A DNA stretch of 64,000 bases. Source: a virus (lineage: Duplodnaviria > Caudoviricetes). Each line of letters starts with the position of its first letter. Position 1 is the stretch's first letter. The stretch spans positions 245-64,244 of the IMG/VR virus record IMGVR_UViG_3300020171_000025; one strand, written 5' to 3'. Below are positions 1-64,000 of this stretch, one piece after another. The translations under genes were made by a program, and so were the position numbers. A model generated the notes under the pieces. That model was not told where the DNA came from and did not search any database. It was given only the letters and a program-made list of their open reading frames with translations.

Positions 1-595
1 AGTAATTTCCGAATAACTCGATTATCTTTTTCTGCCCATTGGTATTTACAAAATCAGGACAATAATTTCCCAACGTGAATTGACCATTGCCGACATATTG
101 ATATGGTAATCGTTGATCTTGTAATATCATCTGGAGGAGCGTTTCCTTTTTGTTGGGCAATTTGCGTAAATGATTTCTAAACATTTTACCGACGATAATT
201 GGGTCATCCCACCGATGCCCTTTTTTGAAAGCACCAGAAGTAACCCTCGGAATCGAACCATCCTTTATTCCCAGTATCTTTGTTTGTGATATTTTATTTC
301 TGGTCTCCAAATCTCTGGGCTTGCCGATATTCCAAGGCTTTTTATTTTCCATCTCCCACCAGCTTTTACCAACGTAGCCCCTGCATTTTTTGCACAGTTT
401 ATATTTGCCTTGACTTTTTTTATTTCCACATTCAGGACAAACTCTCGTACCTGTCCAACTCGGATGATTGATCCCCTTGCGATTTCTACACATGCAGATC
501 ATACATTGTCGGGAAATCTTCGATTTAGGATTTCCACAAGTTGGACATAAATCATATTTGTCCGGTCTATCGTTAATAGCCTTTATGTTAGACAC
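1..595 (-). CDS. Free-standing Vsr/DUF559-like endonuclease with N-terminal Cys (zinc-ribbon) repeats and a NUMOD3-like segment; truncated by the window edge
   Basis: Not in the ORF track. Manual translation from GTG at 595 stays open to base 1: CPTCGNPK..CMIC, CPECGNKK..CKKC, PWNIGKPRDLETRNKISQTK, then YVGNGQFTLGNYCPDFVNTNGQKKIIELFGNY (PD..E.G.YW(H) pattern). Confidence 0.7.
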   Translation of the reverse strand, partial: MSNIKAINDRPDKYDLCPTCGNPKSKISRQCMICMCRNRKGINHPSWTGTRVCPECGNKKSQGKYKLCKKCRGYVGKSWWEMENKKPWNIGKPRDLETRNKISQTKILGIKDGSIPRVTSGAFKKGHRWDDPIIVGKMFRNHLRKLPNKKETLLQMILQDQRLPYQYVGNGQFTLGNYCPDFVNTNGQKKIIELFGNY

Positions 596-905
596 TTTGA
601 TCGTCGTATGAGGCTTGCAACTTACCGTCTGCTGCCCTCTGGATAGAGATGATCTTGAATTGAGCGGAAACAGGGGAAGTCTTTACATATCCCCTTGCAG
701 TATCTGCTATAGCGTCAAGATTTGTCTTTGCAACTCCAGCCGCAAGCTCTGTATTCGTTATCTCTCCCGTACCAATCGGACGGGCCGCCGTAGACACACA
801 ACTTGCCCTTGTGATTTGCGTAGAAGCGGAGTTGATCTTCCCAACAATTTGATCGTCGGTATAACTCGCTGCGTTCGGATCTAAACTAAGTGTTTGTATC
901 GCCAT
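588..905 (-). CDS. Small virion structural protein
   Basis: 105 aa, Ala/Thr/Ser-rich, GGAGG RBS, lies in the tail module. C-terminus (KIISIQRAADGKLQASY) resembles that of the neighbouring ORF. Confidence 0.6.
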   Translation of the reverse strand: MAIQTLSLDPNAASYTDDQIVGKINSASTQITRASCVSTAARPIGTGEITNTELAAGVAKTNLDAIADTARGYVKTSPVSAQFKIISIQRAADGKLQASYDDQSV

Positions 906-917
906 CTTAATTTCCTC

Positions 918-1124
918 CTATGGGGTTGGTATATCGCTGTATTCAACAACGAGTTTCCCGGTATCGGGGTCTACATATAAATTGGTTACTTTACATTTTC
1001 CTTGTGGGGGAACAGACATAGGAGGACCGGTAGGGCCGGTTTCTCCACTTTCTCCTGGTGGACCAACTTTCCCCTGTTTACCTACAAATAATGAAAATCT
1101 ATTTGGGCTTAACGGCGTTACCAT
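918..1124 (-). CDS. Short collagen-like (G-X-Y) virion protein
   Basis: GKQGKVGPPGESGETGPTGPP followed by KVTNLYVDPDTGKLVVEY. Confidence 0.7.
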   Translation of the reverse strand: MVTPLSPNRFSLFVGKQGKVGPPGESGETGPTGPPMSVPPQGKCKVTNLYVDPDTGKLVVEYSDIPTP

Positions 1125-2090
1125 TTACCTGTTCCTTCTCTGAATCGGGTCTACTAAGATCCTGAGCGAATCTATGTCAAATGAAGCCCCCTCCCTATTC
1201 TTAAGCCCGAAGGACAAGAACCTTTCCTTAATCCCTCTCGCAATCTTTACCCTCTCTTCGTGCATCCGGTCATGGATATGGGTCAGATTGCTTGTCCATT
1301 CATCGTGCTCACCTAAGACGATATAGAGTTGTAATTGACCATCTGCCCTGTACCCTACCCATGCTTCTCTTGCGTATTTCAGGATATCAAGCCCGAAGTC
1401 CTCAACCGGCCATTCGATCTGAGACTTGATACTCGTCCCGTTATCAGTTTTCCCACCTAACTCATAAATGCCGTTTGTACCAATACCACTGGAATTGGCG
1501 CCTATGTACTTATCGTTCAGGTATCCAAAACTATTGAAATTGAAATCCGTATATTCGGTTACGGCGTAATTGGAGGTATTGACGACTACTCCACGGTAAA
1601 GGATCGTAACGGGAATGGAATGCCCGAAAGCCTCTGTAGTCCAGAGAGGCATCGTTTTAGCGACGGTTCCATGCCCCTGAACAGTTCCCGTGGCCGAAGT
1701 ACGCCAAAGAGGAAGATAGACCGATATAGAACCGGCCTCAATAGCCCTCCCCCTTGCCAACGTCTGCCATACGGGAATGTGTGTAGACGCACTCCCACGA
1801 GCACTTAACCCGTAGGCAATAGTTGACCAGAGGGGAATGTGAGTTGAGGCAGTACCTAACTCATATGCTTTCCCTGTGGCCGAAACTCTCCAAACGGTTA
1901 GCTGTGTGCTGGCACTACCTGAACGTGTCGCCCCTTCAGCTTCCGTAGTCCATAAGGGCATATCTACGGTGTGTATTGCCGGGGCAACGTTTTCGGTAGT
2001 CCAAAGAGTAAGGTCTACATCAGCTTGAGCACCACCACGAGCAACCGTTTGCCAAACCGTTAGGGTACTATACCCGTAGTTAAAGGCCAT
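1125..2090 (-). CDS. Tail protein with N-terminal ~20-aa repeats
   Basis: About 8 repeats of [LIM][PT][LV]W.T.A.G, then a domain starting AVTEYTDFNFNSF; tail-module position. Confidence 0.7.
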   Translation of the reverse strand: MAFNYGYSTLTVWQTVARGGAQADVDLTLWTTENVAPAIHTVDMPLWTTEAEGATRSGSASTQLTVWRVSATGKAYELGTASTHIPLWSTIAYGLSARGSASTHIPVWQTLARGRAIEAGSISVYLPLWRTSATGTVQGHGTVAKTMPLWTTEAFGHSIPVTILYRGVVVNTSNYAVTEYTDFNFNSFGYLNDKYIGANSSGIGTNGIYELGGKTDNGTSIKSQIEWPVEDFGLDILKYAREAWVGYRADGQLQLYIVLGEHDEWTSNLTHIHDRMHEERVKIARGIKERFLSFGLKNREGASFDIDSLRILVDPIQRRNR

Positions 2091-2108
2091 GTTACCCCCA
2101 GTTTAGAC

Positions 2109-2885
2109 TTATTCGGAAGCCGGGAAGGTGGTTGTATAATTGTCAATCGTATAGGTCTGGGCAGCGGTAAAAGTCGTTGTGGAGAGTTGCAATTCGCCCG
2201 TACCCACACCGCAAGTACCCTGGACCCGTACTTGTGTCGTGCTGAGAGCACCCGTGTCATAGGTCGTCACTAAACGGTAATATCCAGCCGTCCCGGTTGC
2301 AGCAGCCACACCCGACCATGTTTGGGCAGTATCCTTTGAGATTACACCGGAGGCAGCCCGTCCGAACCGGATACAGTCATTAGCGGAAGTCTGTAAACTG
2401 TCCGCAAAGGTAGTAACAGCAGCGGTAGCCCCTGCGTTTAGAGAGATTGCGAGAGATTGATTGGAGGGAGCTTCAACCTGAAGAACCGCAGTTGCACTTG
2501 TGGCTCCAACCCTTAGACCAACATCCTGAAGTAGACCGGCAACCTTTTTGGCTACTTTGATGCAAGTACCGGCTATGGCTGCGGTCACGGTATAGGTGTT
2601 GGTGGTAATGGTCGTCCCACCACCTATGACAACATCATAAATATGAATGTTGCCTGTGGCAGACAAAGCAATCGTGGTCTTCACAACTTCTCCCCAGCCC
2701 GGCAGAAGGTCGGTTGTGGCACTTGAAAGCGTGTAGGTGCAGAGGAGTGTTCCCGTCTCCGCAGCATCAGCCGTAGCGGGAGCCGTGCCGGAATAGACCT
2801 TTAATACCGCATCTTCCATAGCCTGAGCAAATGAACCCCGGCTTAAACAATAAGTCCGTAATCCTGTAGAATACATTTCGGCCAT
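2109..2885 (-). CDS. Virion structural (tail) protein
   Basis: LKVYSGTAPATADAAETGTLL..TGTAGYYRL..RVQG.CG is a pattern common in phage tail proteins; GGAGG RBS. Confidence 0.7.
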   Translation of the reverse strand: MAEMYSTGLRTYCLSRGSFAQAMEDAVLKVYSGTAPATADAAETGTLLCTYTLSSATTDLLPGWGEVVKTTIALSATGNIHIYDVVIGGGTTITTNTYTVTAAIAGTCIKVAKKVAGLLQDVGLRVGATSATAVLQVEAPSNQSLAISLNAGATAAVTTFADSLQTSANDCIRFGRAASGVISKDTAQTWSGVAAATGTAGYYRLVTTYDTGALSTTQVRVQGTCGVGTGELQLSTTTFTAAQTYTIDNYTTTFPASE

Positions 2886-2898
2886 GTCAATATCCTCC

Positions 2899-3873
2899 TT
2901 ACGCCGCCGTCCCCGTCGCTGAGACGGTCCAAAGTGGTATCAGTGTTTCTGCCGTAGCTCCGCCAACCCCCGACATTAATTCGTAGACCATCAGGTATTG
3001 GCCGAACCCTCTATCCTCTCGGTAAATAGCCGTTGTCTTAACCGTCTCATCAGGTGGAACGTAATGCTTCCATGTTAGGTTTTTTACCTGTCCACCGTTC
3101 AAGCCGATATAGGTCCCTTCTTCACTTGTCCAGTAAACCGCCGTCCCTAAAGTCCCTTCCGATACCTCTTCCCCTCCTACCTTAATTGCACTCCCCTTAA
3201 AGGCAGGGGTTTCCGCAACCTTCAGGAGTGTCCATTCATCAGGGTCTAATCCACCCGCAAAGTAAGTGCCTCGTCCTGTGCTCAGGTACATCCCGTTAGT
3301 GACGGATTTCATCATGGTGATTTCACCGTCTACCTGTTTGAAGTTTCTGCGAAGGTCACAGGAATTGAAGAATAGGGGGTCGGAGTAGAATATGACGTTT
3401 CCTCTTGCCGTGTAGATCCTTGCATTGAAATATTCGATCAATTGGCCGGCAGGGAGAATAGACTTAAATTCCTGTCCTGGATCTGTAAATGCCGTTGCTA
3501 CACTGTTCTTAATCTTCCCTATTACCGTCCCGTTGGTGTAATAGATGTTCCCGTTGACATAGACGAAATCCATGTCAGCCGTAGCACTAAGACCTGATAG
3601 CAGGACTGTCTCTCCGTAAGTGGTACTGATCTTGCATAGGTTCCCATCTCTCATAGCCAGAGAAAAATCTATGCCAAGATTCATTTTGGGCCAGAGACAC
3701 CGATAACTCCCTGTGGCCTTCAATTCTTCTCCTAACCGCATGGAGAGCATACCGGTATCTGAGATATCGACGTTGATAGCCATCTTCAGATATCCAGGTG
3801 GAATCCTGATCGGGTCAGACTGGTCGATACCCTTAAACCCCTGATATTTTAGAAATGGAACGAGTCCTGCCAT
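2899..3873 (-). CDS. Tail nozzle/tube-like beta-rich protein
   Basis: FKGI..A.NVDI.D.G.L..R.G start and YFNARIYTARGNVIFYSDP; directly downstream of the adaptor. Confidence 0.65.
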   Translation of the reverse strand: MAGLVPFLKYQGFKGIDQSDPIRIPPGYLKMAINVDISDTGMLSMRLGEELKATGSYRCLWPKMNLGIDFSLAMRDGNLCKISTTYGETVLLSGLSATADMDFVYVNGNIYYTNGTVIGKIKNSVATAFTDPGQEFKSILPAGQLIEYFNARIYTARGNVIFYSDPLFFNSCDLRRNFKQVDGEITMMKSVTNGMYLSTGRGTYFAGGLDPDEWTLLKVAETPAFKGSAIKVGGEEVSEGTLGTAVYWTSEEGTYIGLNGGQVKNLTWKHYVPPDETVKTTAIYREDRGFGQYLMVYELMSGVGGATAETLIPLWTVSATGTAA

Positions 3874-3874
3874 G

Positions 3875-4780
3875 TTAGAGACACCCAGCTCTTGGAGTTG
3901 CGGTATGATCGTAATTGTGCATCCTTAACCTTTGGGCATTGATCTTTCCCTTTGACTCTTCAAATAGCCCTCTGTGGTATTCAGCCTTATTCTTGTCGTA
4001 ACCCTCTGAGTCCTGTTTTAAGTAGGCCCTCTTTGCCATGCCGTCTAAGAGGTATCCGTGAAAAGAAGACTTGATTTCAGGAGAAGCCGTCGATATTGTG
4101 GCTGTAGTAAGGGGAGTTGCGGGGAGACGGTTGACGACAAGGAGGGCCGTATCCTCAACTTTTCTCAGAGTGGCACTTTTTAAGTCTTCTGTGGCTAAGG
4201 CCCCTACCGTGGTCATCGTGGTAGTGCCGACAGTGGCAAGGGTAAAATAACCGTTATTAAGAGTCGTTCCAGAAATGTTGATCTCATCCCCTACGGCGTA
4301 ATGGGCAGTAAAGGTTTCCAATGGTTTGGTTATGGTATTCGTCGTAACGGCAAATGAGATATTGGAGACCCCTATCACTTCCCCATCGGTATTGAATTTA
4401 GGGTAGAAAGTGATATATCCTGTGTAGGCATCGGGAATCATAATGTAGGGTGTTCCCGTTCCTGCCCTCCAATTCGATACCCTGTGATCGAGATAGTTTT
4501 CGTCCTTCTCTGTGTATGGGCTTCCGGTATCGCTCGATCTACCACTAATGACGTTCACAATCTTCTCACTCATAGCGTAAGATCCAACATTGGAGAGCAA
4601 CTTGATATTGCAGATGGAGGTGGTAGTCTCATCCTTTATAACCATACACTCGCTACAGATTTCGTTTTCCGCTTCATTTGCATAGAAAACTTTTTCGCTA
4701 ACACTCCAAAGTGGACGGTCTGTATCGGTATCGTCAAGGATTGAAGAACTCAATAAATCAATGATCTCTTGCCACGTCAT
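3875..4780 (-). CDS. Head-tail adaptor protein
   Basis: LDD...LWS..E...Y.NEAE.EIC and PEI...H..L.D....RAYLKQD.E.YD motifs of podoviral adaptors, with an inserted beta-rich domain. Confidence 0.7.
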   Translation of the reverse strand: MTWQEIIDLLSSSILDDTDTDRPLWSVSEKVFYANEAENEICSECMVIKDETTTSICNIKLLSNVGSYAMSEKIVNVISGRSSDTGSPYTEKDENYLDHRVSNWRAGTGTPYIMIPDAYTGYITFYPKFNTDGEVIGVSNISFAVTTNTITKPLETFTAHYAVGDEINISGTTLNNGYFTLATVGTTTMTTVGALATEDLKSATLRKVEDTALLVVNRLPATPLTTATISTASPEIKSSFHGYLLDGMAKRAYLKQDSEGYDKNKAEYHRGLFEESKGKINAQRLRMHNYDHTATPRAGCL

Positions 4781-4900
4781 CGTTTACCCCTTTTTCTTCT
4801 TCAAGAATCCAGTCAACAAATTCCTTCCTTAGCCAGCCGTAGGATACGGCCTTAGCAAGAATTTCTGCCTTTACCTCTTCATCCATCTCAATCCAGTGGT

Positions 4901-6238
4901 TCATCTTTTAAACATCCGAGCATTACCAACTTGTTCAAATTGCGTGTACCCGTACTCTTCAAGCAACTTGGTCAGATCGTCCCACCCCAACTCGAAAATG
5001 TGGGTTCCCCAATAGTCCGTCCAGTTGACTTCGGGGGTTGTCGCCTTGAAGTCAGAATCGATGTAGATAAATTTGATGGGATAGTCCTGCGCTTTGATCG
5101 CTTCAAGAATTGCCCTGAAATTCCCGGCCTTCATGTGTTCGAGGGAATGAGACATAAACAGGACATTGTAGAGTGTGTAATCGAATGGAGTATCCCAGAT
5201 GTAATTGTCGAGAACTCTTGCATTGTATCGTTCATTCTTACAAAGAGTGTTTTTAACGGCATCTTCGCAGATTTCGACATTAACCCATGAATAGACTTTA
5301 TCGAAATTATCCAGTACATCTCCACCCACAACCCCTGTCCATCCTCCAATCTCAAGTACATCATCTAAATTAGACAAAGCGGTAGTGATTTCGTAAACTG
5401 GAAACACCCTTCCGAAAAACTTCTTTATCGCTTCCCAATTAAACCGGTTCTGATTCGGGAATTGCTTACAGATAGCGTTATAAAACTCCTTCTGCTTCTC
5501 ATACGATATCTCGTCGTAGTTTTTTCTCCATGTGTTAAAAATCTCTAACCACGCATCCCTCCCCTGTGACTCCTGATACCCACTTTCTACGGGACAACAG
5601 ATTTCATGTGTCCATGTTCCGTCAGGGTTTCTTTTAGGCCATGCCGTTGCATGGGTTGTATGACCGATATGGTTATCGAGGTCTAACCACATCTTGAATC
5701 CCACTTCCCTTACCTTCTCGCAAAGGTACAAATCAGACCCACCCGCTTCAACATGGGTTTTACCGTTCTCAAACCAGGGGTCGGTAAGGGTTCCCAAAAG
5801 ATTCTTTTTCATCAAAGTACCGGCGTTTCCAATCGTGTAGTCTGTGGCATCCCAGATGCCGGTTTTGCCATCAAAGACGGATTTCGGAATACGTCTATAC
5901 CCGTTCTTAGCCGACCCGTGGACAACCGTATCAAAGGGTTCCGCCCTGCGTAAACAAAACGGAGTGATCATGTCAACATTACGCTCCAATAGCTTTACTA
6001 ACAGGTCCGGTTTAAACACATGATCATCGCCTAAGATCCATAACCACTCGTACCCTTTCTTAAGGGTAAGCCTTACCAACTCGTTAAAGTTTTGGGCTAT
6101 GTTTACCCCTAACGCCCATTCAATGTATGTTCCCGAAGGAGCGATAATGTTTTTCAGACAAACATCAAATTCACGGTATCGTCCCAGAAACGAACTCGTA
6201 ATCCCAATGACCCCCTTTTTGTAACCACTTAAATCCAT
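4901..6238 (-). CDS. GT2-type glycosyltransferase fused to a class I SAM-methyltransferase-like domain
   Basis: N-terminal half: EWLWILGDDH (DxD-like), GSDLYLC, GF..WLD....GH. C-terminal half: VLEIGGWTG, VEIC, SHSLEHM. Start placed at ATG 6238, downstream of a terminator. Confidence 0.8.
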   Translation of the reverse strand: MDLSGYKKGVIGITSSFLGRYREFDVCLKNIIAPSGTYIEWALGVNIAQNFNELVRLTLKKGYEWLWILGDDHVFKPDLLVKLLERNVDMITPFCLRRAEPFDTVVHGSAKNGYRRIPKSVFDGKTGIWDATDYTIGNAGTLMKKNLLGTLTDPWFENGKTHVEAGGSDLYLCEKVREVGFKMWLDLDNHIGHTTHATAWPKRNPDGTWTHEICCPVESGYQESQGRDAWLEIFNTWRKNYDEISYEKQKEFYNAICKQFPNQNRFNWEAIKKFFGRVFPVYEITTALSNLDDVLEIGGWTGVVGGDVLDNFDKVYSWVNVEICEDAVKNTLCKNERYNARVLDNYIWDTPFDYTLYNVLFMSHSLEHMKAGNFRAILEAIKAQDYPIKFIYIDSDFKATTPEVNWTDYWGTHIFELGWDDLTKLLEEYGYTQFEQVGNARMFKR

Positions 6239-6254
6239 GGATTTAGCCCCCTGT

Positions 6255-6290
6255 TTAAAAGTTAGGTGGAGAGGACGAACCCCCTCCACC
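6255..6290 (-). terminator. Intrinsic terminator
   Basis: Minus strand GGTGGAGGGG-GTTCGT-CCTCTCCACC followed by TAACTTTT. Confidence 0.6.
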
Positions 6291-6303
6291 AATTGAAATG
6301 TGT

Positions 6304-8244
6304 TTACAGTGCTCCACCTGCACCGGCAGCAACCGTAGCACCGGCCTCAAGTGGTTCCCACCAGCAGAGAAAACGGAGGTTCCCGGCGGTAGTTGCACTC
6401 GTAATCGTATAACCAATGTCAAGATTCGTAATGACATCAATGACATGGTTATAGGCCAGGTTTTTGGTATTGGACACTGAGGACGCATGAAACCAATATT
6501 CACCCGTGTCTATACCTACTCCAGTTGTGTTGGCAATCAAACCATTGGTTGTTATTGAATCACCCAATCTAAAAAGACCACCGGCAGAACAAGCTATGCC
6601 CGTTGTGCAATAAGGGATAATTCTGATACGGTTCGTACCAGACACCGCAAGAATCTCGTGGGCAGTCTTAGCGTTCCATGTGGCACTTGTCATAAGGGCA
6701 TTGACGGCAAGGTGCCTTGAATTGGTAGAAATGGCCGCATCCTGCACGCCGACAAGACCTTTTAGGTAAGACATTGCACTCAGGGTATCCGCAGCAGTAT
6801 ATTTTGCCACATCTGTTTTGTTACCAATAACATCATTCACGAAACCGTTCGCAGTGGCTGACTGGGCCGGTACAGTAATTTTACTGATCACACCTTTGAG
6901 GTAAGACAATGCACTGACCGTAGTAGAAACGGCAGTTCGGGTAGGATCAATTTTGTTGCCCACTACGTCATTAACAAAAGCATTCGTAGTGGCAGACTGA
7001 GCCGGAACTGTTATCTTTCCGATAATACCCTTTAGGTAGGATAATGCGCTCACGGTATTGGACGATGCGGTTCGAGCGGGATCAGTCTTATTACCTACCA
7101 CATCGTTGACAAAACCGTTTGCTGTAGCAGATTGAGCGGGAACGGTAATCTTGCTGACAATGCCTTTCAGGTATGAAAGGGCACTTACCGTACTTGAGGA
7201 CGCTGTTCTGACAGGATCAGTCTTGTTGCCGACGACATCCCTTACAGTTGTATTAGTCGTTGCAGACTGAGCAGGAACATCAAAGTATCCATCGACGACA
7301 TCAATTTTGCCTTCAACACCTGTAGAAACCGCTGTTCCAATAGGATCGCCAGAATATCCATCCGTGGTAAACCCTTCGCAGTCATTTCCCCACTGAATCT
7401 TTCCTACACTTGTAACGTAGGTTGATCCAGAGGCAACCCTTGACTTCACGTTCTTTGCAAATCCAGTCGTGTTGGAGTGGATATTTAGGCCGGGAAGAGG
7501 ACCGGTATTGGTATTGTTCACGTAGACGTTTTCGAGAATCACGTTTGTTAATGCAGCCGTGCTCTCGATAGGGGCTACGTTGAAATCACCATCGATCTGG
7601 ATATTTTTCAGTTCGATGTGATCTCCACCGGCAAGTTGAATGTTAGAGTGCTTCTGTGTACCCGTTGTGGACGGAACATACTTCCAACCGTTGATCTTTA
7701 AACGGTCAGCCGCCGAAGAAGCGACAAGGGCATGCGTGACACCCAATCCAGCCGCATCACGCCATTCCACGTTATTGAATGTAACATCAGCCGCAGTGAC
7801 ATGAAGGGGGGTTGAAAGGGCATCGATAGCCGACACGAACAAAGGATTGTTAAGGGTGACGCCGGTAGCAGAAAAGTTGATATCAGACAAAACTACCGCA
7901 CCCGTACCGAAATTGACCTTTGCCCTGCTTGCACCACTTCCTAAGAAATGGACGGTTACACCGATCTTACTGAACGCTCCACCGGCAGCCGCAATAACGG
8001 ACTCCACATGACCGGGAAGGCAAAAAATATGATCCCCGTGACTTGCAGTACAAAGCGCATGAGCACCGGAAGTACCGAAGATCGTAGCCTTAGCCGAATT
8101 GGGTGTAAGGCCATCATTACCGTCACTCCCGTGGACAGAATCGACGTACAGTTTCTTGCCCTTTGTAACTACGTTGGTGACGGCACCATTGCCTAAAATA
8201 TTGTCAACGTTAAGTTGACCTACTGACAATTCCTCGTATCTCAT
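6304..8244 (-). CDS. Head fibre/decoration protein with a beta-helix-like domain and four 45-aa repeats
   Basis: YVDSVHGSDGNDGLTP..AKATI opening typical of beta-helix proteins; AAGGAG RBS before ATG 8244; adjacent to capsid genes. Confidence 0.7.
   Translation of the reverse strand: MRYEELSVGQLNVDNILGNGAVTNVVTKGKKLYVDSVHGSDGNDGLTPNSAKATIFGTSGAHALCTASHGDHIFCLPGHVESVIAAAGGAFSKIGVTVHFLGSGASRAKVNFGTGAVVLSDINFSATGVTLNNPLFVSAIDALSTPLHVTAADVTFNNVEWRDAAGLGVTHALVASSAADRLKINGWKYVPSTTGTQKHSNIQLAGGDHIELKNIQIDGDFNVAPIESTAALTNVILENVYVNNTNTGPLPGLNIHSNTTGFAKNVKSRVASGSTYVTSVGKIQWGNDCEGFTTDGYSGDPIGTAVSTGVEGKIDVVDGYFDVPAQSATTNTTVRDVVGNKTDPVRTASSSTVSALSYLKGIVSKITVPAQSATANGFVNDVVGNKTDPARTASSNTVSALSYLKGIIGKITVPAQSATTNAFVNDVVGNKIDPTRTAVSTTVSALSYLKGVISKITVPAQSATANGFVNDVIGNKTDVAKYTAADTLSAMSYLKGLVGVQDAAISTNSRHLAVNALMTSATWNAKTAHEILAVSGTNRIRIIPYCTTGIACSAGGLFRLGDSITTNGLIANTTGVGIDTGEYWFHASSVSNTKNLAYNHVIDVITNLDIGYTITSATTAGNLRFLCWWEPLEAGATVAAGAGGAL
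6760..7280 (-). repeat. Four intragenic tandem repeats, 135-nt (45-aa) period
   Basis: VPAQSAT.N..V.DV[VI]GNK.D......T[VL]SA[LM]SYLKG; the VPAQS anchor recurs near 7265, 7130, 6995 and 6860. Confidence 0.9.
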
Positions 8245-8346
8245 TTCGTTTTCTCCTTGTGGGACCAATTCACATGGCGTGGTCCTTCAACCATGCTACG
8301 GTTAAGTACAAGGAGGGTACGAAGAGTACCCCCCTTCAGGACAGGT

Positions 8347-8793
8347 TTACGACACATAAATCGTCTCTGTGGATTGGACCGCCGAATTGACGACTGCCAC
8401 AAATAAGTCTATGACAGCCGTGGTAGCATTGGCACCGCCAATGACGATATCCACCGTCCCTGCAACCTCGTACCATTTGTGGACGGTCGAGGTGTTGGCG
8501 GGAATAACCGCCGTACCAGCAGCACCCGAAGTGGCACCCGTAGTAATCGCTGTAATACTTGCCGCTGTACTTGCGAAGTTGACTGTGACAGTGGCTCCAC
8601 CGGCATCCAAGGTAACGATCTCGTACCATGCCGTTAACGCCAATGTGTTGATGGGGATGTTAAAGACGTGGTATGTGGTTCCACTAACCCAAGGTTTTGC
8701 CGTGGTAGCAGTGATCCTCTGTTGAAGGACACTTACTTTGTTTTCTCCAGCGAAGGGAAAACCCGCATGGCTTGAAGTGATATCTGTTCCCAT
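8347..8793 (-). CDS. Capsid decoration/cement-like protein
   Basis: 148-aa beta-rich ORF immediately downstream of the major capsid gene; strong AGGAGG RBS. Confidence 0.65.
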   Translation of the reverse strand: MGTDITSSHAGFPFAGENKVSVLQQRITATTAKPWVSGTTYHVFNIPINTLALTAWYEIVTLDAGGATVTVNFASTAASITAITTGATSGAAGTAVIPANTSTVHKWYEVAGTVDIVIGGANATTAVIDLFVAVVNSAVQSTETIYVS

Positions 8794-8835
8794 ATTTACT
8801 GACCTCCTTAAATTAAAGTGTTACGTTTAAATTGC

Positions 8836-9639
8836 TTATGTAAGAACCGGCCTTCCGTACAGGCAACCCAGGGCCTCTTCCTTAATCACCTTGAACCCGA
8901 AGACGTTAAGACCGGCCATTAACTGACCGAAGGTTGTTTCAGGCTGCGGGATGAACTTTGTTTCGGTGTACTGCGAAGCGAAGGTCAATGCCATCGGATG
9001 TCCGAAGATCATGTTGTAGGCATAGGCCGAACCTTCCAAGGTTTTCTCTAAAAGGTTGCTTGTGTAGATCGTGAATCGGTCAACCCTTCCAAGCCTTCCG
9101 TTTCTTAACGTTGAAACGTTGTCTCCGGTAAGGGAAGCATCCTTGATATCAGAGGTCTTCAGAAGCACAGCCGCTATTGAAGGAATCAGCAAGAAACGGT
9201 CTGTCTCAGGCACATTCTCCTCGTCAAGAACTCCACCTGCGTAGCAGATGTAGTTGATGATATTGGAACGGCTGATATCGACAGGGGAAGTGGACTCACC
9301 AAGATTGTAGGCAGCGCAAACGTGTCCGGCTGTCGTTCCTTTGTTTGAAGCATGGGCAGAACCATCCAACGTAGGAAGAACGGTTTCCTCAATCGCCTTC
9401 TTCATCCGGTAGGTGGCATCCTCGGCCCACTTGTCCATTAACTTAATGTCAGACTGATACCGGTCAATGTTGTCGATCTTGAATGCCCATTTCTTAGCGT
9501 AGTCAATCGTCAACTCAATGTCCGGTGATTCGATGTTCTCATACGTGATCGTATCGTTCTTGTGATAGTCGCTAACAGTCACATCCCCAATAGTGCGGAT
9601 GTAAACCTTATCACCTAATTTCTTGATCTCCCCTTCATA
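8836..9639 (-). CDS. Major capsid protein, exon 2
   Basis: YEGEIKKLGDKVYIRT..LTID..K..AFKIDNID..QSDI..GVLDEENVP...RFLLIP..FGFKVI. Joins exon 1 in frame to give NTD|YEGEI (313 aa in total). Confidence 0.92.
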   Translation of the reverse strand, partial: YEGEIKKLGDKVYIRTIGDVTVSDYHKNDTITYENIESPDIELTIDYAKKWAFKIDNIDRYQSDIKLMDKWAEDATYRMKKAIEETVLPTLDGSAHASNKGTTAGHVCAAYNLGESTSPVDISRSNIINYICYAGGVLDEENVPETDRFLLIPSIAAVLLKTSDIKDASLTGDNVSTLRNGRLGRVDRFTIYTSNLLEKTLEGSAYAYNMIFGHPMALTFASQYTETKFIPQPETTFGQLMAGLNVFGFKVIKEEALGCLYGRPVLT

Positions 9640-10696
9640 CAATTTGTTATCGTTGAGGCTCTTTATCCTCAACCTCTTGCGGTTCGCTATTCCCGCAAGT
9701 TCGGACTATCTCATCACCCTTGTAGAAAGTGCCGTCTTTCTTTTTAGACTTTCTTCCTTCACGTATTCTTGCCACCTCCCTGTAATGCTTTCGGGAATAA
9801 CAACGGGGACACAGTCCACCGTACCTTTTGGCATACACAGGAGAAGCACATTTAACGCAATGGGTTAGGGGTGCCCGGTGCTCGTGCAAACCAAGATTTG
9901 CCACATGAGCCAACTTATACATCATGGAAGGAATAATGTATGGCTGGACTAATCCGATAAATTCCCTACTATTTTTGGTATTAGCTTCAAGAAACCATTG
10001 TTTACCATCTGAACAGCGTTTATCGAATCGTGCGTTGAATGAAATTCCGTATTCTTCACTGAAATATTTTTGAAGAATCAGAACTTCTTCGTTACTACAC
10101 ATTGTGGCAATGTCGGTAGAAACTGAACTAACCCAACCTTCCTTGTTTCTGTTGATCCGTGCATGACCGTCGTCCATATACCAAAGTGCAATTCCTTCCG
10201 GTGTCAGCATATCCAATACGTGTCTCGAAAATGTTTTTTTCCCATTCGGATATAACCATTCTCTGAGTTGCTTGAAATATGGGTTTGACACAGAAAAGGC
10301 ACAGTATCGGTATTTGTTATTCGGACCATGCATCCCAAAGGATACTGAGAAATTTCCACCGAGATGCTTTTTAATTAATCCCGCCTTATGTTCGCAATAA
10401 TCTTTCTGTACAATTGAATGAAGTATTCTCATTTCCGAAGAAACATAATGATATTTATCTTTCATCCTGTAACGAACATTCAGGAAAGCATCACCGAGGA
10501 CCATTCCAACCAAAATACCTCTGGTTTCTACCTTCATCTCGTCTCCTATCGGGGCATAAAGCCCGGAGAATTAATCTTAGTTTGTAGTCTCTGAACCTTG
10601 TCCTTTCGGACCTTGGCTGCTGATTCCCATTTCAGGGTTCCAGCAATTCGCCGGGTTTGCACCGTTACGTTTCCGCAACGGGGGACTATGTTACTA
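9640..10696 (-). ncRNA. Group I self-splicing intron (1057 nt) in the major capsid gene
   Basis: Exon 1 ends in U and the intron ends in G. P1 GGAU|UA pairs with UAGUCC with the U-G wobble at the splice site. Core elements P AATTGCTGGAA, Q AATCAGCAG, R GTTCAGAGACTACA, S GAGATAGTCC, plus a P9 hairpin. Confidence 0.93.
9647..10537 (-). CDS. Intron-encoded LAGLIDADG homing endonuclease with a C-terminal Cys4 motif
   Basis: ILVGMVLGDA and GIALWYMDDG (two-motif, I-SceI-like), IIPSMMYKL, CVKC..CPRC; AGGAG RBS. Confidence 0.9.
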   Translation of the reverse strand: MKVETRGILVGMVLGDAFLNVRYRMKDKYHYVSSEMRILHSIVQKDYCEHKAGLIKKHLGGNFSVSFGMHGPNNKYRYCAFSVSNPYFKQLREWLYPNGKKTFSRHVLDMLTPEGIALWYMDDGHARINRNKEGWVSSVSTDIATMCSNEEVLILQKYFSEEYGISFNARFDKRCSDGKQWFLEANTKNSREFIGLVQPYIIPSMMYKLAHVANLGLHEHRAPLTHCVKCASPVYAKRYGGLCPRCYSRKHYREVARIREGRKSKKKDGTFYKGDEIVRTCGNSEPQEVEDKEPQR

Positions 10697-10834
10697 ATCC
10701 GTATTGCTTATGTCGCTTAAAAACAAAGCGTCAAAAAGTTTCTCGATTAGCTTGGGAGACCAAAGCGCGGGAATATAGTTACTGGTCCCTGTAGATGAAT
10801 AATCCGGGTATCCGGCTGCTCTTCCTACTGTCAT
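10697..10834 (-). CDS. Major capsid protein, exon 1 (46 codons)
   Basis: AGGAGG RBS, then MTVGRAAGYPDYSSTGTSNYIPALWSPKLIEKLFDALFLSDISNTD; too short for the ORF track. Confidence 0.9.
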
Positions 10835-10849
10835 TTGAATTTCCTCCTG

Positions 10850-11914
10850 TTATCCGCTAAGGAGAATCCCCCTTAGTCGGGCTTCTTCTTTCTTGTAATC
10901 GATATCCGAACCTGGATATCTCCTGTTGGCTTTCTGTCTTGCCATTTCCTCCAACCTCGCCCCAGCCTTCTCTTTACTCATTACCGGTTGACTAACAGTC
11001 GTTGAGGGTGCAGCACTCGAAGCCCTTGCGGGGGCTATGCGTGATGCAACCTTGCTCGGATTGATAGTCGCCGGGGTAGACGTAGTTGAAGGTTTCCCGT
11101 TGACACCAAGGAACACGTCAAAGAATTTGAGAATCCTTCGGCTGTCCCATTGTTCTAATGCGTTTTTCCAAAGTGCATAGCGGGGTAGACCGGACAGGGC
11201 ATCCTCTTCTTGCATAAACACAGAAAAGTCTGCTGATTTTTGAATCTCTCTCCAATCAGGTTTCCCATCCTTTCCCGAATACACTTTGTCCAAGTCTCCA
11301 TAAAAGGCAGACTGTTTTGTCTGTATCTTCTCTTTATGCTCAACCTCGAACTTCTGGTTGATTTGAGACTGAACACTTCCTATGGCTTCCTGAATCATTC
11401 CCCGGCAGACGATGACGGTTGCTTCATAAATTTCGTCATATTCCTTGGCGAATGCTTTGACTTTAGGATCGTCGGTTACGGACTTAGGGGTTGCAACGTC
11501 AATAGGCTTGCTATCGACAGGTTTGATCTCCCTCTGTGCCAACTCTTGAACCTGCTGACTCAGATATTCAACCCTTTCGGTAAGGGCCTTAGAAATCGGA
11601 ACTTCCGCTCGATACTTCCCGTCCATGACCTGATAACGATGCTCAGCTTCATCTAAAAGGCTTTTGGGCACCATTTCCTCTATGGGTTGAGCCGGTTCCT
11701 GCGGTTGAGGTTCGGCCTGTGCTACTGGTTCGATGACCCCTGGGGCCTGTTGTTCGGGTTCCACTACGGGTTGAGGTTCGATGGGAGCCACGGGTTCTTG
11801 AGGTGGTTGAGCCTCTTCCGGTGGTGTTCCCTCTGACAACTGTTTTCCCCGTTCCTCGATCAACTTATTCGCCCTTTCTACCGCTTCCCTGTCTTCTCTG
11901 CGTAACCTTGCCAT
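10850..11914 (-). CDS. Capsid scaffolding protein
   Basis: Glu/Pro/Gln-rich N-terminus, EHRYQVMDGKYRAEVP, PDWREI..S.DF..F; immediately upstream of the capsid gene. Confidence 0.8.
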   Translation of the reverse strand: MARLRREDREAVERANKLIEERGKQLSEGTPPEEAQPPQEPVAPIEPQPVVEPEQQAPGVIEPVAQAEPQPQEPAQPIEEMVPKSLLDEAEHRYQVMDGKYRAEVPISKALTERVEYLSQQVQELAQREIKPVDSKPIDVATPKSVTDDPKVKAFAKEYDEIYEATVIVCRGMIQEAIGSVQSQINQKFEVEHKEKIQTKQSAFYGDLDKVYSGKDGKPDWREIQKSADFSVFMQEEDALSGLPRYALWKNALEQWDSRRILKFFDVFLGVNGKPSTTSTPATINPSKVASRIAPARASSAAPSTTVSQPVMSKEKAGARLEEMARQKANRRYPGSDIDYKKEEARLRGILLSG

Positions 11915-12029
11915 GATCTTCTTCCCCTCTGGGAGCCGCCTTTACGGTCTTCCCTTCCCGTCTTTGCGGGAACTGCATTCATATTTTTCGGAGCCGACTT
12001 TTGACGGTCTTCCGAATTTGCAAGCTGAA

Positions 12030-12083
12030 TTAAAAAAGGCCCCGGCCAAGTACCAACAACGTTCTGGTACTCAGGCGGGGCCT
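12030..12083 (-). terminator. Long hairpin with U-tract inside the late operon
   Basis: Minus strand AGGCCC..GAGTACCA-loop-TGGTACT..GGGCCT-TTTTT, preceded by hairpin AACCCCTT..AAGGGGTT. Confidence 0.6.
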
Positions 12084-12134
12084 GTGAACCCCTTATCAAA
12101 GGGGTTAAGCGAACCGCTTTTAAATTACTTGTAT

Positions 12135-12335
12135 CTACTGCTTACGTCTCTTCAACGATTTCTCCACTTCGTACATATTCTTCGTAATGTAACGCCCACG
12201 GTCTATGTCGCTCAGACCACCCTTAGAAATATGAAGTTTGATGAATCCGTAAAACTCCTGATTGATTAGTCCAAGTTTTGAAAGTGATTCCATTAAGAGG
12301 TTTTCCCATTTCTGCCTGTCGTAAATAATCTCCAT
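12135..12335 (-). CDS. Small DUF2292/YezD-like protein
   Basis: FYGFIKLHISKGGL pattern; followed by a structured terminator region. Confidence 0.45.
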   Translation of the reverse strand: MEIIYDRQKWENLLMESLSKLGLINQEFYGFIKLHISKGGLSDIDRGRYITKNMYEVEKSLKRRKQ

Positions 12336-12547
12336 TACCTCTCCTGCTTGGTATAGTCCAGAAACTCATAAAGCTCTTTATTGCGTCCTGCATTATAAGA
12401 ATATGAAGAGGCATCGGGATTGTAATGCCCTTGTTCAAAGCATACATCTTTGTATGTTTCCCGAAACCATCTCATAATTTCATCCCAACTTGGATTATTG
12501 GAAAGGGACCGTATTGCCCTCTGAACATTTTCGTCAGGTTTCAACAT
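12335..12547 (-). CDS. Small head-module protein
   Basis: 70-aa helical ORF ending in NAGR...L.EFL, typical of small genes between portal and scaffold. Confidence 0.55.
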   Translation of the reverse strand: MLKPDENVQRAIRSLSNNPSWDEIMRWFRETYKDVCFEQGHYNPDASSYSYNAGRNKELYEFLDYTKQER

Positions 12548-12672
12548 GACTTCTTCTTACCCTTCCCCTGCCCTATGCGTGCATACACTTCCTGTTGCTT
12601 TTTACTAATTTTAACCTTTTTTGGCTTCTGAGAACGTTTTTGTACCATCTACTTCCTCCACTGCTGTTTCCA

Positions 12673-12945
12673 CTACCGTTTCCACTGTTGTTTCCACTGA
12701 AAGAAATTCCAAATGCAGACACCTAATAGGAGAACGTCAGCCACTACAAAAATGTATATGAACGGTATCAGGATATAGGCGATCCCGACTATAACGGCAG
12801 AGATTATCTTCCCAGGTAGAAGTCCAACGAAATTCAAAAATGGGTTAAGTTCTTTTCCGCCCTTATCCAGAATCTCCTGGGTAAGCAAGTAGTCAAGAAC
12901 GCTTAACCCGACATAGGCGATAATCAATCCGACGAGAAGTATCAC
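12673..12945 (-). CDS. Small membrane protein (DUF5658-like)
   Basis: LDYLLT...L..GG.ELNP motif with hydrophobic segments. Confidence 0.6.
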   Translation of the reverse strand: MILLVGLIIAYVGLSVLDYLLTQEILDKGGKELNPFLNFVGLLPGKIISAVIVGIAYILIPFIYIFVVADVLLLGVCIWNFFQWKQQWKR

Positions 12946-13247
12946 TTTATAATCTCCTCTTCGATAGGCAATCCCTCAATCGGTTTTATCTTCGCTGCAA
13001 CCGCTAATTCAATGGCCGCATCAATCGGCACTTTCTCTTCTGCGGTCAAGGATAGGTACTTGTCAGCCTTACCCCTGTCCACCGCAACCTTCGCCATTTC
13101 ATTCCATTGCGTGAAGTGTCCCTGATCCACCCGTTGAAGTAGGGTATCATTGTCGGCATCCCCGTCAATCGTGCGGATATAGTCCATTCCAAGTTCATCC
13201 TCATCTGTTGCTTTGACAATGTGATCCATATTGACCTCCTTAATCAC
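12942..13247 (-). CDS. Hypothetical protein
   Basis: Translationally coupled ORF; the true start may be the internal MDHIV with AGGAGG RBS. Confidence 0.55.
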   Translation of the reverse strand: MIKEVNMDHIVKATDEDELGMDYIRTIDGDADNDTLLQRVDQGHFTQWNEMAKVAVDRGKADKYLSLTAEEKVPIDAAIELAVAAKIKPIEGLPIEEEIIK

Positions 13248-14985
13248 CTAAAAAATACACAACATATGTTACGCCAGCCGAGTCATTCGGATCGAAGCTC
13301 GGATTGGTGTAGAACCATGCCCTGTCCGCTCCGCCTTTGGTCTTCAATATCTTTGCACCGGTGGAGGGAGGGTCGGTGACATTTTTCAAAGAATGCCCTG
13401 ACATTGTAAAATTCCCTACAACAGCAGGGTCTATCCTATATCCAACAGCCGTCAACAATGAAGACGTAACTGTCTTGTAAATTCCTGTTGTTGTTGATAC
13501 CGCAGTCTGAAAATCGACATATGTGGCAGCGGAAGACAAAATACCACTCTCTCCCATCCTGTACACAGGTGCGGTCCCAGAGTTTAATGTAATCGTATGC
13601 GCTAACTTGTACAGTTTCCCTAAAGTAATGGTCGCAAGCTTATAACAAATCCCTGGACCAGTAGTATTACCTGCTTCAGTGATTGATGAGCCTGCCCCTG
13701 GAGTCCATGTTTCATAAGGATAAGTAACATGATTTGTCCACCCATCAACTAACTCAGCATCCAAACTCTCCCCCGCCGGAGCCGAACTCGATATATGCCC
13801 CAACATCCCATATTTACCCGTGGCATTGTAGATCCCGATCATGTGACGGCCATCTTGGTAGGATGATAGATCTACTCCATTTAGCCAGACGAAGGCATTG
13901 GTGGTAGTAGTATCCAGTCTGGTATTCGCCTGTGTAACCGCTGTCGGTCCAGCCACAACAACAGCCGTGGTGGACTTGTAAATCTTGTAGGTGTAGCCGG
14001 AACTGCTATTCCAATTAAAGGCAGCGTTCTTGAACGCCCAGTTATACGTTACCCCGCCTTTGGTAGAGGTGATCGTTGCTCCTGTGGCAGAGGGGGTTAA
14101 TATCTGTTTCAAGGTGAAGTTGTCTATAATCCCCCTAAAATTGCTACCTGTCTTTGATACAAACCCGTTATCCTCTAAATTATGATTTCTGTAGATCGTA
14201 AATGTATCGGCTGTTGTGTGATCATCATCTAACGATGATGTTCCATTGAATAAATGCCTGTTCGTGCCAGAAACATATGAGGTTACGGTGTATGCCTGCT
14301 TGTATAAACCAAGTGCGATTCCTGTAATAGCAGGAGTATGTCTAACAATTGAATTATCTCCAGGAAACGCAGCTACAATAGTATTAGTCAATGCCCCTGC
14401 GCCGTTCACCCCAACAACCCAACCTGTCCCCTGTATCCAATTCGTAAACGTACATTTCTGAGCGCAACTTCCACCTGTGGTTTCGGCTGCACCATAGGCT
14501 GCTGTACTTAGAGAGGTCGTGTCATAAACCGTAGCAAGCTGAAATGTATCTCCTGAATTTGCTCTCAGTTGCCAATACTGAGTGTTCAACTCCGTCATCT
14601 GGGTCAGACCGGAGAAATAGATTATGTCTCCATTGGCGTACCCGTGTCCCGCTGTGAAAGTCACTACGCCTGGATTGGCCTTTGTGATACCAACAACGGA
14701 TTTGGCCGCCGCTTTCGTGACCGCTGCAAATCCTGGATCTGTCACTAACTCAGCGCTCGTTGTCTCAGCCGTCCCCGCAGCCTTGATCCATCCCGCTATC
14801 TTCCTGTTGGAGGAGTCGTAGATTTCCAGAAGATGGCCGATCTTGGCCGTTAGGACACCGGCAGCAGTGAAGTCCACAAACGCCCCACCACTGGCTGTGG
14901 CTCCACCGTTTACCCCCGAAAGTCTGGCGTTTGCTAAAGTGACGGTTCCACTGGCAACTAGTGTTAATGTCGATCTCTTCTTCAT
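13240..14985 (-). CDS. Fibre/receptor-binding-like virion protein with two duplicated modules
   Basis: Thr/Gly/Ala-rich beta protein; two copies of a module (V..ANxRL..AFV..G.I..A..E..ELV / P.TGA.I..TKGG...W....F..N...TY.[IV]Y). Confidence 0.65.
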   Translation of the reverse strand: MKKRSTLTLVASGTVTLANARLSGVNGGATASGGAFVDFTAAGVLTAKIGHLLEIYDSSNRKIAGWIKAAGTAETTSAELVTDPGFAAVTKAAAKSVVGITKANPGVVTFTAGHGYANGDIIYFSGLTQMTELNTQYWQLRANSGDTFQLATVYDTTSLSTAAYGAAETTGGSCAQKCTFTNWIQGTGWVVGVNGAGALTNTIVAAFPGDNSIVRHTPAITGIALGLYKQAYTVTSYVSGTNRHLFNGTSSLDDDHTTADTFTIYRNHNLEDNGFVSKTGSNFRGIIDNFTLKQILTPSATGATITSTKGGVTYNWAFKNAAFNWNSSSGYTYKIYKSTTAVVVAGPTAVTQANTRLDTTTTNAFVWLNGVDLSSYQDGRHMIGIYNATGKYGMLGHISSSAPAGESLDAELVDGWTNHVTYPYETWTPGAGSSITEAGNTTGPGICYKLATITLGKLYKLAHTITLNSGTAPVYRMGESGILSSAATYVDFQTAVSTTTGIYKTVTSSLLTAVGYRIDPAVVGNFTMSGHSLKNVTDPPSTGAKILKTKGGADRAWFYTNPSFDPNDSAGVTYVVYFLGD

Positions 14986-14988
14986 ATT

Positions 14989-16332
14989 CTACGCTCCACC
15001 ATCACTTGCGATTCCAACAATGGTATTTACCCTGTAATATCCTGTCGCCGTACTCTCTACGTAAAGCGTTGCATTTATCGAAGCATCTGTCGTCACACGA
15101 TTTCCAGCCGCCAAAGCAACCCCGTTCAAAATTATAATATCGCCTACCGTCTCAACGTCTAAACTAAATGCGGCAGCAGTAGTCGCAATAAATGTTCCGC
15201 AAAGTCCAACCGCAGCCGTAGGGAGATCAAGGGTATATGCCCCCGTCACAAGATGCGTCTGTCCTCTCATCTGTGCGGCGGTAACGTCGGCTGTGGCACC
15301 GTTGGTAAGGATGGAGGTTAGACCCTCTATCGCCCCAGGAGTAGTAGATTTTCCACCACTGGCCTGAAAGATTACATCCCCGTAAGTTCCCCCTGCGCCT
15401 GGAGTCCCACCCTGTAAGGTTAGATTTGCCCCTGCAACTCCACCGGTAGAAGAATCAGCGGCCTTTAATGTCTGTGCAGTAGCAGTGGCGGCATTAGCTC
15501 CGAGTTGAAGAGTAGCAGCACTGGCACGGGTAAATATTAGGTCTGAACCAGATCCCATACTAATCAGGTCGTTATAGACCCTTACCCCGGTAGAAAGAAC
15601 CCTGAATATTTGAGCACCAGATATCACAGAATCAACGGTGTTTGATCCGACGTATATACCAGTTGTAGGAGTTGTTCTGGATGCCAATGCTGGATAAGCA
15701 TAGTTTGAATATGGTAAAAGTATCTGACTCCTCACTATCAAATTTCCATCTACCGTCAAATCCCCAGTGGCATCGGTAAGGGCTTTGATCGAAATGGAAG
15801 AAATGACAATGTTCGATGTAGTCAACGGGGTAATAATCATCTGTGCTGTGGTGGAAGCCGTAATATAATCCGTGATGGATGTAGATACAGCGGAAGTGGC
15901 AATAGACGAACCTGTGACACCACCCAAAGTATATGAACAAGTTCCGGCTACCTGGGTATAGGTAATAACCACCTTATAGGTAACACCCGCAACGATGGCG
16001 GAAGCAAGAGTAGAGGTCAATGCCGTTGTGTTACCTGTAGCGTGTGTAATTACAACAGGTGTACCTGCAACTGTCCATTCTACTCCCCCCTCATCCCAGC
16101 CGGTAGCATCCCAGGTGATCTTTTCTGTTCCGAGAGTGGCCGGAACTATTAGATTATTTCCCGTTGCAAGAGATAAATTGGTAGCAGACGGTCTATATAA
16201 TCCGAGTGTGCTTTCCGAAGTAAAAGCCAAACTTGGGACTGTCGCGGAACCATCGGTAAGAAGTATCGGTCCAAGACAGGTTAGGTTAGTCCCATCCCAT
16301 GTTAATCCCCCAGAATAGGGGTTATGCGACAT
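14989..16332 (-). CDS. Tail fibre/spike-like protein
   Basis: DGSATVPSLAFTSESTLGLYRP (common fibre motif); YTLDLPTAAVGL C-terminal domain. Start assumed at MSHNP. Confidence 0.7.
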   Translation of the reverse strand: MSHNPYSGGLTWDGTNLTCLGPILLTDGSATVPSLAFTSESTLGLYRPSATNLSLATGNNLIVPATLGTEKITWDATGWDEGGVEWTVAGTPVVITHATGNTTALTSTLASAIVAGVTYKVVITYTQVAGTCSYTLGGVTGSSIATSAVSTSITDYITASTTAQMIITPLTTSNIVISSISIKALTDATGDLTVDGNLIVRSQILLPYSNYAYPALASRTTPTTGIYVGSNTVDSVISGAQIFRVLSTGVRVYNDLISMGSGSDLIFTRASAATLQLGANAATATAQTLKAADSSTGGVAGANLTLQGGTPGAGGTYGDVIFQASGGKSTTPGAIEGLTSILTNGATADVTAAQMRGQTHLVTGAYTLDLPTAAVGLCGTFIATTAAAFSLDVETVGDIIILNGVALAAGNRVTTDASINATLYVESTATGYYRVNTIVGIASDGGA

Positions 16333-16609
16333 TTGGATCTTGCACATCTTTGTTCTCCTCTTTTGGGGGTTCAAATTCTAAAGTGCCTGCCTGAAAATCT
16401 ACGTTGATATCCTGGTCTTGATTGAATCCATATTTCATAGAGAGACTATTAATCTGTTCTAACTTTTCCTTCTTGAACATCGAATTTTGAAAATCCATCA
16501 TTTGCAGATTCAGTTTTGTCTGTTGAATATTCTTCTCGACCTGTTGAATAAAACTCTCGATCATCGCCAATCTTTCTTTCTCGTGCTCCCCCAAAATTAC
16601 CTTTTCCAT
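16322..16609 (-). CDS. Small coiled-coil protein (possible fibre chaperone)
   Basis: Gln/Lys/Glu heptads; ends in KYG......VDFQAGTL. Confidence 0.55.
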   Translation of the reverse strand: MEKVILGEHEKERLAMIESFIQQVEKNIQQTKLNLQMMDFQNSMFKKEKLEQINSLSMKYGFNQDQDINVDFQAGTLEFEPPKEENKDVQDPNVA

Positions 16610-16628
16610 ATTTGCCCCCTTTTAAAAT

Positions 16629-17288
16629 TTACATTGTTGGAATGAGATAGGAAATCTCCAAGTAAGGTGTCCCCGAAGCCGCCTTTGCAAATAGCATCAA
16701 AGAGGATGTGCCCGTCAGTTTGTAAACCGCCACATCGTCAACCTTGCACACATTGGTATTAGTAGGCGTGAAAGCAAGGGCTGTAGTTGCGGTAGCCTTC
16801 ATGTATTCCTTCCATGTTCCGTCTGCCCCTCTCGCAACCCCATTCACCCCACCAAGTGAAGCGGTGATGGTATCCGTTGCGTAACTTGAAATTGTCCAGA
16901 CGATCTCGTAAACCTCATCGACTACACCTGCACAAGTAGACTGCGAAAGGGTAGTCGTCCCGGCCTGAAACTTACTGGCCTTGTTGGTGTCGTACTGCCA
17001 GGCCGTCCCTAATGTCCACCCTGTAGCCGCCCCGGTGAACGTTCCATTCGTAACCTTTGTCGCCCCACGTTGAGCACCTATAGGCTTCCCTTCCGGTTCA
17101 ATGACCAGACTCGACCCAGCTTTCAACGTCATATACGCCTGTGCCGGAGTAGGATCGTTCGACAGCAAGACATCCACCGCCGTCCTGCATTGAAGGAGAA
17201 TGGCATCGGGAATGGTATTCCCTAAGTCAATCAGACTGTAATTCGTTGCGTTCAAAAGAAGTGCGGAATAGAATTTGAAACTTTGCAT
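16629..17288 (-). CDS. Virion protein with an inserted carbohydrate-binding-like domain
   Basis: VTNGTFTGAATGWT..TLSQ..YEI..VDDV.V pattern inside a small beta protein. Confidence 0.6.
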   Translation of the reverse strand: MQSFKFYSALLLNATNYSLIDLGNTIPDAILLQCRTAVDVLLSNDPTPAQAYMTLKAGSSLVIEPEGKPIGAQRGATKVTNGTFTGAATGWTLGTAWQYDTNKASKFQAGTTTLSQSTCAGVVDEVYEIVWTISSYATDTITASLGGVNGVARGADGTWKEYMKATATTALAFTPTNTNVCKVDDVAVYKLTGTSSLMLFAKAASGTPYLEISYLIPTM

Positions 17289-17520
17289 CGGTCTTCTCCT
17301 TTACTGTAAATCTTTTTATCTTGCAGTTTCTATTACGGGATGTTTCCTCTCAAATATATCCATTTGTAATTTTCTTTCCCGTAAATTTTTAACCCTTGAT
17401 TCAATTTCTTCGATAATGCTGATAATCCCTCTCTCTGGGATTTCGATCTGAAACTCTCTCGGTATATACCCCTCTCCCACAAATTCCTTCATTTTTAAAT
17501 TGATTAGCATTTATCCCCGC

Positions 17521-19614
17521 CTACTGTGCCATCGGTTTGAATAGTTCCTGTCCCGCTCCCTGTGCTGGATTACCTGCCTGATCCAAAGTCTGAGGCCCCG
17601 CTGTAGGAGCCATGCCCTGTCCCGGCATCGGGATAGGTTGCATCATACTTTTATCGGGTACAACTTTATCGGCCTCAAGGTCCATACTCTTAGCCGTTTC
17701 TTTTAGAACATATGTTCTTCCGTCTATCCCCATAATCTGTAAGTCAATGGGGTTCGCCGTCGCCCTACCAAAGTCAGTCAATCTGAGGGCCTTCTGCTGT
17801 TTTTCCAGTAATGCGGAAGATCCTTTTGCCCTGATCTTGACATCCCCTATGTACTCAACAGCATCGTCCAACTCAAAGTTGTCGTAGTAAAGGGCCTCTA
17901 TAGATGGGGCTATTACGTTGTCGTCAAGTGATTTTGCTACACCCTTTATCCCTCTATCGGAAGCACCCATTAGCATTGACAAACCGGAGGCGGTATTGCC
18001 GGCTCCCCCAACTTGCGAGTCGCCGTGGGCATATGCGGGAACGCCTGAATGTTCATCTGCAACTTTTGACCAGTGGTTATAGACCTGGATCAACTCGGAG
18101 GCGTGTAGAGAAGGTTGAAAAAACTCAATAGGTTTAGCACCACCCATGAGATATTGCTTCGTGAACTTCCATATCCTCCACGGCCACATTTTATCGACGT
18201 TTTCTCCAGGAGCTATCTTGTCCGTGTCTATTGCTACTTGTGGCCCAGAAGCCATCCCCACATTATTATCCATTGCCCTTGACGTAGCATTAGCTGATCC
18301 TTGAGGGCATTTAATGGTTTCCGGCAAACCCAATCCCCAGAACGTTCCCGGTTTCTCTACAAAGGACGCCTTGTAGTACGGTTTCAATCCAAGAGGATTT
18401 TCGTTCAGGGAGATTTTAAGAATCCATTGGTCTATCAGGTAGAGAACGACATCGTAATCAAAGTCTGGATCAAGAACTTGACCGAATGTTTCCTGTCCTT
18501 TATCTTCTGGATTTTCGGCCCATTCAAGAAGCATCTTTCCGGGTATTGGTCCACTGTATTTAACCCCGTCTATCTTGTCCCAATCGTAGTATTGAGATGT
18601 TTCCTTGTCCTTGGCCTCTTCTATTTCCTGTTGGTCCCATGTCCATTCATGCAGACCCTTCTCTTGGAATTTCGCCAGCACTTCACGGATAGCATCTTCG
18701 TCGAATTCTTCAAGCCCAATCAAACCTTGAATCTCTTTTCGTGTCCAGGGAATACGCTCGTAAATAGCGGAATCATTTATTCCTGTCGCTCCAGGTGCGG
18801 GATATATATCGAATGGGCATGGGGCATCCCATTCAGCGATTACCCTGTCCTCAAATCCCGGTGTAGCCCTCTTCGTGATGGGGTCAACATTCAGAACCCT
18901 TACCTTCTTGTTACGGTATATCGGACCTGATAAGAATCCGGCTTTGAGATGAATGATGTTCCAAATACAGTCTGAGAGGGCCTTGTAGTATCCACCCTCG
19001 ACAAGTTGATCTTCCATCTTCAACTTCATGGACTGTGCCTTCTCTTTGGCAATATCCATACGGATCTTCTTGAATCGGGTCTTAAACTCCGAAGCCTTCT
19101 GCTGGACCATCTGTTGAATAGCCATCGGGTTCATACCGACCTGTTGCATAGCCATACCTGCCTGTTCCAAGAAACTCTGCATCTCTTCGGCAAGAACCTG
19201 ATTTGCCATCCTCTCCTGTTCAGGTGTTAGTTCCGGCACAGGTGTCGGCTCGATATCCCACGGGGTCTGACCAGGCTGGAACAATCCTCCTGTGATCCAC
19301 GCATAGGTAGCACGGCATTTCGTCCCGGTAATCCCGGTGAAGTTCTCCGAACCTAATTCCCGAATATCTGCAAGTTTGGCGGGGTCGTACTCCCCATTGA
19401 TCTGTCGAAGATTCTCGATCATCAAATCCTTAATAGGCAACTTGTCCTTACGAGCATCCGCAAAACCATCCTTGACGTAGGCCACAAGTTCGGTCTTTAA
19501 CGCTTCAGGGGCATCAGATATCTTTGCGACTTCACGTGAGAGTGTTGCTTTCTTTGTCTCTTCGGCAATCAATTCGTTATTATTCTGAACCGGAATTAAA
19601 CCTATGGAAGCCAT
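17521..19614 (-). CDS. Portal protein
   Basis: 697 aa downstream of terL; LRQ.NGEYDP, PWDIEPTPVPEL, PFDIYPAPGA, FWG.GLPE, MASGPQV, ADE.SGVPAY, GAG.TASGLSMLM. Confidence 0.9.
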   Translation of the reverse strand: MASIGLIPVQNNNELIAEETKKATLSREVAKISDAPEALKTELVAYVKDGFADARKDKLPIKDLMIENLRQINGEYDPAKLADIRELGSENFTGITGTKCRATYAWITGGLFQPGQTPWDIEPTPVPELTPEQERMANQVLAEEMQSFLEQAGMAMQQVGMNPMAIQQMVQQKASEFKTRFKKIRMDIAKEKAQSMKLKMEDQLVEGGYYKALSDCIWNIIHLKAGFLSGPIYRNKKVRVLNVDPITKRATPGFEDRVIAEWDAPCPFDIYPAPGATGINDSAIYERIPWTRKEIQGLIGLEEFDEDAIREVLAKFQEKGLHEWTWDQQEIEEAKDKETSQYYDWDKIDGVKYSGPIPGKMLLEWAENPEDKGQETFGQVLDPDFDYDVVLYLIDQWILKISLNENPLGLKPYYKASFVEKPGTFWGLGLPETIKCPQGSANATSRAMDNNVGMASGPQVAIDTDKIAPGENVDKMWPWRIWKFTKQYLMGGAKPIEFFQPSLHASELIQVYNHWSKVADEHSGVPAYAHGDSQVGGAGNTASGLSMLMGASDRGIKGVAKSLDDNVIAPSIEALYYDNFELDDAVEYIGDVKIRAKGSSALLEKQQKALRLTDFGRATANPIDLQIMGIDGRTYVLKETAKSMDLEADKVVPDKSMMQPIPMPGQGMAPTAGPQTLDQAGNPAQGAGQELFKPMAQ

Positions 19615-19772
19615 TTATGCTCCTTACGTCCACGCCCCGTTTCACCGCTTGTTATCCTGTACAGTATCCCCAGACCAGAAGACCCACACACAAAACCATA
19701 CCAGCACACATTGCCATAAATGCAAGTTCTGCATCCAAGTCAGGAATCCTTATCATGTCCATGCCCCGTTAT

Positions 19773-20267
19773 TTACGCATAGTTAAAACACAACTGACCG
19801 AACCAGTCCGGTCTGACAAGTTTGTATAGACCCTCTTGAACTTGGAAAACTACCGCCTTCGTAGTTCCAAAGAAGGCATAATTGGCTAATTCTGTGCGGG
19901 GAAGAAAATTGCTAATATAAATATCGAAATACAAACCAATGACCCTACCTAATTTATTGGAGTACGATATTCCCCACGCGTCTCTCTGTATTAAGTGTGA
20001 TGGTAATAGGGCCGCAAACGGAAGAGGAATAATACAGAATGGTTCACCGTAATCTCCCATCGGCAATGCTTCATCCAAAACCCCTTCCATATGTACAAGA
20101 ATGTCCAATGCATTCTCTTTCATAATCAGAAACGGGGCTTTTGTGATTCCAAGATTATACGCACTTGACTTTTTTCCCGCTGTATATCCCCGGTTGTACT
20201 CAGCACACTTATCCACAAGACTTAAAAGTATCTGTGAATCGGATAGTACTTTATCTATCATGTCCAT
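19773..20267 (-). CDS. Truncated, diverged paralog of the major capsid protein (C-terminal region)
   Basis: Collinear motifs shared with capsid exon 2: NRGYTAG..SAYNLG / NKGTTAG..AAYNLG; GVLDE; IP..A.LL; LGRV; F.IY.SN.L; FG...A..F. Confidence 0.75.
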   Translation of the reverse strand: MDMIDKVLSDSQILLSLVDKCAEYNRGYTAGKKSSAYNLGITKAPFLIMKENALDILVHMEGVLDEALPMGDYGEPFCIIPLPFAALLPSHLIQRDAWGISYSNKLGRVIGLYFDIYISNFLPRTELANYAFFGTTKAVVFQVQEGLYKLVRPDWFGQLCFNYA

Positions 20268-21769
20268 GCCCCCACCGATAACGGTTTCTGAACCGATGTT
20301 ACTGTTCGTTGCCTGCGGTAATACTGAATCCCACGCTCAAGGAATAAAGCCCCGTATTGAAGTGCATCGTGTACATGGGAAAACTCATTCTTGTCCGGTT
20401 TATCCCCATACCGCTGATGTCTTGCATCGTAAATGCGTTTGTACTTGTACTCCCCCTCGAATCCCCGGATCAGTTTTTCACAGGATGGATCAACCTGAAG
20501 TGCCCCTTTGTTCCCCGGCAATCTTTTGATAAGAAGCGAATTGACCGCATCGAATCTCGCTATCGGGTCGTTGGTTACACAGGGTTCGGCGGGTAGTCCC
20601 GCATCTATCAACTCCTGAAAGCAATCAGACCCACTGGCCCTATCCATAGCCTTCCCGGTCAAATCTCCTGTACCAAGGATTTCCATGCCGAGATAGTTAC
20701 CGACGATATACGGTTTGACCCTCTCGTTGACGAATTGGCGTAGCCCTGTGTATTCTCCGATAAATTCCTTCTTGATATTGACCACACCGGAAGGTAATTG
20801 TTGGGCAATCAAACAGGCCGAAAAATCAGACCCAAAATCCCATCCAAGGACAATCGGGTATGCCCTGACTATTTCTATCGGTTGTTTTGAAACGTGAACT
20901 TCTGAATCCCAATTCCCGTAAACGGGTTTCCCCTCTCTCACATATCCGTACTCAGCCCTGACATTGACCTTTATAAAGTCTTCTGTGTTTTTCAGGCATA
21001 GGTCTTCATAGTAGTTTCTCTCAAGGTTGGGAAGGTTTTCTGCATGGACACCTTTTATCGGAATGGCCTTAATGCCATCGGGATGTTTGTTTAGCCCAGA
21101 AGGTTGCCTGAAGTGTTCCAGAAAGAGTTCCCCGGCCTTCTCATGTCCATCTGGATAGAGATGACTGTCTTTTTCAAGAAGTCGATAAAGCCAGTGGTCG
21201 GTATCAGGGGGGTTACTGTCTGCGATAATCCCTCTCCACGTTGCCCCTCCATCCTCCATCTTCGGGTATCGTCCCGTCCGTCCGAACGAGTCGTTGAAGA
21301 TGATTTCAGAAATCTGTTTTAGTTCGTTGAACCAAACTCCTGTGAGTTCGAGGGAGAGTAATTTCTTCCGGTCCTGCGGATCGTCGAGGGCAAGGAACAT
21401 GAACTCGGCCAGTAGTTGAGAACCATCAGGTAGTGGCCGGTTAATGACAAAAGTTTTTTCTGCTACCTTGTGGTCTCCGTGGATACCTGGTTCAAACCAT
21501 TCAAAGAAACTCTTTTGGGTCGTACTTGAGAGTTCTTTATAGGTATTCCTTACCAATGCCCATCTGGTTTTTCTCACACCTTTGGCATCCGGCTTTTGCT
21601 CAGAGGACCGCTTGAATAACTCCATGATGCAACCGACGGATTTGCCTGAACCCCACGGGCCGATGATTATCCGATACGGGGCATTGCTCTCCATGAGTGC
21701 CTGAATAGTCGGCACATATTTTGCCGAATACTTCTTTCCCGGATATTCGATTACGAGGGCTTTAGGCAC
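20258..21769 (-). CDS. terL: Terminase large subunit
   Basis: Walker A GPWGSGKS, RWALVRNTY.EL, LLSLELTG.WFNE, DSNPPD, nuclease motifs LGWDFG and SHVHDALQY. Confidence 0.95.
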   Translation of the reverse strand: MPKALVIEYPGKKYSAKYVPTIQALMESNAPYRIIIGPWGSGKSVGCIMELFKRSSEQKPDAKGVRKTRWALVRNTYKELSSTTQKSFFEWFEPGIHGDHKVAEKTFVINRPLPDGSQLLAEFMFLALDDPQDRKKLLSLELTGVWFNELKQISEIIFNDSFGRTGRYPKMEDGGATWRGIIADSNPPDTDHWLYRLLEKDSHLYPDGHEKAGELFLEHFRQPSGLNKHPDGIKAIPIKGVHAENLPNLERNYYEDLCLKNTEDFIKVNVRAEYGYVREGKPVYGNWDSEVHVSKQPIEIVRAYPIVLGWDFGSDFSACLIAQQLPSGVVNIKKEFIGEYTGLRQFVNERVKPYIVGNYLGMEILGTGDLTGKAMDRASGSDCFQELIDAGLPAEPCVTNDPIARFDAVNSLLIKRLPGNKGALQVDPSCEKLIRGFEGEYKYKRIYDARHQRYGDKPDKNEFSHVHDALQYGALFLERGIQYYRRQRTVTSVQKPLSVGAWT

Positions 21770-21921
21770 TATTTGTTCCTCTTCGGTTTAAACCCATGAT
21801 CGACCGCTCGTAACAATCTGACCTGTGATTTGGCATTTTCCATTGACGTATGATGTGCCCTAACCCCATGTGGAGACGTAACCTGAAATCCACCTTTTAC
21901 CTTTTTGATCTTGTACGGCAT
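21769..21921 (-). CDS. Small basic protein upstream of terL
   Basis: Manual translation MPYKIKKVKGGFQVTSPHGVRAHHTSMENAKSQVRLLRAVDHGFKPKRRNK; GGGGAG RBS. Confidence 0.55.
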   Translation of the reverse strand: MPYKIKKVKGGFQVTSPHGVRAHHTSMENAKSQVRLLRAVDHGFKPKRNK

Positions 21922-21929
21922 TTGCTCCC

Positions 21930-22010
21930 CAAAATAGAAAAACCGACCCTGCCTGATATCAGGAATCGGCTTTCCCCTGTATTTGGGATTCGGGTAGCTC
22001 TCCCGAACTT
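21930..22010 (-). terminator. Hairpin plus terminator-like structure upstream of terL
   Basis: Minus strand TTCGGGAG..CCCGAA hairpin, then GCCGATTCCTG-ATAT-CAGGCAGGGTCGGT-TTTT. Confidence 0.5.
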
Positions 22011-22200
22011 TTAGTCCCTATTTATATTTAGATACGGTTACTCTTTTCCCTTACCTCCTCCTCCATCTCATCAAGCCAAATCAACTCTCTGTTCAAAATG
22101 TCGTTAGGGTCATCTTCCCGTTTATCAGCTTTTTTAAAAGGATTTGGAGGCGTCACCCAGAAATCCTTCCCGTTACGCATCATGTATTGAAAGCAGTCCA

Positions 22201-23797
22201 TTAACGTTCTTTTCGGTGTCCAACCGTCATGACCTTTTCACCATCCCAAAATTTCCTACTAACATACTCTGACTTATTCTCCTCCCTATCAAGTACCTTC
22301 CCGACAGCCTGAATGTAATCAAGAATATTCCCTTTATTGGGTGGTTCGGTTATGTCGATTAATTCCATGTCCGTTCTCACTTCCATCACGATACTAACCT
22401 TTCTCGCTGTATATTCCTTTTAATGGTCGCCAAATCCGCATGGATGGATTTCATCTCGTAAATAAACTTGTTGATTTTGGTCAAGTCCTCATCCTTTGTG
22501 GTATCGTCGGTTATGACCATGAATCTCGGCCATCCCCTGTCTCCCTCAAAAAGAGAATTCAACCTTTTGCAGAAATCGACAAAATCCGTTTCCGATTCAA
22601 ACGCCAACATCTCAATCTTCGCCTTATGGAAATTAATTATGTTCATGTCGCCCCCTTCTCCCCAATCTTCTGAAATTGTGAATCATCCGGCCCCGAATTA
22701 CCGTTATAATCCCTCCACCTATTCCCCACCTTATTCAACTCCTTCAACCAAGTCTCCCTAATCAGACTGGCAGGATATTTCAGGTCGGGTTGGGGTTTTG
22801 GTTTTTCTTCGCTCATTTTCGAATAACTCCATATACACATACATCAGAAAAGCATTGTTAGCTGTGGCGTCTACGGGGATAAACGTTTTATGACAATATG
22901 GACATTCCCTGCTATCCCTTGAGGATCGAATCAATATTTCCTTCAACCTTTTCATAATTGATTTAGACAATAGAAAAGCCATTATTGTTCGCCCCCTCAG
23001 TCAAGTTTTATCCTATCCTTTTTGGCAACCAACGGACCGTTTTCAAATGCGATCATTTGCCCACAATCTTCACATTCAAAAATGGTCTTCTCCCATTTCT
23101 CGTCATATTCAGTCTTACCGTATTTGTGCGGACACGGCCTCTCTTCCGGTAGGTCATGGTGACAATGAAGAAGCCGCATAATAGTATCTATGTTTGGATT
23201 GCCACTTACAAAAAGGTCTTTCCTACATTTCCAACATAATTTCTGTTTCATAAATGCCCCCACTTATGCTATTACGTGTGGATAACAAAGTATTGCCAAA
23301 CGGTTGCATTCAATCCAAAAGTTTTTGAGATTTTCCATCTGGTCATTACTGCATGGAATACTAAATTCATAATATAATCTATCTATCTCATTCTCAGTCT
23401 TTGGTTTTTCTGGTAATGTCTTGTTGATAGCCATAAGTTTTTCAGTTATTGCTTTGGTTTTCTCTATGGCCTCTATCGCCAGTTGATATGTTATTTTAGA
23501 TCGTTTTTCACATTCATCGTATTTTTCCATTAACTTTCTAACTTCATCTTTAAAATCCATAACTGCCTCCCCCTTTATTACTCATACTTAATCAGAAACG
23601 GTTATGACTGAACGTTGTGTGCAAGAAATGAATGAGCATTTGAAAGCAAATAAAAACTTTTTATCATCGGTATGCGCATACTTGCCCTTTGAAGCCTTTT
23701 CAAGATGATAGGCCAAGTTATGTGCCTGTTCCGTAGTTAAGGTAATCCCGAATGCGTCATTTTTGTCCTCAGTGGTCATATCAACAGAGATCTCCAT
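22201..23797 (-). other. Cluster of small hypothetical ORFs between terS and terL
   Basis: ORFs 22201-22389, 22386-22646, 22758-22982, 22997-23263, 23264-23560 and 23588-23797 are tightly packed with G-rich RBSs; several contain CxxC. Confidence 0.6.
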
Positions 23798-23805
23798 TAT
23801 GCCCC

Positions 23806-24414
23806 CTATTCATACTTAATCAGAAACGTACTGTTATTGGCCTTGATTCCCACGGGAGTCTGCCCCTTCTGCCCCATGCCGGATAACCGTAATTTGACAA
23901 GGATATTTCCACACTTCTCAAGAATGGACATGGCCCCGTCTATTTTCTTATGGTTCTCTCCAAAGTAATTGGGATAATCTTTCGACTTTTTCTTCACATC
24001 GTCCAAAAACGCACAGACTCCATCTATCGTATTCACCAAGGATTTCTTGATAGGGACGTAATGTTCCCCCAAAACTGAGGTGTAAAGATTCTCGTCGTAC
24101 CCCTCGGCGGCCTTCTTCCACTTGTACTTTCTCGACCATCTCTCAGCCGTCCTAAGAGCGATACCGAAAAACTCAGCGGTCTTGTCCAGACTCCTTAACG
24201 GCCCCTCGTTGACGTAATAATCCTTTGCCCTCTGTTGGAGTTCAGATTCGGTGTCCTTCTCTTCGGGTAATGTCCCAGCCGTAACAAGGTCAACAGGTAC
24301 GGGAAGTGAATCGGTAGGGGATGTGGGGATAGGTAGGGTTTCGGTCATCCGAATAGTCTCTTTGTATCCCTCAGGAAACTTCTCCTGTACTTGGAATGAT
24401 TGGGATGTTTCCAA
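23806..24414 (-). CDS. terS: Putative terminase small subunit
   Basis: HTH-like YYVNEGPLRSLDKTAEFFGIALRTAERWSRKYKW plus a helical oligomerisation region; upstream of terL. Confidence 0.6.
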   Translation of the reverse strand: METSQSFQVQEKFPEGYKETIRMTETLPIPTSPTDSLPVPVDLVTAGTLPEEKDTESELQQRAKDYYVNEGPLRSLDKTAEFFGIALRTAERWSRKYKWKKAAEGYDENLYTSVLGEHYVPIKKSLVNTIDGVCAFLDDVKKKSKDYPNYFGENHKKIDGAMSILEKCGNILVKLRLSGMGQKGQTPVGIKANNSTFLIKYE

Positions 24415-24580
24415 ACTACCTTACCACCCAATGATTCAATAGCTTTGGCAAGTTTACATTTAGGTTCATGTCCAACGGTTTCAGTCCACCATCTCATACG
24501 GGGTTTTGACCCACAGCAGTCATGGCATTGTCCATTCCCCATGGTCCATTCATTTTTGCGTAAGTATTTTATGGCTTCGG

Positions 24581-24781
24581 TCAAAATTCATCTTCCGGTT
24601 GATGTCTTGCAAATCTCCACACTACGTTGTCCTGAAACCATCCATAAATCTTATACCAAATGCGTTTGTGCCAAGGAGAACGTGGCAGAGGTTTGTAAAA
24701 TTGATTCATAAAAATTGAGTCTTCTAAAGACTTTAAAAAAACTGGTGCCCAAATTTCTGGTATAAAATTAGTTTCGGTCAT
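24581..24781 (-). CDS. Small protein whose N-terminus resembles the capsid N-terminus
   Basis: TNFIPEIWAPVFLKSLEDSIF versus capsid SNYIPALWSPKLIEKLFDALF. Confidence 0.55.
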   Translation of the reverse strand: MTETNFIPEIWAPVFLKSLEDSIFMNQFYKPLPRSPWHKRIWYKIYGWFQDNVVWRFARHQPEDEF

Positions 24782-25327
24782 AACCTACTCAATTTTTCTC
24801 CCGCAGGTCTTGCAAACCATATAGAACTGTCCCTTTGGCATACCCTGGAATGCAGAGTTCTTGCATACACATTCCTTCTCCACCCACGCATGACAGTCGA
24901 AGAGAAAAGTGATTTCGGCCCTAAAATCACTCGTAGTCTTAACCATCCGATAATGTCCTTGTCCACAAATCGCTGCCTCTTTGTCAAATTTACACGTCCT
25001 ACAATCTTTCATGTTCGCCCCCCCATATCTTTTCCGTAACCTTATCGTACCAGTAGCACATACGCAAAGTGCCATGGTCTACGATGAGGTTTCCGACCCT
25101 GTTTACCCAGATAGGATAATTTGGGAAATAACAGCAAAAATCTCCCCCGATGGTCATTTCTTCACCCACTCGTAAATCTTATCGGCCTCCTCGATGAGTT
25201 TGCCAATCTCTGTTTTTTGATACTCCCTTCCCGCCAATGCCAATTTCAAACACTCAACTTTTATCCCTTCTTTCAAGTTCTCTTCCATAATCATAATGCC
25301 CCCTTTCTGTCTACCGACAGGAAAAAT

Positions 25328-25633
25328 TTAGTAGGTCGTATTCATCTTCGGTGAACCCGTTGTATAGTGGCAGTTGCTACCTGATGTCGTCCAGGTGATC
25401 ATAGGATTCCAAGGATAAGGAGCAGTAGTCTGGGGATGCCCCGGATACGGAACATAAATCCACACCGGATACGGAGCAGTAATCCAGTGACGAGTAGGAT
25501 ACGTCGGATGCACCGGATACGGAACATAAACCTTCTCCGGTTCCACCTTCGCAATCATCTCCTGCAACTCCTTAACCTTTTCCAGTAAGGCAACCTTTTC
25601 CTTCAATAGCCTGATCTCGTCTTCTATGGTCAT
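25328..25633 (-). CDS. Coiled-coil plus Pro/Tyr-rich hypothetical protein
   Basis: IEDEIRLLKEKVALLEK followed by YVPYP repeats. Confidence 0.6.
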   Translation of the reverse strand: MTIEDEIRLLKEKVALLEKVKELQEMIAKVEPEKVYVPYPVHPTYPTRHWITAPYPVWIYVPYPGHPQTTAPYPWNPMITWTTSGSNCHYTTGSPKMNTTY

Positions 25634-26107
25634 GTTATCGCCCTCTTCGCCAACCTCATAATCCCCTGATGAATCCGCTTGCAATCTTTTGTCGGATTAA
25701 GGTCGTCATCGTTCAAGCCCACCTGCTTCGACAGATACTTCCAAAGTGAAACCTCAAACTTCTCAAAATCAATGTTGTTATGCCCCTCTTCCATTATCAT
25801 GGTCCGCCCCTCCCTTGGTTAGTTACCGACACCCCTGAATTTTCAGGACTTTCTTTTCTTTTTCACTTCAGCACGTTTCCCATTTGTGATGGCATCGTAA
25901 CAGAAACACGAAAACAAATACTAAATATCATGACAGCCCCCTAAACACTTCATGGAACCTCCCCTTGGTTACCGACATAAAAATAATCTGAGTTTGTATA
26001 TGCGAGACAGGGATGATGATTGAGACCTGTTTTACATTCCTCTGAGGGGTATGTCTCGACTGTGGGGGGTAGGTATGCCTGCCTATACTCGATCATCATA
26101 CCCATTA

Positions 26108-26136
26108 ATTATAACACCTTTTAATCCAAATTGCAA
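26108..26136 (-). promoter_or_regulatory. Sigma70-type promoter directed at the leftward operon
   Basis: TTGCAA-17 nt-TATAAT with an extended TG motif. Confidence 0.6.
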
Positions 26137-26230
26137 GCCCATCTGTTACCTTTTTGCGTAGTTTATTGTCATATTGTCCATGATTGTTGGCATGATTATT
26201 GACCTAAGTATATGAAATAATAGCAGATCA

Positions 26231-26258
26231 ACGTCTGATAAGGGACATTATGTTAACT
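26231..26258. other. dif-like XerCD recombination site
   Basis: ACGTCTGATAA-GGGACA-TTATGTTAACT in 11-6-11 layout; right arm differs from the E. coli XerD arm TTATGTTAAAT at one base. Confidence 0.7.
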
Positions 26259-26747
26259 ATCATCCGAGATCGTACATCCACCTGGAGGATCTGCCTATAA
26301 CGAGGGTAATGATGGGAGATTACCTAAACGGCATTGATTGTGCATTATAATCCCCTGTTCTTGCCATACTGTAGGGTTTTTCCTACATGATATAAATATC
26401 ACTGTATGGTTTTTGCTCACCGATTATGCGTGTTGGTAATGAGGTATTGTCTGTTTTTCGGATAGTCTCGTATAGTTTTGTACAAAGTGTTGCATTTCTC
26501 TACACAATCCCTACTATTTTGATATGAATTGTATAGTATCTCTTTTAATGCCTATCCTATTAACCCTTGGTTGACGAACAGCATATTTCTTGATTCTGAG
26601 CACCTATTCTTTCTTTTTTTTAGCAAGTCTTACAGTAGAGAGTATATACTCAGTAGTTATTTAATACTTAATACTAAATACTAAAGATTGTTTTAAAGAT
26701 AATATTAAAAACCCTGCGTGCATATACGCGCGTGAGCGAGATGGATC

Positions 26748-27083
26748 TCAAGTCTGTTTGCCCATGACTGAAATTGAATCAACATCCTCAATCACAATAT
26801 CAAACTTGGGGTTCTGCCCTCCGATTGCGGTAAATATCGAAACACAAATCTTGGCGGCTGGGGGGAGACCGGCAAGCTGGGGATTTACGTTTTTACGCTT
26901 AACCCAAACAAGCCTTGGCTTCTGCCCAACCTTGCGAAATATCATGGGCATATACCGTATAGTGGCTTGCCAGCCTGCCTTTCGATAGGCTTTGATGATT
27001 GCCCTCTCTAACGGTTGCCTTTCTGCCCATCTTTCCCAATCTTCTTTTTGCTTTTCCATTATCTTTACTATACCACAATTCAA
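26748..27083 (-). CDS. Hypothetical protein
   Basis: Only plausible ORF in the divergence region; true start probably at MEKQKE. Confidence 0.45.
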   Translation of the reverse strand: MNCGIVKIMEKQKEDWERWAERQPLERAIIKAYRKAGWQATIRYMPMIFRKVGQKPRLVWVKRKNVNPQLAGLPPAAKICVSIFTAIGGQNPKFDIVIEDVDSISVMGKQT

Positions 27084-27218
27084 ACTCCCTCAATAGCCCC
27101 TGCTATGCACTTTTTTCAATTTTAGACAATGTGTCAAATATACACTAAATATAACAATATTAATACCTTAGATCATTACTCCACATTTTAGTAGTGACGC
27201 ACAATGTCACTTTGGAAC

Positions 27219-27309
27219 TTGGCATGACCTATGCATACAATTATAAACGTTTGATTTGATTGACTATTAATTTATATTAATATTTTAATTGTTTGGCACC
27301 TGAAATGCA
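27219..27309 (+). promoter_or_regulatory. Two sigma54-type (-24/-12) motifs upstream of the early-gene cluster
   Basis: TTGGCATGACCTATGCA (27219-27235) and TTGGCACCTGAAATGCA (27293-27309), both with GG-N10-GC spacing. Confidence 0.55.
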
Positions 27310-27348
27310 TTATAAGATGGTAAATAAAACATGAAAGGAGAATACAAA

Positions 27349-27936
27349 ATGTACTTAGAACAAATAACTCCAGATGTAGAAAAGATTATTTCAAGGTGCT
27401 TTCCATCATACACTGGAAAGAAAGTTGAGATATTAACTTCAATTCCATCTCAATTAAGATCTTACTGGGATGGTGGTAGCAAAACCAGTTATGTATTTTA
27501 CGGTCTGTCAGATGGTAAAACCTATCAAGTTGAAAGCAATCATCCATTTTTTGAAGCTGGTAAACCATGTCAATTAAACGGTCTACCGTTAGGAGTTATC
27601 CTGGTTTCCCATGTCATCTTTTGTGGGAAAGATATAGGGATAAGAATATATGCCAATAATCAAGACATTGCTCCTATGTTACCTAATAAAACAGAAATCA
27701 CAGAAAATGAAAAGATTGTCCTGGCATTTACCTCTGGGTTAAAATCTTCTTACGCTGGCATTTCTAATTATAGGTTTAATGAAGCGCATAAAACAAAAGG
27801 AATCACTCTTGAGTCCTGGGAAACAAGCAAAACAGAGTTAATTAATAAGGGAATGCTCACAAAACAAGGAGCTATAACTCCTAAAGGGAGAAATGCTATT
27901 GCCGGTATTCCTCAAAGTTTTACATGGTCTAAATAG
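27349..27936 (+). CDS. Early hypothetical protein with a C-terminal winged-helix-like segment
   Basis: SYWDGGSK..Y motif; LINKGML...GAITPKGRNA; AAAGGAG RBS before ATG 27349. Confidence 0.65.
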   Translation: MYLEQITPDVEKIISRCFPSYTGKKVEILTSIPSQLRSYWDGGSKTSYVFYGLSDGKTYQVESNHPFFEAGKPCQLNGLPLGVILVSHVIFCGKDIGIRIYANNQDIAPMLPNKTEITENEKIVLAFTSGLKSSYAGISNYRFNEAHKTKGITLESWETSKTELINKGMLTKQGAITPKGRNAIAGIPQSFTWSK

Positions 27937-27988
27937 TTCCCTACGAGAGGTCATGGATTAAACCTCAAAACAGAAAGGAGAAAGAACA

Positions 27989-28906
27989 ATGAAGATCGAG
28001 ACATTAAATGTGGAATTGATCGGTAGTGAGGATAAACAATACGATGCGACACAATTATGTCAATGCTGTGGGGAGGCCATTGCTCCAGTCCGACAGGCTA
28101 ACGGAATCGACTATTACTATACGGTCAATGACCGACCTATCGAGTCTACCTGCCTTGAGCAGTGGCTTGGTAAAATCGGGCAGGATATAGCTAATGACCC
28201 ACACCCCCGCTGGCTCCATGCGGCAATTAACGCTAAGTAACCTTTCAGGGGCAATCGCCCCAAACAGGATAGGCACTCAGGGAATAAGCCCGGCAAGAGT
28301 GCGAAAAATCTTAGATGAAAGGAGAATAAAATGGGAGAGATGGCGCAAGCATTAAAAGCACTCGGAAGTATCAAGGATGCATGGATAACTGAAAATCCTA
28401 ATGACACATGGGGTTTTGTTGGTAGATACGACGCAAGACTCTGTTACATCAAAGAGGATGGGACAACCCCGAATGATGATGAATTTAAGAAGTTGACCTC
28501 TTCAAATTTCCCTGGAATGACGATGAAAATCCTACATATAAAGAAAAGAGTATTCTCCACGAAAGAGGCAGCGATAGAGGCAGCGATAGAGGCAGCTAAC
28601 GCAATTGGCCAAGCATGGAAGGAAACAATCAAACCATAACCCCTATCAAGGGTAAATAAAACGGGAGGGAAGGAAATGAGAACACGAGACAAATTGATGA
28701 AGAGAGTAGAAATTGAACACGCAGATGGTAGTATTGAGAAGCTGAGGATGACGTATCCTCTGGCTCAGATTTTAGCTGATAGGCTTATCAAAGGCGGCTG
28801 GCCGTTTTGCAACATCAACATAAATGGCCGGTCGATAGCCAGTAAGCCTGACCCATCCATGATGAATGTTTACAGGGATACGGAAGGCAAAGAAGTAATA
28901 ATATAA
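27989..28906 (+). other. Three small early-type ORFs (27989-28240, 28331-28639, 28676-28906)
   Basis: Each has a strong GAAAGGAG or GGAGG RBS, and they are separated by structured spacers. Confidence 0.65.
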
Positions 28907-29085
28907 CCCCTTACCAAGGGGAGAAGGAGGGAAGGAAGATGGAAAACAATACAGTGATTTTCGATTGTGATCAGTGCGGAAACCAGTTCGAAGGGACAGA
29001 TGATGAATGTCCGAAACAGTGTCCGACATGTGACCGTTTTGTAAATTTCTTTCTTGATCCTGACGACTTCAGGGTAAAAAAGTAG

Positions 29086-29130
29086 TTTCCCTGACGAGCC
29101 GACAGGCGAAACCCCTTCGGGGGTCGGAGG
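29086..29130 (+). ncRNA. Type I hammerhead ribozyme
   Basis: TTTCC-CTGACGA-GCC(GACA)GGC-GAAA-CCCC(TTCG)GGGG-TC^-GGAGG: complete catalytic core and GUC triplet, predicted cleavage after 29125. Confidence 0.85.
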
Positions 29131-29289
29131 ATGAAAGGAGGAGGAGATGGAAAGCGAATATGATTGGTTTATAGCTGATATCGAAGACGAATGGAGTTGT
29201 TATGAATCAGAAATGCAGGGAGATAACGCACAAGAATTTGATAACATATCTTTAACACTCTAACCGCCACGGGCAGAAAGGGGTTTGCG

Positions 29290-29766
29290 ATGGAAAAGTT
29301 TAATCCTACAAAAGAAATGATTGAGGCAGCTAAAAGCGTTTTTATGGCTATGGCATGGGTTGATACAATCAGGCCAGTGGTTGAAAGCTATGAGAAAGCG
29401 ATCCTGGCGCGTCATCAATTCCATATCGCAAAGGAATGGATTGATAAGGGAATGACCGACCGGGTTATCCTGGAATCAAAATCAACCTATCTGATGGAAG
29501 ACGCTGATTTTAAGATTTTCAACGCCGAGACCTTTGAGGAAAGGGATAAGGCTGGCCTCAAAGTTGACAAACCTGAATTTTGTCCTCTTCTTACGGCTGA
29601 ATGCCTCCAAGTAGACGCTGAATATAAATTGATCGAGGCAATGAAGCCAGTAACACGCCTTGAGACCTCAAGTCTTTGGGGCGAAAATCGCAAAAAGTTT
29701 CTTGATTTAACCTTAAAATTACTTGCTCCATTTGTCGGAAATGCAAAAGAGATATTGGCAGCTTAA
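29290..29766 (+). CDS. Early hypothetical protein
   Basis: 158 aa with RBS; motifs FMAMA, YLM...DF, CPLL.AE. Confidence 0.65.
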   Translation: MEKFNPTKEMIEAAKSVFMAMAWVDTIRPVVESYEKAILARHQFHIAKEWIDKGMTDRVILESKSTYLMEDADFKIFNAETFEERDKAGLKVDKPEFCPLLTAECLQVDAEYKLIEAMKPVTRLETSSLWGENRKKFLDLTLKLLAPFVGNAKEILAA

Positions 29767-29803
29767 CTCCAGCTCTTAACGCTGGCCTACGAAAGGAGAT
29801 ATC

Positions 29804-30037
29804 ATGGAACGCTCAGAAAAAGTTGATGATTGTGGATGTAAATTGGCAAGGGATGAAACAGGATTGCACATGATTAGTTGTCCATTGCACAAGGCCGCGT
29901 CCGATCTCTTGGAGGCGTGCAAGGATGTCTGTAAATTCTACCAGGATTATTTTGATATTATGCCAGTGGCTTTTCAAACAATTGATCACATCTTAAACCA
30001 GGCCATCGACAAGGCCACAAAGGAGGGGGAGGAATGA
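29804..30037 (+). CDS. Small protein of the 'A.DLLEACK...AI.KA' type
   Basis: CPLHKAASDLLEACK..AIDKA; motif shared with 30353-30643. Confidence 0.6.
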   Translation: MERSEKVDDCGCKLARDETGLHMISCPLHKAASDLLEACKDVCKFYQDYFDIMPVAFQTIDHILNQAIDKATKEGEE

Positions 30038-30160
30038 AATATAAAATTACTGTCCACACTTGCCCTTATTGCGGTGTAACGAGCAATGCCTTGATCTGTC
30101 CCAGTAGCCGATGCCTTAGACTTACAGAAAGAAAATTAGACGGAATAGAAAGGAGGCCCC

Positions 30161-30349
30161 ATGCGACCATTAAAAAACGTCCAGGTCCGGCTCGACCCTG
30201 ACACGGTGGACAAGCTGAGGAGGGAATTGATCTTTGAAAATGAGGATCCATTGAACGATAACCCGGCTAATAACCGACAACAGCTTATAGCAAAAATAAT
30301 CAAACAGACCATTCGGGCGCGGGAACAGGCCCGGAAGAAGGAGGGATGA
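30161..30349 (+). CDS. Ribbon-helix-helix-like DNA-binding protein
   Basis: KNVQVRLDPDTVDKLRR..NRQQLIAKII. Confidence 0.5.
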   Translation: MRPLKNVQVRLDPDTVDKLRRELIFENEDPLNDNPANNRQQLIAKIIKQTIRAREQARKKEG

Positions 30350-30352
30350 AAG

Positions 30353-30643
30353 ATGGAACATACAAAAGGACCGTTTACCGTTAATTGTGTGGGGTTCAAT
30401 AGTAATTGGAGAATCGTTTATGTCACATCTCCAACAATGCAACACCACAAAGAGGAGGTAGCTAATGCAGTTGACGATAAAAACTTTATTGAAACCGCTC
30501 TTAATTGCCATGATGATCTCCTGGAGGCGTGCGAACGAGTAGCTGTCTATCTCAAAATTCATGATTCAAATTATTGGGAATCTAACGCAGATGCTCGAAA
30601 ATTAGAATCGGCCATCTCCAAGGCAGAAGGCAATAAACCTTAA
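30353..30643 (+). CDS. Small 'HT.GP..DLLEAC..AISKAEG' protein
   Basis: MEHTKGPF..N.HDDLLEAC..AISKAEG is a common phage small-protein pattern. Confidence 0.65.
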   Translation: MEHTKGPFTVNCVGFNSNWRIVYVTSPTMQHHKEEVANAVDDKNFIETALNCHDDLLEACERVAVYLKIHDSNYWESNADARKLESAISKAEGNKP

Positions 30644-30650
30644 CGCTGGC

Positions 30651-30986
30651 CTACCCATTCACCGCCTGGATCCACTCTCTCAGGTCGGGTTTTACTGGTT
30701 CGAGGGGTTGCCCCTGCGACCAGGCCCGGCCTTCTTTCCACATTTTATCCCATGCCTCCTCTCGCACTCTCTCGTTGTAGCGATCTACTTTATCAATTAT
30801 CCTAACGGTATGGACAAAAAAAGGAGCACCTGCCTTTAGGTCAATACCGTTCTTGACCCTTAACTTCCTGAGTTTATTATAGGACCACCCGGTCCTCTCG
30901 GAAAGATCCTCATAGCTCATTGATTCAAGCTCGTACCGATCAATATCTGGATCAGGAACAGACAAGCGTGCCGGGAAGAGTGACAT
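30651..30986 (-). CDS. Possible HTH DNA-binding protein
   Basis: MSYEDLSERTGWSYNKLRKL; AGGAGG RBS. Confidence 0.5.
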   Translation of the reverse strand: MSLFPARLSVPDPDIDRYELESMSYEDLSERTGWSYNKLRKLRVKNGIDLKAGAPFFVHTVRIIDKVDRYNERVREEAWDKMWKEGRAWSQGQPLEPVKPDLREWIQAVNG

Positions 30987-32138
30987 GGCGACCTCCTTAG
31001 TTCAGTATGTTGTTAGATGATATTTCTTAATCAGTTGTTCTTTCAGGGTTTTCATTTCCTCATTTTTAGGTTCATTATTTAGGTTAGATAAATTCCAAGC
31101 GGGTAAAAAGTAACAGCACCCTACACAGAAATCCACTTCGTTAATCTCCTGTTGAGTACAGCGATGACAACCACCGTGCCATAAATGTTGCACCATAATC
31201 CCTCCTCAGTTCATTCCGTTTAGTTTTTCTGATTGTTCACGTCCCATGTACAGAGCAAGAAATAGTCCTTGCCGTTTTAGAGCCTTATCCAATTTCTTGA
31301 TTAAAAATCCAACATACCAAGCGTCGAAAGCGACTTTGAATATTCGCCACATTTCACCCTCCAAATAGGTCAAGTTGGTTTATTTTGGGCTTCTTAGGTG
31401 TAACCTTTCGCCTCTTCCCGGTAAGATACGCCCTAAACAAAACGTCATCTGGTGTAACCCCTCTCCTCTTTGCATCCTTTTTGATTTGTTCAATAATGGT
31501 TCGATCACGTTCCATCTCGCCTTTCTCCGTTAAATTGGTTTTGATTGTGTCAACCGCAGAAGGAGGGTATCGGGAATGGCCGGATGTACAAAGTAGGCGA
31601 GTGTACTTCTGCTCATCCTCGCCTACTTCATCCACGGTCCCCATCATCGATCCACACCGATCACATTTCATGGGATACCCCTACCTGACTTTATGCCAAA
31701 CATAATCCATAGAGCCTGCTTTTTGTACCTGCTCATATCCCAACTTAGCCATCTCAATTTGTCGGTGACAGGAGATATAATGGCAGCCAATAGCAACTAC
31801 CACTATTAAAACAAAACCCGTAATACACCCGATTAATGTAGATTTGTGAAGAGAATTCATGCCTTTTCTCCTTTCTGGTTGTAAGGTTTCGTACCCGGTG
31901 TACTCAGTACTCATAACCTTTCTCCTTTCTATACCCTTAGAATCGATCCTGGATGCAATGGAGGCCATTCCTGGTCTACATTTGTAGACCTAAATCACTT
32001 TCCAGCATATCCAGACCCAGAGCATCGTGCAAATTACGACTTTAAACGCTACATATTTCGTTTCTTTTTCTGCTGGCATAAACAGACCTTGGAAAATTGC
32101 CCAAAAAACAAACCATCCGCCGATATAAAATAGCCAGT

Positions 32139-32594
32139 TCATAGTGGCACCTCCTTTAATCCATGCTTATCCCACCAAGTTACTGCCAATCCGAAACATT
32201 GCCATAAATCCTTCGATAATCCATAGGTCAACCCCTTTGATTTCTTAGTCCCCGGCTCCCCGAATCGATCTATTAACGCTTGCCTGATATTGCTATCTTT
32301 CGCCCTCATGGATTGGCATAAATGCATCTTAACTTCATGGCGCGGCATCAAATGGAAATCCCCTTCCCATCGTTCGCAAAATCGACCAGTCCAGAAAACG
32401 GTATCGAGGATTGTGGCTCCAACGGCCATCCCCATACACCGGATTTGTTCGATTACTAAAATGTCACCAAGAAGGAGATTGATGTTAGAAATAAGTACAT
32501 CATTATCACCAATTTCTTTATGTAAAATACGCTTCCCGTCCCAAACCAGAATAGCAGATTGTATATTTCCTGGATCAATCGCCAAAATTTTCAT
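32139..32594 (-). CDS. RuvC-like Holliday junction resolvase
   Basis: ILAIDPG, LVIEQI, VKMHLC...AKDSNIRQALIDRFG, D.WQ.FGLA. Confidence 0.8.
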   Translation of the reverse strand: MKILAIDPGNIQSAILVWDGKRILHKEIGDNDVLISNINLLLGDILVIEQIRCMGMAVGATILDTVFWTGRFCERWEGDFHLMPRHEVKMHLCQSMRAKDSNIRQALIDRFGEPGTKKSKGLTYGLSKDLWQCFGLAVTWWDKHGLKEVPL

Positions 32595-32777
32595 ACCGTT
32601 CAATCCTCCCTCTTCACTCTCTTCCTGCATACTGGACAAAAAGTAATCGGCCATGTAGGATTTGGCAATCCCTCTTTATCCTGTACTGAGACGTTCCAGT
32701 TGTTTCGCTTTCTAAACGGATATTCGCACCAACACTTTTCAGGTTTCTTTTTCGGCATCACATTTTCTCCTTTCAGC

Positions 32778-33422
32778 TCAAAAATCCCTTGTCTTCAGTT
32801 TGATAATGATCCGGCTTCCCTTTTTGTCGAACAGGGTTTCAACCGTTCGGCCAACCATTCCCTCTGCCGGCATAATTTCTCCGGTATTTTCCTTAGCGAG
32901 GACAGAGTTGAAGCCTGCTTGTACCATCTCCACGCCTTCATCAAGTGTCAAATTTCCTATGAATGGAACGGTTTTCAACCCAAGTTTGTTGGCAACATCA
33001 CAAGTATTCTCCCAGTTCAACCACCATTTCCGAGCAACTAATACATCAAACACGATGAGTTGCTTAGTCTTGCTATACCCTCCACCTTTCTGTATTCCGG
33101 CTCCGTAGCCCTCTCCATAAACGATTGCGTCTGTGGCTGGAAACAAGAGAGCCATTTTCTCGACTGTTATGTTTTCGTATAGCCATTTAATCAGATCAGC
33201 ATGAATTTGAGCGTTATCCGTTTTCCCACCAAAAGACAAACTCGGAGTTCCCCCGTGAGGATCGGCAGGATGCCAGATACACCTGATATTCGTTCCATCG
33301 ACCTTCTCTGTGAATTGCCAACTCTTAAAAATCCCATAGACAGGATTCTTGAGTTTGTCTGGAAAAACTTTATGGGTCTGTTCATCCCTCTCAAACAATG
33401 TTTCGATTTTGTGGTATTCCAT
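32778..33422 (-). CDS. RNA ligase (Rnl2-like nucleotidyltransferase)
   Basis: Motif I TEKVDGTN, YGEGYG..IQ, FDV, EGMVGR, IIKLK. Confidence 0.85.
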   Translation of the reverse strand: MEYHKIETLFERDEQTHKVFPDKLKNPVYGIFKSWQFTEKVDGTNIRCIWHPADPHGGTPSLSFGGKTDNAQIHADLIKWLYENITVEKMALLFPATDAIVYGEGYGAGIQKGGGYSKTKQLIVFDVLVARKWWLNWENTCDVANKLGLKTVPFIGNLTLDEGVEMVQAGFNSVLAKENTGEIMPAEGMVGRTVETLFDKKGSRIIIKLKTRDF

Positions 33423-33423
33423 C

Positions 33424-34224
33424 TCAATCCTCCTCTCCGTATCTGTTTCTTTCGGATGATTTTTCATGTTCTACCAAATATCCATTTACCTTGATTAAAT
33501 TGACAATCTTCTCCATAACCCCTGTCCTTCGGTGAAACTCCACCCTCAGCCTTGCCGTGGTTTCCCCTTCCTGTGGGGTCCTCTTGATCATAAACACAGA
33601 ATCGCTTTCCTGACTGATAAAGGAGGAATCCCTTATAGATTCAAAAGAAAGATTATCCTCACTCGATCCCTTAGTTGTGTGACAAAGAAGAAATATTACA
33701 AATTCTCCCGAAACTGCCAACCCTTTAAGTTGCCTAATAATTTGACCAATCTCTATTGACGGGTTTCTTATTTTTGCAAGGTCAATCAGGTAATGGAGAT
33801 GATCACAGATCACAATTCGGGTGTGGTATTTCTCAAAGGATTCATGGACCCGATCTTCGAACCACGGCAAGGCATGGGCCTTTAACTTTTGCGGTAAATA
33901 AATCATGGGCAGGGTAGGGAATTGATTGAGAAATTGACGAACAGGAACCTCGAACGAAAACCAAAGAGGATAGTATTGTTGGCGCACAAAGGAAGCTGTA
34001 AGGCTCTGTAAGAATAAAGTCTTACCCTGCTTCGTTGGCCCGGAAACAACAATCAATTCCCCTTCCCTAAAACCATCAACCACATTGTCTAAGGATGGAA
34101 TGAAGCTCTTGACATTCACCACCGATTCTGGTTTTTCTTTAAGCTTTATAGCCATCTCCTGAGAAGAGATGACCTTATCTTCCCCGTCATAGTCAGCCCA
34201 ACTTTTTAATTTCGTTTCTGCCAT
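33424..34224 (-). CDS. DnaB/RecA-family replicative helicase (C-terminal domain only)
   Basis: GFREGELIVVSGPTKQGKT, FSFE, CDHLHY, IRDSSFISQESD. Confidence 0.85.
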   Translation of the reverse strand: MAETKLKSWADYDGEDKVISSQEMAIKLKEKPESVVNVKSFIPSLDNVVDGFREGELIVVSGPTKQGKTLFLQSLTASFVRQQYYPLWFSFEVPVRQFLNQFPTLPMIYLPQKLKAHALPWFEDRVHESFEKYHTRIVICDHLHYLIDLAKIRNPSIEIGQIIRQLKGLAVSGEFVIFLLCHTTKGSSEDNLSFESIRDSSFISQESDSVFMIKRTPQEGETTARLRVEFHRRTGVMEKIVNLIKVNGYLVEHEKSSERNRYGEED

Positions 34225-34418
34225 CTTCTATCTTCTCCATGAGGGCTTGCACCCATTTTGCATTATCGAAAAGGATCTCCCGGCAAAGCTCCACGATCTT
34301 CCAACTATTCTGGTTCCGCTCCCTAATCCCCTGGAATACCTTACCCTCAGAATGAATAAATTTAATAAGATCAAGGTCATCCTGTATCGACCATTCGTAA
34401 TACTCTTTTAAAAAGGAA

Positions 34419-35027
34419 CTACCAACCTTTTCCATCCTTAATCTCCATCGGTTTTTCAATTTTACTGATCCACTTAACAATAAATCGCCGAGTCTTTTTT
34501 CTGTCAGTATGCACCATGAACCACGCATCTATTTTCGTCATCTCTTGATCAAAGTTTACCCAATGGAATTTTTCTTTTAAGGATTTTAGAAAATCCTCAT
34601 CGGACAATAATCTTTTATTCTTTGAAGATGAAGATGAAGATGAAGAAGGAGGCGTTATATTAGTGTTACAACTTTCAGGATTATGAGCGTTACGAAACTT
34701 TTGAACCCTACAACGTGTTAATTTTCTTTCTCTTTCTTCTCTAAACATTCTCCTATTAATAACCGTTACTAAATCGTTACACTCCGTTACATCCCCGGTT
34801 TTTGTAACGCTGACCTCTTTTATTGCATTGCGTAATTTATCAACTGGACAACCCAATAATCCTGATAATTGTTCTATGGTGCCTTCAACCTTACCTCTCT
34901 CTTTTGCATCCCACATAGAGGTAAGCATTTCTATCCAAATGCCTCTTGCCTCAAAAGACATTAAATGATATTCAACATCCCTCTTTAAGTCACCCCAATA
35001 GAATTGTGAAGCCGGAGCTTTCCCCAT
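34419..35027 (-). CDS. Replication initiator protein (DUF1376-like N-terminus)
   Basis: KAPASQFYWGDL....MS.EARGIWI.ML..MW; RRM.RE; poly-Ser linker; upstream of the helicase. Confidence 0.75.
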   Translation of the reverse strand: MGKAPASQFYWGDLKRDVEYHLMSFEARGIWIEMLTSMWDAKERGKVEGTIEQLSGLLGCPVDKLRNAIKEVSVTKTGDVTECNDLVTVINRRMFREERERKLTRCRVQKFRNAHNPESCNTNITPPSSSSSSSSKNKRLLSDEDFLKSLKEKFHWVNFDQEMTKIDAWFMVHTDRKKTRRFIVKWISKIEKPMEIKDGKGW

Positions 35028-35382
35028 CCCCTACCCTCTCTCTTTTTGTACTTCGGTTAGGTCACGTCCACAATTCGGACAATATCGGATCTTCCAAATG
35101 TAGCAGTTCTCAGGCCCATGTTTATCATCTTCCCAGGCCGAGACCTCTGTACGCCTCTTTCGATATTGGCAGAAACACTTCTTATGGATCTCGGAGATGT
35201 TCATGTCGCATCTCTCCACGGGTTAAGAATTTTTTAACAACTGCTCCCTCTCCTTCTCACATCTATCACACCCGCACCGATTCTCCAGGTTACGGGACAG
35301 GAGCATCTTCTTAAAGCAAATTAACTCAACCCCTTCCCATTCGGACGGGAGGAGTAACTTGTCGGTTATGTCGGTCATGGCT

Positions 35383-35512
35383 TCACCCAAATAGAGTATT
35401 TTGAATCGAATTTAGATTGTTCACTGCGACCTTGAAATAAGATTCTTTCAATTCAATCCCGATAGCTTTTCTTCCGCTTGGATTCAAGAAAGGTCTCGTA
35501 CTGATCACTCAT
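35383..35512 (-). pseudogene. Deletion scar joining a helicase-type N-terminus to a DNA MTase C-terminus out of frame
   Basis: MSDQYETFLESK in one frame runs into GRKAIGIELKESYFKVAVNNL..QNTLFG* in another. Confidence 0.55.
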
Positions 35513-35539
35513 TCAATCTCCCCCGCAAATTTTATCTAT

Positions 35540-35672
35540 ATAATACACCTTTTGGGGAAAATGTCAAGATGGCGATTTTTTACCACTTGATTACAATATG
35601 CAAGATTTATTCCAACTATTTTTGATAAAAAAAGATTATTATCTTGACAAAAGGGTTCCATTGTGAGATAAT
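35540..35672. promoter_or_regulatory. Divergent sigma70-type promoters
   Basis: Plus strand TTGACA(35644)-17-GATAAT; minus strand TTGACA(35567)-16-TATTAT; sits at the strand switch. Confidence 0.65.
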
Positions 35673-35708
35673 ATTTTTAGATCAAAAAAAATAAGGAGGA
35701 TAAGACCT

Positions 35709-36551
35709 TTGAAACTCTGTTCGATTGAAGGATGCGAAAGAGAGTCCAGGGCGAAAGATTTATGCTCCATGCATTATTACAGGAAATTCAAGTGTGGCAT
35801 AGACGATATGCGACCCGAAAGTTTTACCAGCAAAACCACCAATAATAAAGGATGCAAGGTGGAGGGGTGTGAACATACATATTTCGCTAAAGGATATTGC
35901 CGTAAACATCACGGAGCATTTTTACGAAACGGTCCTGCACTTTATAGCATTGAGCATCCCACTGACTGCAAGGTTGAAGGATGTCAGAATACACCAAGAT
36001 CAAAAGGATATTGTGATTTCCATTACAATAGATTTAAAAAAGGTTTGTCCTTAACTGCAACTCGCTTTGAACTCTTCGGAGGGGAGAATAACCCGAATTG
36101 GAAGGGCGGTGTTGCCCAATATCCCAACCATTCAGAAATGAAACGGGTTCGCCTTCGTGTCCTTAAAAGAGACAATTACATTTGCGTTTATTGTGGTAAG
36201 CCCACCAAACAGACCCACCATAAAGACGGATTAAAAATCAATCATACCGAACAGAATATGGCAACCTGTTGCAACTCCTGTAACCTGAAATTTGTAAGGG
36301 AACATACATCAAAGTATAGAAGGCTCTATGGCTTCACCTTAGCCGAAATGAGGAGGGCTAAGAAGGCTAAAAAAGCCTATGACAGATTGCTTAAAGATCA
36401 GCGTCAATCAAAAGATGCCATGAACAAAACGGGGACGGTAGGGGAAGCGAGGGTATGGGTAACGGACATTAGGAGAACCCCGCTTCTTACCTGCCATCCC
36501 CAACAAGAAATTATATCAAGCCAGTTTGGAATGTCAATGGGTGAAATATGA
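35709..36551 (+). CDS. HNH endonuclease with three N-terminal C..EGC..C..H zinc-finger repeats
   Basis: CSIEGC/CKVEGC x3, NPNWKGG, RDNYICVYCG..HHKDG..N....N.ATCCNSCN. Confidence 0.85.
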   Translation: MKLCSIEGCERESRAKDLCSMHYYRKFKCGIDDMRPESFTSKTTNNKGCKVEGCEHTYFAKGYCRKHHGAFLRNGPALYSIEHPTDCKVEGCQNTPRSKGYCDFHYNRFKKGLSLTATRFELFGGENNPNWKGGVAQYPNHSEMKRVRLRVLKRDNYICVYCGKPTKQTHHKDGLKINHTEQNMATCCNSCNLKFVREHTSKYRRLYGFTLAEMRRAKKAKKAYDRLLKDQRQSKDAMNKTGTVGEARVWVTDIRRTPLLTCHPQQEIISSQFGMSMGEI

Positions 36552-37100
36552 TAAATTGCAAGTCATGTATATTTATGCGCTGTCAACACCAGAACGCATG
36601 GTGCGATAAGGGCCACTTTAATAAGAAGGTCTTTAATTTAGAAGGCCAGTTAGGTAAACACGCCACCATTAGCAAGCGTGGCCTTTGGAAACGAGAAAGT
36701 TGTTGTGATTATTTTTATGATGAACCGATATGGGACGGGAAGGCATCGAGTAGCCAGCCATGCGAAAGCCAGCCAGTGAAAGATACTTCCTGTCCCAATC
36801 AAATTTAGAGGTAGCATGAACACCCTATCCCTTTTAGGAGAACATAAGTCTAAGGCCCCACGGGGTACGCAGGGCTCCCATGATAAAGGGTCAATCCGAT
36901 CTTCGGGATATGAACACGATGCGGAAGGGTGAGGGTAGATGGGCAGGGACTTCAATAGACGGAAGAGGGGACACTCAAGGACGCCAGGCCAAGAGTGTTA
37001 GATTCCCTGCCCTACAAACGGGACTGAGGGGGCCTTGGCCGCTCGCATCTCCGGTCCTCAACAAAAATGGAGAGCAGGGAACGCGCCGAAAGGAGGCCAA

Positions 37101-38813
37101 ATGAAAGAAGTTCTTGACCAGATACCGGGGAAGATTGAGAAATTAATCAACGGGCATAGAGTAGATATCGAACAAGCCTTTTCGTATTTGCCGGATGAGG
37201 AGGCCCTGACGCTCTCTTTCTCGGCCAAAATCGCCATAGTCAAGGGGAAGAAGATTTGTGAGGTATCGATATCCTTTACGAAGGACAGAGTGAAAGATAG
37301 CCTTCAATTCTCCTGGGATGATGCACCGTTGTTGAAGGTGAAACCATAATATCAAAGGAGGTAGATATGAAAGAACTTTTAAAACAAAGATTGGCTCGTT
37401 GGGGTGTGGCAGAATCCTTTGCGTTGCTTGGGTGGTTGTCCATACTTTTCTTGATAATAATAATATTTTGTTCTTGATGGCAGACAGACCAGTGAGAGCA
37501 TATTACCTTACCTCTGTACCTACTTCGGCGGGGATATCATATCAAATTATGACCGATATTGATTGGTGCGATGATCGATTGGCTTTCTCCACACCAGATT
37601 ATAAGGTAGCCATAGAGGTTTTTGAAAAGTTGGGGAAGAAGCCATGAAAGAACGCTTCCAGTGTAAGAGGCGGAAAAATTGGGCGATCTTAGAAATTGAT
37701 ATCTGCTTGGCCCAGGATTGCCCGGACCTGAAAGAGGGGAGATGTACTTTCAAACCGAACCCGCCAAAGAAAAAGGGGGACAAAAGGAGGGAAACCAATG
37801 TTTAAAAAAGGAGATTGGATTATTGCGACGAGACCGTTCAGGTTTGGTAATGGGTGTGAGGATAGATCATATATGAGTGAGGCTGTAGAAGTAGTTGAAG
37901 CTACCCCCCACCACATTGTTTATTTAGCTAATTATTCTGAAAACCAGCTTATCTTAGAACCAGATCGGATTGAGGGTCAGAAGTTTATTCTTGCCGAGCC
38001 TTGTATTGTCAAGGCAACCCAAGAAAAGAGAAGTTATGGACAGATAGCACAACCCACCCCTAAGAAGAAAGTCCTCAAGACCTTTGAGTGCTGGGTGAAT
38101 GCGTATCCAGATGGGGGTATGGGTGCTCATAAGTCTTTGGCATCAGCAGATATTGGTGCCTGTGAAGGTCGTCTCACCGGAAAAGCCTTCCACTTCGTCG
38201 GTCAATACACGGTGAAGGAATAAGGAGAACCCCAAATGAACTCCGCAATCCACTGTATTTTTAAGGTACGCAACTGGTTTAAATGGCTGTTTTTGTACAT
38301 CTCTCTAAAATGGACGAAATTGAAATTCTTCTTTTATAGGGCTGTAGTCATCTCGAAAGCTGACCTCTTGCAATGTACTATTATCCTTGTGTTTATGGTG
38401 TTTGCGGGTGGTTATTCCCTGTGTTATTACCACTATAAAAACTATGAGTCTGTCCACATGAGAATACTCAATGCACGGTTAGAGAGGGCAGACGAGACTA
38501 ACAGATGGTTAGTCCAGACCCTTTGCGATAGGGATGTGCAGATTAAAGTCATGGAGGGGCATGGGAAGAAGAGGGGGAAGAGATGAAGTGTCGGACATGT
38601 AAGTTTTTCGATGTCAACAAGGAAACCTTAACTCCCAAAGGAAGAATAGGATTAGATACCCGTGGAACTTGCCGAATACCTATCAACTCACAAGAATTGG
38701 TATTGAAATATTCGCTTCCATTTTGGGTAGAAATTGGGGGATATCGAGGAGTATTACCGGATTCACCTACTCATTTTCAGGGTGGGGAATGTCCGGCATG
38801 GTATAAAAAATAG
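37101..38813 (+). other. Small hypothetical ORFs (37101-37349, ~37367-37647, 37798-38223, 38236-38586, 38583-38813)
   Basis: Consecutive ORFs with GGAG(G) RBSs; some hydrophobic or Cys-rich. Confidence 0.55.
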
Positions 38814-38992
38814 AAGCGATGAACTTTTATCGGCCTTACCGCAGGCCACGGAGATCCAGGGTGAGGAATCGGGATGCAAGCCAGACAGGTCAAGTCAGTA
38901 ATCATGGTCCCGACCCTGTGGACATCCTGAATCAGCGGAACATCCCATGAGGGGATAGGGTAGGGGGCCTAACTAGCCCCTGCCCGGAAAGG

Positions 38993-39352
38993 TTGATATT
39001 TAAAATGATTGAGATAAAAAATGCAATTATTGAAAATGCAGAAATTACAAATGACGATCATGGTGTACTATCAGCATGGGTCTATTTGGATTATGGTGGT
39101 TCTGGGCAGGGGTTCGGAGGTTATGCCCTATACTTGCCGAAATCATTTAGCCACCATAAACCTAATGCAGGATATGCCGGTCGCTTTATCTGGCGTGTTA
39201 TGGAGGTTGCGGGGGTAGAAAGATGGTCGGCATTAAAGGGAAAAACAATTCGGGTTAAAGCAGATCATGGAAAAGTCCATGAAATTGGGCATATCGTTAA
39301 GGATGATTGGTTTAATCCTTCCGAAGACTTTAAAAATAAGGAGACACCATGA
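38993..39352 (+). CDS. Phage hypothetical protein
   Basis: EDHG-like motif [48 protein letters not shown]. Confidence 0.7.
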
Positions 39353-39567
39353 GAAAATGGATATTGGAAGAGACGGACGAAGAGCGGATACTACATGAAG
39401 GAGATCTATATCTGTTTGATGATGCAATAGATCGGTGGTCCGTTAGTGAGGTCTCTGTATGTGTGTATCCCGTCCTCAAGCTCACCGAGATCAAAACCGT
39501 TGATGATTGCTGTAAGGTCATCCGAACCATGTTGGACGAAATCAAAAAGGAATGAAAGGAGAGAGGG

Positions 39568-40422
39568 ATGGAAGCGAATAAAGCATTGGTTAAGTCTGAA
39601 TCTTCAGCATATGAATTGATCAAGGTTTCTGAGGTATTGTTCAAATCACAACTTTTCCCAAATGTACGAAACTCATTTGGTGCATATGCGGTTGTCCAGT
39701 ATGGGGCTGAATTGGAGATCCCCCCCATGACTGCCTTACAAACCATGTCCATCATTAGTGGTAAAATCTGCATGGCAGCACAGATGATGCTTACTTTGGC
39801 ACTCAAAAAAGGCGTGTCCTACAAGGTTCTTTCGGACTCGGACAAAGAAGTATCCGTAACCTTCAGCCGACAAGGGTTTGAGCCTTATACCTCATCCTTT
39901 AGTATCGAAGAGGCCAAACGAGCGGGTATCTTTAAGGCCCAGGGGGGATGGGAGAAATGGCCCCGTGATATGTGCTTCTGGAGGGCAGTAACAAGGGGGC
40001 TGAGGCGTATTGCCCCCGATATCGTCTTAGGACTATATGCCATTGAAGAGATCAAGGATGCTCCACCGTTGAATGAGCCTGTTGAGGCAGAAATAATTAC
40101 TCAACACGAACAAGATGTAAAACAGGAAGGGCAACCACCTGAATCTTCCCCAGTGCCTACAGGCATTTTGATTAAGACCGTTACCAAACAAGATAAGAAA
40201 AAAGACGGTACTCCGATGAAGAATCCCCGGTACATTATTAGGGGGGAGAACGAAGGAGAAGAGTATTATACCTTTGATATAAAACTGGCCGAGTTCGCTT
40301 CTAAAAACAAGGAGACAGGTTTTAGGTTTAAGGTTGAATTTGAGGACAAGGATAAATTTGGAAAAGAATTAAAGTCCTTGTCCAATGCTGATCAACCACC
40401 AGAAGGGGCGGAGGAACAATAA
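39568..40422 (+). CDS. Single-strand annealing recombinase (RecT-like)
   Basis: G.EL.IPPM.AL..M.II.GK, FSIEEAKRAG, WEKWPRDM..WRA..R.LR..APD...GLY..EE. Confidence 0.8.
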   Translation: MEANKALVKSESSAYELIKVSEVLFKSQLFPNVRNSFGAYAVVQYGAELEIPPMTALQTMSIISGKICMAAQMMLTLALKKGVSYKVLSDSDKEVSVTFSRQGFEPYTSSFSIEEAKRAGIFKAQGGWEKWPRDMCFWRAVTRGLRRIAPDIVLGLYAIEEIKDAPPLNEPVEAEIITQHEQDVKQEGQPPESSPVPTGILIKTVTKQDKKKDGTPMKNPRYIIRGENEGEEYYTFDIKLAEFASKNKETGFRFKVEFEDKDKFGKELKSLSNADQPPEGAEEQ

Positions 40423-41156
40423 TGGCACTGGTACGATATGGGAAAAACCCACAAGGTGAAACGATTTCAGGTAGCACGACGATTTTGGGCGGTAACTTAG
40501 GGTGGAGCAAACAACCCTTGCTGATTTGGAAGGAGAACCAAGTCAAAGAAGTATCAATCAACTTATTCAGACGTGAACTTGAGGAACTTGGGATTAAGGT
40601 TAGTGACGATGATGTAATGAGGCTCAGGAATAATCTGAACTCGGAGGTTAAGGAAAAGGGTGAAGCTCCCATGACCTCTGGAACGATCCTGCACAAGATG
40701 ATTGAATGCGACCTCAAGGGCATTGAACCAGACCTATCGCAATATCCTAAAGAATTGATTGCCCCTGCCGAAACGGGATTGCTCAATTATTTTGAATGGA
40801 AGGACAATGTAAAATTTAAGGTTCACAAAACAGAGACAAGCCTGATTCACAAGGAATTCTGGTACGGCTCTACCCTTGATTGTGTGGCTTGGATTAATAA
40901 TAAGCTCTCCCTTTTCGACTGGAAACTTGCTGCGGGGATTTACGAGGACTATTTGATTCAGATTGAGAGTTACCGCCGAAACTGGAATTTTAATTTTCCC
41001 TCAGAACCACTTCAGGGGATGCACCTTTTGAAGATTGACAAAGAGAAGGCAGCCTATACCCATCATTATTGGGATCAATGCCCCGAAGCATGGGAGGCGT
41101 TTCTTTGCACATTGAAGTTACACAGCTTACATAGGGTTTTGAAGAAGATGGTGTAA
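40422..41156 (+). CDS. PD-(D/E)XK exonuclease partner of the SSAP
   Basis: GTILH..IE, E..L....YGSTLDCVA, FDWK, IQ..SY. Confidence 0.8.
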   Translation: MALVRYGKNPQGETISGSTTILGGNLGWSKQPLLIWKENQVKEVSINLFRRELEELGIKVSDDDVMRLRNNLNSEVKEKGEAPMTSGTILHKMIECDLKGIEPDLSQYPKELIAPAETGLLNYFEWKDNVKFKVHKTETSLIHKEFWYGSTLDCVAWINNKLSLFDWKLAAGIYEDYLIQIESYRRNWNFNFPSEPLQGMHLLKIDKEKAAYTHHYWDQCPEAWEAFLCTLKLHSLHRVLKKMV

Positions 41157-41431
41157 ATGGGCATGACAGGGGCGTTTCTTGTCGAAGGGGTCTCATGGAG
41201 GCCCAATCCTATAGGTTTCGTGAGATAGCCCCTGTCTGCCCTACCTTTAAGGAGAAGGGGAGGTGATATGGCACCTTGGGAAAAGGATCAACTGAAACGG
41301 GCTAAAAGGAAACTGTTTAGAATATTATTAGCGACTGAATCTCCTGAAGATTTGAGCGAGATAGAAATTCATCTCTTGTCTCTTCTGGAAAAAGATCAAG
41401 ATACTCAAACAATGTTTAAGGAGAAGGGGAG

Positions 41432-42436
41432 ATGAACAAGACCTCGATCGATTATCTTGACTGGACATGGAATCCAATCGCCATGAGATGTACTCCTGTC
41501 AGTGCGGGCTGTGCTCATTGTTGGCATTTGGCCATGGCGAAGAGGCTGGCCAATAACCCAAATATTTCCCAAAAACGTCGAGATGCTTATTCGGGAGGTC
41601 CATTTGTACTCGACCTGAAAGAACTCGAAGCCCCTCTTCATCTCAGGAAGCCTTCCAGGATTGGAGTGCAGTTGATGGGGGATCTGTTTCATGAAACTGT
41701 TCCCGAAGAATTCATAATTAAAACCTTTACGATCATGGAATCCGCCTTCCAGCATACCTTTTTTCTCCTGACAAAAAGACCAGATCGAGCCTTCCGTTTA
41801 CTGTCACATCCGAATTTTCCAGGTCTTGTACGAAAGTATGGGTATGATTGGCTTGGACCCAAAAAATATAACGAGCGTGGCCCTTATTGGAGAAATAACC
41901 AATGGCTCGGCGTCTCCGTCGAGAACCAGCCGACTGCAGACGAGCGGATACCGATCCTCCTTCAAATCCCGGCAGCGCATAGGTGGGTGAGTGTGGAGCC
42001 GATGTTGGGGCAGGTGGATCTCTCAGTGCTGTTCGGTCTTTACGAATTTGACGAAGGAAAATGGGCGTTGAAGGTAGGCTCTCGATGGAGAGACTCCCCT
42101 GACTGGATAGTGTTGGGGGGCGAGACATCCCCGAAGGCAAGGCCCATGCATCCCGATTGGGTAAGAAGTATAAAAGGTCAATGCCAAGCAGCCGGGGTGC
42201 CGTTTTTCTTTAAAAGTTGGGGGGAGTGGATTCCGAGAAGCCATTGGAGAAAACCACATCCAAAAATCCCTTGGGGGACCCTTGACATAGAGGGTAACTG
42301 GTATCCAGAAACTACCCCTTGGAATGGTCACGATGACAATCATGAATGTCCAGAATGCGAAGCGGTAATGTTGAAAGTGGGCCACAAATACTCCGGTTAT
42401 CTCATCGACGGCCAGGAGTGGCGGCAGATACCATGA
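41432..42436 (+). CDS. DUF5131 (gp37/gp68) family protein
   Basis: TSIDY.DWTWNP..CTPVSAGCAHC, MGDLFHE, LLTKRP, WLGVSVENQ..ADERIP.LL, S.EP.LG, GVPFFFK.WGEW. Confidence 0.9.
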   Translation: MNKTSIDYLDWTWNPIAMRCTPVSAGCAHCWHLAMAKRLANNPNISQKRRDAYSGGPFVLDLKELEAPLHLRKPSRIGVQLMGDLFHETVPEEFIIKTFTIMESAFQHTFFLLTKRPDRAFRLLSHPNFPGLVRKYGYDWLGPKKYNERGPYWRNNQWLGVSVENQPTADERIPILLQIPAAHRWVSVEPMLGQVDLSVLFGLYEFDEGKWALKVGSRWRDSPDWIVLGGETSPKARPMHPDWVRSIKGQCQAAGVPFFFKSWGEWIPRSHWRKPHPKIPWGTLDIEGNWYPETTPWNGHDDNHECPECEAVMLKVGHKYSGYLIDGQEWRQIP

Positions 42437-42889
42437 CCTTGACAAATCTTTCTCGTGGTGAGGGAAAACGAGAAGATTTCTGCCCAATCCATAAGGAAGT
42501 AATGGAACTTAGGAGAAAGGGAAACTAAACCCCTAACCTTCGCATTCTGGACACATTTTCATGGAGGAATAGTAGATGATCGAGAGACAAGAACTCCATT
42601 GTCATACTTGCGATAAGTACGTTCAATTTAATCTCGATTTATCCATTGACGGAAATCATGTTTTGGAATGCCCTAACTGTGGGCACGAACATTGTCGAGT
42701 GGTAAAGAAAGGAATAATTACGGACGACAAGTGGGGTCAAAGAAATGGACCTACGATTTATATTACGTCTACCCTTACTACCTATACCATTATATCGGTA
42801 GATACTTCCTCAACTTCTACTTATACTGTATCATGGTTAAATACAGGGGCTACTTATTGAAGAATCAATTATTTAAACAGGTTCACATA

Positions 42890-43681
42890 ATGGACACAAT
42901 AAGAGTATTCCCACGCAAGACTAAGTGGACACCAGAAGATGAATTAGTATTTATTGGCGACCCTCCACTTTTCAGACCTGCACAGATGCCAATTTGTGTG
43001 TCTGTCACTTTTACTTGGGACATTCCTGAAGGCCAAAGACTTCTCCGGGCATGGTCTCAATATTACCAGAATATAACCATTGGAGGGCCAGCCCTCGATG
43101 ATCCAGGTGGGGAATTTGAACCAGGAATGTTTGTGAAGGATGGAGTTGTTGAAACCTCAAGGGGATGTCCTAAGAAATGCGAATGGTGCTTTGTACCACA
43201 AAGAGAAGGGAAACTTAGAGAATTAGAAATCAAGCAGGGCTATATCGTTATCGACAATAACTTGCTTGCCTGCTCTCGATCTCACCTTGCCGGTGTTTTT
43301 CTCATGTTAAGCGAACAAACTAAAGCTGCTCAGTTTAAAGGTGGCCTCGATGCTACCCTATTCCAACCTTGGCACAAATCGCTATTTGATTCAATTCGGG
43401 TATCCGAAATGTTTTTTGCCTGTGACACGGTTGAAGCTATCAAACCACTTGAGAGAGTGGCAAATCTTCTAAATGGGATTTCAATTGAGAAAAAAAGATG
43501 TTTCGTAATGATAGGCCGGGAAGAAACGATTGAAGAAGCAGAAAAACGACTTCAAAAGGTTTATACCCTTGGATTTCTACCATTTGCCCAACTATATCAG
43601 CCAAGAGAAAAAATACAATATCCGAAAGACTGGCGTGACTTAGGAAGGAAATGGAGTAGACCGGCTGCTTATCGCAATTAA
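42890..43681 (+). CDS. Radical SAM protein
   Basis: TSRGCPKKCEWCFVP.REG (CxxxCxxC), DNNLLA, GGLDA. Confidence 0.8.
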   Translation: MDTIRVFPRKTKWTPEDELVFIGDPPLFRPAQMPICVSVTFTWDIPEGQRLLRAWSQYYQNITIGGPALDDPGGEFEPGMFVKDGVVETSRGCPKKCEWCFVPQREGKLRELEIKQGYIVIDNNLLACSRSHLAGVFLMLSEQTKAAQFKGGLDATLFQPWHKSLFDSIRVSEMFFACDTVEAIKPLERVANLLNGISIEKKRCFVMIGREETIEEAEKRLQKVYTLGFLPFAQLYQPREKIQYPKDWRDLGRKWSRPAAYRN

Positions 43682-44124
43682 TGAACCCCTAACCTTCACA
43701 TTCTGGACAACTTGGAGGGGAAATGAAAGAGCGACCAATTCTATTTAAAGGCGATTTGTTATGTTGTCCGTTTTGTGGACAGCAACCCCGCCTAAAAGCA
43801 GGGAAGGTGAAGTGTATAAACCTACAATGCAAGGTGCAACCAAAGATTGTTGCATGGTATGCGCCAGGATATGGCGAAAGGGCCATTGCGGACTGGAATG
43901 ATAGGGCAACATAACCATAAATGGAGATAACCATGAGCAAATACAAAGTATGGCAATGCAGGATCGTGGTTTCGGGGGATGCAAAACTCCCAGATTGGCC
44001 TCCTCGTTTGGCTGCGATACAGGCTGTGGAATCAGCAGGAGTTGAAGTATTAAGTTGTTTTTCGGGTTGGGGAGGGACACTCACAGAAGCGCAGGAGAAA
44101 ATAGTTAAAAGGAGGATAGGATAA

Positions 44125-45063
44125 GTGGCTCAAAAAGAAATATCGATTGTAAGATTTAAAAATAATCCTTTAATAATCCCGAATCCGAACAGCAATTGGA
44201 TGAATAAATGCGTATTCAATTGCGGGGTTATAATTGACGATGACGGCTTATACAAAATGCTTTTCAGGGCTGCTTGGACAGACGACCAGTCGATGTCTGA
44301 CCTCGGATTGGCCCTCAGTGTTGAGGGAACAAAGTGGTATGTGCTAAGTGAACCAGTTTTGAAATCCAGCATGAACGACCACTGCACGCGGGGAATTGAA
44401 GACCCGCGAATAGTGAAATGGAATGGTTGGAAATATATTTTCGCTACTGCTTGTTCGCACGCGGGTGGAAGAGTGGGCATCTGGAGAACAAAGAATTTCC
44501 TTGAATGGGAATGGGTTGGCATTTCGTTTAATCAAGAGGACAAAGACGCCTCAATTTTCCCTGAGCCGATTGGAGGTTGGGTTTATTTACTTCACCGCAA
44601 AGCACCAGATATTTGGATTTCACGAACACAAGCTTTAACGCTAAAAAGCGGGTGGCAAAACACTCAAATTCTAACAAGAAAAAATGATTGGTATCGCAGT
44701 CCTAACACCGGAAATCTTCCTGACAAGATTGGTTTGGCCGGCCCTCCGATTAAAACTCCCAAAGGTTGGTTAGTTATCACTCATATCGTTCACGGCCAAG
44801 GAGAAAATATGTTCAATCGGGTTTACAGTCTGGGATTTATGGTTTTGAATTTGCAAGATCCCACAAAGATTGAATATATCCATCCATCCTTTATCCTATG
44901 GCCGACAGAAAAATATGAGATAATTGGGGAAGTGCCAGTGGTTTGTTTCAGTAATGCCATTATTGATCCTGGTGGTGATGCTCTCTATATCTACTGGGGA
45001 GGGGCTGATACGGTTATCTGTGGGGGTGAATTGTTGAAAGGGGATTTACCTATGTGTTATTAA
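44125..45063 (+). CDS. GH130-family glycoside phosphorylase/hydrolase
   Basis: NPLI.P, VFNCG, GIEDPRIV, KDASIFPE.IGG...LLHR, KIG.AGPPIKT.KGWL...H, V.VVCF, YIYWGGADT. Confidence 0.85.
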   Translation: MAQKEISIVRFKNNPLIIPNPNSNWMNKCVFNCGVIIDDDGLYKMLFRAAWTDDQSMSDLGLALSVEGTKWYVLSEPVLKSSMNDHCTRGIEDPRIVKWNGWKYIFATACSHAGGRVGIWRTKNFLEWEWVGISFNQEDKDASIFPEPIGGWVYLLHRKAPDIWISRTQALTLKSGWQNTQILTRKNDWYRSPNTGNLPDKIGLAGPPIKTPKGWLVITHIVHGQGENMFNRVYSLGFMVLNLQDPTKIEYIHPSFILWPTEKYEIIGEVPVVCFSNAIIDPGGDALYIYWGGADTVICGGELLKGDLPMCY

Positions 45064-46939
45064 GGAGGAGAAGATGGAGAAAGAGATTGAGGAGGAGGAG
45101 GGAGTGAAGGGGTATGAATGGGAGTTGATAAATAAAGAAGCAGATAGGCTCAACAGAGAGAACTGGGAGTTGAAGCAAAGAGTAGGCAAACTTGAGAATT
45201 ATATCAAGTTCAAATCTCTTTGGGAAGATTTTGAGGAGGTATCAAAATGAAAAGAATACACTATAAGGATGATACGTATAAGGATGTTGAAGACGATCAG
45301 GCTTGGGAGTATGAGAACGATCCTTACTGGGAGCGAACAGAGAAGTTAGAGACAACCAACAAGTGTGGGGATGGAACGAAGATCCCAGAGGGAGGCTGTT
45401 TTGGTTGTGCAGAAGGGAAACTCTGTGAGTGAAGGAGGAGAAGATGTCTCCATTGCGATGTTCCTACTGTAGATGTTTTATGCGTGATGGTTATGTATAT
45501 GCTCCGTGGGGAACATACGAGATGACTGAACCACCAGAAGATGAGTTTATTTGTGATAAATGCTTTACTCCAGAACGTAAAAGGATATTAGATTTAATGT
45601 GGCATCCACCAACAAGATTACATAAAGGAGGAGAAGATGAAAGTAATAAATGAATGGAAGCAGGTGGAGGAAAACACTATTACCATCACTGATACGAGTG
45701 GAAAGGGAAAGGGAGAGAAAGAGATTGAGGAGAAGTGGAAGTCTGAAATTAATCCGTATGCTTCACCTGATTATGTAAAGGGCTATCTCCAGGGCTGTAA
45801 AAAGAGGGAGGAGGAACTCAACATACTCCTAAACTTCATCGGTGAGAAATGGCCCATGCCTCTGGGATGGGGGTCGTTAGTGGCACGATTAAGAAGGAGG
45901 TTAAATGAAAAATGAGGAGAAGTGGATGGAAAAGGCTAAGGAATTAGCACCAGATCATTATCTGAATACCTTAACCCAGGACGCTTTCATAAAAGGCTAT
46001 CTCCAAGGCCACCAGGATGAGGCCAAGGAGAGACAGGAGGAGATTGAGAAGTTGATTGACCTAATCTCCGAATCTGGTCCATTGGCGTGGATGGCTCATG
46101 ATAATATATACGCCGCACATGAATGGGAAAAGAAGGCATTTGAATTGATTGGAGGTAAGGTAAGATGATGGAGAAAGATGAGGATAAGTGGGAAAAGGAG
46201 TTTAAGGATTTTTGGAAAACTCAAGGTTGCATTCTCAATGAATCACACAAGTTTGATGCAAAATGTGCTTATCTCCAAGGTTGCCAAAAGAGGCAGGAGG
46301 AGATGGGGAAGGAACAAGAAAAGAAGGAAGAAGACTACCAGAAACTAATCAGAGAGATACTTCTCTGCGATCCCATACCCGCAAAAGATAGACCAGATGA
46401 TCGACTTGAACCTCCTTGGGAAGTAGTTGCCAGAATTAGGGAGAAGTTAGAAGGCAGGATCAAGGAGCTGGAGTCCAAAGAAAATGGATACAGGAAAGTG
46501 ATCGAAGAATTTCAGAAGGTGAATCCTAAACTGGAGACGAGGGTTAAGGAGTTGGAGGAGGGGATTGAGAGGCACATGAAGGAAATCGAAGAGGAATTTG
46601 GTCAGACAATTACACCATCTGATGAAACTCTTTGGAAGCTCATCGAGAAGAAACTGGCAATCATCTTTGGTGGATTGTGGCTGGTTTATTTTCTCTGGCT
46701 TTTACGTGGTGTGTTAATAGAAACAGATAATTGGAGATGATATGATCTCACAACTATGGAAGTGGATTGCAGAGTTTGATGTGATCTGGAATAAAGAGGT
46801 TCCTAACATCTTCAGCGAGGACCAAAAACATTACCGATTTGCGAGATGGGGATATATTCAGGGAAGGAAGGAGAAAGATGCCTGCCCTCATGCACCTGCA
46901 TCTTTAGCTTGTCAAGACACTCGCTTCTCTAAGGTATAA
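45062..46939 (+). repeat. Array of small acidic ORFs sharing DNA modules
   Basis: AAGGAGGAGAAGATG at 45062, 45432 and 45625; E.[EK].EEKW and [GA]Y[LI]QG...R.EE motifs recur across ORFs. Confidence 0.75.
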
Positions 46940-47106
46940 CGAATTTCCTTTCATTTGACGGCTCGATCCCCCACTTCTGTTTGATCTCCAGAAGGTCCAG
47001 GATAATCTTCATCACATCGTCCATGTGACGCTCCTTCTCATTATATAAAAAATTTGCCAGTGCTTGGGCTTGATCCTTATTTTCACAGGCCACTATCGGT
47101 ACTTTG

Positions 47107-47421
47107 TCAGATGACATCCGGTATATCCTCCATGCTGTAGTAGACATCCATTCCTAAGTTTTGAGCTAAGTTAACTTCTCTGTCTGCCCCCTTGCTCTCT
47201 CCTGGTACTCTCAATACTGCATCACAATCTGGTAGCCATTCCAGACACCAATTCATCCACCATTCCCAAGGATGAGGATAGACTTCATGCCATAAATGGT
47301 TTAAATGAGGGATAAACGGGATATGACCTCTTCTCGCAACACAATCCCCGTAATGAATAGCCACCTGAACATTTGTTTCAGTATCCCCCATAGAATACGG
47401 TGCAGCGATATAAATCTTCAA
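47107..47421 (-). CDS. DUF4406/nucleoside deoxyribosyltransferase-like protein
   Basis: KIYIAAPYS, GHIPFIPHL, CDAVLR.PGESKGADREV..A..LG..V. Confidence 0.75.
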   Translation of the reverse strand: MKIYIAAPYSMGDTETNVQVAIHYGDCVARRGHIPFIPHLNHLWHEVYPHPWEWWMNWCLEWLPDCDAVLRVPGESKGADREVNLAQNLGMDVYYSMEDIPDVI

Positions 47422-47483
47422 GTAATCTCCATTTTGTGTGTCGTTTGTAACCTGTACAGCCTACCTAAGTCATACAAAATATA

Positions 47484-47677
47484 CCCCGTGATTATACCGG
47501 CTCACGGGATCAGAAGCCTTGTCCGATACCATAAGGCATGGAGTAGTGTTCAGCAGAGTGGCGTGTTCACTGGAATGGCTTGTTCACTGTCGGCGTGAAC
47601 ACATAGTGAACAGGGGCCATCCAACTAAGGGTGATGGTAAACCATCTGCTTGTCTGACTTGCTCCAGTCCTTAGTTG
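47484..47677. ncRNA. Candidate structured RNA with a possible pseudoknot
   Basis: Four consecutive intergenic stems; loop sequence GTGAACAC is complementary to flanking GTGTTCAC. Confidence 0.45.
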
Positions 47678-47682
47678 TAGGC

Positions 47683-48003
47683 CTATGCCGTGCTAAAATT
47701 CACCTTCTTCCGGTAAATTCGTTTTCTCTTCTTCATCATTTCCCAAAGGAATGGAGGCCATCTTTTCGCTACCGCAAAAGTAGCAAATACACTTCCCGCA
47801 ATATAACAAAGGGAAAACGGTAGATAAAAGCGGTCCACCACAAGTATGACAATGAGAAGGAGTCCCAACGATTCGTCGAGAAAGTCCAGCATGGTAGCCC
47901 ATTTCTCGTTCTTGATAATTGTAGAGTACGTCCCCATCCGTACAAGATACACCTCCACAAACCTTGCAACCAGGATGAATAGACATAGTAAGAGGATCTT
48001 CAT
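47683..48003 (-). CDS. Small membrane protein (DUF2179/DUF5698-like)
   Basis: Three hydrophobic segments; F..E and Y..GSV.ATF pattern. Confidence 0.6.
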   Translation of the reverse strand: MKILLLCLFILVARFVEVYLVRMGTYSTIIKNEKWATMLDFLDESLGLLLIVILVVDRFYLPFSLCYIAGSVFATFAVAKRWPPFLWEMMKKRKRIYRKKVNFSTA

Positions 48004-48010
48004 TTGTCAT

Positions 48011-49491
48011 TTACTTTAGAATTTCCTTCTTGGTGATTGATTGGGTAGGAATAACAATCATTCCGTCAAGTTGTGATTCTGGTTCATTGTGAAATAGATT
48101 CTGCAATATAACGGTCTTTTCCTTATCCTCAGAAATAAGCACACCCCATGTTTCGGCCTTCAAGAGTTGAGGTTTGAAGTCTGGTAACTTCCTTTCCGTG
48201 TAGGTGCAAGCGTCCATCCACTCAATATGGACCACCTTGTATCCCTTTTTGCAGTTAGGAGATTTCATGCATGGCCCATCTTCTCGGTATAAACAGGTTG
48301 TCCATACTCCTTGTCGCACCGGTCCTCAATCTCTGTAAGCCTCTCCCAAATGTAGTCTAAATCTTCCAGGATGTCTTCGAGGGTCGGGAGTTTATCTTCT
48401 TTCTTTTTCATACTCTCCTACAAAAATCTTCTATTAATACATGCAGACAGCGTTGGCACAGGTCACAGTCTATTTCGGATTCATCCCCGAATATGGACCC
48501 ATACCCGCATTCTAACCGTATATGATGAAACTCCTGAATCTCAAGTATATCGGTCTTATAATCAAATTCCGTTTTGCACCGATCACAGATGATCTTTGAA
48601 GGATAGTCAGTCTCGGTGATTTTCTTCCGGTAGATAAACATTTATGCTCCGTCTCGCTAATCTATTCCCTTCCAGTTTTCACAGCGGGTCATAATGAAAG
48701 TATTCCCGTGGTTTTTGCATATTTCATAAAATGCATCTGCCATAGGACAATTATCTGAAGCACCATGTGGTATGATCTTTAGATTCAAACAATGGAGGCA
48801 CATACAATGTTCTTTTCTGAGCATATCCATTGCCGGGGTTTCCCATATCCATTTACCATACCGAAATTCTCGTTTGGGTTCTTCCATTAATTTTTCCTTT
48901 CATGCAGGTCACATACCCCTAATAAGCTGGGAACCGTTTCAAGTTTCAAATAGGTAGTATTCTGTTCAACCACTTCTATAATCTTCGATTGCAGACACTC
49001 AATTACACCGTCCCAATCCCATTTAGCCCATCGGCAATTTGAGCAACAATCTACCTTTAGGATACGGTAGTTTTGCATTTCTTCTGTTTTTCCCTGATTA
49101 TGCGGATACGCTGGGCGTCATGCTTTGAACCGCCAAAGTTGAAATATTCCATAACTTCAAAAAGTAAGACCTCATCTCCTTTAAGGGGATCTTCTTCATT
49201 CTTTTCAATCACAATGTCTAAATCCGTTCCTATGAGGTGATACCCATTCTGGACGGCCTCGATTGTGAGTATCCACTTAGGATCCTCTTCCTGTTGCGCC
49301 TCTCGGATGGGAACTTCACTGTTCGGGACAAGGGACGGGTCAATATCTGCATCACAATTCTTCCCGCACTTCTCACATTGAAGCCAACACGTCCCTATCT
49401 TCATCTTTTTAGGATCATCCCCTGGAAAGTCAGGAGACATAACCCATATAACGTCGGCTTTGCAGCATTTAGATTTGAACATTATGAACAA
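48011..49491 (-). other. Cluster of small, mostly Cys-rich hypothetical ORFs
   Basis: 48011-48319 (V.IEW.DA..TWGVL), 48408-48641, 48657-48887, 48887-49078, 49057-49491. Confidence 0.6.
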
Positions 49492-49616
49492 CCTCTCAAT
49501 AGTAAAATGAGGAGTGCTATGATAATAAACAAATGTCCCCTATCGTTTTTAAGACTATCTATACCACGTTGAAGATTGTCCAGTTTCCGTTTCAACTCTT
49601 CTTCGGTCATTGAACC

Positions 49617-50492
49617 TCACACATTTGCCGATACAAATCGAAGGGTATAATTATCCTTCCCTCCGTCCCTGTGACGTTTCAACCCGATTTCTAATGAGAG
49701 GCAACCCAGGGGCCTCGGATAATATCCAAACTTTTCCGCATATGTCGGCATAGTTCCTTGAGCAAGTGTTTTAAGGTATGTCCCGCTTTCACATACTCTT
49801 TTTTCCACTTCCCTCACCCATGCAGGTTTACCGTGGCTTCCACCCTCTTGAGGCTTGATCCTGAGCACGGGAACGGAGAATTTCTTGTGTCTATGCCCAT
49901 AGACAGCGATATCCCAGCCCTCATATCTCATAGCATGATCGATATAAGCGTTTACATCCCCTCCTTCTTTTCTCGCATTTGCCCCTCCAAATCCATGATG
50001 GGCCATAATCATCAATGGAATGGTGTGATTTTTAGAGTAGGTGATTTGCATAGGAATGAAAGCCGAATATCCAAGGAATGTATGTTTCAGAAGACCACAC
50101 ATATACTGGGTCGGGTCGTAATTATGTTGAGTCATGGCAAGGGGATGGTTGCCGGAAATGTGCCCTAACCACTGTTCTGGTTTAGTGCAAGTCGATACTA
50201 TTCTTGCATAGTCCTCGGCCTCTGCCTCTATCATGCGGGGATAGACCTTTTTGTCAAGAAAACGGTCCTTCAAATCTTCCATCTTGTGACGTTTCTGGTC
50301 TGAGCGAGGGATTGAATCAAGTTCATCCCCTACCCCCAAGAATATGGTATTAGGAGGCTGTGTTGATAAATCCTCAAGCAGAAGATCCTCGTCCGAAGCG
50401 TCTTGAGCATGATGAACATCCGAGACAAATTTTATAGTAAGAGTTTCATCGATACTTTTGAAGTTTACTCTATAAGGTAACGATTGAAAGAT
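49617..50492 (-). CDS. Calcineurin-like metallophosphoesterase
   Basis: Frame is open 51 codons upstream of the track start and contains FVSDVH; then GVGD..D, SGNH, AHHG, YGH.H. Confidence 0.8.
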   Translation of the reverse strand: MFQSLPYRVNFKSIDETLTIKFVSDVHHAQDASDEDLLLEDLSTQPPNTIFLGVGDELDSIPRSDQKRHKMEDLKDRFLDKKVYPRMIEAEAEDYARIVSTCTKPEQWLGHISGNHPLAMTQHNYDPTQYMCGLLKHTFLGYSAFIPMQITYSKNHTIPLMIMAHHGFGGANARKEGGDVNAYIDHAMRYEGWDIAVYGHRHKKFSVPVLRIKPQEGGSHGKPAWVREVEKRVCESGTYLKTLAQGTMPTYAEKFGYYPRPLGCLSLEIGLKRHRDGGKDNYTLRFVSANV

Positions 50493-50681
50493 AGGTCATC
50501 CCTCCTTGTGCGAATTACTCTTGCCATTTTGCATCCCAACTCATATCTTTAATGGATTCAATTTGCTCTTCAAGAATTTTTACCTCTTGAATCAGCCATC
50601 CTATCCTTTCATCATGCCGATCAAAGGAACAGAATGCCTCGTAATCATCCTCAATGTCTTTCAGGGTTATTTCCTTGTCCA

Positions 50682-51110
50682 TTACCAGCTAATCCCCCTC
50701 AGAATCACCCCTATGGCAACCCCTACGATGCCATACATGAGGCCATCCTTTAAGGTTGACCCCTTGGATACCTTGAGCAACTCCTGATACTGTTTAGACT
50801 GATATTCACCTATCTTCATGACCTTCCTGGTCTGCTCCTCTGCAAAGTCAGCCCTCTTCCTCTCAAGGGCAATCTCCATATCCTTTAGGGCAAGTTTCTG
50901 GTTAAGGATATCTATCTTCTCATTCAGGAGTTTATCCCGTTCGATGAAGACGTTTCTTTCGGCTTCGGCCTTCAGGAGATCGGCTATTTCTTTGTTAGAA
51001 AGTATTACCTGATCCTGATCGAGACGGTCCCATGCTATTGCTTGGACCGAACAACTCATTAAGGCGACGGTCAATATCAGAATCAGACATTTTCTTGTTG
51101 CGAATTTCAC
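50682..51110 (-). CDS. Spanin-like protein (signal/lipobox-like N-terminus, coiled coil, C-terminal TM)
   Basis: LILILTVALMSC, heptad region, GLMYGIVGVAIGVIL; overlaps the upstream gene in the lysis cassette. Confidence 0.45.
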   Translation of the reverse strand: MKFATRKCLILILTVALMSCSVQAIAWDRLDQDQVILSNKEIADLLKAEAERNVFIERDKLLNEKIDILNQKLALKDMEIALERKRADFAEEQTRKVMKIGEYQSKQYQELLKVSKGSTLKDGLMYGIVGVAIGVILRGISW

Positions 51111-51519
51111 TTAGCAAATCTCCTGTCTTGGAAAGTTTTGAATCGATTACCTTGCTTGCCTTGTCCAGTGCCTTCAACTTGTTCTGAACAGTCCTTAAAT
51201 CCTTCTCATAAATGTCCTGCCTGTCCTGCTGGTCTTTTATTACCTGAGAGGTTTGTTTCTTGATCTCGGATTCAATAGCCTTTTGCCACTTGTTTTGAAT
51301 CGATCTACTCCGACATTCCGATAGACCGAGCAGGACAAACAGGGCAAGGATTATCCATACCCACCAGTTTTTCAGTACCTTGAGTATCATTTCCTTGACA
51401 CTTGTAAAGAAAGGTATAGGAATTGCAACAGGGGGGATGGGGTCGGGTACGGGTGCAAACTGTGCAACGTCAGCACCTGTATAGGTAGTATCAGGTACGG
51501 GATTTACGGGATCAGGCAT
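50995..51519 (-). CDS. i-spanin-like membrane-anchored coiled-coil protein
   Basis: WWVWIILALFVLLGL TM followed by a long coiled coil; near the endolysin. Confidence 0.5.
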   Translation of the reverse strand: MPDPVNPVPDTTYTGADVAQFAPVPDPIPPVAIPIPFFTSVKEMILKVLKNWWVWIILALFVLLGLSECRSRSIQNKWQKAIESEIKKQTSQVIKDQQDRQDIYEKDLRTVQNKLKALDKASKVIDSKLSKTGDLLSEIRNKKMSDSDIDRRLNELFGPSNSMGPSRSGSGNTF

Positions 51520-52011
51520 TTAGGTCTCCTCGGCCAAAATATAGATGGTTGTTTTTTTAATTTGATTTTCCCAGAAATCTCATACACGTCTACATCCTTA
51601 AGATCCTTGTAAGGAGAGAAGAAACCTATAGCTTCAATCATTTTCTCCTTGGTGCTAAATACCTGCACTGAAGTTCCCAAACCATCTGACCTGTCAACAA
51701 TGATGTACTTTACGGGATCAACCATATTACGCTCCTTGCGTTACGCAACCTTCGTTACGTACTTCTTCCATGCCCAGACTGCTATTACCGTACCGACTAC
51801 ACCAATCAGTATACCGAACCAAAACTGTGCCATGTTAGTCCTCCTTTTGAGATTAATTTTGACATATTGGGCATATGGCTGTTAGTTCCCCTTTTTTATT
51901 ATGTAGGCTTTCGCCACCCCTCATTTAACAGTAGCCTCTCCATACTGCACCACATACCCAATCTCTTCCGGTATCAATTTCCACCAATGCCCACAATTTT
52001 CTTCTGAATAT

Positions 52012-52569
52012 TTAAAAGCCCGCCCGCCTATAGACTAATAATAATTTACAAAGAATATTTTTCACGTAGGAACGGTTTTCAGCAAATGCTGAAACTGACC
52101 TTTTTGAATGTTTCTCCACATGACCGAACCAGAGGTCGGGATTGTCCTGTTTCTGTCCTGTTAGTTCTCTGTCACGGTTCAACCAGGTTAACCCTCCGTT
52201 ATACGCTGATAAGGTCATAGGCCACTTCTCCATGCTGTTAATTCTAACATAACACCATTTGTCATATATCACAAGCCCCCTGACGCTCCAAGAAACACTA
52301 TAGGGAGCATTTTCTTTCAGTTCTGGGTATAATCCGCTGATCCAATCAGCGGTTTTTGGCATAAATTGGGCAAGTCCTTGCGCTCCCACTGGCGATGTAG
52401 CAAATTGATCCCAATTTGACTCGGCGTGAATCTGTGCTGCAAATGTGGTAATTGGTTCGTCAAAAGACCACCAGAACCTAACTTCCTTAATTAAAAGGGG
52501 TTTGATTTTATAGGCTAATCGCGGAATTTCACTGTATGCCGAAGTGGAACTTAGTAGAATGATAATCAA
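52012..52569 (-). CDS. Endolysin, lytic transglycosylase (SLT)
   Basis: QIHAESNW..A.SPVGAQGLAQFMP.TA, LSAYNGG, ENR.YV..I; hydrophobic N-terminus. Confidence 0.9.
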   Translation of the reverse strand: MIIILLSSTSAYSEIPRLAYKIKPLLIKEVRFWWSFDEPITTFAAQIHAESNWDQFATSPVGAQGLAQFMPKTADWISGLYPELKENAPYSVSWSVRGLVIYDKWCYVRINSMEKWPMTLSAYNGGLTWLNRDRELTGQKQDNPDLWFGHVEKHSKRSVSAFAENRSYVKNILCKLLLVYRRAGF

Positions 52570-53246
52570 AATTGCATATTTAATTGTTTTAATCGTGCTA
52601 TCTCCTGCTCAAGTTCCTTTATTCTTTTTTGGTATGGTCTTGGTTGTGAATGATGATCCTTTTGGCTCATAGCCATTAAATTTTCTGGTCTATTATCGTC
52701 CTTAACACCGTTAAAATGATGGATGTGGTGTCCCTTTGGAACTGATCTCCCATGTACTTTTTCCCAAATCAAGATATGTTCTCTTACATAACCATCCCGA
52801 TTTGCTCTCGGATGTCCTTCTTGCAAAACCATAACATAACCACCCGGTCCCTTAATCTTGTCTCTTTTGTATGGTTTTCTTCCCTGTGCTTGGCTTACGT
52901 ATATAGATTCCAGATGTGTTCTTAATGGGAATCCCCACCTTCTAAATTTTTCTCCAATTGTGGAAGAATCAATGTTATATTTTTGTCCTAAAGTCACAAG
53001 GGATTCTCCATTTTGATATTCATCCCATAATTGTTTTATCGGTGTTTTTAGTTTTAATGTACTTTTAGGAAAAATTGAATAATGTAATTTCATAGATTCA
53101 GATTTTTGCCGGATGGGTATGCCCATTGCCCTAATTATGGCACGGACCTTTACCGTGCTAAATGGATATTGCTGTGAGATATCTCGAATGGAATATCCTT
53201 GTGTATATAGAACAGAAATATCCTTATGGTTTTGGTTTATATCCAT
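52566..53246 (-). CDS. HNH homing endonuclease inserted between holin and endolysin
   Basis: Two HTH-like repeats; HPRA..GYVREHILIWE..G..V.....IHH.NG.KDDNRPENL. Confidence 0.85.
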   Translation of the reverse strand: MDINQNHKDISVLYTQGYSIRDISQQYPFSTVKVRAIIRAMGIPIRQKSESMKLHYSIFPKSTLKLKTPIKQLWDEYQNGESLVTLGQKYNIDSSTIGEKFRRWGFPLRTHLESIYVSQAQGRKPYKRDKIKGPGGYVMVLQEGHPRANRDGYVREHILIWEKVHGRSVPKGHHIHHFNGVKDDNRPENLMAMSQKDHHSQPRPYQKRIKELEQEIARLKQLNMQF

Positions 53247-53253
53247 ATGTTTC

Positions 53254-53583
53254 TTAAAGACCAGCTACCAATCCCATAATACAGGCATACATTACGAGTC
53301 CAACCAGAATACATGCCCCAAGGGCTTTCAGAGCATCTGGAATCTCATTCTTTCTATCATCTGCAAACCAATCGGATAGGTGGATATATGGGAAAGCTCC
53401 CCTAACGAATACGAAGGCGAGGATGAACCCCGTGGATATGAGGACGATCTTGAAAGCAACTATCTTCGGAGTATTGCTTAAATATGGTATCTGAACCATC
53501 AGACCAAATAGGGCTAAGGCTATCAGTGGCCATTTTAAACGATTGGCTATCCACTGAGACACCTGATGTTTTACCTTTTTCAT
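53254..53583 (-). CDS. Putative holin
   Basis: 109 aa with three hydrophobic segments; R.AFPY motif; upstream of the endolysin. Confidence 0.65.
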   Translation of the reverse strand: MKKVKHQVSQWIANRLKWPLIALALFGLMVQIPYLSNTPKIVAFKIVLISTGFILAFVFVRGAFPYIHLSDWFADDRKNEIPDALKALGACILVGLVMYACIMGLVAGL

Positions 53584-53872
53584 TTATTCCTCCACACCAT
53601 ACGGTAGCAGATTTCAAGGAATCTACGGATCATTGGTTCTCTCCCCTTTCCATCTTGAAAATCTTCTTTTAGCTGATGTGCATCTCCGATTTTTTAATAT
53701 TCTTATAAAGACCTTAGTTCCCCTAATTTTGATTATGAAGTCGTGGGTAAGTCCGCAGTCACAACACCCAAGACGAAGGGTCTCGTCTTTTGTATCTACA
53801 CATAAAAATTCTCCATCCAAAATCTTTTTAATCAGACTCATTTTATCCGGTAGCAGATTTCAAGAAAACGGG

Positions 53873-54607
53873 TCATAAAGGCTCCTGTAAGGAGGGCATT
53901 ACCGCAGGACTAACCCTTTTGGATGGCCCCCTATCGTGAGTAAAGTCTAAAATCCCCTGTCTCTTATGATCTTCCAGCCTTTTAACCGCCCCATCGAAAT
54001 AATCCTTGTCAATCTCAAATCCTACCAGATCAAATCCCATATCATGACAAGCAATGGCGATTGAGCCGCTTCCAAGGTGGGTGTCAAGGATCTTGTCGCC
54101 TTCTTTGGCATAGTTTTTGAGGAGCCATTTGTAGAGGGCTACGGGCTTCTGGGTGGGGTGGATACGTATTTCTTTGTGAGCCATATTTCCTTGCAACATA
54201 CCGGCCCATTGAAACCTAAATTGTCGAACAGCTGTTGGGAATGATGTGTATGCCAATTCACAGTCTGCGTATCCATTTGTTCCGGTAATCTTGTCCCATA
54301 CAACCCAACATGGAGACCCCTTGGATATTCTTTCTGCAAAATGATTTGCACCCCAGATGATTTGATTTTTGCTTACTCTATTTAGTTCTAAGAAATAATC
54401 CTTACTTGGTGCTGCTTTATCCCAATCCTTAGAACCATAATTTTTAGACGGTGCGACAGCTTTCCCGAATTGCGTTCCTCCACGCACGTTTCGACTTTCC
54501 CCAATCCCATACGGCGGGTCAACAATGGCAAGGTCGAAGTGCTTGTCGGGATAGCGTTTCATCCCGATCATGCAATCTTCGTTGAAGAGTTCTATGTTAC
54601 TCATCAT
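53873..54607 (-). CDS. DNA methyltransferase, N6-adenine/N4-cytosine (beta class)
   Basis: IVDPPYG before IHPTQKPVALY and ILDTHLGSGS, GFEIDKDY. Confidence 0.92.
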   Translation of the reverse strand: MMSNIELFNEDCMIGMKRYPDKHFDLAIVDPPYGIGESRNVRGGTQFGKAVAPSKNYGSKDWDKAAPSKDYFLELNRVSKNQIIWGANHFAERISKGSPCWVVWDKITGTNGYADCELAYTSFPTAVRQFRFQWAGMLQGNMAHKEIRIHPTQKPVALYKWLLKNYAKEGDKILDTHLGSGSIAIACHDMGFDLVGFEIDKDYFDGAVKRLEDHKRQGILDFTHDRGPSKRVSPAVMPSLQEPL

Positions 54608-54871
54608 CCCCCACTACACATCTGTCCACACGTCCTGTTCCTGTATCTCCGGTCGTTTCTGTAACTCAGTGATAATAGGGTCTATGATGGCAAGGGCTTT
54701 ATCGAGGGAATGTTTACCGTCTCTTATACGCCCCTTACCGTAATATGCCTTGCCCTTCCGTATCCACCCTGATATAGCGATACATTGGTCAAGAAGGTTG
54801 TTGTAGGTCATTTGTTACCCTATTTGATAGTTTATCATCAATTCAATTGAAGTTTGACACCTTAAATTAGG

Positions 54872-55564
54872 TCATTTCATAACCTTATCCGCAAATCCGT
54901 ATTTAACGGCATCTTCTGGTTTGAGCCAAAATTCCTTATTCTTGATCTTGGAACATAATTCTTCCATTGTGATCTTTGATCTTGAGACGATGTAATTGTT
55001 GACCGTATTCTGGATAGTCCGGTAAATTTCTGCCTCCTGTTCTTTACCCGAAGGTGTCTCTATGGCGAAAAACTTGTAACTTTGGAGTTCGTGAAACATT
55101 ACCAGGGCATCCTTATCGATATACCTTGCATCCTTAGTGCCAGCCAACATGACGATTAGACCAGCAGAGGCAATCAAACCCCTTGCCTTAATTTCAATGA
55201 CCTTTCCCGCCTTCTCTTCTTCTCTCAATAATGCCACCATTGCCATAGCATCGAAGAGAGATCCACCAAAAGAGAAGATATCGATTGATAATTTCTTAGT
55301 CTGATAGGGTTGAAGTATAAGCAATAAATCTCGTAACCGTTGGAAATCTATATGCTCAATATATAAACTTGCAACCGAACCTGTAACTGTAACTCCTGAA
55401 GGAAGAGGATAACCTACCGCCCCATAAGGAGGAATATGGCAGGCCGTACAATTGGCGGGAAAGGCGTACTTACTCTTGCAGACAGGAACCTTTTTATCTT
55501 CCCCATACGCCAAGGACACCGCCAACACAATACTTATTAAAATAACAACCATTTGCTTTTTCAC
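54872..55564 (-). CDS. ClpP-fold serine peptidase with signal peptide and CxxCH motif
   Basis: Sec-type leader MKKQMVVILISIVLAVSLAYG; CTACH; S.GGS..D, ASAG (Ser), MFHE (His), FWL.PEDAVKYGFAD. Confidence 0.8.
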   Translation of the reverse strand: MKKQMVVILISIVLAVSLAYGEDKKVPVCKSKYAFPANCTACHIPPYGAVGYPLPSGVTVTGSVASLYIEHIDFQRLRDLLLILQPYQTKKLSIDIFSFGGSLFDAMAMVALLREEEKAGKVIEIKARGLIASAGLIVMLAGTKDARYIDKDALVMFHELQSYKFFAIETPSGKEQEAEIYRTIQNTVNNYIVSRSKITMEELCSKIKNKEFWLKPEDAVKYGFADKVMK

Positions 55565-55589
55565 GGTCCTACCCTCCTTTTGTTTGATT

Positions 55590-56153
55590 CTACGGCCACC
55601 AAGAGGAGATGTTAGCCCCCCTTAAATCGCCCTGTTTCACCTCGATGATGTAAATTTTGCTTGGTCCGGTGTAGTAGATCGCCCCTGCAAATTGATTATT
55701 CTCACCCGACAGAGGTTGCGCTGATATTTCGTTTCCATTCCGATCCACAGTGATCAACCGTACTTTGGTCTTTTTGTCTGCCACCGTTCCTGTATTGGAC
55801 TGATCGTAATCCACCGCACGGAAAGCAATTGTCCGACCCGTATAGTCCAAGCCAGTGTAGGCATTTGGGTCAAGGATGAAATAGATTATTCCACTTGCCC
55901 CCACACCAATAGCTCCCGGAGATCCCCTTTCATGGTAGCCGTACCCGATATAGGTGTTTTTAGTATTTAATTTACACCCCGTGGCCAGGACAGCTCCCCA
56001 ATTGCCCGTGGGAGGAGGAGGCGTAGGTGGTATAGGCACAGGAGGGGGGACAGGAGGTATCGGACTCCCGAAATCAGAGGCTTCGGGAATGGACACTTCC
56101 CATTGGTATAAAATTGCACCATCTTTCAGTAACTTATAAAGTTCCTTCTTCAT
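55590..56153 (-). CDS. Hypothetical protein with a Pro-rich linker
   Basis: PIPPVPPPVPIPPTPPPPT followed by a beta-rich domain. Confidence 0.6.
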   Translation of the reverse strand: MKKELYKLLKDGAILYQWEVSIPEASDFGSPIPPVPPPVPIPPTPPPPTGNWGAVLATGCKLNTKNTYIGYGYHERGSPGAIGVGASGIIYFILDPNAYTGLDYTGRTIAFRAVDYDQSNTGTVADKKTKVRLITVDRNGNEISAQPLSGENNQFAGAIYYTGPSKIYIIEVKQGDLRGANISSWWP

Positions 56154-56162
56154 ATTACCTCC

Positions 56163-56390
56163 CTATCTCCCACATAAATGGTCTATGAATTTGATTGCTA
56201 AGTATGCTCCTACCATGCCCCCAACGGTCAGGCTTCCGTTCCAGACATAAATAATCCTGAATATAGATGAGAATTTCTGATCAACCTTCTCCTCGATCTG
56301 TTCCAACTTCCGGTAAATGATCTTGTCTGATTCGCCCAGGTGGTCAATTTCTGCTCCTACTCGTCCCTTAAACTCACCATTCTCTGTCAT
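56163..56390 (-). CDS. Small coiled-coil plus TM protein (holin/XhlA-like)
   Basis: LEQIEEKVD followed by a hydrophobic C-terminus. Confidence 0.5.
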   Translation of the reverse strand: MTENGEFKGRVGAEIDHLGESDKIIYRKLEQIEEKVDQKFSSIFRIIYVWNGSLTVGGMVGAYLAIKFIDHLCGR

Positions 56391-56444
56391 CTTCCTACCC
56401 CTTAATTATACTCCTATATTTTGTTTCTCAATAGCCCCCTATTG

Positions 56445-59400
56445 TCATTCTTGCAGTGCATTAAACCATCTTCGTTCAGATGTTTTCTGTTTAGGGACAA
56501 ACGATTTCCTTAGACTTTCCGCTGTGATACGGGGTATTGCTCCTTTGTACTTCATCACTTCAACGTTGTATCGTTGTACTTCCTTTAGGATTTTTTGCCT
56601 GTCCTCTACGGTTTTTGCCATCCGATAACGAGAATACAGACTATCCCTCTTGTCCCGATAGTGAAGATCGACATTGCTTTCAACCCTCTTCTCCTGTGCC
56701 AACGAGGAGGTTCTTTCCGGTCTGAAACCTAATGTCTGACCTATGGCTTCTCCGGTCGTGAGGGTAACGGGCTTTCCTTGTTCGTCATAGATGAGTTTAC
56801 CCCTTGGCGTGGTCATGCCTTCGGTAGCCATCCTTCTGGCCTTCATCACGTTTTCCAGACCGAGAGGGGCAGCGGATTCTATAGCCCTTAAATAATCCCC
56901 TCTTGAGAGGGCTGCAATAGCGTTATCTGCCTTAGTTATCATCCCCCCATAGACACCATAGATATTCTCTTCCATGCCCTTTAAAGACGCTTTAGGGAGT
57001 CCTATTCGGAGAGATCCTGACAGGTCGTAACCGATAAGTGCCGGGAGGCCGGTCATGCCAAACTTCTCTAAAATCTCCCCGCCTGTGCCCTTAAGTGACT
57101 TACGCATCTTCGTCCTGAATGGTACACCCGTTACTTTCTCAAGTTGATCTAATAGGTCATCTATAAAAGGCAGGGCAGTTAGACCACCGAATAGGGCGAC
57201 ATAGGCAAGAGACCTTCCGAATACAGCGATATGTCGCTTCCCTTCCGCATCAGTACCGAGTGCCTTGACCAGACCGATAATGAAGTTGTGGTTGAATGAT
57301 CGGAAGGTGTAAAAAGCCCTTGCAACACCGCCGATAGTCCCTCCACTTCGCATCAGTTCAGGGGCATTGGCCTTACCGTAGGCAAATTGGGTCTGTAAAA
57401 TGAAATCCTGAGCCTTCTGGGTAGCCTCTTCGTGAGATAACCCCTGTTCCCTCCTTGCCACACGGTACATGGAAAGAGCGGCGGTTTTACGGTTAAATAT
57501 TTCTACCGCACTAAAAGGAAGGGAAAGGATTTCAAGGGCTTTCTGGTAAAAGTTACCGATAGGACTATTAGTGATAACCCCAATCTGTTCCTTGACGTAC
57601 TTTGCCGATGTATCTCCCCTTGAAATGAGATGGTCCAACATGGCCTTTTCTTCTTTGGATAATCTACTAAAAGCCACGTCCTTTCCAGCCTTGGCGACAA
57701 TGGCCTCTGGATTCTTGCCGGACTCCCGTGAGATCCCCGGTATCGTGGTGGTAAAACTCTGAGTGGCATTTATAGCACCGGCTGCAACCCTTCCCGTAAT
57801 GTACCATCCGAACATCATACTCGATCCCCAACTGGATAGACGGTCAGCCGTTGTGGAGTTCCTGAGCATATCCCGAATGTAGGTCTTGGCGTAATCGTAA
57901 AGTTCTGTCTGTGCTGTTTCCCCTGTAATCGGAATTTCCTTTAAAAGTTGCATAAAATCATAGGCGGCCTTCTGTTTGGTGAGAAAACCTGCCATGCCGT
58001 TGATATAGTTGGCTATTAATTCCTTCCCGTTTTCTGTCTTGTATCCACCTATGACATCGCCCTTCTCGTTCCTGATCCGGCCCACCATCCGTTCACCGAA
58101 TCCCCTTACCTTTAATTGGTCTGAAAGGACTTCTAAGAGTGAATCCCTGAGCGTCTCCGCATCTTCTCCGGTGATTTCTCCCCTTGCCTCTACCTTCTGC
58201 AGGGCCTTGTCCATGAACCGCTGAATTGAAACGTCGCTGATTTCCCCATAGATAGTTTCAGGAATGGCCTTCTCCGGTTTCAGTTCTACCGAATAACCTT
58301 TAGGTTGATACTTACGTTCAAGGCGATCCTTAATATCGTTCGCCTGCATCTTCTGTCTGATTTTAAGTAGATCGTCGGTACGTTCAGACCAGACAACCGT
58401 TCCTTCCGTGTCCCTTACCCTGATAACGTATTCACCCCGGCCACGTTCACGAGGGAAATATCCCTTCTGTCTACCAAATTCCTGTCTGAGTTCACGGATG
58501 GTATTGGGGGCTTCCTTTAGGGCGGTCCAGGCCAGTTGGAGTTCTTTGAAGTCTTTAGGGGTGAGGTTCGCTTCGGCGGTCTTCCATTCGCCAGCACGTT
58601 CTTTCGATGGGGCATTAATCAGGGATTGCATCTCCTGATAGAACGGTTTCCCCTCGTAAGGTTTAAGGGTCATTTCCTCTGCCTGCGCAAGCATCTTGGA
58701 GAGGGCATTGTCAAGGGCACTTCGGGTAGCAAGGTATCCCTTCGCTTCGGCATTATTCAGGTGGTGGATACTTCTTAGTTCCTGCTCGGTGTAGACCTTT
58801 GCGTCGGCATCCCCTGTCTGCAAGACCTTCAGAACTCTATCACTTGATCCACGGCTGAGGTTTGTGAACGGCTCTACCTGTTTAAAGAAGTCGTGGGCCA
58901 TCTCTTCCCTGTCTCCCCGGCGATTCCATTCTCTGTCAAAAATCTTCTTGAATGCGGGGAATTTCTGACCAATCCAAAATGGCAGAGAGGTTGTCCGTTC
59001 GATCTTCCCTAAGTCCTTCTCTTTGATACCAGTATTGAAACGTATCTTGAATTGGGATAGGCCACTAAAGGGAGAATCAAGAGAATGGATTTCTGATTCT
59101 TCTGCCTTGGAAAGTTTGAACTGTTCGGGGTCAGATGAGTATTTCTTAAAAACTTCCTCTATGGGTTTATCCCCTATTTTCTCAATTGTAATATCTTCAG
59201 GGTTGAACACGACATAATTGTACTTGCCGGTTTCCTTCATTCCAGAGAGAGAACCAACGGGGTATTTGATGCCAGAGATGCCTGCACGTTGGAGAAAGGC
59301 AGATGTTTCTTTTTTACCAGCAGGTGTATATCCCCCGACCCTATTTGTTAAATAATCGTATAATCCACCAACTGTTTTTATATCATCAATACCTTTAGCA

Positions 59401-62400
59401 AATACAGCCATCCCATCTGATTCGGTAACGGCTTCTCCCCCCTGCAAATTAACACCCTCTTTGGATGCTTGTTGAATTATCTTGTCACGAAATTCTTGAG
59501 TAAGCGGTTTCTCCCACTCCAGAAACGTATATTCCCCTGGCCTCTTCCCCTTGTGGATGGTGGCTTGGTAGAGGTTGGGGCGTGTATATGTATCTCCCTG
59601 AATGTGTTTTATTGCTTCATCAACTTGTTTGGAAAAATCTGGTATATTCGGTGATAATTTTTTACGGCTTAATAATTCTTTCAGTGCACTTTCCTTATTT
59701 CCTCCTGTTGCTTCCATAACTCGTCCAGCCATGTCTGCACTTGAGGTTCCGGCTGGATACCCCAACTTCTTTGCATACGCTTGTGCCACTTCAGGACTTT
59801 CCGTCACATAATGCCCATACCCGAATGCCTGTGCACCTTCACCTGTACCTATGGCCTCATTGGTAAACTTGTCAAATTTGTAAGGTGAACCGTGATAGAC
59901 GGGGCCGACTTGTAAGGAAGTCTCCCTTGCCATCCCCTTCAACTGCTCACTTTCCCCTTCAACGGTCCTCCCTTCCGTCCAGTCGGAAACCAATGGGGCT
60001 ACCTGTTTACGGAGTCCCTCAATCTTTTTCTCCCTTGCTTCGTACTGTGCCCGGTATTCCCCGACCATCCCCTTTCCGAATATCTCCTCAGCCGAAGTGA
60101 ACCCTAATCCCTTGACGTAATTTTTTACCTTACGGAAGAAATCTATAACCTTGTCGAATACCGTCCTGACCATCTTAGGAAGGGGTGACTTCTTTCCCAA
60201 CCCCTCCTGTGCAAGATAGTATTTGGCGAAGGCATCAGATATGGCCTCCTGATCGTTCTTGAAATGCTCATTCAGGAGCGTTAATTCCTGTTCCTTGCCC
60301 ATGATCTCAAGGAGTTTATAAATCCCGTGTCCCCCTTCATGCCCGATAACCTGTTTGACATTGGGAGCATTTAGGGCAATATCCACTATGCTGTAAAATC
60401 TGGTAGGGGTGAGGTAAATCGGGACGTGACGGCCTTCTATCGTAAACAGACCATTCTTGATCTGATCTTCAGGGATACCCTGTTTCCTAAGTGCCTCTTT
60501 AACGTTAGGGTCGTTCAGGTCTATTTGTAGAGTATCGTGAAATCTGACCTTACTTCCAGGGGCCATAAAGGATATGATCTTCTCGGCGTGTTGGGTGAGT
60601 TGTTCGACGGTAAGGGGTTCGCCTTGTATCCCCACTCCCTTTTTGTATCTTATGTCGGGATCTTCTTTATCAAATGTGCCGATGTTCAAGGTAGCAGATT
60701 TTATTTGGGTCGGTTCAAATACAGCATAGACAGTTGATTGAGTATCACCATCAATAATGTTTTTAATGATAACTCCATCGTGTCCATCTGCCAGTGCTTT
60801 CTTGGACCAATAGCTTGGCCCATTTTGGGTTTCTGAAAACTGTTCATTAGTCACAACCAACGGGTTGTCCATCTTAAGAAATACAGATTTTACATACGGG
60901 CCAAACCATCCGGCAGCATGTTTCTTGTCCGAAAACCAGAAGGCTTGAGATTCAACGCCAGTCAATGCCCCTATTTTTTCGGGTTTAAATTCTGTTAATT
61001 TTTTGGCTTCCGTCCCATGATAAACGACTAACGGCTTTCCGTTCTTATGGACAACCTTACTATCTCCAAACCATTCCTTAAATGCAGGTGTCTCAGTCTG
61101 TGAGGCAACCTTATACCGTGTCTCCTCCTCAGGTGTCATCTGAAAGGACTTACCGGAAATGGTGGACTGATACCGTGGACTCTTCGGGTCCATCACATTC
61201 CAGAGGTGCATGGCCTCATTGGAAAGTGGTTTAAATGACTGTACCCCGACATATTCAAGATCGGAAGGTTTTACACCGGCCTTCTGTGCGACGAACTTGG
61301 CATCTTCAACAAGGGCAGAATCTTTTGACCAGTCGGTAGGGGCAAGTTTAAATTGGGGTTCTCCCTTTCCTTCATGGGATTTAAGATTTGAAACAGGATA
61401 CCAATTATTGTCTTCACCAAGATATTCTAATTTATCTATCGAGACAGGTTTGATACTATAAATATCTCCAGTCGATTCTTTTTGTAATTCTTGTCCCTTT
61501 GTCCTAATGACAACGGGTCTTCCCTCTTCTGGTGCAAATTGCCAAACGATATTGGCCTGGTTACTGAAATATGCCCGTTTTTGTGTAGAACCATCGGGCC
61601 ACACATCTTGATCTGTAAATTCATGCGGTCTGTGAGTTCGCAGTTTTCCAGTATCAACTATTTCAGATAATCTTTCTTCGTTGGTCGCATGGTAAACATA
61701 ATCCGGTTCTGATTGAATTTCTTTCGTGAGTGTTTTAGCATTAACTATTTTCGGTATGTCCTTACCAGGTTCTTCGGTAGGGGACAACTTGAATTGGGGT
61801 TCGCCTTCAGGGGACGGTTGCTTCCCTTCCCCCAACGATTCCTTGACGGGTGGGGGTTCTTTCCGTTCCCATTCCGGTATACCGTGACGTGGATTTCCTT
61901 CAACGTCAACAAATATGACATCTACCCTAATAGGTGATTTCTCTTGTACTTTAGCAAGTATCCCCTCGGCCTCTGCTATCAATGCGGGAGATAATGGTTT
62001 CTTAGCCGAAATTGTAATGTCTAAGTCATGTTTACTTTCACCTCTACGCCAAACACCACCAGACAAATCGACACTATCTATGTGTTCTAAATTGTCTGTT
62101 TTTACATAGGTAGCGTTCCCTCTTTTCTTAACTTCTCCAAGTATTCCTAATGCCTCAATAGCTTGATCTCGATTAATAGATGGTATGCCCTCAGAAACAC
62201 CAGCCCCAGTCTGGAGAGTGGGAGGCTTGGGGGCTTTCTCTCCGGGGGGCGTGACCGGGACTGGTGTTATCGTTTCGGGTACAACCGTACCCGTTTCTGC
62301 TACAGGTTTCCCTCTTCCAAACTTATCAGCATTCCTTCTCCACCATTCGGCGGCCTGCTCTTCCGTAAATGATTTCTTCTTAAACCGAACGGCCTGTACC

Positions 62401-63977
62401 TCTTTCTTCCCGTCCTTAGTAGTACCTATGACGTACTGGATACCCGGTTCAACAGGTAATCCCATCCCCGCCATTTTCTTAGCAGATAATTTATTGTCTG
62501 TTTGATAATTGCTAACTTTCTCGTATAAATCACGGGGTGCAAGAGTCCACCAACCGTCAGTTTTTGTACTCTTCGGGTCAAAGGCGAATGGACGTTCCCC
62601 GCCAGTTTTCCACGTTTCTTGCCATTGGGTTGATCTGTCCTCTTCTCCTATAAACGGTAGTCCACCTTCCATTTCCTCTTGTTGTCCGAATCCCATGTAC
62701 TCCATCTGGGGACCGGGTTCAAAACTGGCCTGATGTTCCTCAAGTGTCCTGTCAATATTTATAGACAGACCATTATTGACTTCGACTTTCGCTAATGTAT
62801 CCCATTGGTTGGCAAGTTCCCTGAATTGCCTGAACGCTTCTGGGTCGGTCTTGACATTGGCCTTGGCTTCCTGTTCCAGACCGCTCTTGACGTACTCCAC
62901 AGCATTAAGACGGTCTTGAATAGGTGTCTGGGGATTGGTCAGGGAGTTGTAGATACCCCTCCGTTGCATCCCATGTATACCCTTAGCACCTATCGCATAG
63001 AGTAGGGTCATACCTATAGATGGACCGATGGCCTCTTTTGCGGCTTCCCACGGTGTTCCCTCTACGGGTATCCCTGCCTTCTGCCTTAGTGCCAGTTCTG
63101 AGGCATTCTGAATCATCTCGGTAGTGATTTCTACGGGCATCTGTTTGAGAGCACCCTTAGCCATAGTTCCAAGAGGTATCTTGAGGGCTTCGCGGATGGT
63201 ATTCTTGAGGGGTTGAGTTAATGTCTTACCGGTTAATCCAAGGAATCTACCAGCGATTATATCGGCAGCACCCTCGAATCCTCCTTCCACCATGCCGGAT
63301 GCTATGGCAAGGGGTTTTACGTCCTCTTCTTTCAGCCCTGCCGCTTTCCCTTCCTGCATGAATCGATCGTACTCGGACATAAAGAAAGCTGGAATAGCAC
63401 CCGCAGCAAAACCGATAAGACCACCGAGGGCTGTACCGTAACCAGGGCCGAACAGGGTTCCTACTTTTGCTCCTAATATGGCACCAGGAATACCTGCCGC
63501 CATAGATGGACCCATAGATTGAAGTGTGCCAGCCGCAGCCGTTCTCAGTGTAGATCCCCCTGCCGCTTCAGGAGATGGTTTTAATGCTTCGCTCTGGCTT
63601 AATTTCTCCGTAGCCTCTATGATTTGGGTTCCTATCCCTTCAGGTTTATAGGCAGACTCAAAGGGGCTTAACGTTCTAATCCCTCTCCCTGCCATTTGGC
63701 CTATGTCAACCAGTCCTCTACCTGTAGCCGTTGCGAGATCCCCTAACCATCCCCTTTCAGGTAAGGGTGCAGAAGGTTGTGGTGCAACAGGAGTGAGTAC
63801 CGACCACCGGGAAGGTTCGGTAGGGATTTGGGGGATAGTGGCAGGCGTAACCTCAAACGGGTCGGGGAAGTCCAGTTTGATCTTAGGAGTAAAGGCTTTT
63901 TCTGTCTGATACGGAGAACCTTCACTAACAGGAGCGTTGATTTCCTCAAATGGATCGGGAAAATCTAACTTAATCAT
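56445..63977 (-). CDS. Large polyvalent (probably ejected) protein, 2510 aa
   Basis: Gly/Ala-rich hydrophobic N-terminal region; NTase-like LSGG..DLDI..VDV; three ART-like blocks (YHAT, VYHGT, VYHGS); HEGGH zincin motif; C-terminal helical region with LGFRP. Confidence 0.85.
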   Translation of the reverse strand: MIKLDFPDPFEEINAPVSEGSPYQTEKAFTPKIKLDFPDPFEVTPATIPQIPTEPSRWSVLTPVAPQPSAPLPERGWLGDLATATGRGLVDIGQMAGRGIRTLSPFESAYKPEGIGTQIIEATEKLSQSEALKPSPEAAGGSTLRTAAAGTLQSMGPSMAAGIPGAILGAKVGTLFGPGYGTALGGLIGFAAGAIPAFFMSEYDRFMQEGKAAGLKEEDVKPLAIASGMVEGGFEGAADIIAGRFLGLTGKTLTQPLKNTIREALKIPLGTMAKGALKQMPVEITTEMIQNASELALRQKAGIPVEGTPWEAAKEAIGPSIGMTLLYAIGAKGIHGMQRRGIYNSLTNPQTPIQDRLNAVEYVKSGLEQEAKANVKTDPEAFRQFRELANQWDTLAKVEVNNGLSINIDRTLEEHQASFEPGPQMEYMGFGQQEEMEGGLPFIGEEDRSTQWQETWKTGGERPFAFDPKSTKTDGWWTLAPRDLYEKVSNYQTDNKLSAKKMAGMGLPVEPGIQYVIGTTKDGKKEVQAVRFKKKSFTEEQAAEWWRRNADKFGRGKPVAETGTVVPETITPVPVTPPGEKAPKPPTLQTGAGVSEGIPSINRDQAIEALGILGEVKKRGNATYVKTDNLEHIDSVDLSGGVWRRGESKHDLDITISAKKPLSPALIAEAEGILAKVQEKSPIRVDVIFVDVEGNPRHGIPEWERKEPPPVKESLGEGKQPSPEGEPQFKLSPTEEPGKDIPKIVNAKTLTKEIQSEPDYVYHATNEERLSEIVDTGKLRTHRPHEFTDQDVWPDGSTQKRAYFSNQANIVWQFAPEEGRPVVIRTKGQELQKESTGDIYSIKPVSIDKLEYLGEDNNWYPVSNLKSHEGKGEPQFKLAPTDWSKDSALVEDAKFVAQKAGVKPSDLEYVGVQSFKPLSNEAMHLWNVMDPKSPRYQSTISGKSFQMTPEEETRYKVASQTETPAFKEWFGDSKVVHKNGKPLVVYHGTEAKKLTEFKPEKIGALTGVESQAFWFSDKKHAAGWFGPYVKSVFLKMDNPLVVTNEQFSETQNGPSYWSKKALADGHDGVIIKNIIDGDTQSTVYAVFEPTQIKSATLNIGTFDKEDPDIRYKKGVGIQGEPLTVEQLTQHAEKIISFMAPGSKVRFHDTLQIDLNDPNVKEALRKQGIPEDQIKNGLFTIEGRHVPIYLTPTRFYSIVDIALNAPNVKQVIGHEGGHGIYKLLEIMGKEQELTLLNEHFKNDQEAISDAFAKYYLAQEGLGKKSPLPKMVRTVFDKVIDFFRKVKNYVKGLGFTSAEEIFGKGMVGEYRAQYEAREKKIEGLRKQVAPLVSDWTEGRTVEGESEQLKGMARETSLQVGPVYHGSPYKFDKFTNEAIGTGEGAQAFGYGHYVTESPEVAQAYAKKLGYPAGTSSADMAGRVMEATGGNKESALKELLSRKKLSPNIPDFSKQVDEAIKHIQGDTYTRPNLYQATIHKGKRPGEYTFLEWEKPLTQEFRDKIIQQASKEGVNLQGGEAVTESDGMAVFAKGIDDIKTVGGLYDYLTNRVGGYTPAGKKETSAFLQRAGISGIKYPVGSLSGMKETGKYNYVVFNPEDITIEKIGDKPIEEVFKKYSSDPEQFKLSKAEESEIHSLDSPFSGLSQFKIRFNTGIKEKDLGKIERTTSLPFWIGQKFPAFKKIFDREWNRRGDREEMAHDFFKQVEPFTNLSRGSSDRVLKVLQTGDADAKVYTEQELRSIHHLNNAEAKGYLATRSALDNALSKMLAQAEEMTLKPYEGKPFYQEMQSLINAPSKERAGEWKTAEANLTPKDFKELQLAWTALKEAPNTIRELRQEFGRQKGYFPRERGRGEYVIRVRDTEGTVVWSERTDDLLKIRQKMQANDIKDRLERKYQPKGYSVELKPEKAIPETIYGEISDVSIQRFMDKALQKVEARGEITGEDAETLRDSLLEVLSDQLKVRGFGERMVGRIRNEKGDVIGGYKTENGKELIANYINGMAGFLTKQKAAYDFMQLLKEIPITGETAQTELYDYAKTYIRDMLRNSTTADRLSSWGSSMMFGWYITGRVAAGAINATQSFTTTIPGISRESGKNPEAIVAKAGKDVAFSRLSKEEKAMLDHLISRGDTSAKYVKEQIGVITNSPIGNFYQKALEILSLPFSAVEIFNRKTAALSMYRVARREQGLSHEEATQKAQDFILQTQFAYGKANAPELMRSGGTIGGVARAFYTFRSFNHNFIIGLVKALGTDAEGKRHIAVFGRSLAYVALFGGLTALPFIDDLLDQLEKVTGVPFRTKMRKSLKGTGGEILEKFGMTGLPALIGYDLSGSLRIGLPKASLKGMEENIYGVYGGMITKADNAIAALSRGDYLRAIESAAPLGLENVMKARRMATEGMTTPRGKLIYDEQGKPVTLTTGEAIGQTLGFRPERTSSLAQEKRVESNVDLHYRDKRDSLYSRYRMAKTVEDRQKILKEVQRYNVEVMKYKGAIPRITAESLRKSFVPKQKTSERRWFNALQE

Positions 63978-64000
63978 TTAGAACCCCTCGCCATCCTCTC

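Follow-up and report, generated by a model that had tools for sequence, protein, structure and literature searches.

A stand-alone ORF homologous to the C-terminal half of the major capsid protein between the terminase and portal genes of a phage

In HK97-type lattices, neighboring subunits are overlain by the E-loop and the N-arm of each subunit, and the capsomer axis is surrounded by packed A-domains. The vertex protein of T4, gp24, is a paralog of gp23 that has the complete fold and is a component of the lattice, and in animals, mouse Fv1 and sheep enJS56A1 are capsid-derived restriction factors. Few triggers of bacterial immunity are as well documented as capsid proteins, which are also a target of satellite "piracy"; Ccm, a full-length homolog, co-assembles into shells. 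According to PMC8569155, Ccm of SaPIbov5 is a satellite-encoded capsid-protein homolog that redirects the capsid assembly of the helper. A search of the main texts of papers returned no natural stand-alone truncated major capsid protein (MCP) or capsid decoy of phages. The words "truncated major capsid protein" in 10.1101/2022.09.09.507160 refer, in the passage where they stand, to in silico trimming and not to a natural protein.

The window analyzed here is a stretch of 64,000 nucleotides that covers nearly all of a virus record of 64,244 bp rated 100% complete. Along the minus strand, the order is terL, a short ORF that we call the mini-capsid, a 36-aa hydrophobic ORF, portal, several large ORFs, a scaffold-like gene, and the MCP gene, whose exons 1 and 2 are split by an intron with a LAGLIDADG ORF (Pfam PF03161, 1.2e-24). 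The intervening sequence in the MCP gene matched the group I intron model RF00028 below threshold (28.8 bits vs. a gathering score of 50, E 5.5e-5). The main features are as follows:

20258–21769, minus strand: large terminase gene terL, with Pfam and PHROG matches; its stop overlaps the start of the mini-capsid ORF by 10 nt
19773–20267, minus strand: mini-capsid ORF (P0001), 164 aa from ATG to stop, 162 aa from the second ATG
17521–19614, minus strand: portal gene, SU10-portal-like, PHROG 332, with Pfam and PHROG matches
10850–11914, minus strand: scaffold-like gene
10697–10834, minus strand: exon 1 of the resident MCP, 46 aa
8836–9672, minus strand: ORF containing exon 2 of the resident MCP, with the profile match from about 9648; this is the mini-capsid's full-length relative

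The resident MCP (PHROG 267) is homologous to the mini-capsid in sequence and shares its fold across the spine helix, A-domain, and late P-domain strands, whereas the mini-capsid has half its size and is encoded apart from the scaffold–MCP pair. Like Ccm, it is an extra HK97-fold capsid homolog, encoded apart and, as we propose, acting on the assembly of another capsid protein; of the precedents for such a mode of action, Ccm is the best. Ccm, however, is satellite-encoded, whereas the mini-capsid is truncated and lies on a complete phage genome with its own MCP; a satellite would have no full head module of its own, and this genome has terL, portal, scaffold, and MCP. Like T4 gp24 (PDB 1YUE), it is the additional capsid-fold paralog of a phage that also encodes an MCP, but it lacks the interlocking elements and stems from a different MCP sequence family, of the Che8/P22-coat type. 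The likeness to Fv1 and enJS56A1, which would be that of a capsid-derived protein interfering with the capsid of a related virus, is an analogy only, as these have another fold and are host-encoded and eukaryotic. The mini-capsid belongs to a rare, undescribed family, and new here are about six like-bounded proteins, a 505-nt repeat-flanked cassette, and the abutting terL and portal genes of relatives. We tentatively regard it as a real accessory gene that encodes a derivative of the HK97-fold MCP predicted to be shell-incompetent.

Homology and predicted fold of the mini-capsid

The initial annotation had described the ORF as an intact capsid-protein paralog without stops that aligns, in order, with the C-terminal half of the phage's own capsid protein. 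Both points held: the frame runs uninterrupted from ATG to stop, BLASTP against the ORF of MCP exon 2 gave an E-value of 1e-15 with 55/162 identities (34%), pairing mini-capsid residues 10–159 with capsid-ORF residues 95–251, and every motif pair quoted in the annotation is present. Judged from the sequences, this similarity is well above chance level. A loss of about 20 residues ahead of the last strand, which had also been claimed, was not found, as there is no single deletion of that kind: the alignment has small gaps totaling 17 positions, the homology ends past "FGQL," and the final ~27 capsid residues are unmatched.

Searches with the mini-capsid led to capsid proteins. Among 50,697 phage records, tblastn matched four, each at the annotated MCP of Rhizobium phages (E 1e-8), and phmmer against 1.84 billion representatives gave 67 matches at E ≤ 1e-3, the majority being proteins of ~300–330 aa that were paired across their residues ~125–285. 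From 66 of the matched sequences, we made an MCP profile of 307 positions, for which the nearest solved sequence relative is Che8 gp6 of a Mycobacterium phage (PDB 8E16, E 4e-38). On the genome, the profile identified three pieces, namely exon 2 (E 1.8e-111), the mini-capsid (8.3e-41), and exon 1 (1.5e-8). The mini-capsid spans profile positions 123–283 of 307. It shows the significant similarity to bona fide MCPs expected of the MCP superfamily, whose sequence families here are Pfam Phage_capsid_2 and Phage_capsid_4 and PHROG 267, but does not reach the curated models, with no Pfam or PHROG family matched at E ≤ 0.1; the resident MCP reaches PHROG 267 at 1e-41.

With a 66-row alignment, AF2 predicted a structure for the mini-capsid with a pLDDT of 92 and a pTM of 0.86. 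Because this alignment is dominated by full-length capsid proteins, which make up most of its rows, we repeated the prediction on the seven mini-capsids of the family described below only and obtained a pLDDT of 67 and a pTM of 0.65, with the order of helices and strands unchanged. When the minis-only model was searched exhaustively with VIA against 48,161 chains, the top 50 were all HK97-type capsid, encapsulin, or herpesvirus capsid-floor chains, the best match being the LME-1 capsid (Z 9.6, rmsd 3.5, 141 aligned); HK97 gp5 residues 212–383 were matched with Z 6.8. The deeper model, made from the 66 rows, gave Z 11.0 (rmsd 3.0, 142 aligned) against residues 105–288 of the LME-1 capsid and Z 8.4 against HK97 gp5 residues 211–383, a region that we take to hold the A-domain and the late P-domain strands together with the greater part of the spine helix. 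Foldseek on the mini-capsid model returned modest E-values, with 1.7e-3 as the best, and the alignment-free model of the ESM Atlas (pTM 0.65) likewise retrieved capsid clusters. Three of these ESM Atlas clusters have representatives of 159–169 aa; they are leads and may be contig-end fragments.

The mini-capsid has no N-arm, E-loop, or first P-domain strand and ends before the final ~27 residues. Of the complete HK97 fold, which consists of the N-arm, the E-loop, the P-domain with the spine helix, and the A-domain and is the defining feature of the MCP superfamily, it is thus predicted to have a part only. The models and the structure searches bear out the earlier proposal of an HK97-fold piece centered on the A-domain, and the structure prediction on the mini-capsid alone, asked for at the time, yields a compact HK97-like model even from the minis-only alignment. 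As the elements that interlock subunits are missing, the assembly incompetence supposed in the initial annotation is also predicted here.

A rare family with common boundaries

Six other short proteins are found among the phmmer matches: P0002 (152 aa), P0003 (215 aa), P0036 (161 aa), P0051 (155 aa), P0062 (168 aa), and P0044 (150 aa). They are 24–40% pairwise identical to the mini-capsid of the window, P0002 being the closest (40% identity, E 1.1e-19). In five of the six, the start falls no more than 16 residues from a common MCP position, while P0003 has a 70-aa N-terminal extension. We propose, as marks of the family, a length of 150–215 aa and a start immediately ahead of the N-x-G-x-T-A-G motif found at the spine helix, and both are found here. 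The seven proteins keep the MCP-invariant core residues and have no N-arm or E-loop; the 13 columns invariant among them are conserved also in full-length MCPs. P0001, P0002, and P0003 share an end just past GQL/GEL, and P0001 and P0002 pair from their first two residues ("MI") to the common end just past G-Q-L. A further group of 91–94 aa (P0034, P0050, P0053, and P0061) shares only the first ~50–60 residues.

The family is very rare. Each mini-capsid forms a cluster of 1–2 sequences, found on 1–5 contigs, and short members number only about 7–11 among the 1.84 billion representatives. A profile of the seven returned only six proteins from a collection of 5.8 billion, of which only P0069 (308 aa) was new. 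No relative was found in scans of IMG/VR with P0002, with P0044, or with terL alone, no mini-capsid in scans of IMG/VR and GTDB genomes with a pattern from the P0001+P0002 alignment, and none among the 50,697 phage records by tblastn; the closest relatives, P0002 and P0003, are absent from JGI. The sole two DNA copies of any mini-capsid (at loci L004 and L005) lie in stretches of 17,111 bp with 100% identity, and divergence among the remaining members is too high for dN/dS.

We computed a tree of 54 rows, comprising the 7 mini-capsids, two resident MCPs, and 45 phmmer matches of 295–360 aa. With the exception of the six named mini-capsids, matches outside this length range were left out (P0005, P0012, P0014, P0015, P0017, P0023, P0030, P0031, P0034, P0035, P0048, P0050, P0053, P0054, P0061, and P0068). 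The seven mini-capsids make up one side of a branch (SH-aLRT 93), with 0 of 500 label shuffles as clustered, and the mini-capsid of the window is nearest to P0002 and P0003, away from its own MCP; all seven are long branches, however, and the grouping may partly be an artefact. To judge by these branch lengths, the mini-capsid evolves faster than the MCP. It is 34% identical to its own MCP, 35–37% to foreign MCPs, and 40% to P0002, and on these identities, a recent duplication of the phage's own MCP seems unlikely as its origin, although a clade of the two was not rejected by an AU test on 55 rows, with P0069 added (delta lnL 17.4, p-AU 0.295).

Other members occur in other settings. P0036 is encoded by a complete phage of 61,457 bp with terminal repeats (G001; loci L004/L005), which is distantly related to the phage of the window: its portal is 32% identical, and its scaffold and MCP belong to the same PHROGs as those of the window (13678 and 267). 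The mini-capsid of G001, at 7630–8115 of L005, lies at another position, ~1.3 kb downstream of the portal gene and between the portal and scaffold genes; its start overlaps the preceding stop and its stop the following start, and the protein is only 26% identical to the MCP of G001. Directly after it, a 61-codon frame matches MCP profile positions 163–204 (E 3e-4), making a third, smaller capsid-like piece. P0044 adjoins replication genes on one contig; on another, its neighbor is a gene for an IS1595-like transposase. As the settings of P0036 and P0044 differ, the family is not bound to one genomic position.

The repeat-flanked cassette and the terL–portal junction

The mini-capsid ORF is bracketed by two exact copies of a short direct repeat, and the elements between terL and portal are arranged as follows:

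20256–20272, minus strand: direct repeat copy 1, 17 nt exact, covering the last terL codons, the TGA stop of terL (20258–20260), and the two mini-capsid ATGs (20267 and 20261)
19751–19767, minus strand: direct repeat copy 2, 17 nt exact, 5 nt past the mini-capsid stop; it gives the start MDMI to the next ORF
19652–19762, minus strand: 36-aa hydrophobic ORF between repeat copies 2 and 3
19626–19640, minus strand: third, degenerate copy of the repeat core with two A-to-G changes, directly ahead of the ribosome-binding site and ATG of portal

Measured from repeat copy to repeat copy, the cassette is 505 nt long, and copy 2 provides the 36-aa ORF with the same first four codons as the mini-capsid. 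The 17-nt repeat occurs exactly twice in 64 kb when up to 3 mismatches are allowed, vs. 0.18 expected, and at least two occurrences were seen in 3/100 shuffles. This anatomy, in which the repeat holds both the stop codon of the preceding gene and the start codon of the following one, shows how a gene of this kind moves. On the simplest reading, an ancestral tight terL–portal junction took two cassettes, the 36-aa ORF first and the mini-capsid later; the 17-nt repeat may have arisen by duplication of the target or by recombination at short stretches of identity where the genes begin. As P0002 has the same "MI" start, the start codon is probably part of the mini-capsid gene itself.

The GC content of the mini-capsid (0.408) is the lowest of 16 genes, followed by the homing-endonuclease ORF (0.412) and the other 14 genes (0.445–0.521). 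The exact repeats and the low GC fit a recent arrival, and if the gene did arrive recently, its intact frame in this genome says little about selection. An assembly artefact is ruled out by a 1,150-nt contig, identical in sequence and crossing the two repeats, from another study's run (X2); this run is labeled as groundwater metagenome, as is the probable source run. Among contigs of four runs, no joint skipping the cassette was found, X3 and X4 having no cover there. We also considered the mini-capsid as a spare homing site or co-conversion tract of the MCP intron and rejected this: the intron lies at profile positions ~41–44 and the mini-capsid starts at ~122, and with the two so far apart, the mini-capsid is neither a spare homing site nor a co-conversion tract.

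A portal alignment search of IMG/VR gave 80 loci, some of them near-duplicates, with portals 27–38% identical, and we scanned all their stop-to-stop frames against the MCP profile within flanks of at most 10 kb. A full or contig-cut MCP was found in most loci, and an extra internal mini-like ORF within the flanks in only two (L049 and L050), both representing the G001 phage. terL and portal are both present in 46 of the 80 loci and co-oriented in 21. The two open frames are at most 44 nt apart in nine of these 21; in the remaining 12, the gap is 118–624 nt, that of the window being 647 nt, and 11 of the 12 longer gaps contain candidate frames (e.g., of 94, 119, and 181 aa in L014, L035, and L061). 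The terL–portal junction thus accepts accessory inserts in this phage group and is an insertion hot spot. None of the 21 co-oriented junctions holds a capsid-like ORF (MCP profile, E ≤ 1e-3), and the homologs at the terL–portal position of related phages that the initial annotation had looked to did not appear, the one mini-bearing relative having its copy past portal. The retention of the capsid piece, which the annotation had also put forward, is indirectly backed by the small family with common boundaries.

Such an insertion site invites the reading that the ORF is a functionless relic, a fragment of a foreign capsid gene recently captured by template switching or short-homology recombination; we consider this unlikely, as we do its further assumption that the fragment would be in frame by chance behind an existing start codon at the hot spot. 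The exact 17-nt flanking repeats, a GC content under that of all 14 other non-mobile genes measured, the rarity of the family, the unrelated inserts at the junctions of relatives, and the origin left open by the AU test are all consistent with a relic. However, both the "MI..." N-terminus and the C-terminal end match those of P0002, a protein 40% identical and located on other contigs, and ends common to the two argue that a whole gene moved and not a random fragment. Seven intact, like-bounded ORFs at 24–40% identity would also be hard to get by independent accidents, the minis-only alignment gives a compact HK97-like model, and the identical cassette is present in the contig from the second study's run.

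Possible modes of action

Our best guess for an accessory gene of this kind, quite possible if short of probable, is that the mini-capsid binds to surfaces of the MCP type as a non-propagating capsid subunit and so modulates assembly or poisons it. Its translation is probably coupled to that of terL, because its ATG lies 7 nt ahead of the terL stop. The scan for promoters and terminators was uninformative for the mini-capsid, with 3 promoter-like sites vs. 4.2 expected and 6 terminator-like hairpins vs. 2.9 expected, one of the latter within the 3' end of the ORF. The protein would retain the surfaces that receive neighbors, namely the spine helix, the sides of the A-domain, and the P-domain sheet, and would have lost the parts that reach out to neighbors, namely the N-arm, the E-loop, and the C-terminal strands. 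With the accepting surfaces and the A-domain kept and the donating arms lost, it could therefore join but not propagate. We infer that it is expressed, binds MCP, and affects assembly: it would dock on MCP subunits or nascent capsomers, either of its own phage or of a co-infecting relative, and join the forming capsomer without passing the contact on, serving as a cap or a poison, or modulating assembly when present in small doses. A poisoning subunit would harm its own phage too, unless scarce or specific for foreign MCPs.

Co-folding of the mini-capsid with residues 9–278 of MCP exon 2 scored 0.38 (runs 0.28, 0.38, and 0.45), the best of three controls scoring 0.00, and the runs showed at least 72% contact agreement and a partner pLDDT of at least 75. 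Of 80 solved complexes, 58 reached the mark applied, as did 2 of 110 mismatched pairs, but passing scores ≤ 0.60 were obtained by only 7 of the 80 solved complexes and by both passing mismatches. The result lends weak support to an interaction between the modeled proteins, a pass of this class being more often wrong than right unless the guess is likely beforehand. It may also reflect memory or likeness, because capsid lattices are among the solved structures.

An immune decoy or sponge, in which the mini-capsid would show its A- and P-domain surfaces to a host capsid sensor of the CapRel, Avs, or Lit type, is an improbable alternative, and so are its two possible modes, in which the sensor is bound without activation or titrated. 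The retained part, consisting of the A-domain and the late P-domain strands and predicted not to join the shell, would suit such a role: PMC9712102 places the contacts of CapRel-SJ46 with an HK97-fold MCP on strand beta5 of the P-domain and on a loop of the A-domain, and a legend of a 2026 preprint has Avs proteins modeled on MCPs. However, the CapRel escape sites given in PMC9712102 (residues ~113–124) may precede the start of the mini-capsid in the fold, and no sensor is known for this phage or its host. The fast divergence of the family, with identities of 24–40%, fits a protein in an arms race, but the placement in the late packaging/head operon and the coupling to terL suggest low, late expression and not an early excess; the mini-capsid of G001 is among head genes as well. 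No phage capsid decoy was found in the literature, including the passages of a November 2026 review on CapRel or decoys.

A minor structural role, with a few copies per virion at a special site such as the portal vertex or the capsomer centers, much as T4 employs gp24 at its vertices, is very unlikely: the position between terL and portal with coupling to terL, itself needed in small amounts, the location of the G001 mini-capsid shortly downstream of portal, the weak co-folding support with MCP, and the presence of T4 gp24 among the structural matches (Z 7.6, rmsd 3.7, 142 aligned) are in its favor, but the protein has none of the elements (N-arm, E-loop, and C-terminal strands) by which every known HK97-fold subunit is held in its lattice, and being missing, within the flanks, from 78 of 80 related loci of the same portal and MCP types, it is no essential virion part.

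Going beyond the non-propagating subunit proposed for this phage, a rather doubtful generalization would be that unrelated phage lineages repeatedly evolve soluble, shell-incompetent mini-copies of the MCP, carried as mobile single-gene cassettes and used as weapons or shields. If this were true, the copies could provide dominant-negative capping of the capsomers of rival phages or satellites, or a mimic that blinds host capsid sensors. The genome of the window may then carry a set, the C-half mimic being accompanied by an N-arm-like ORF of 66 aa at 24581–24781; in BLASTP against MCP exon 1, the latter gave an E-value of 1e-6 with 8/25 residues identical and 18/25 similar, but it was not listed in the MCP profile scan of the genome.

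A natural stand-alone half-capsid protein would be a ready-made probe of capsid sensing or satellite piracy. If the mini-capsid caps capsomers, viruses would interfere with one another in a new way, and the protein could serve as a tool in work on the assembly of HK97-fold shells; if it blinds sensors, it would represent a new class of anti-defense protein.

Interrupted capsid genes

The major capsid gene of the window (9640-10850, minus strand) is interrupted after codon 46 by an insert of ~1 kb, which gives a sub-threshold match to the group I intron family RF00028 at 10546-10706 (28.8 bits, E 5.5e-5) and carries the following ORF:

9647-10537, minus strand: LAGLIDADG ORF of 296 aa (Pfam 1.2e-24)

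The capsid genes of some related phages likewise look split or partial, at sites distant from contig ends:

Locus L022, 4559-5251 and 5536-5781: two capsid pieces with 284 nt between
Locus L058, 7809-7979: 57-aa N-terminal capsid piece only
Locus L093, 20485-21273: capsid frame beginning at profile position 46

The split or partial genes in these three loci may reflect further introns. Elsewhere in the window, the middle part of a 654-aa ORF (6304-8268, minus strand) shows in translation ~4 tandem repeats of ~40 residues, with the unit 'PAQSAT...VSALSYLKG', and the protein looks tail-fibre-like.

Further capsid-like pieces

Residues 4-28 of a 66-aa ORF (24581-24781, minus strand) are similar to residues 18-42 of capsid exon 1 (BLASTP E 1e-6; 8/25 identical, 18/25 similar). 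This ORF, which was absent among the matches of the search with the major capsid protein (MCP) profile, may on this resemblance be a second capsid-derived peptide. Immediately 3' of the mini-capsid gene of the related 61-kb phage lies a frame of 61 codons (L005 8103-8285, plus strand). This frame matches the MCP profile at positions ~162-204 (E 3e-4 to 6e-4) and is a third capsid-like piece, smaller still.

Four proteins of 91-94 aa (P0034, P0050, P0053 and P0061) have in their N-terminal ~50-60 residues the capsid motif block common with the mini-capsids, followed by an unrelated C-terminal part. The gene of P0044, the most divergent mini-capsid, has different neighbours on two contigs (L012 33-485; L013 1110-1202), adjoining replication genes on one and an IS1595-like transposase gene on the other.

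The terL-portal junction

Within the final codons of the mini-capsid ORF lies a terminator-like hairpin with a T-rich tail (19796-19813, minus strand), identified by consensus match only. A hydrophobic 36-aa ORF (19652-19762, minus strand) has its first four codons (MDMI) in common with the mini-capsid ORF, taking them from copy 2 of the 17-nt repeat that flanks the mini-capsid cassette, and may encode a small membrane peptide. Unrelated small ORFs occupy the terL-portal gap in related phages:

L014, 3364-3645: 94 aa
L035, 9542-9898: 119 aa
L061, 5146-5688: 181 aa

The terL-portal junction appears to be a hot spot of accessory-gene insertion.
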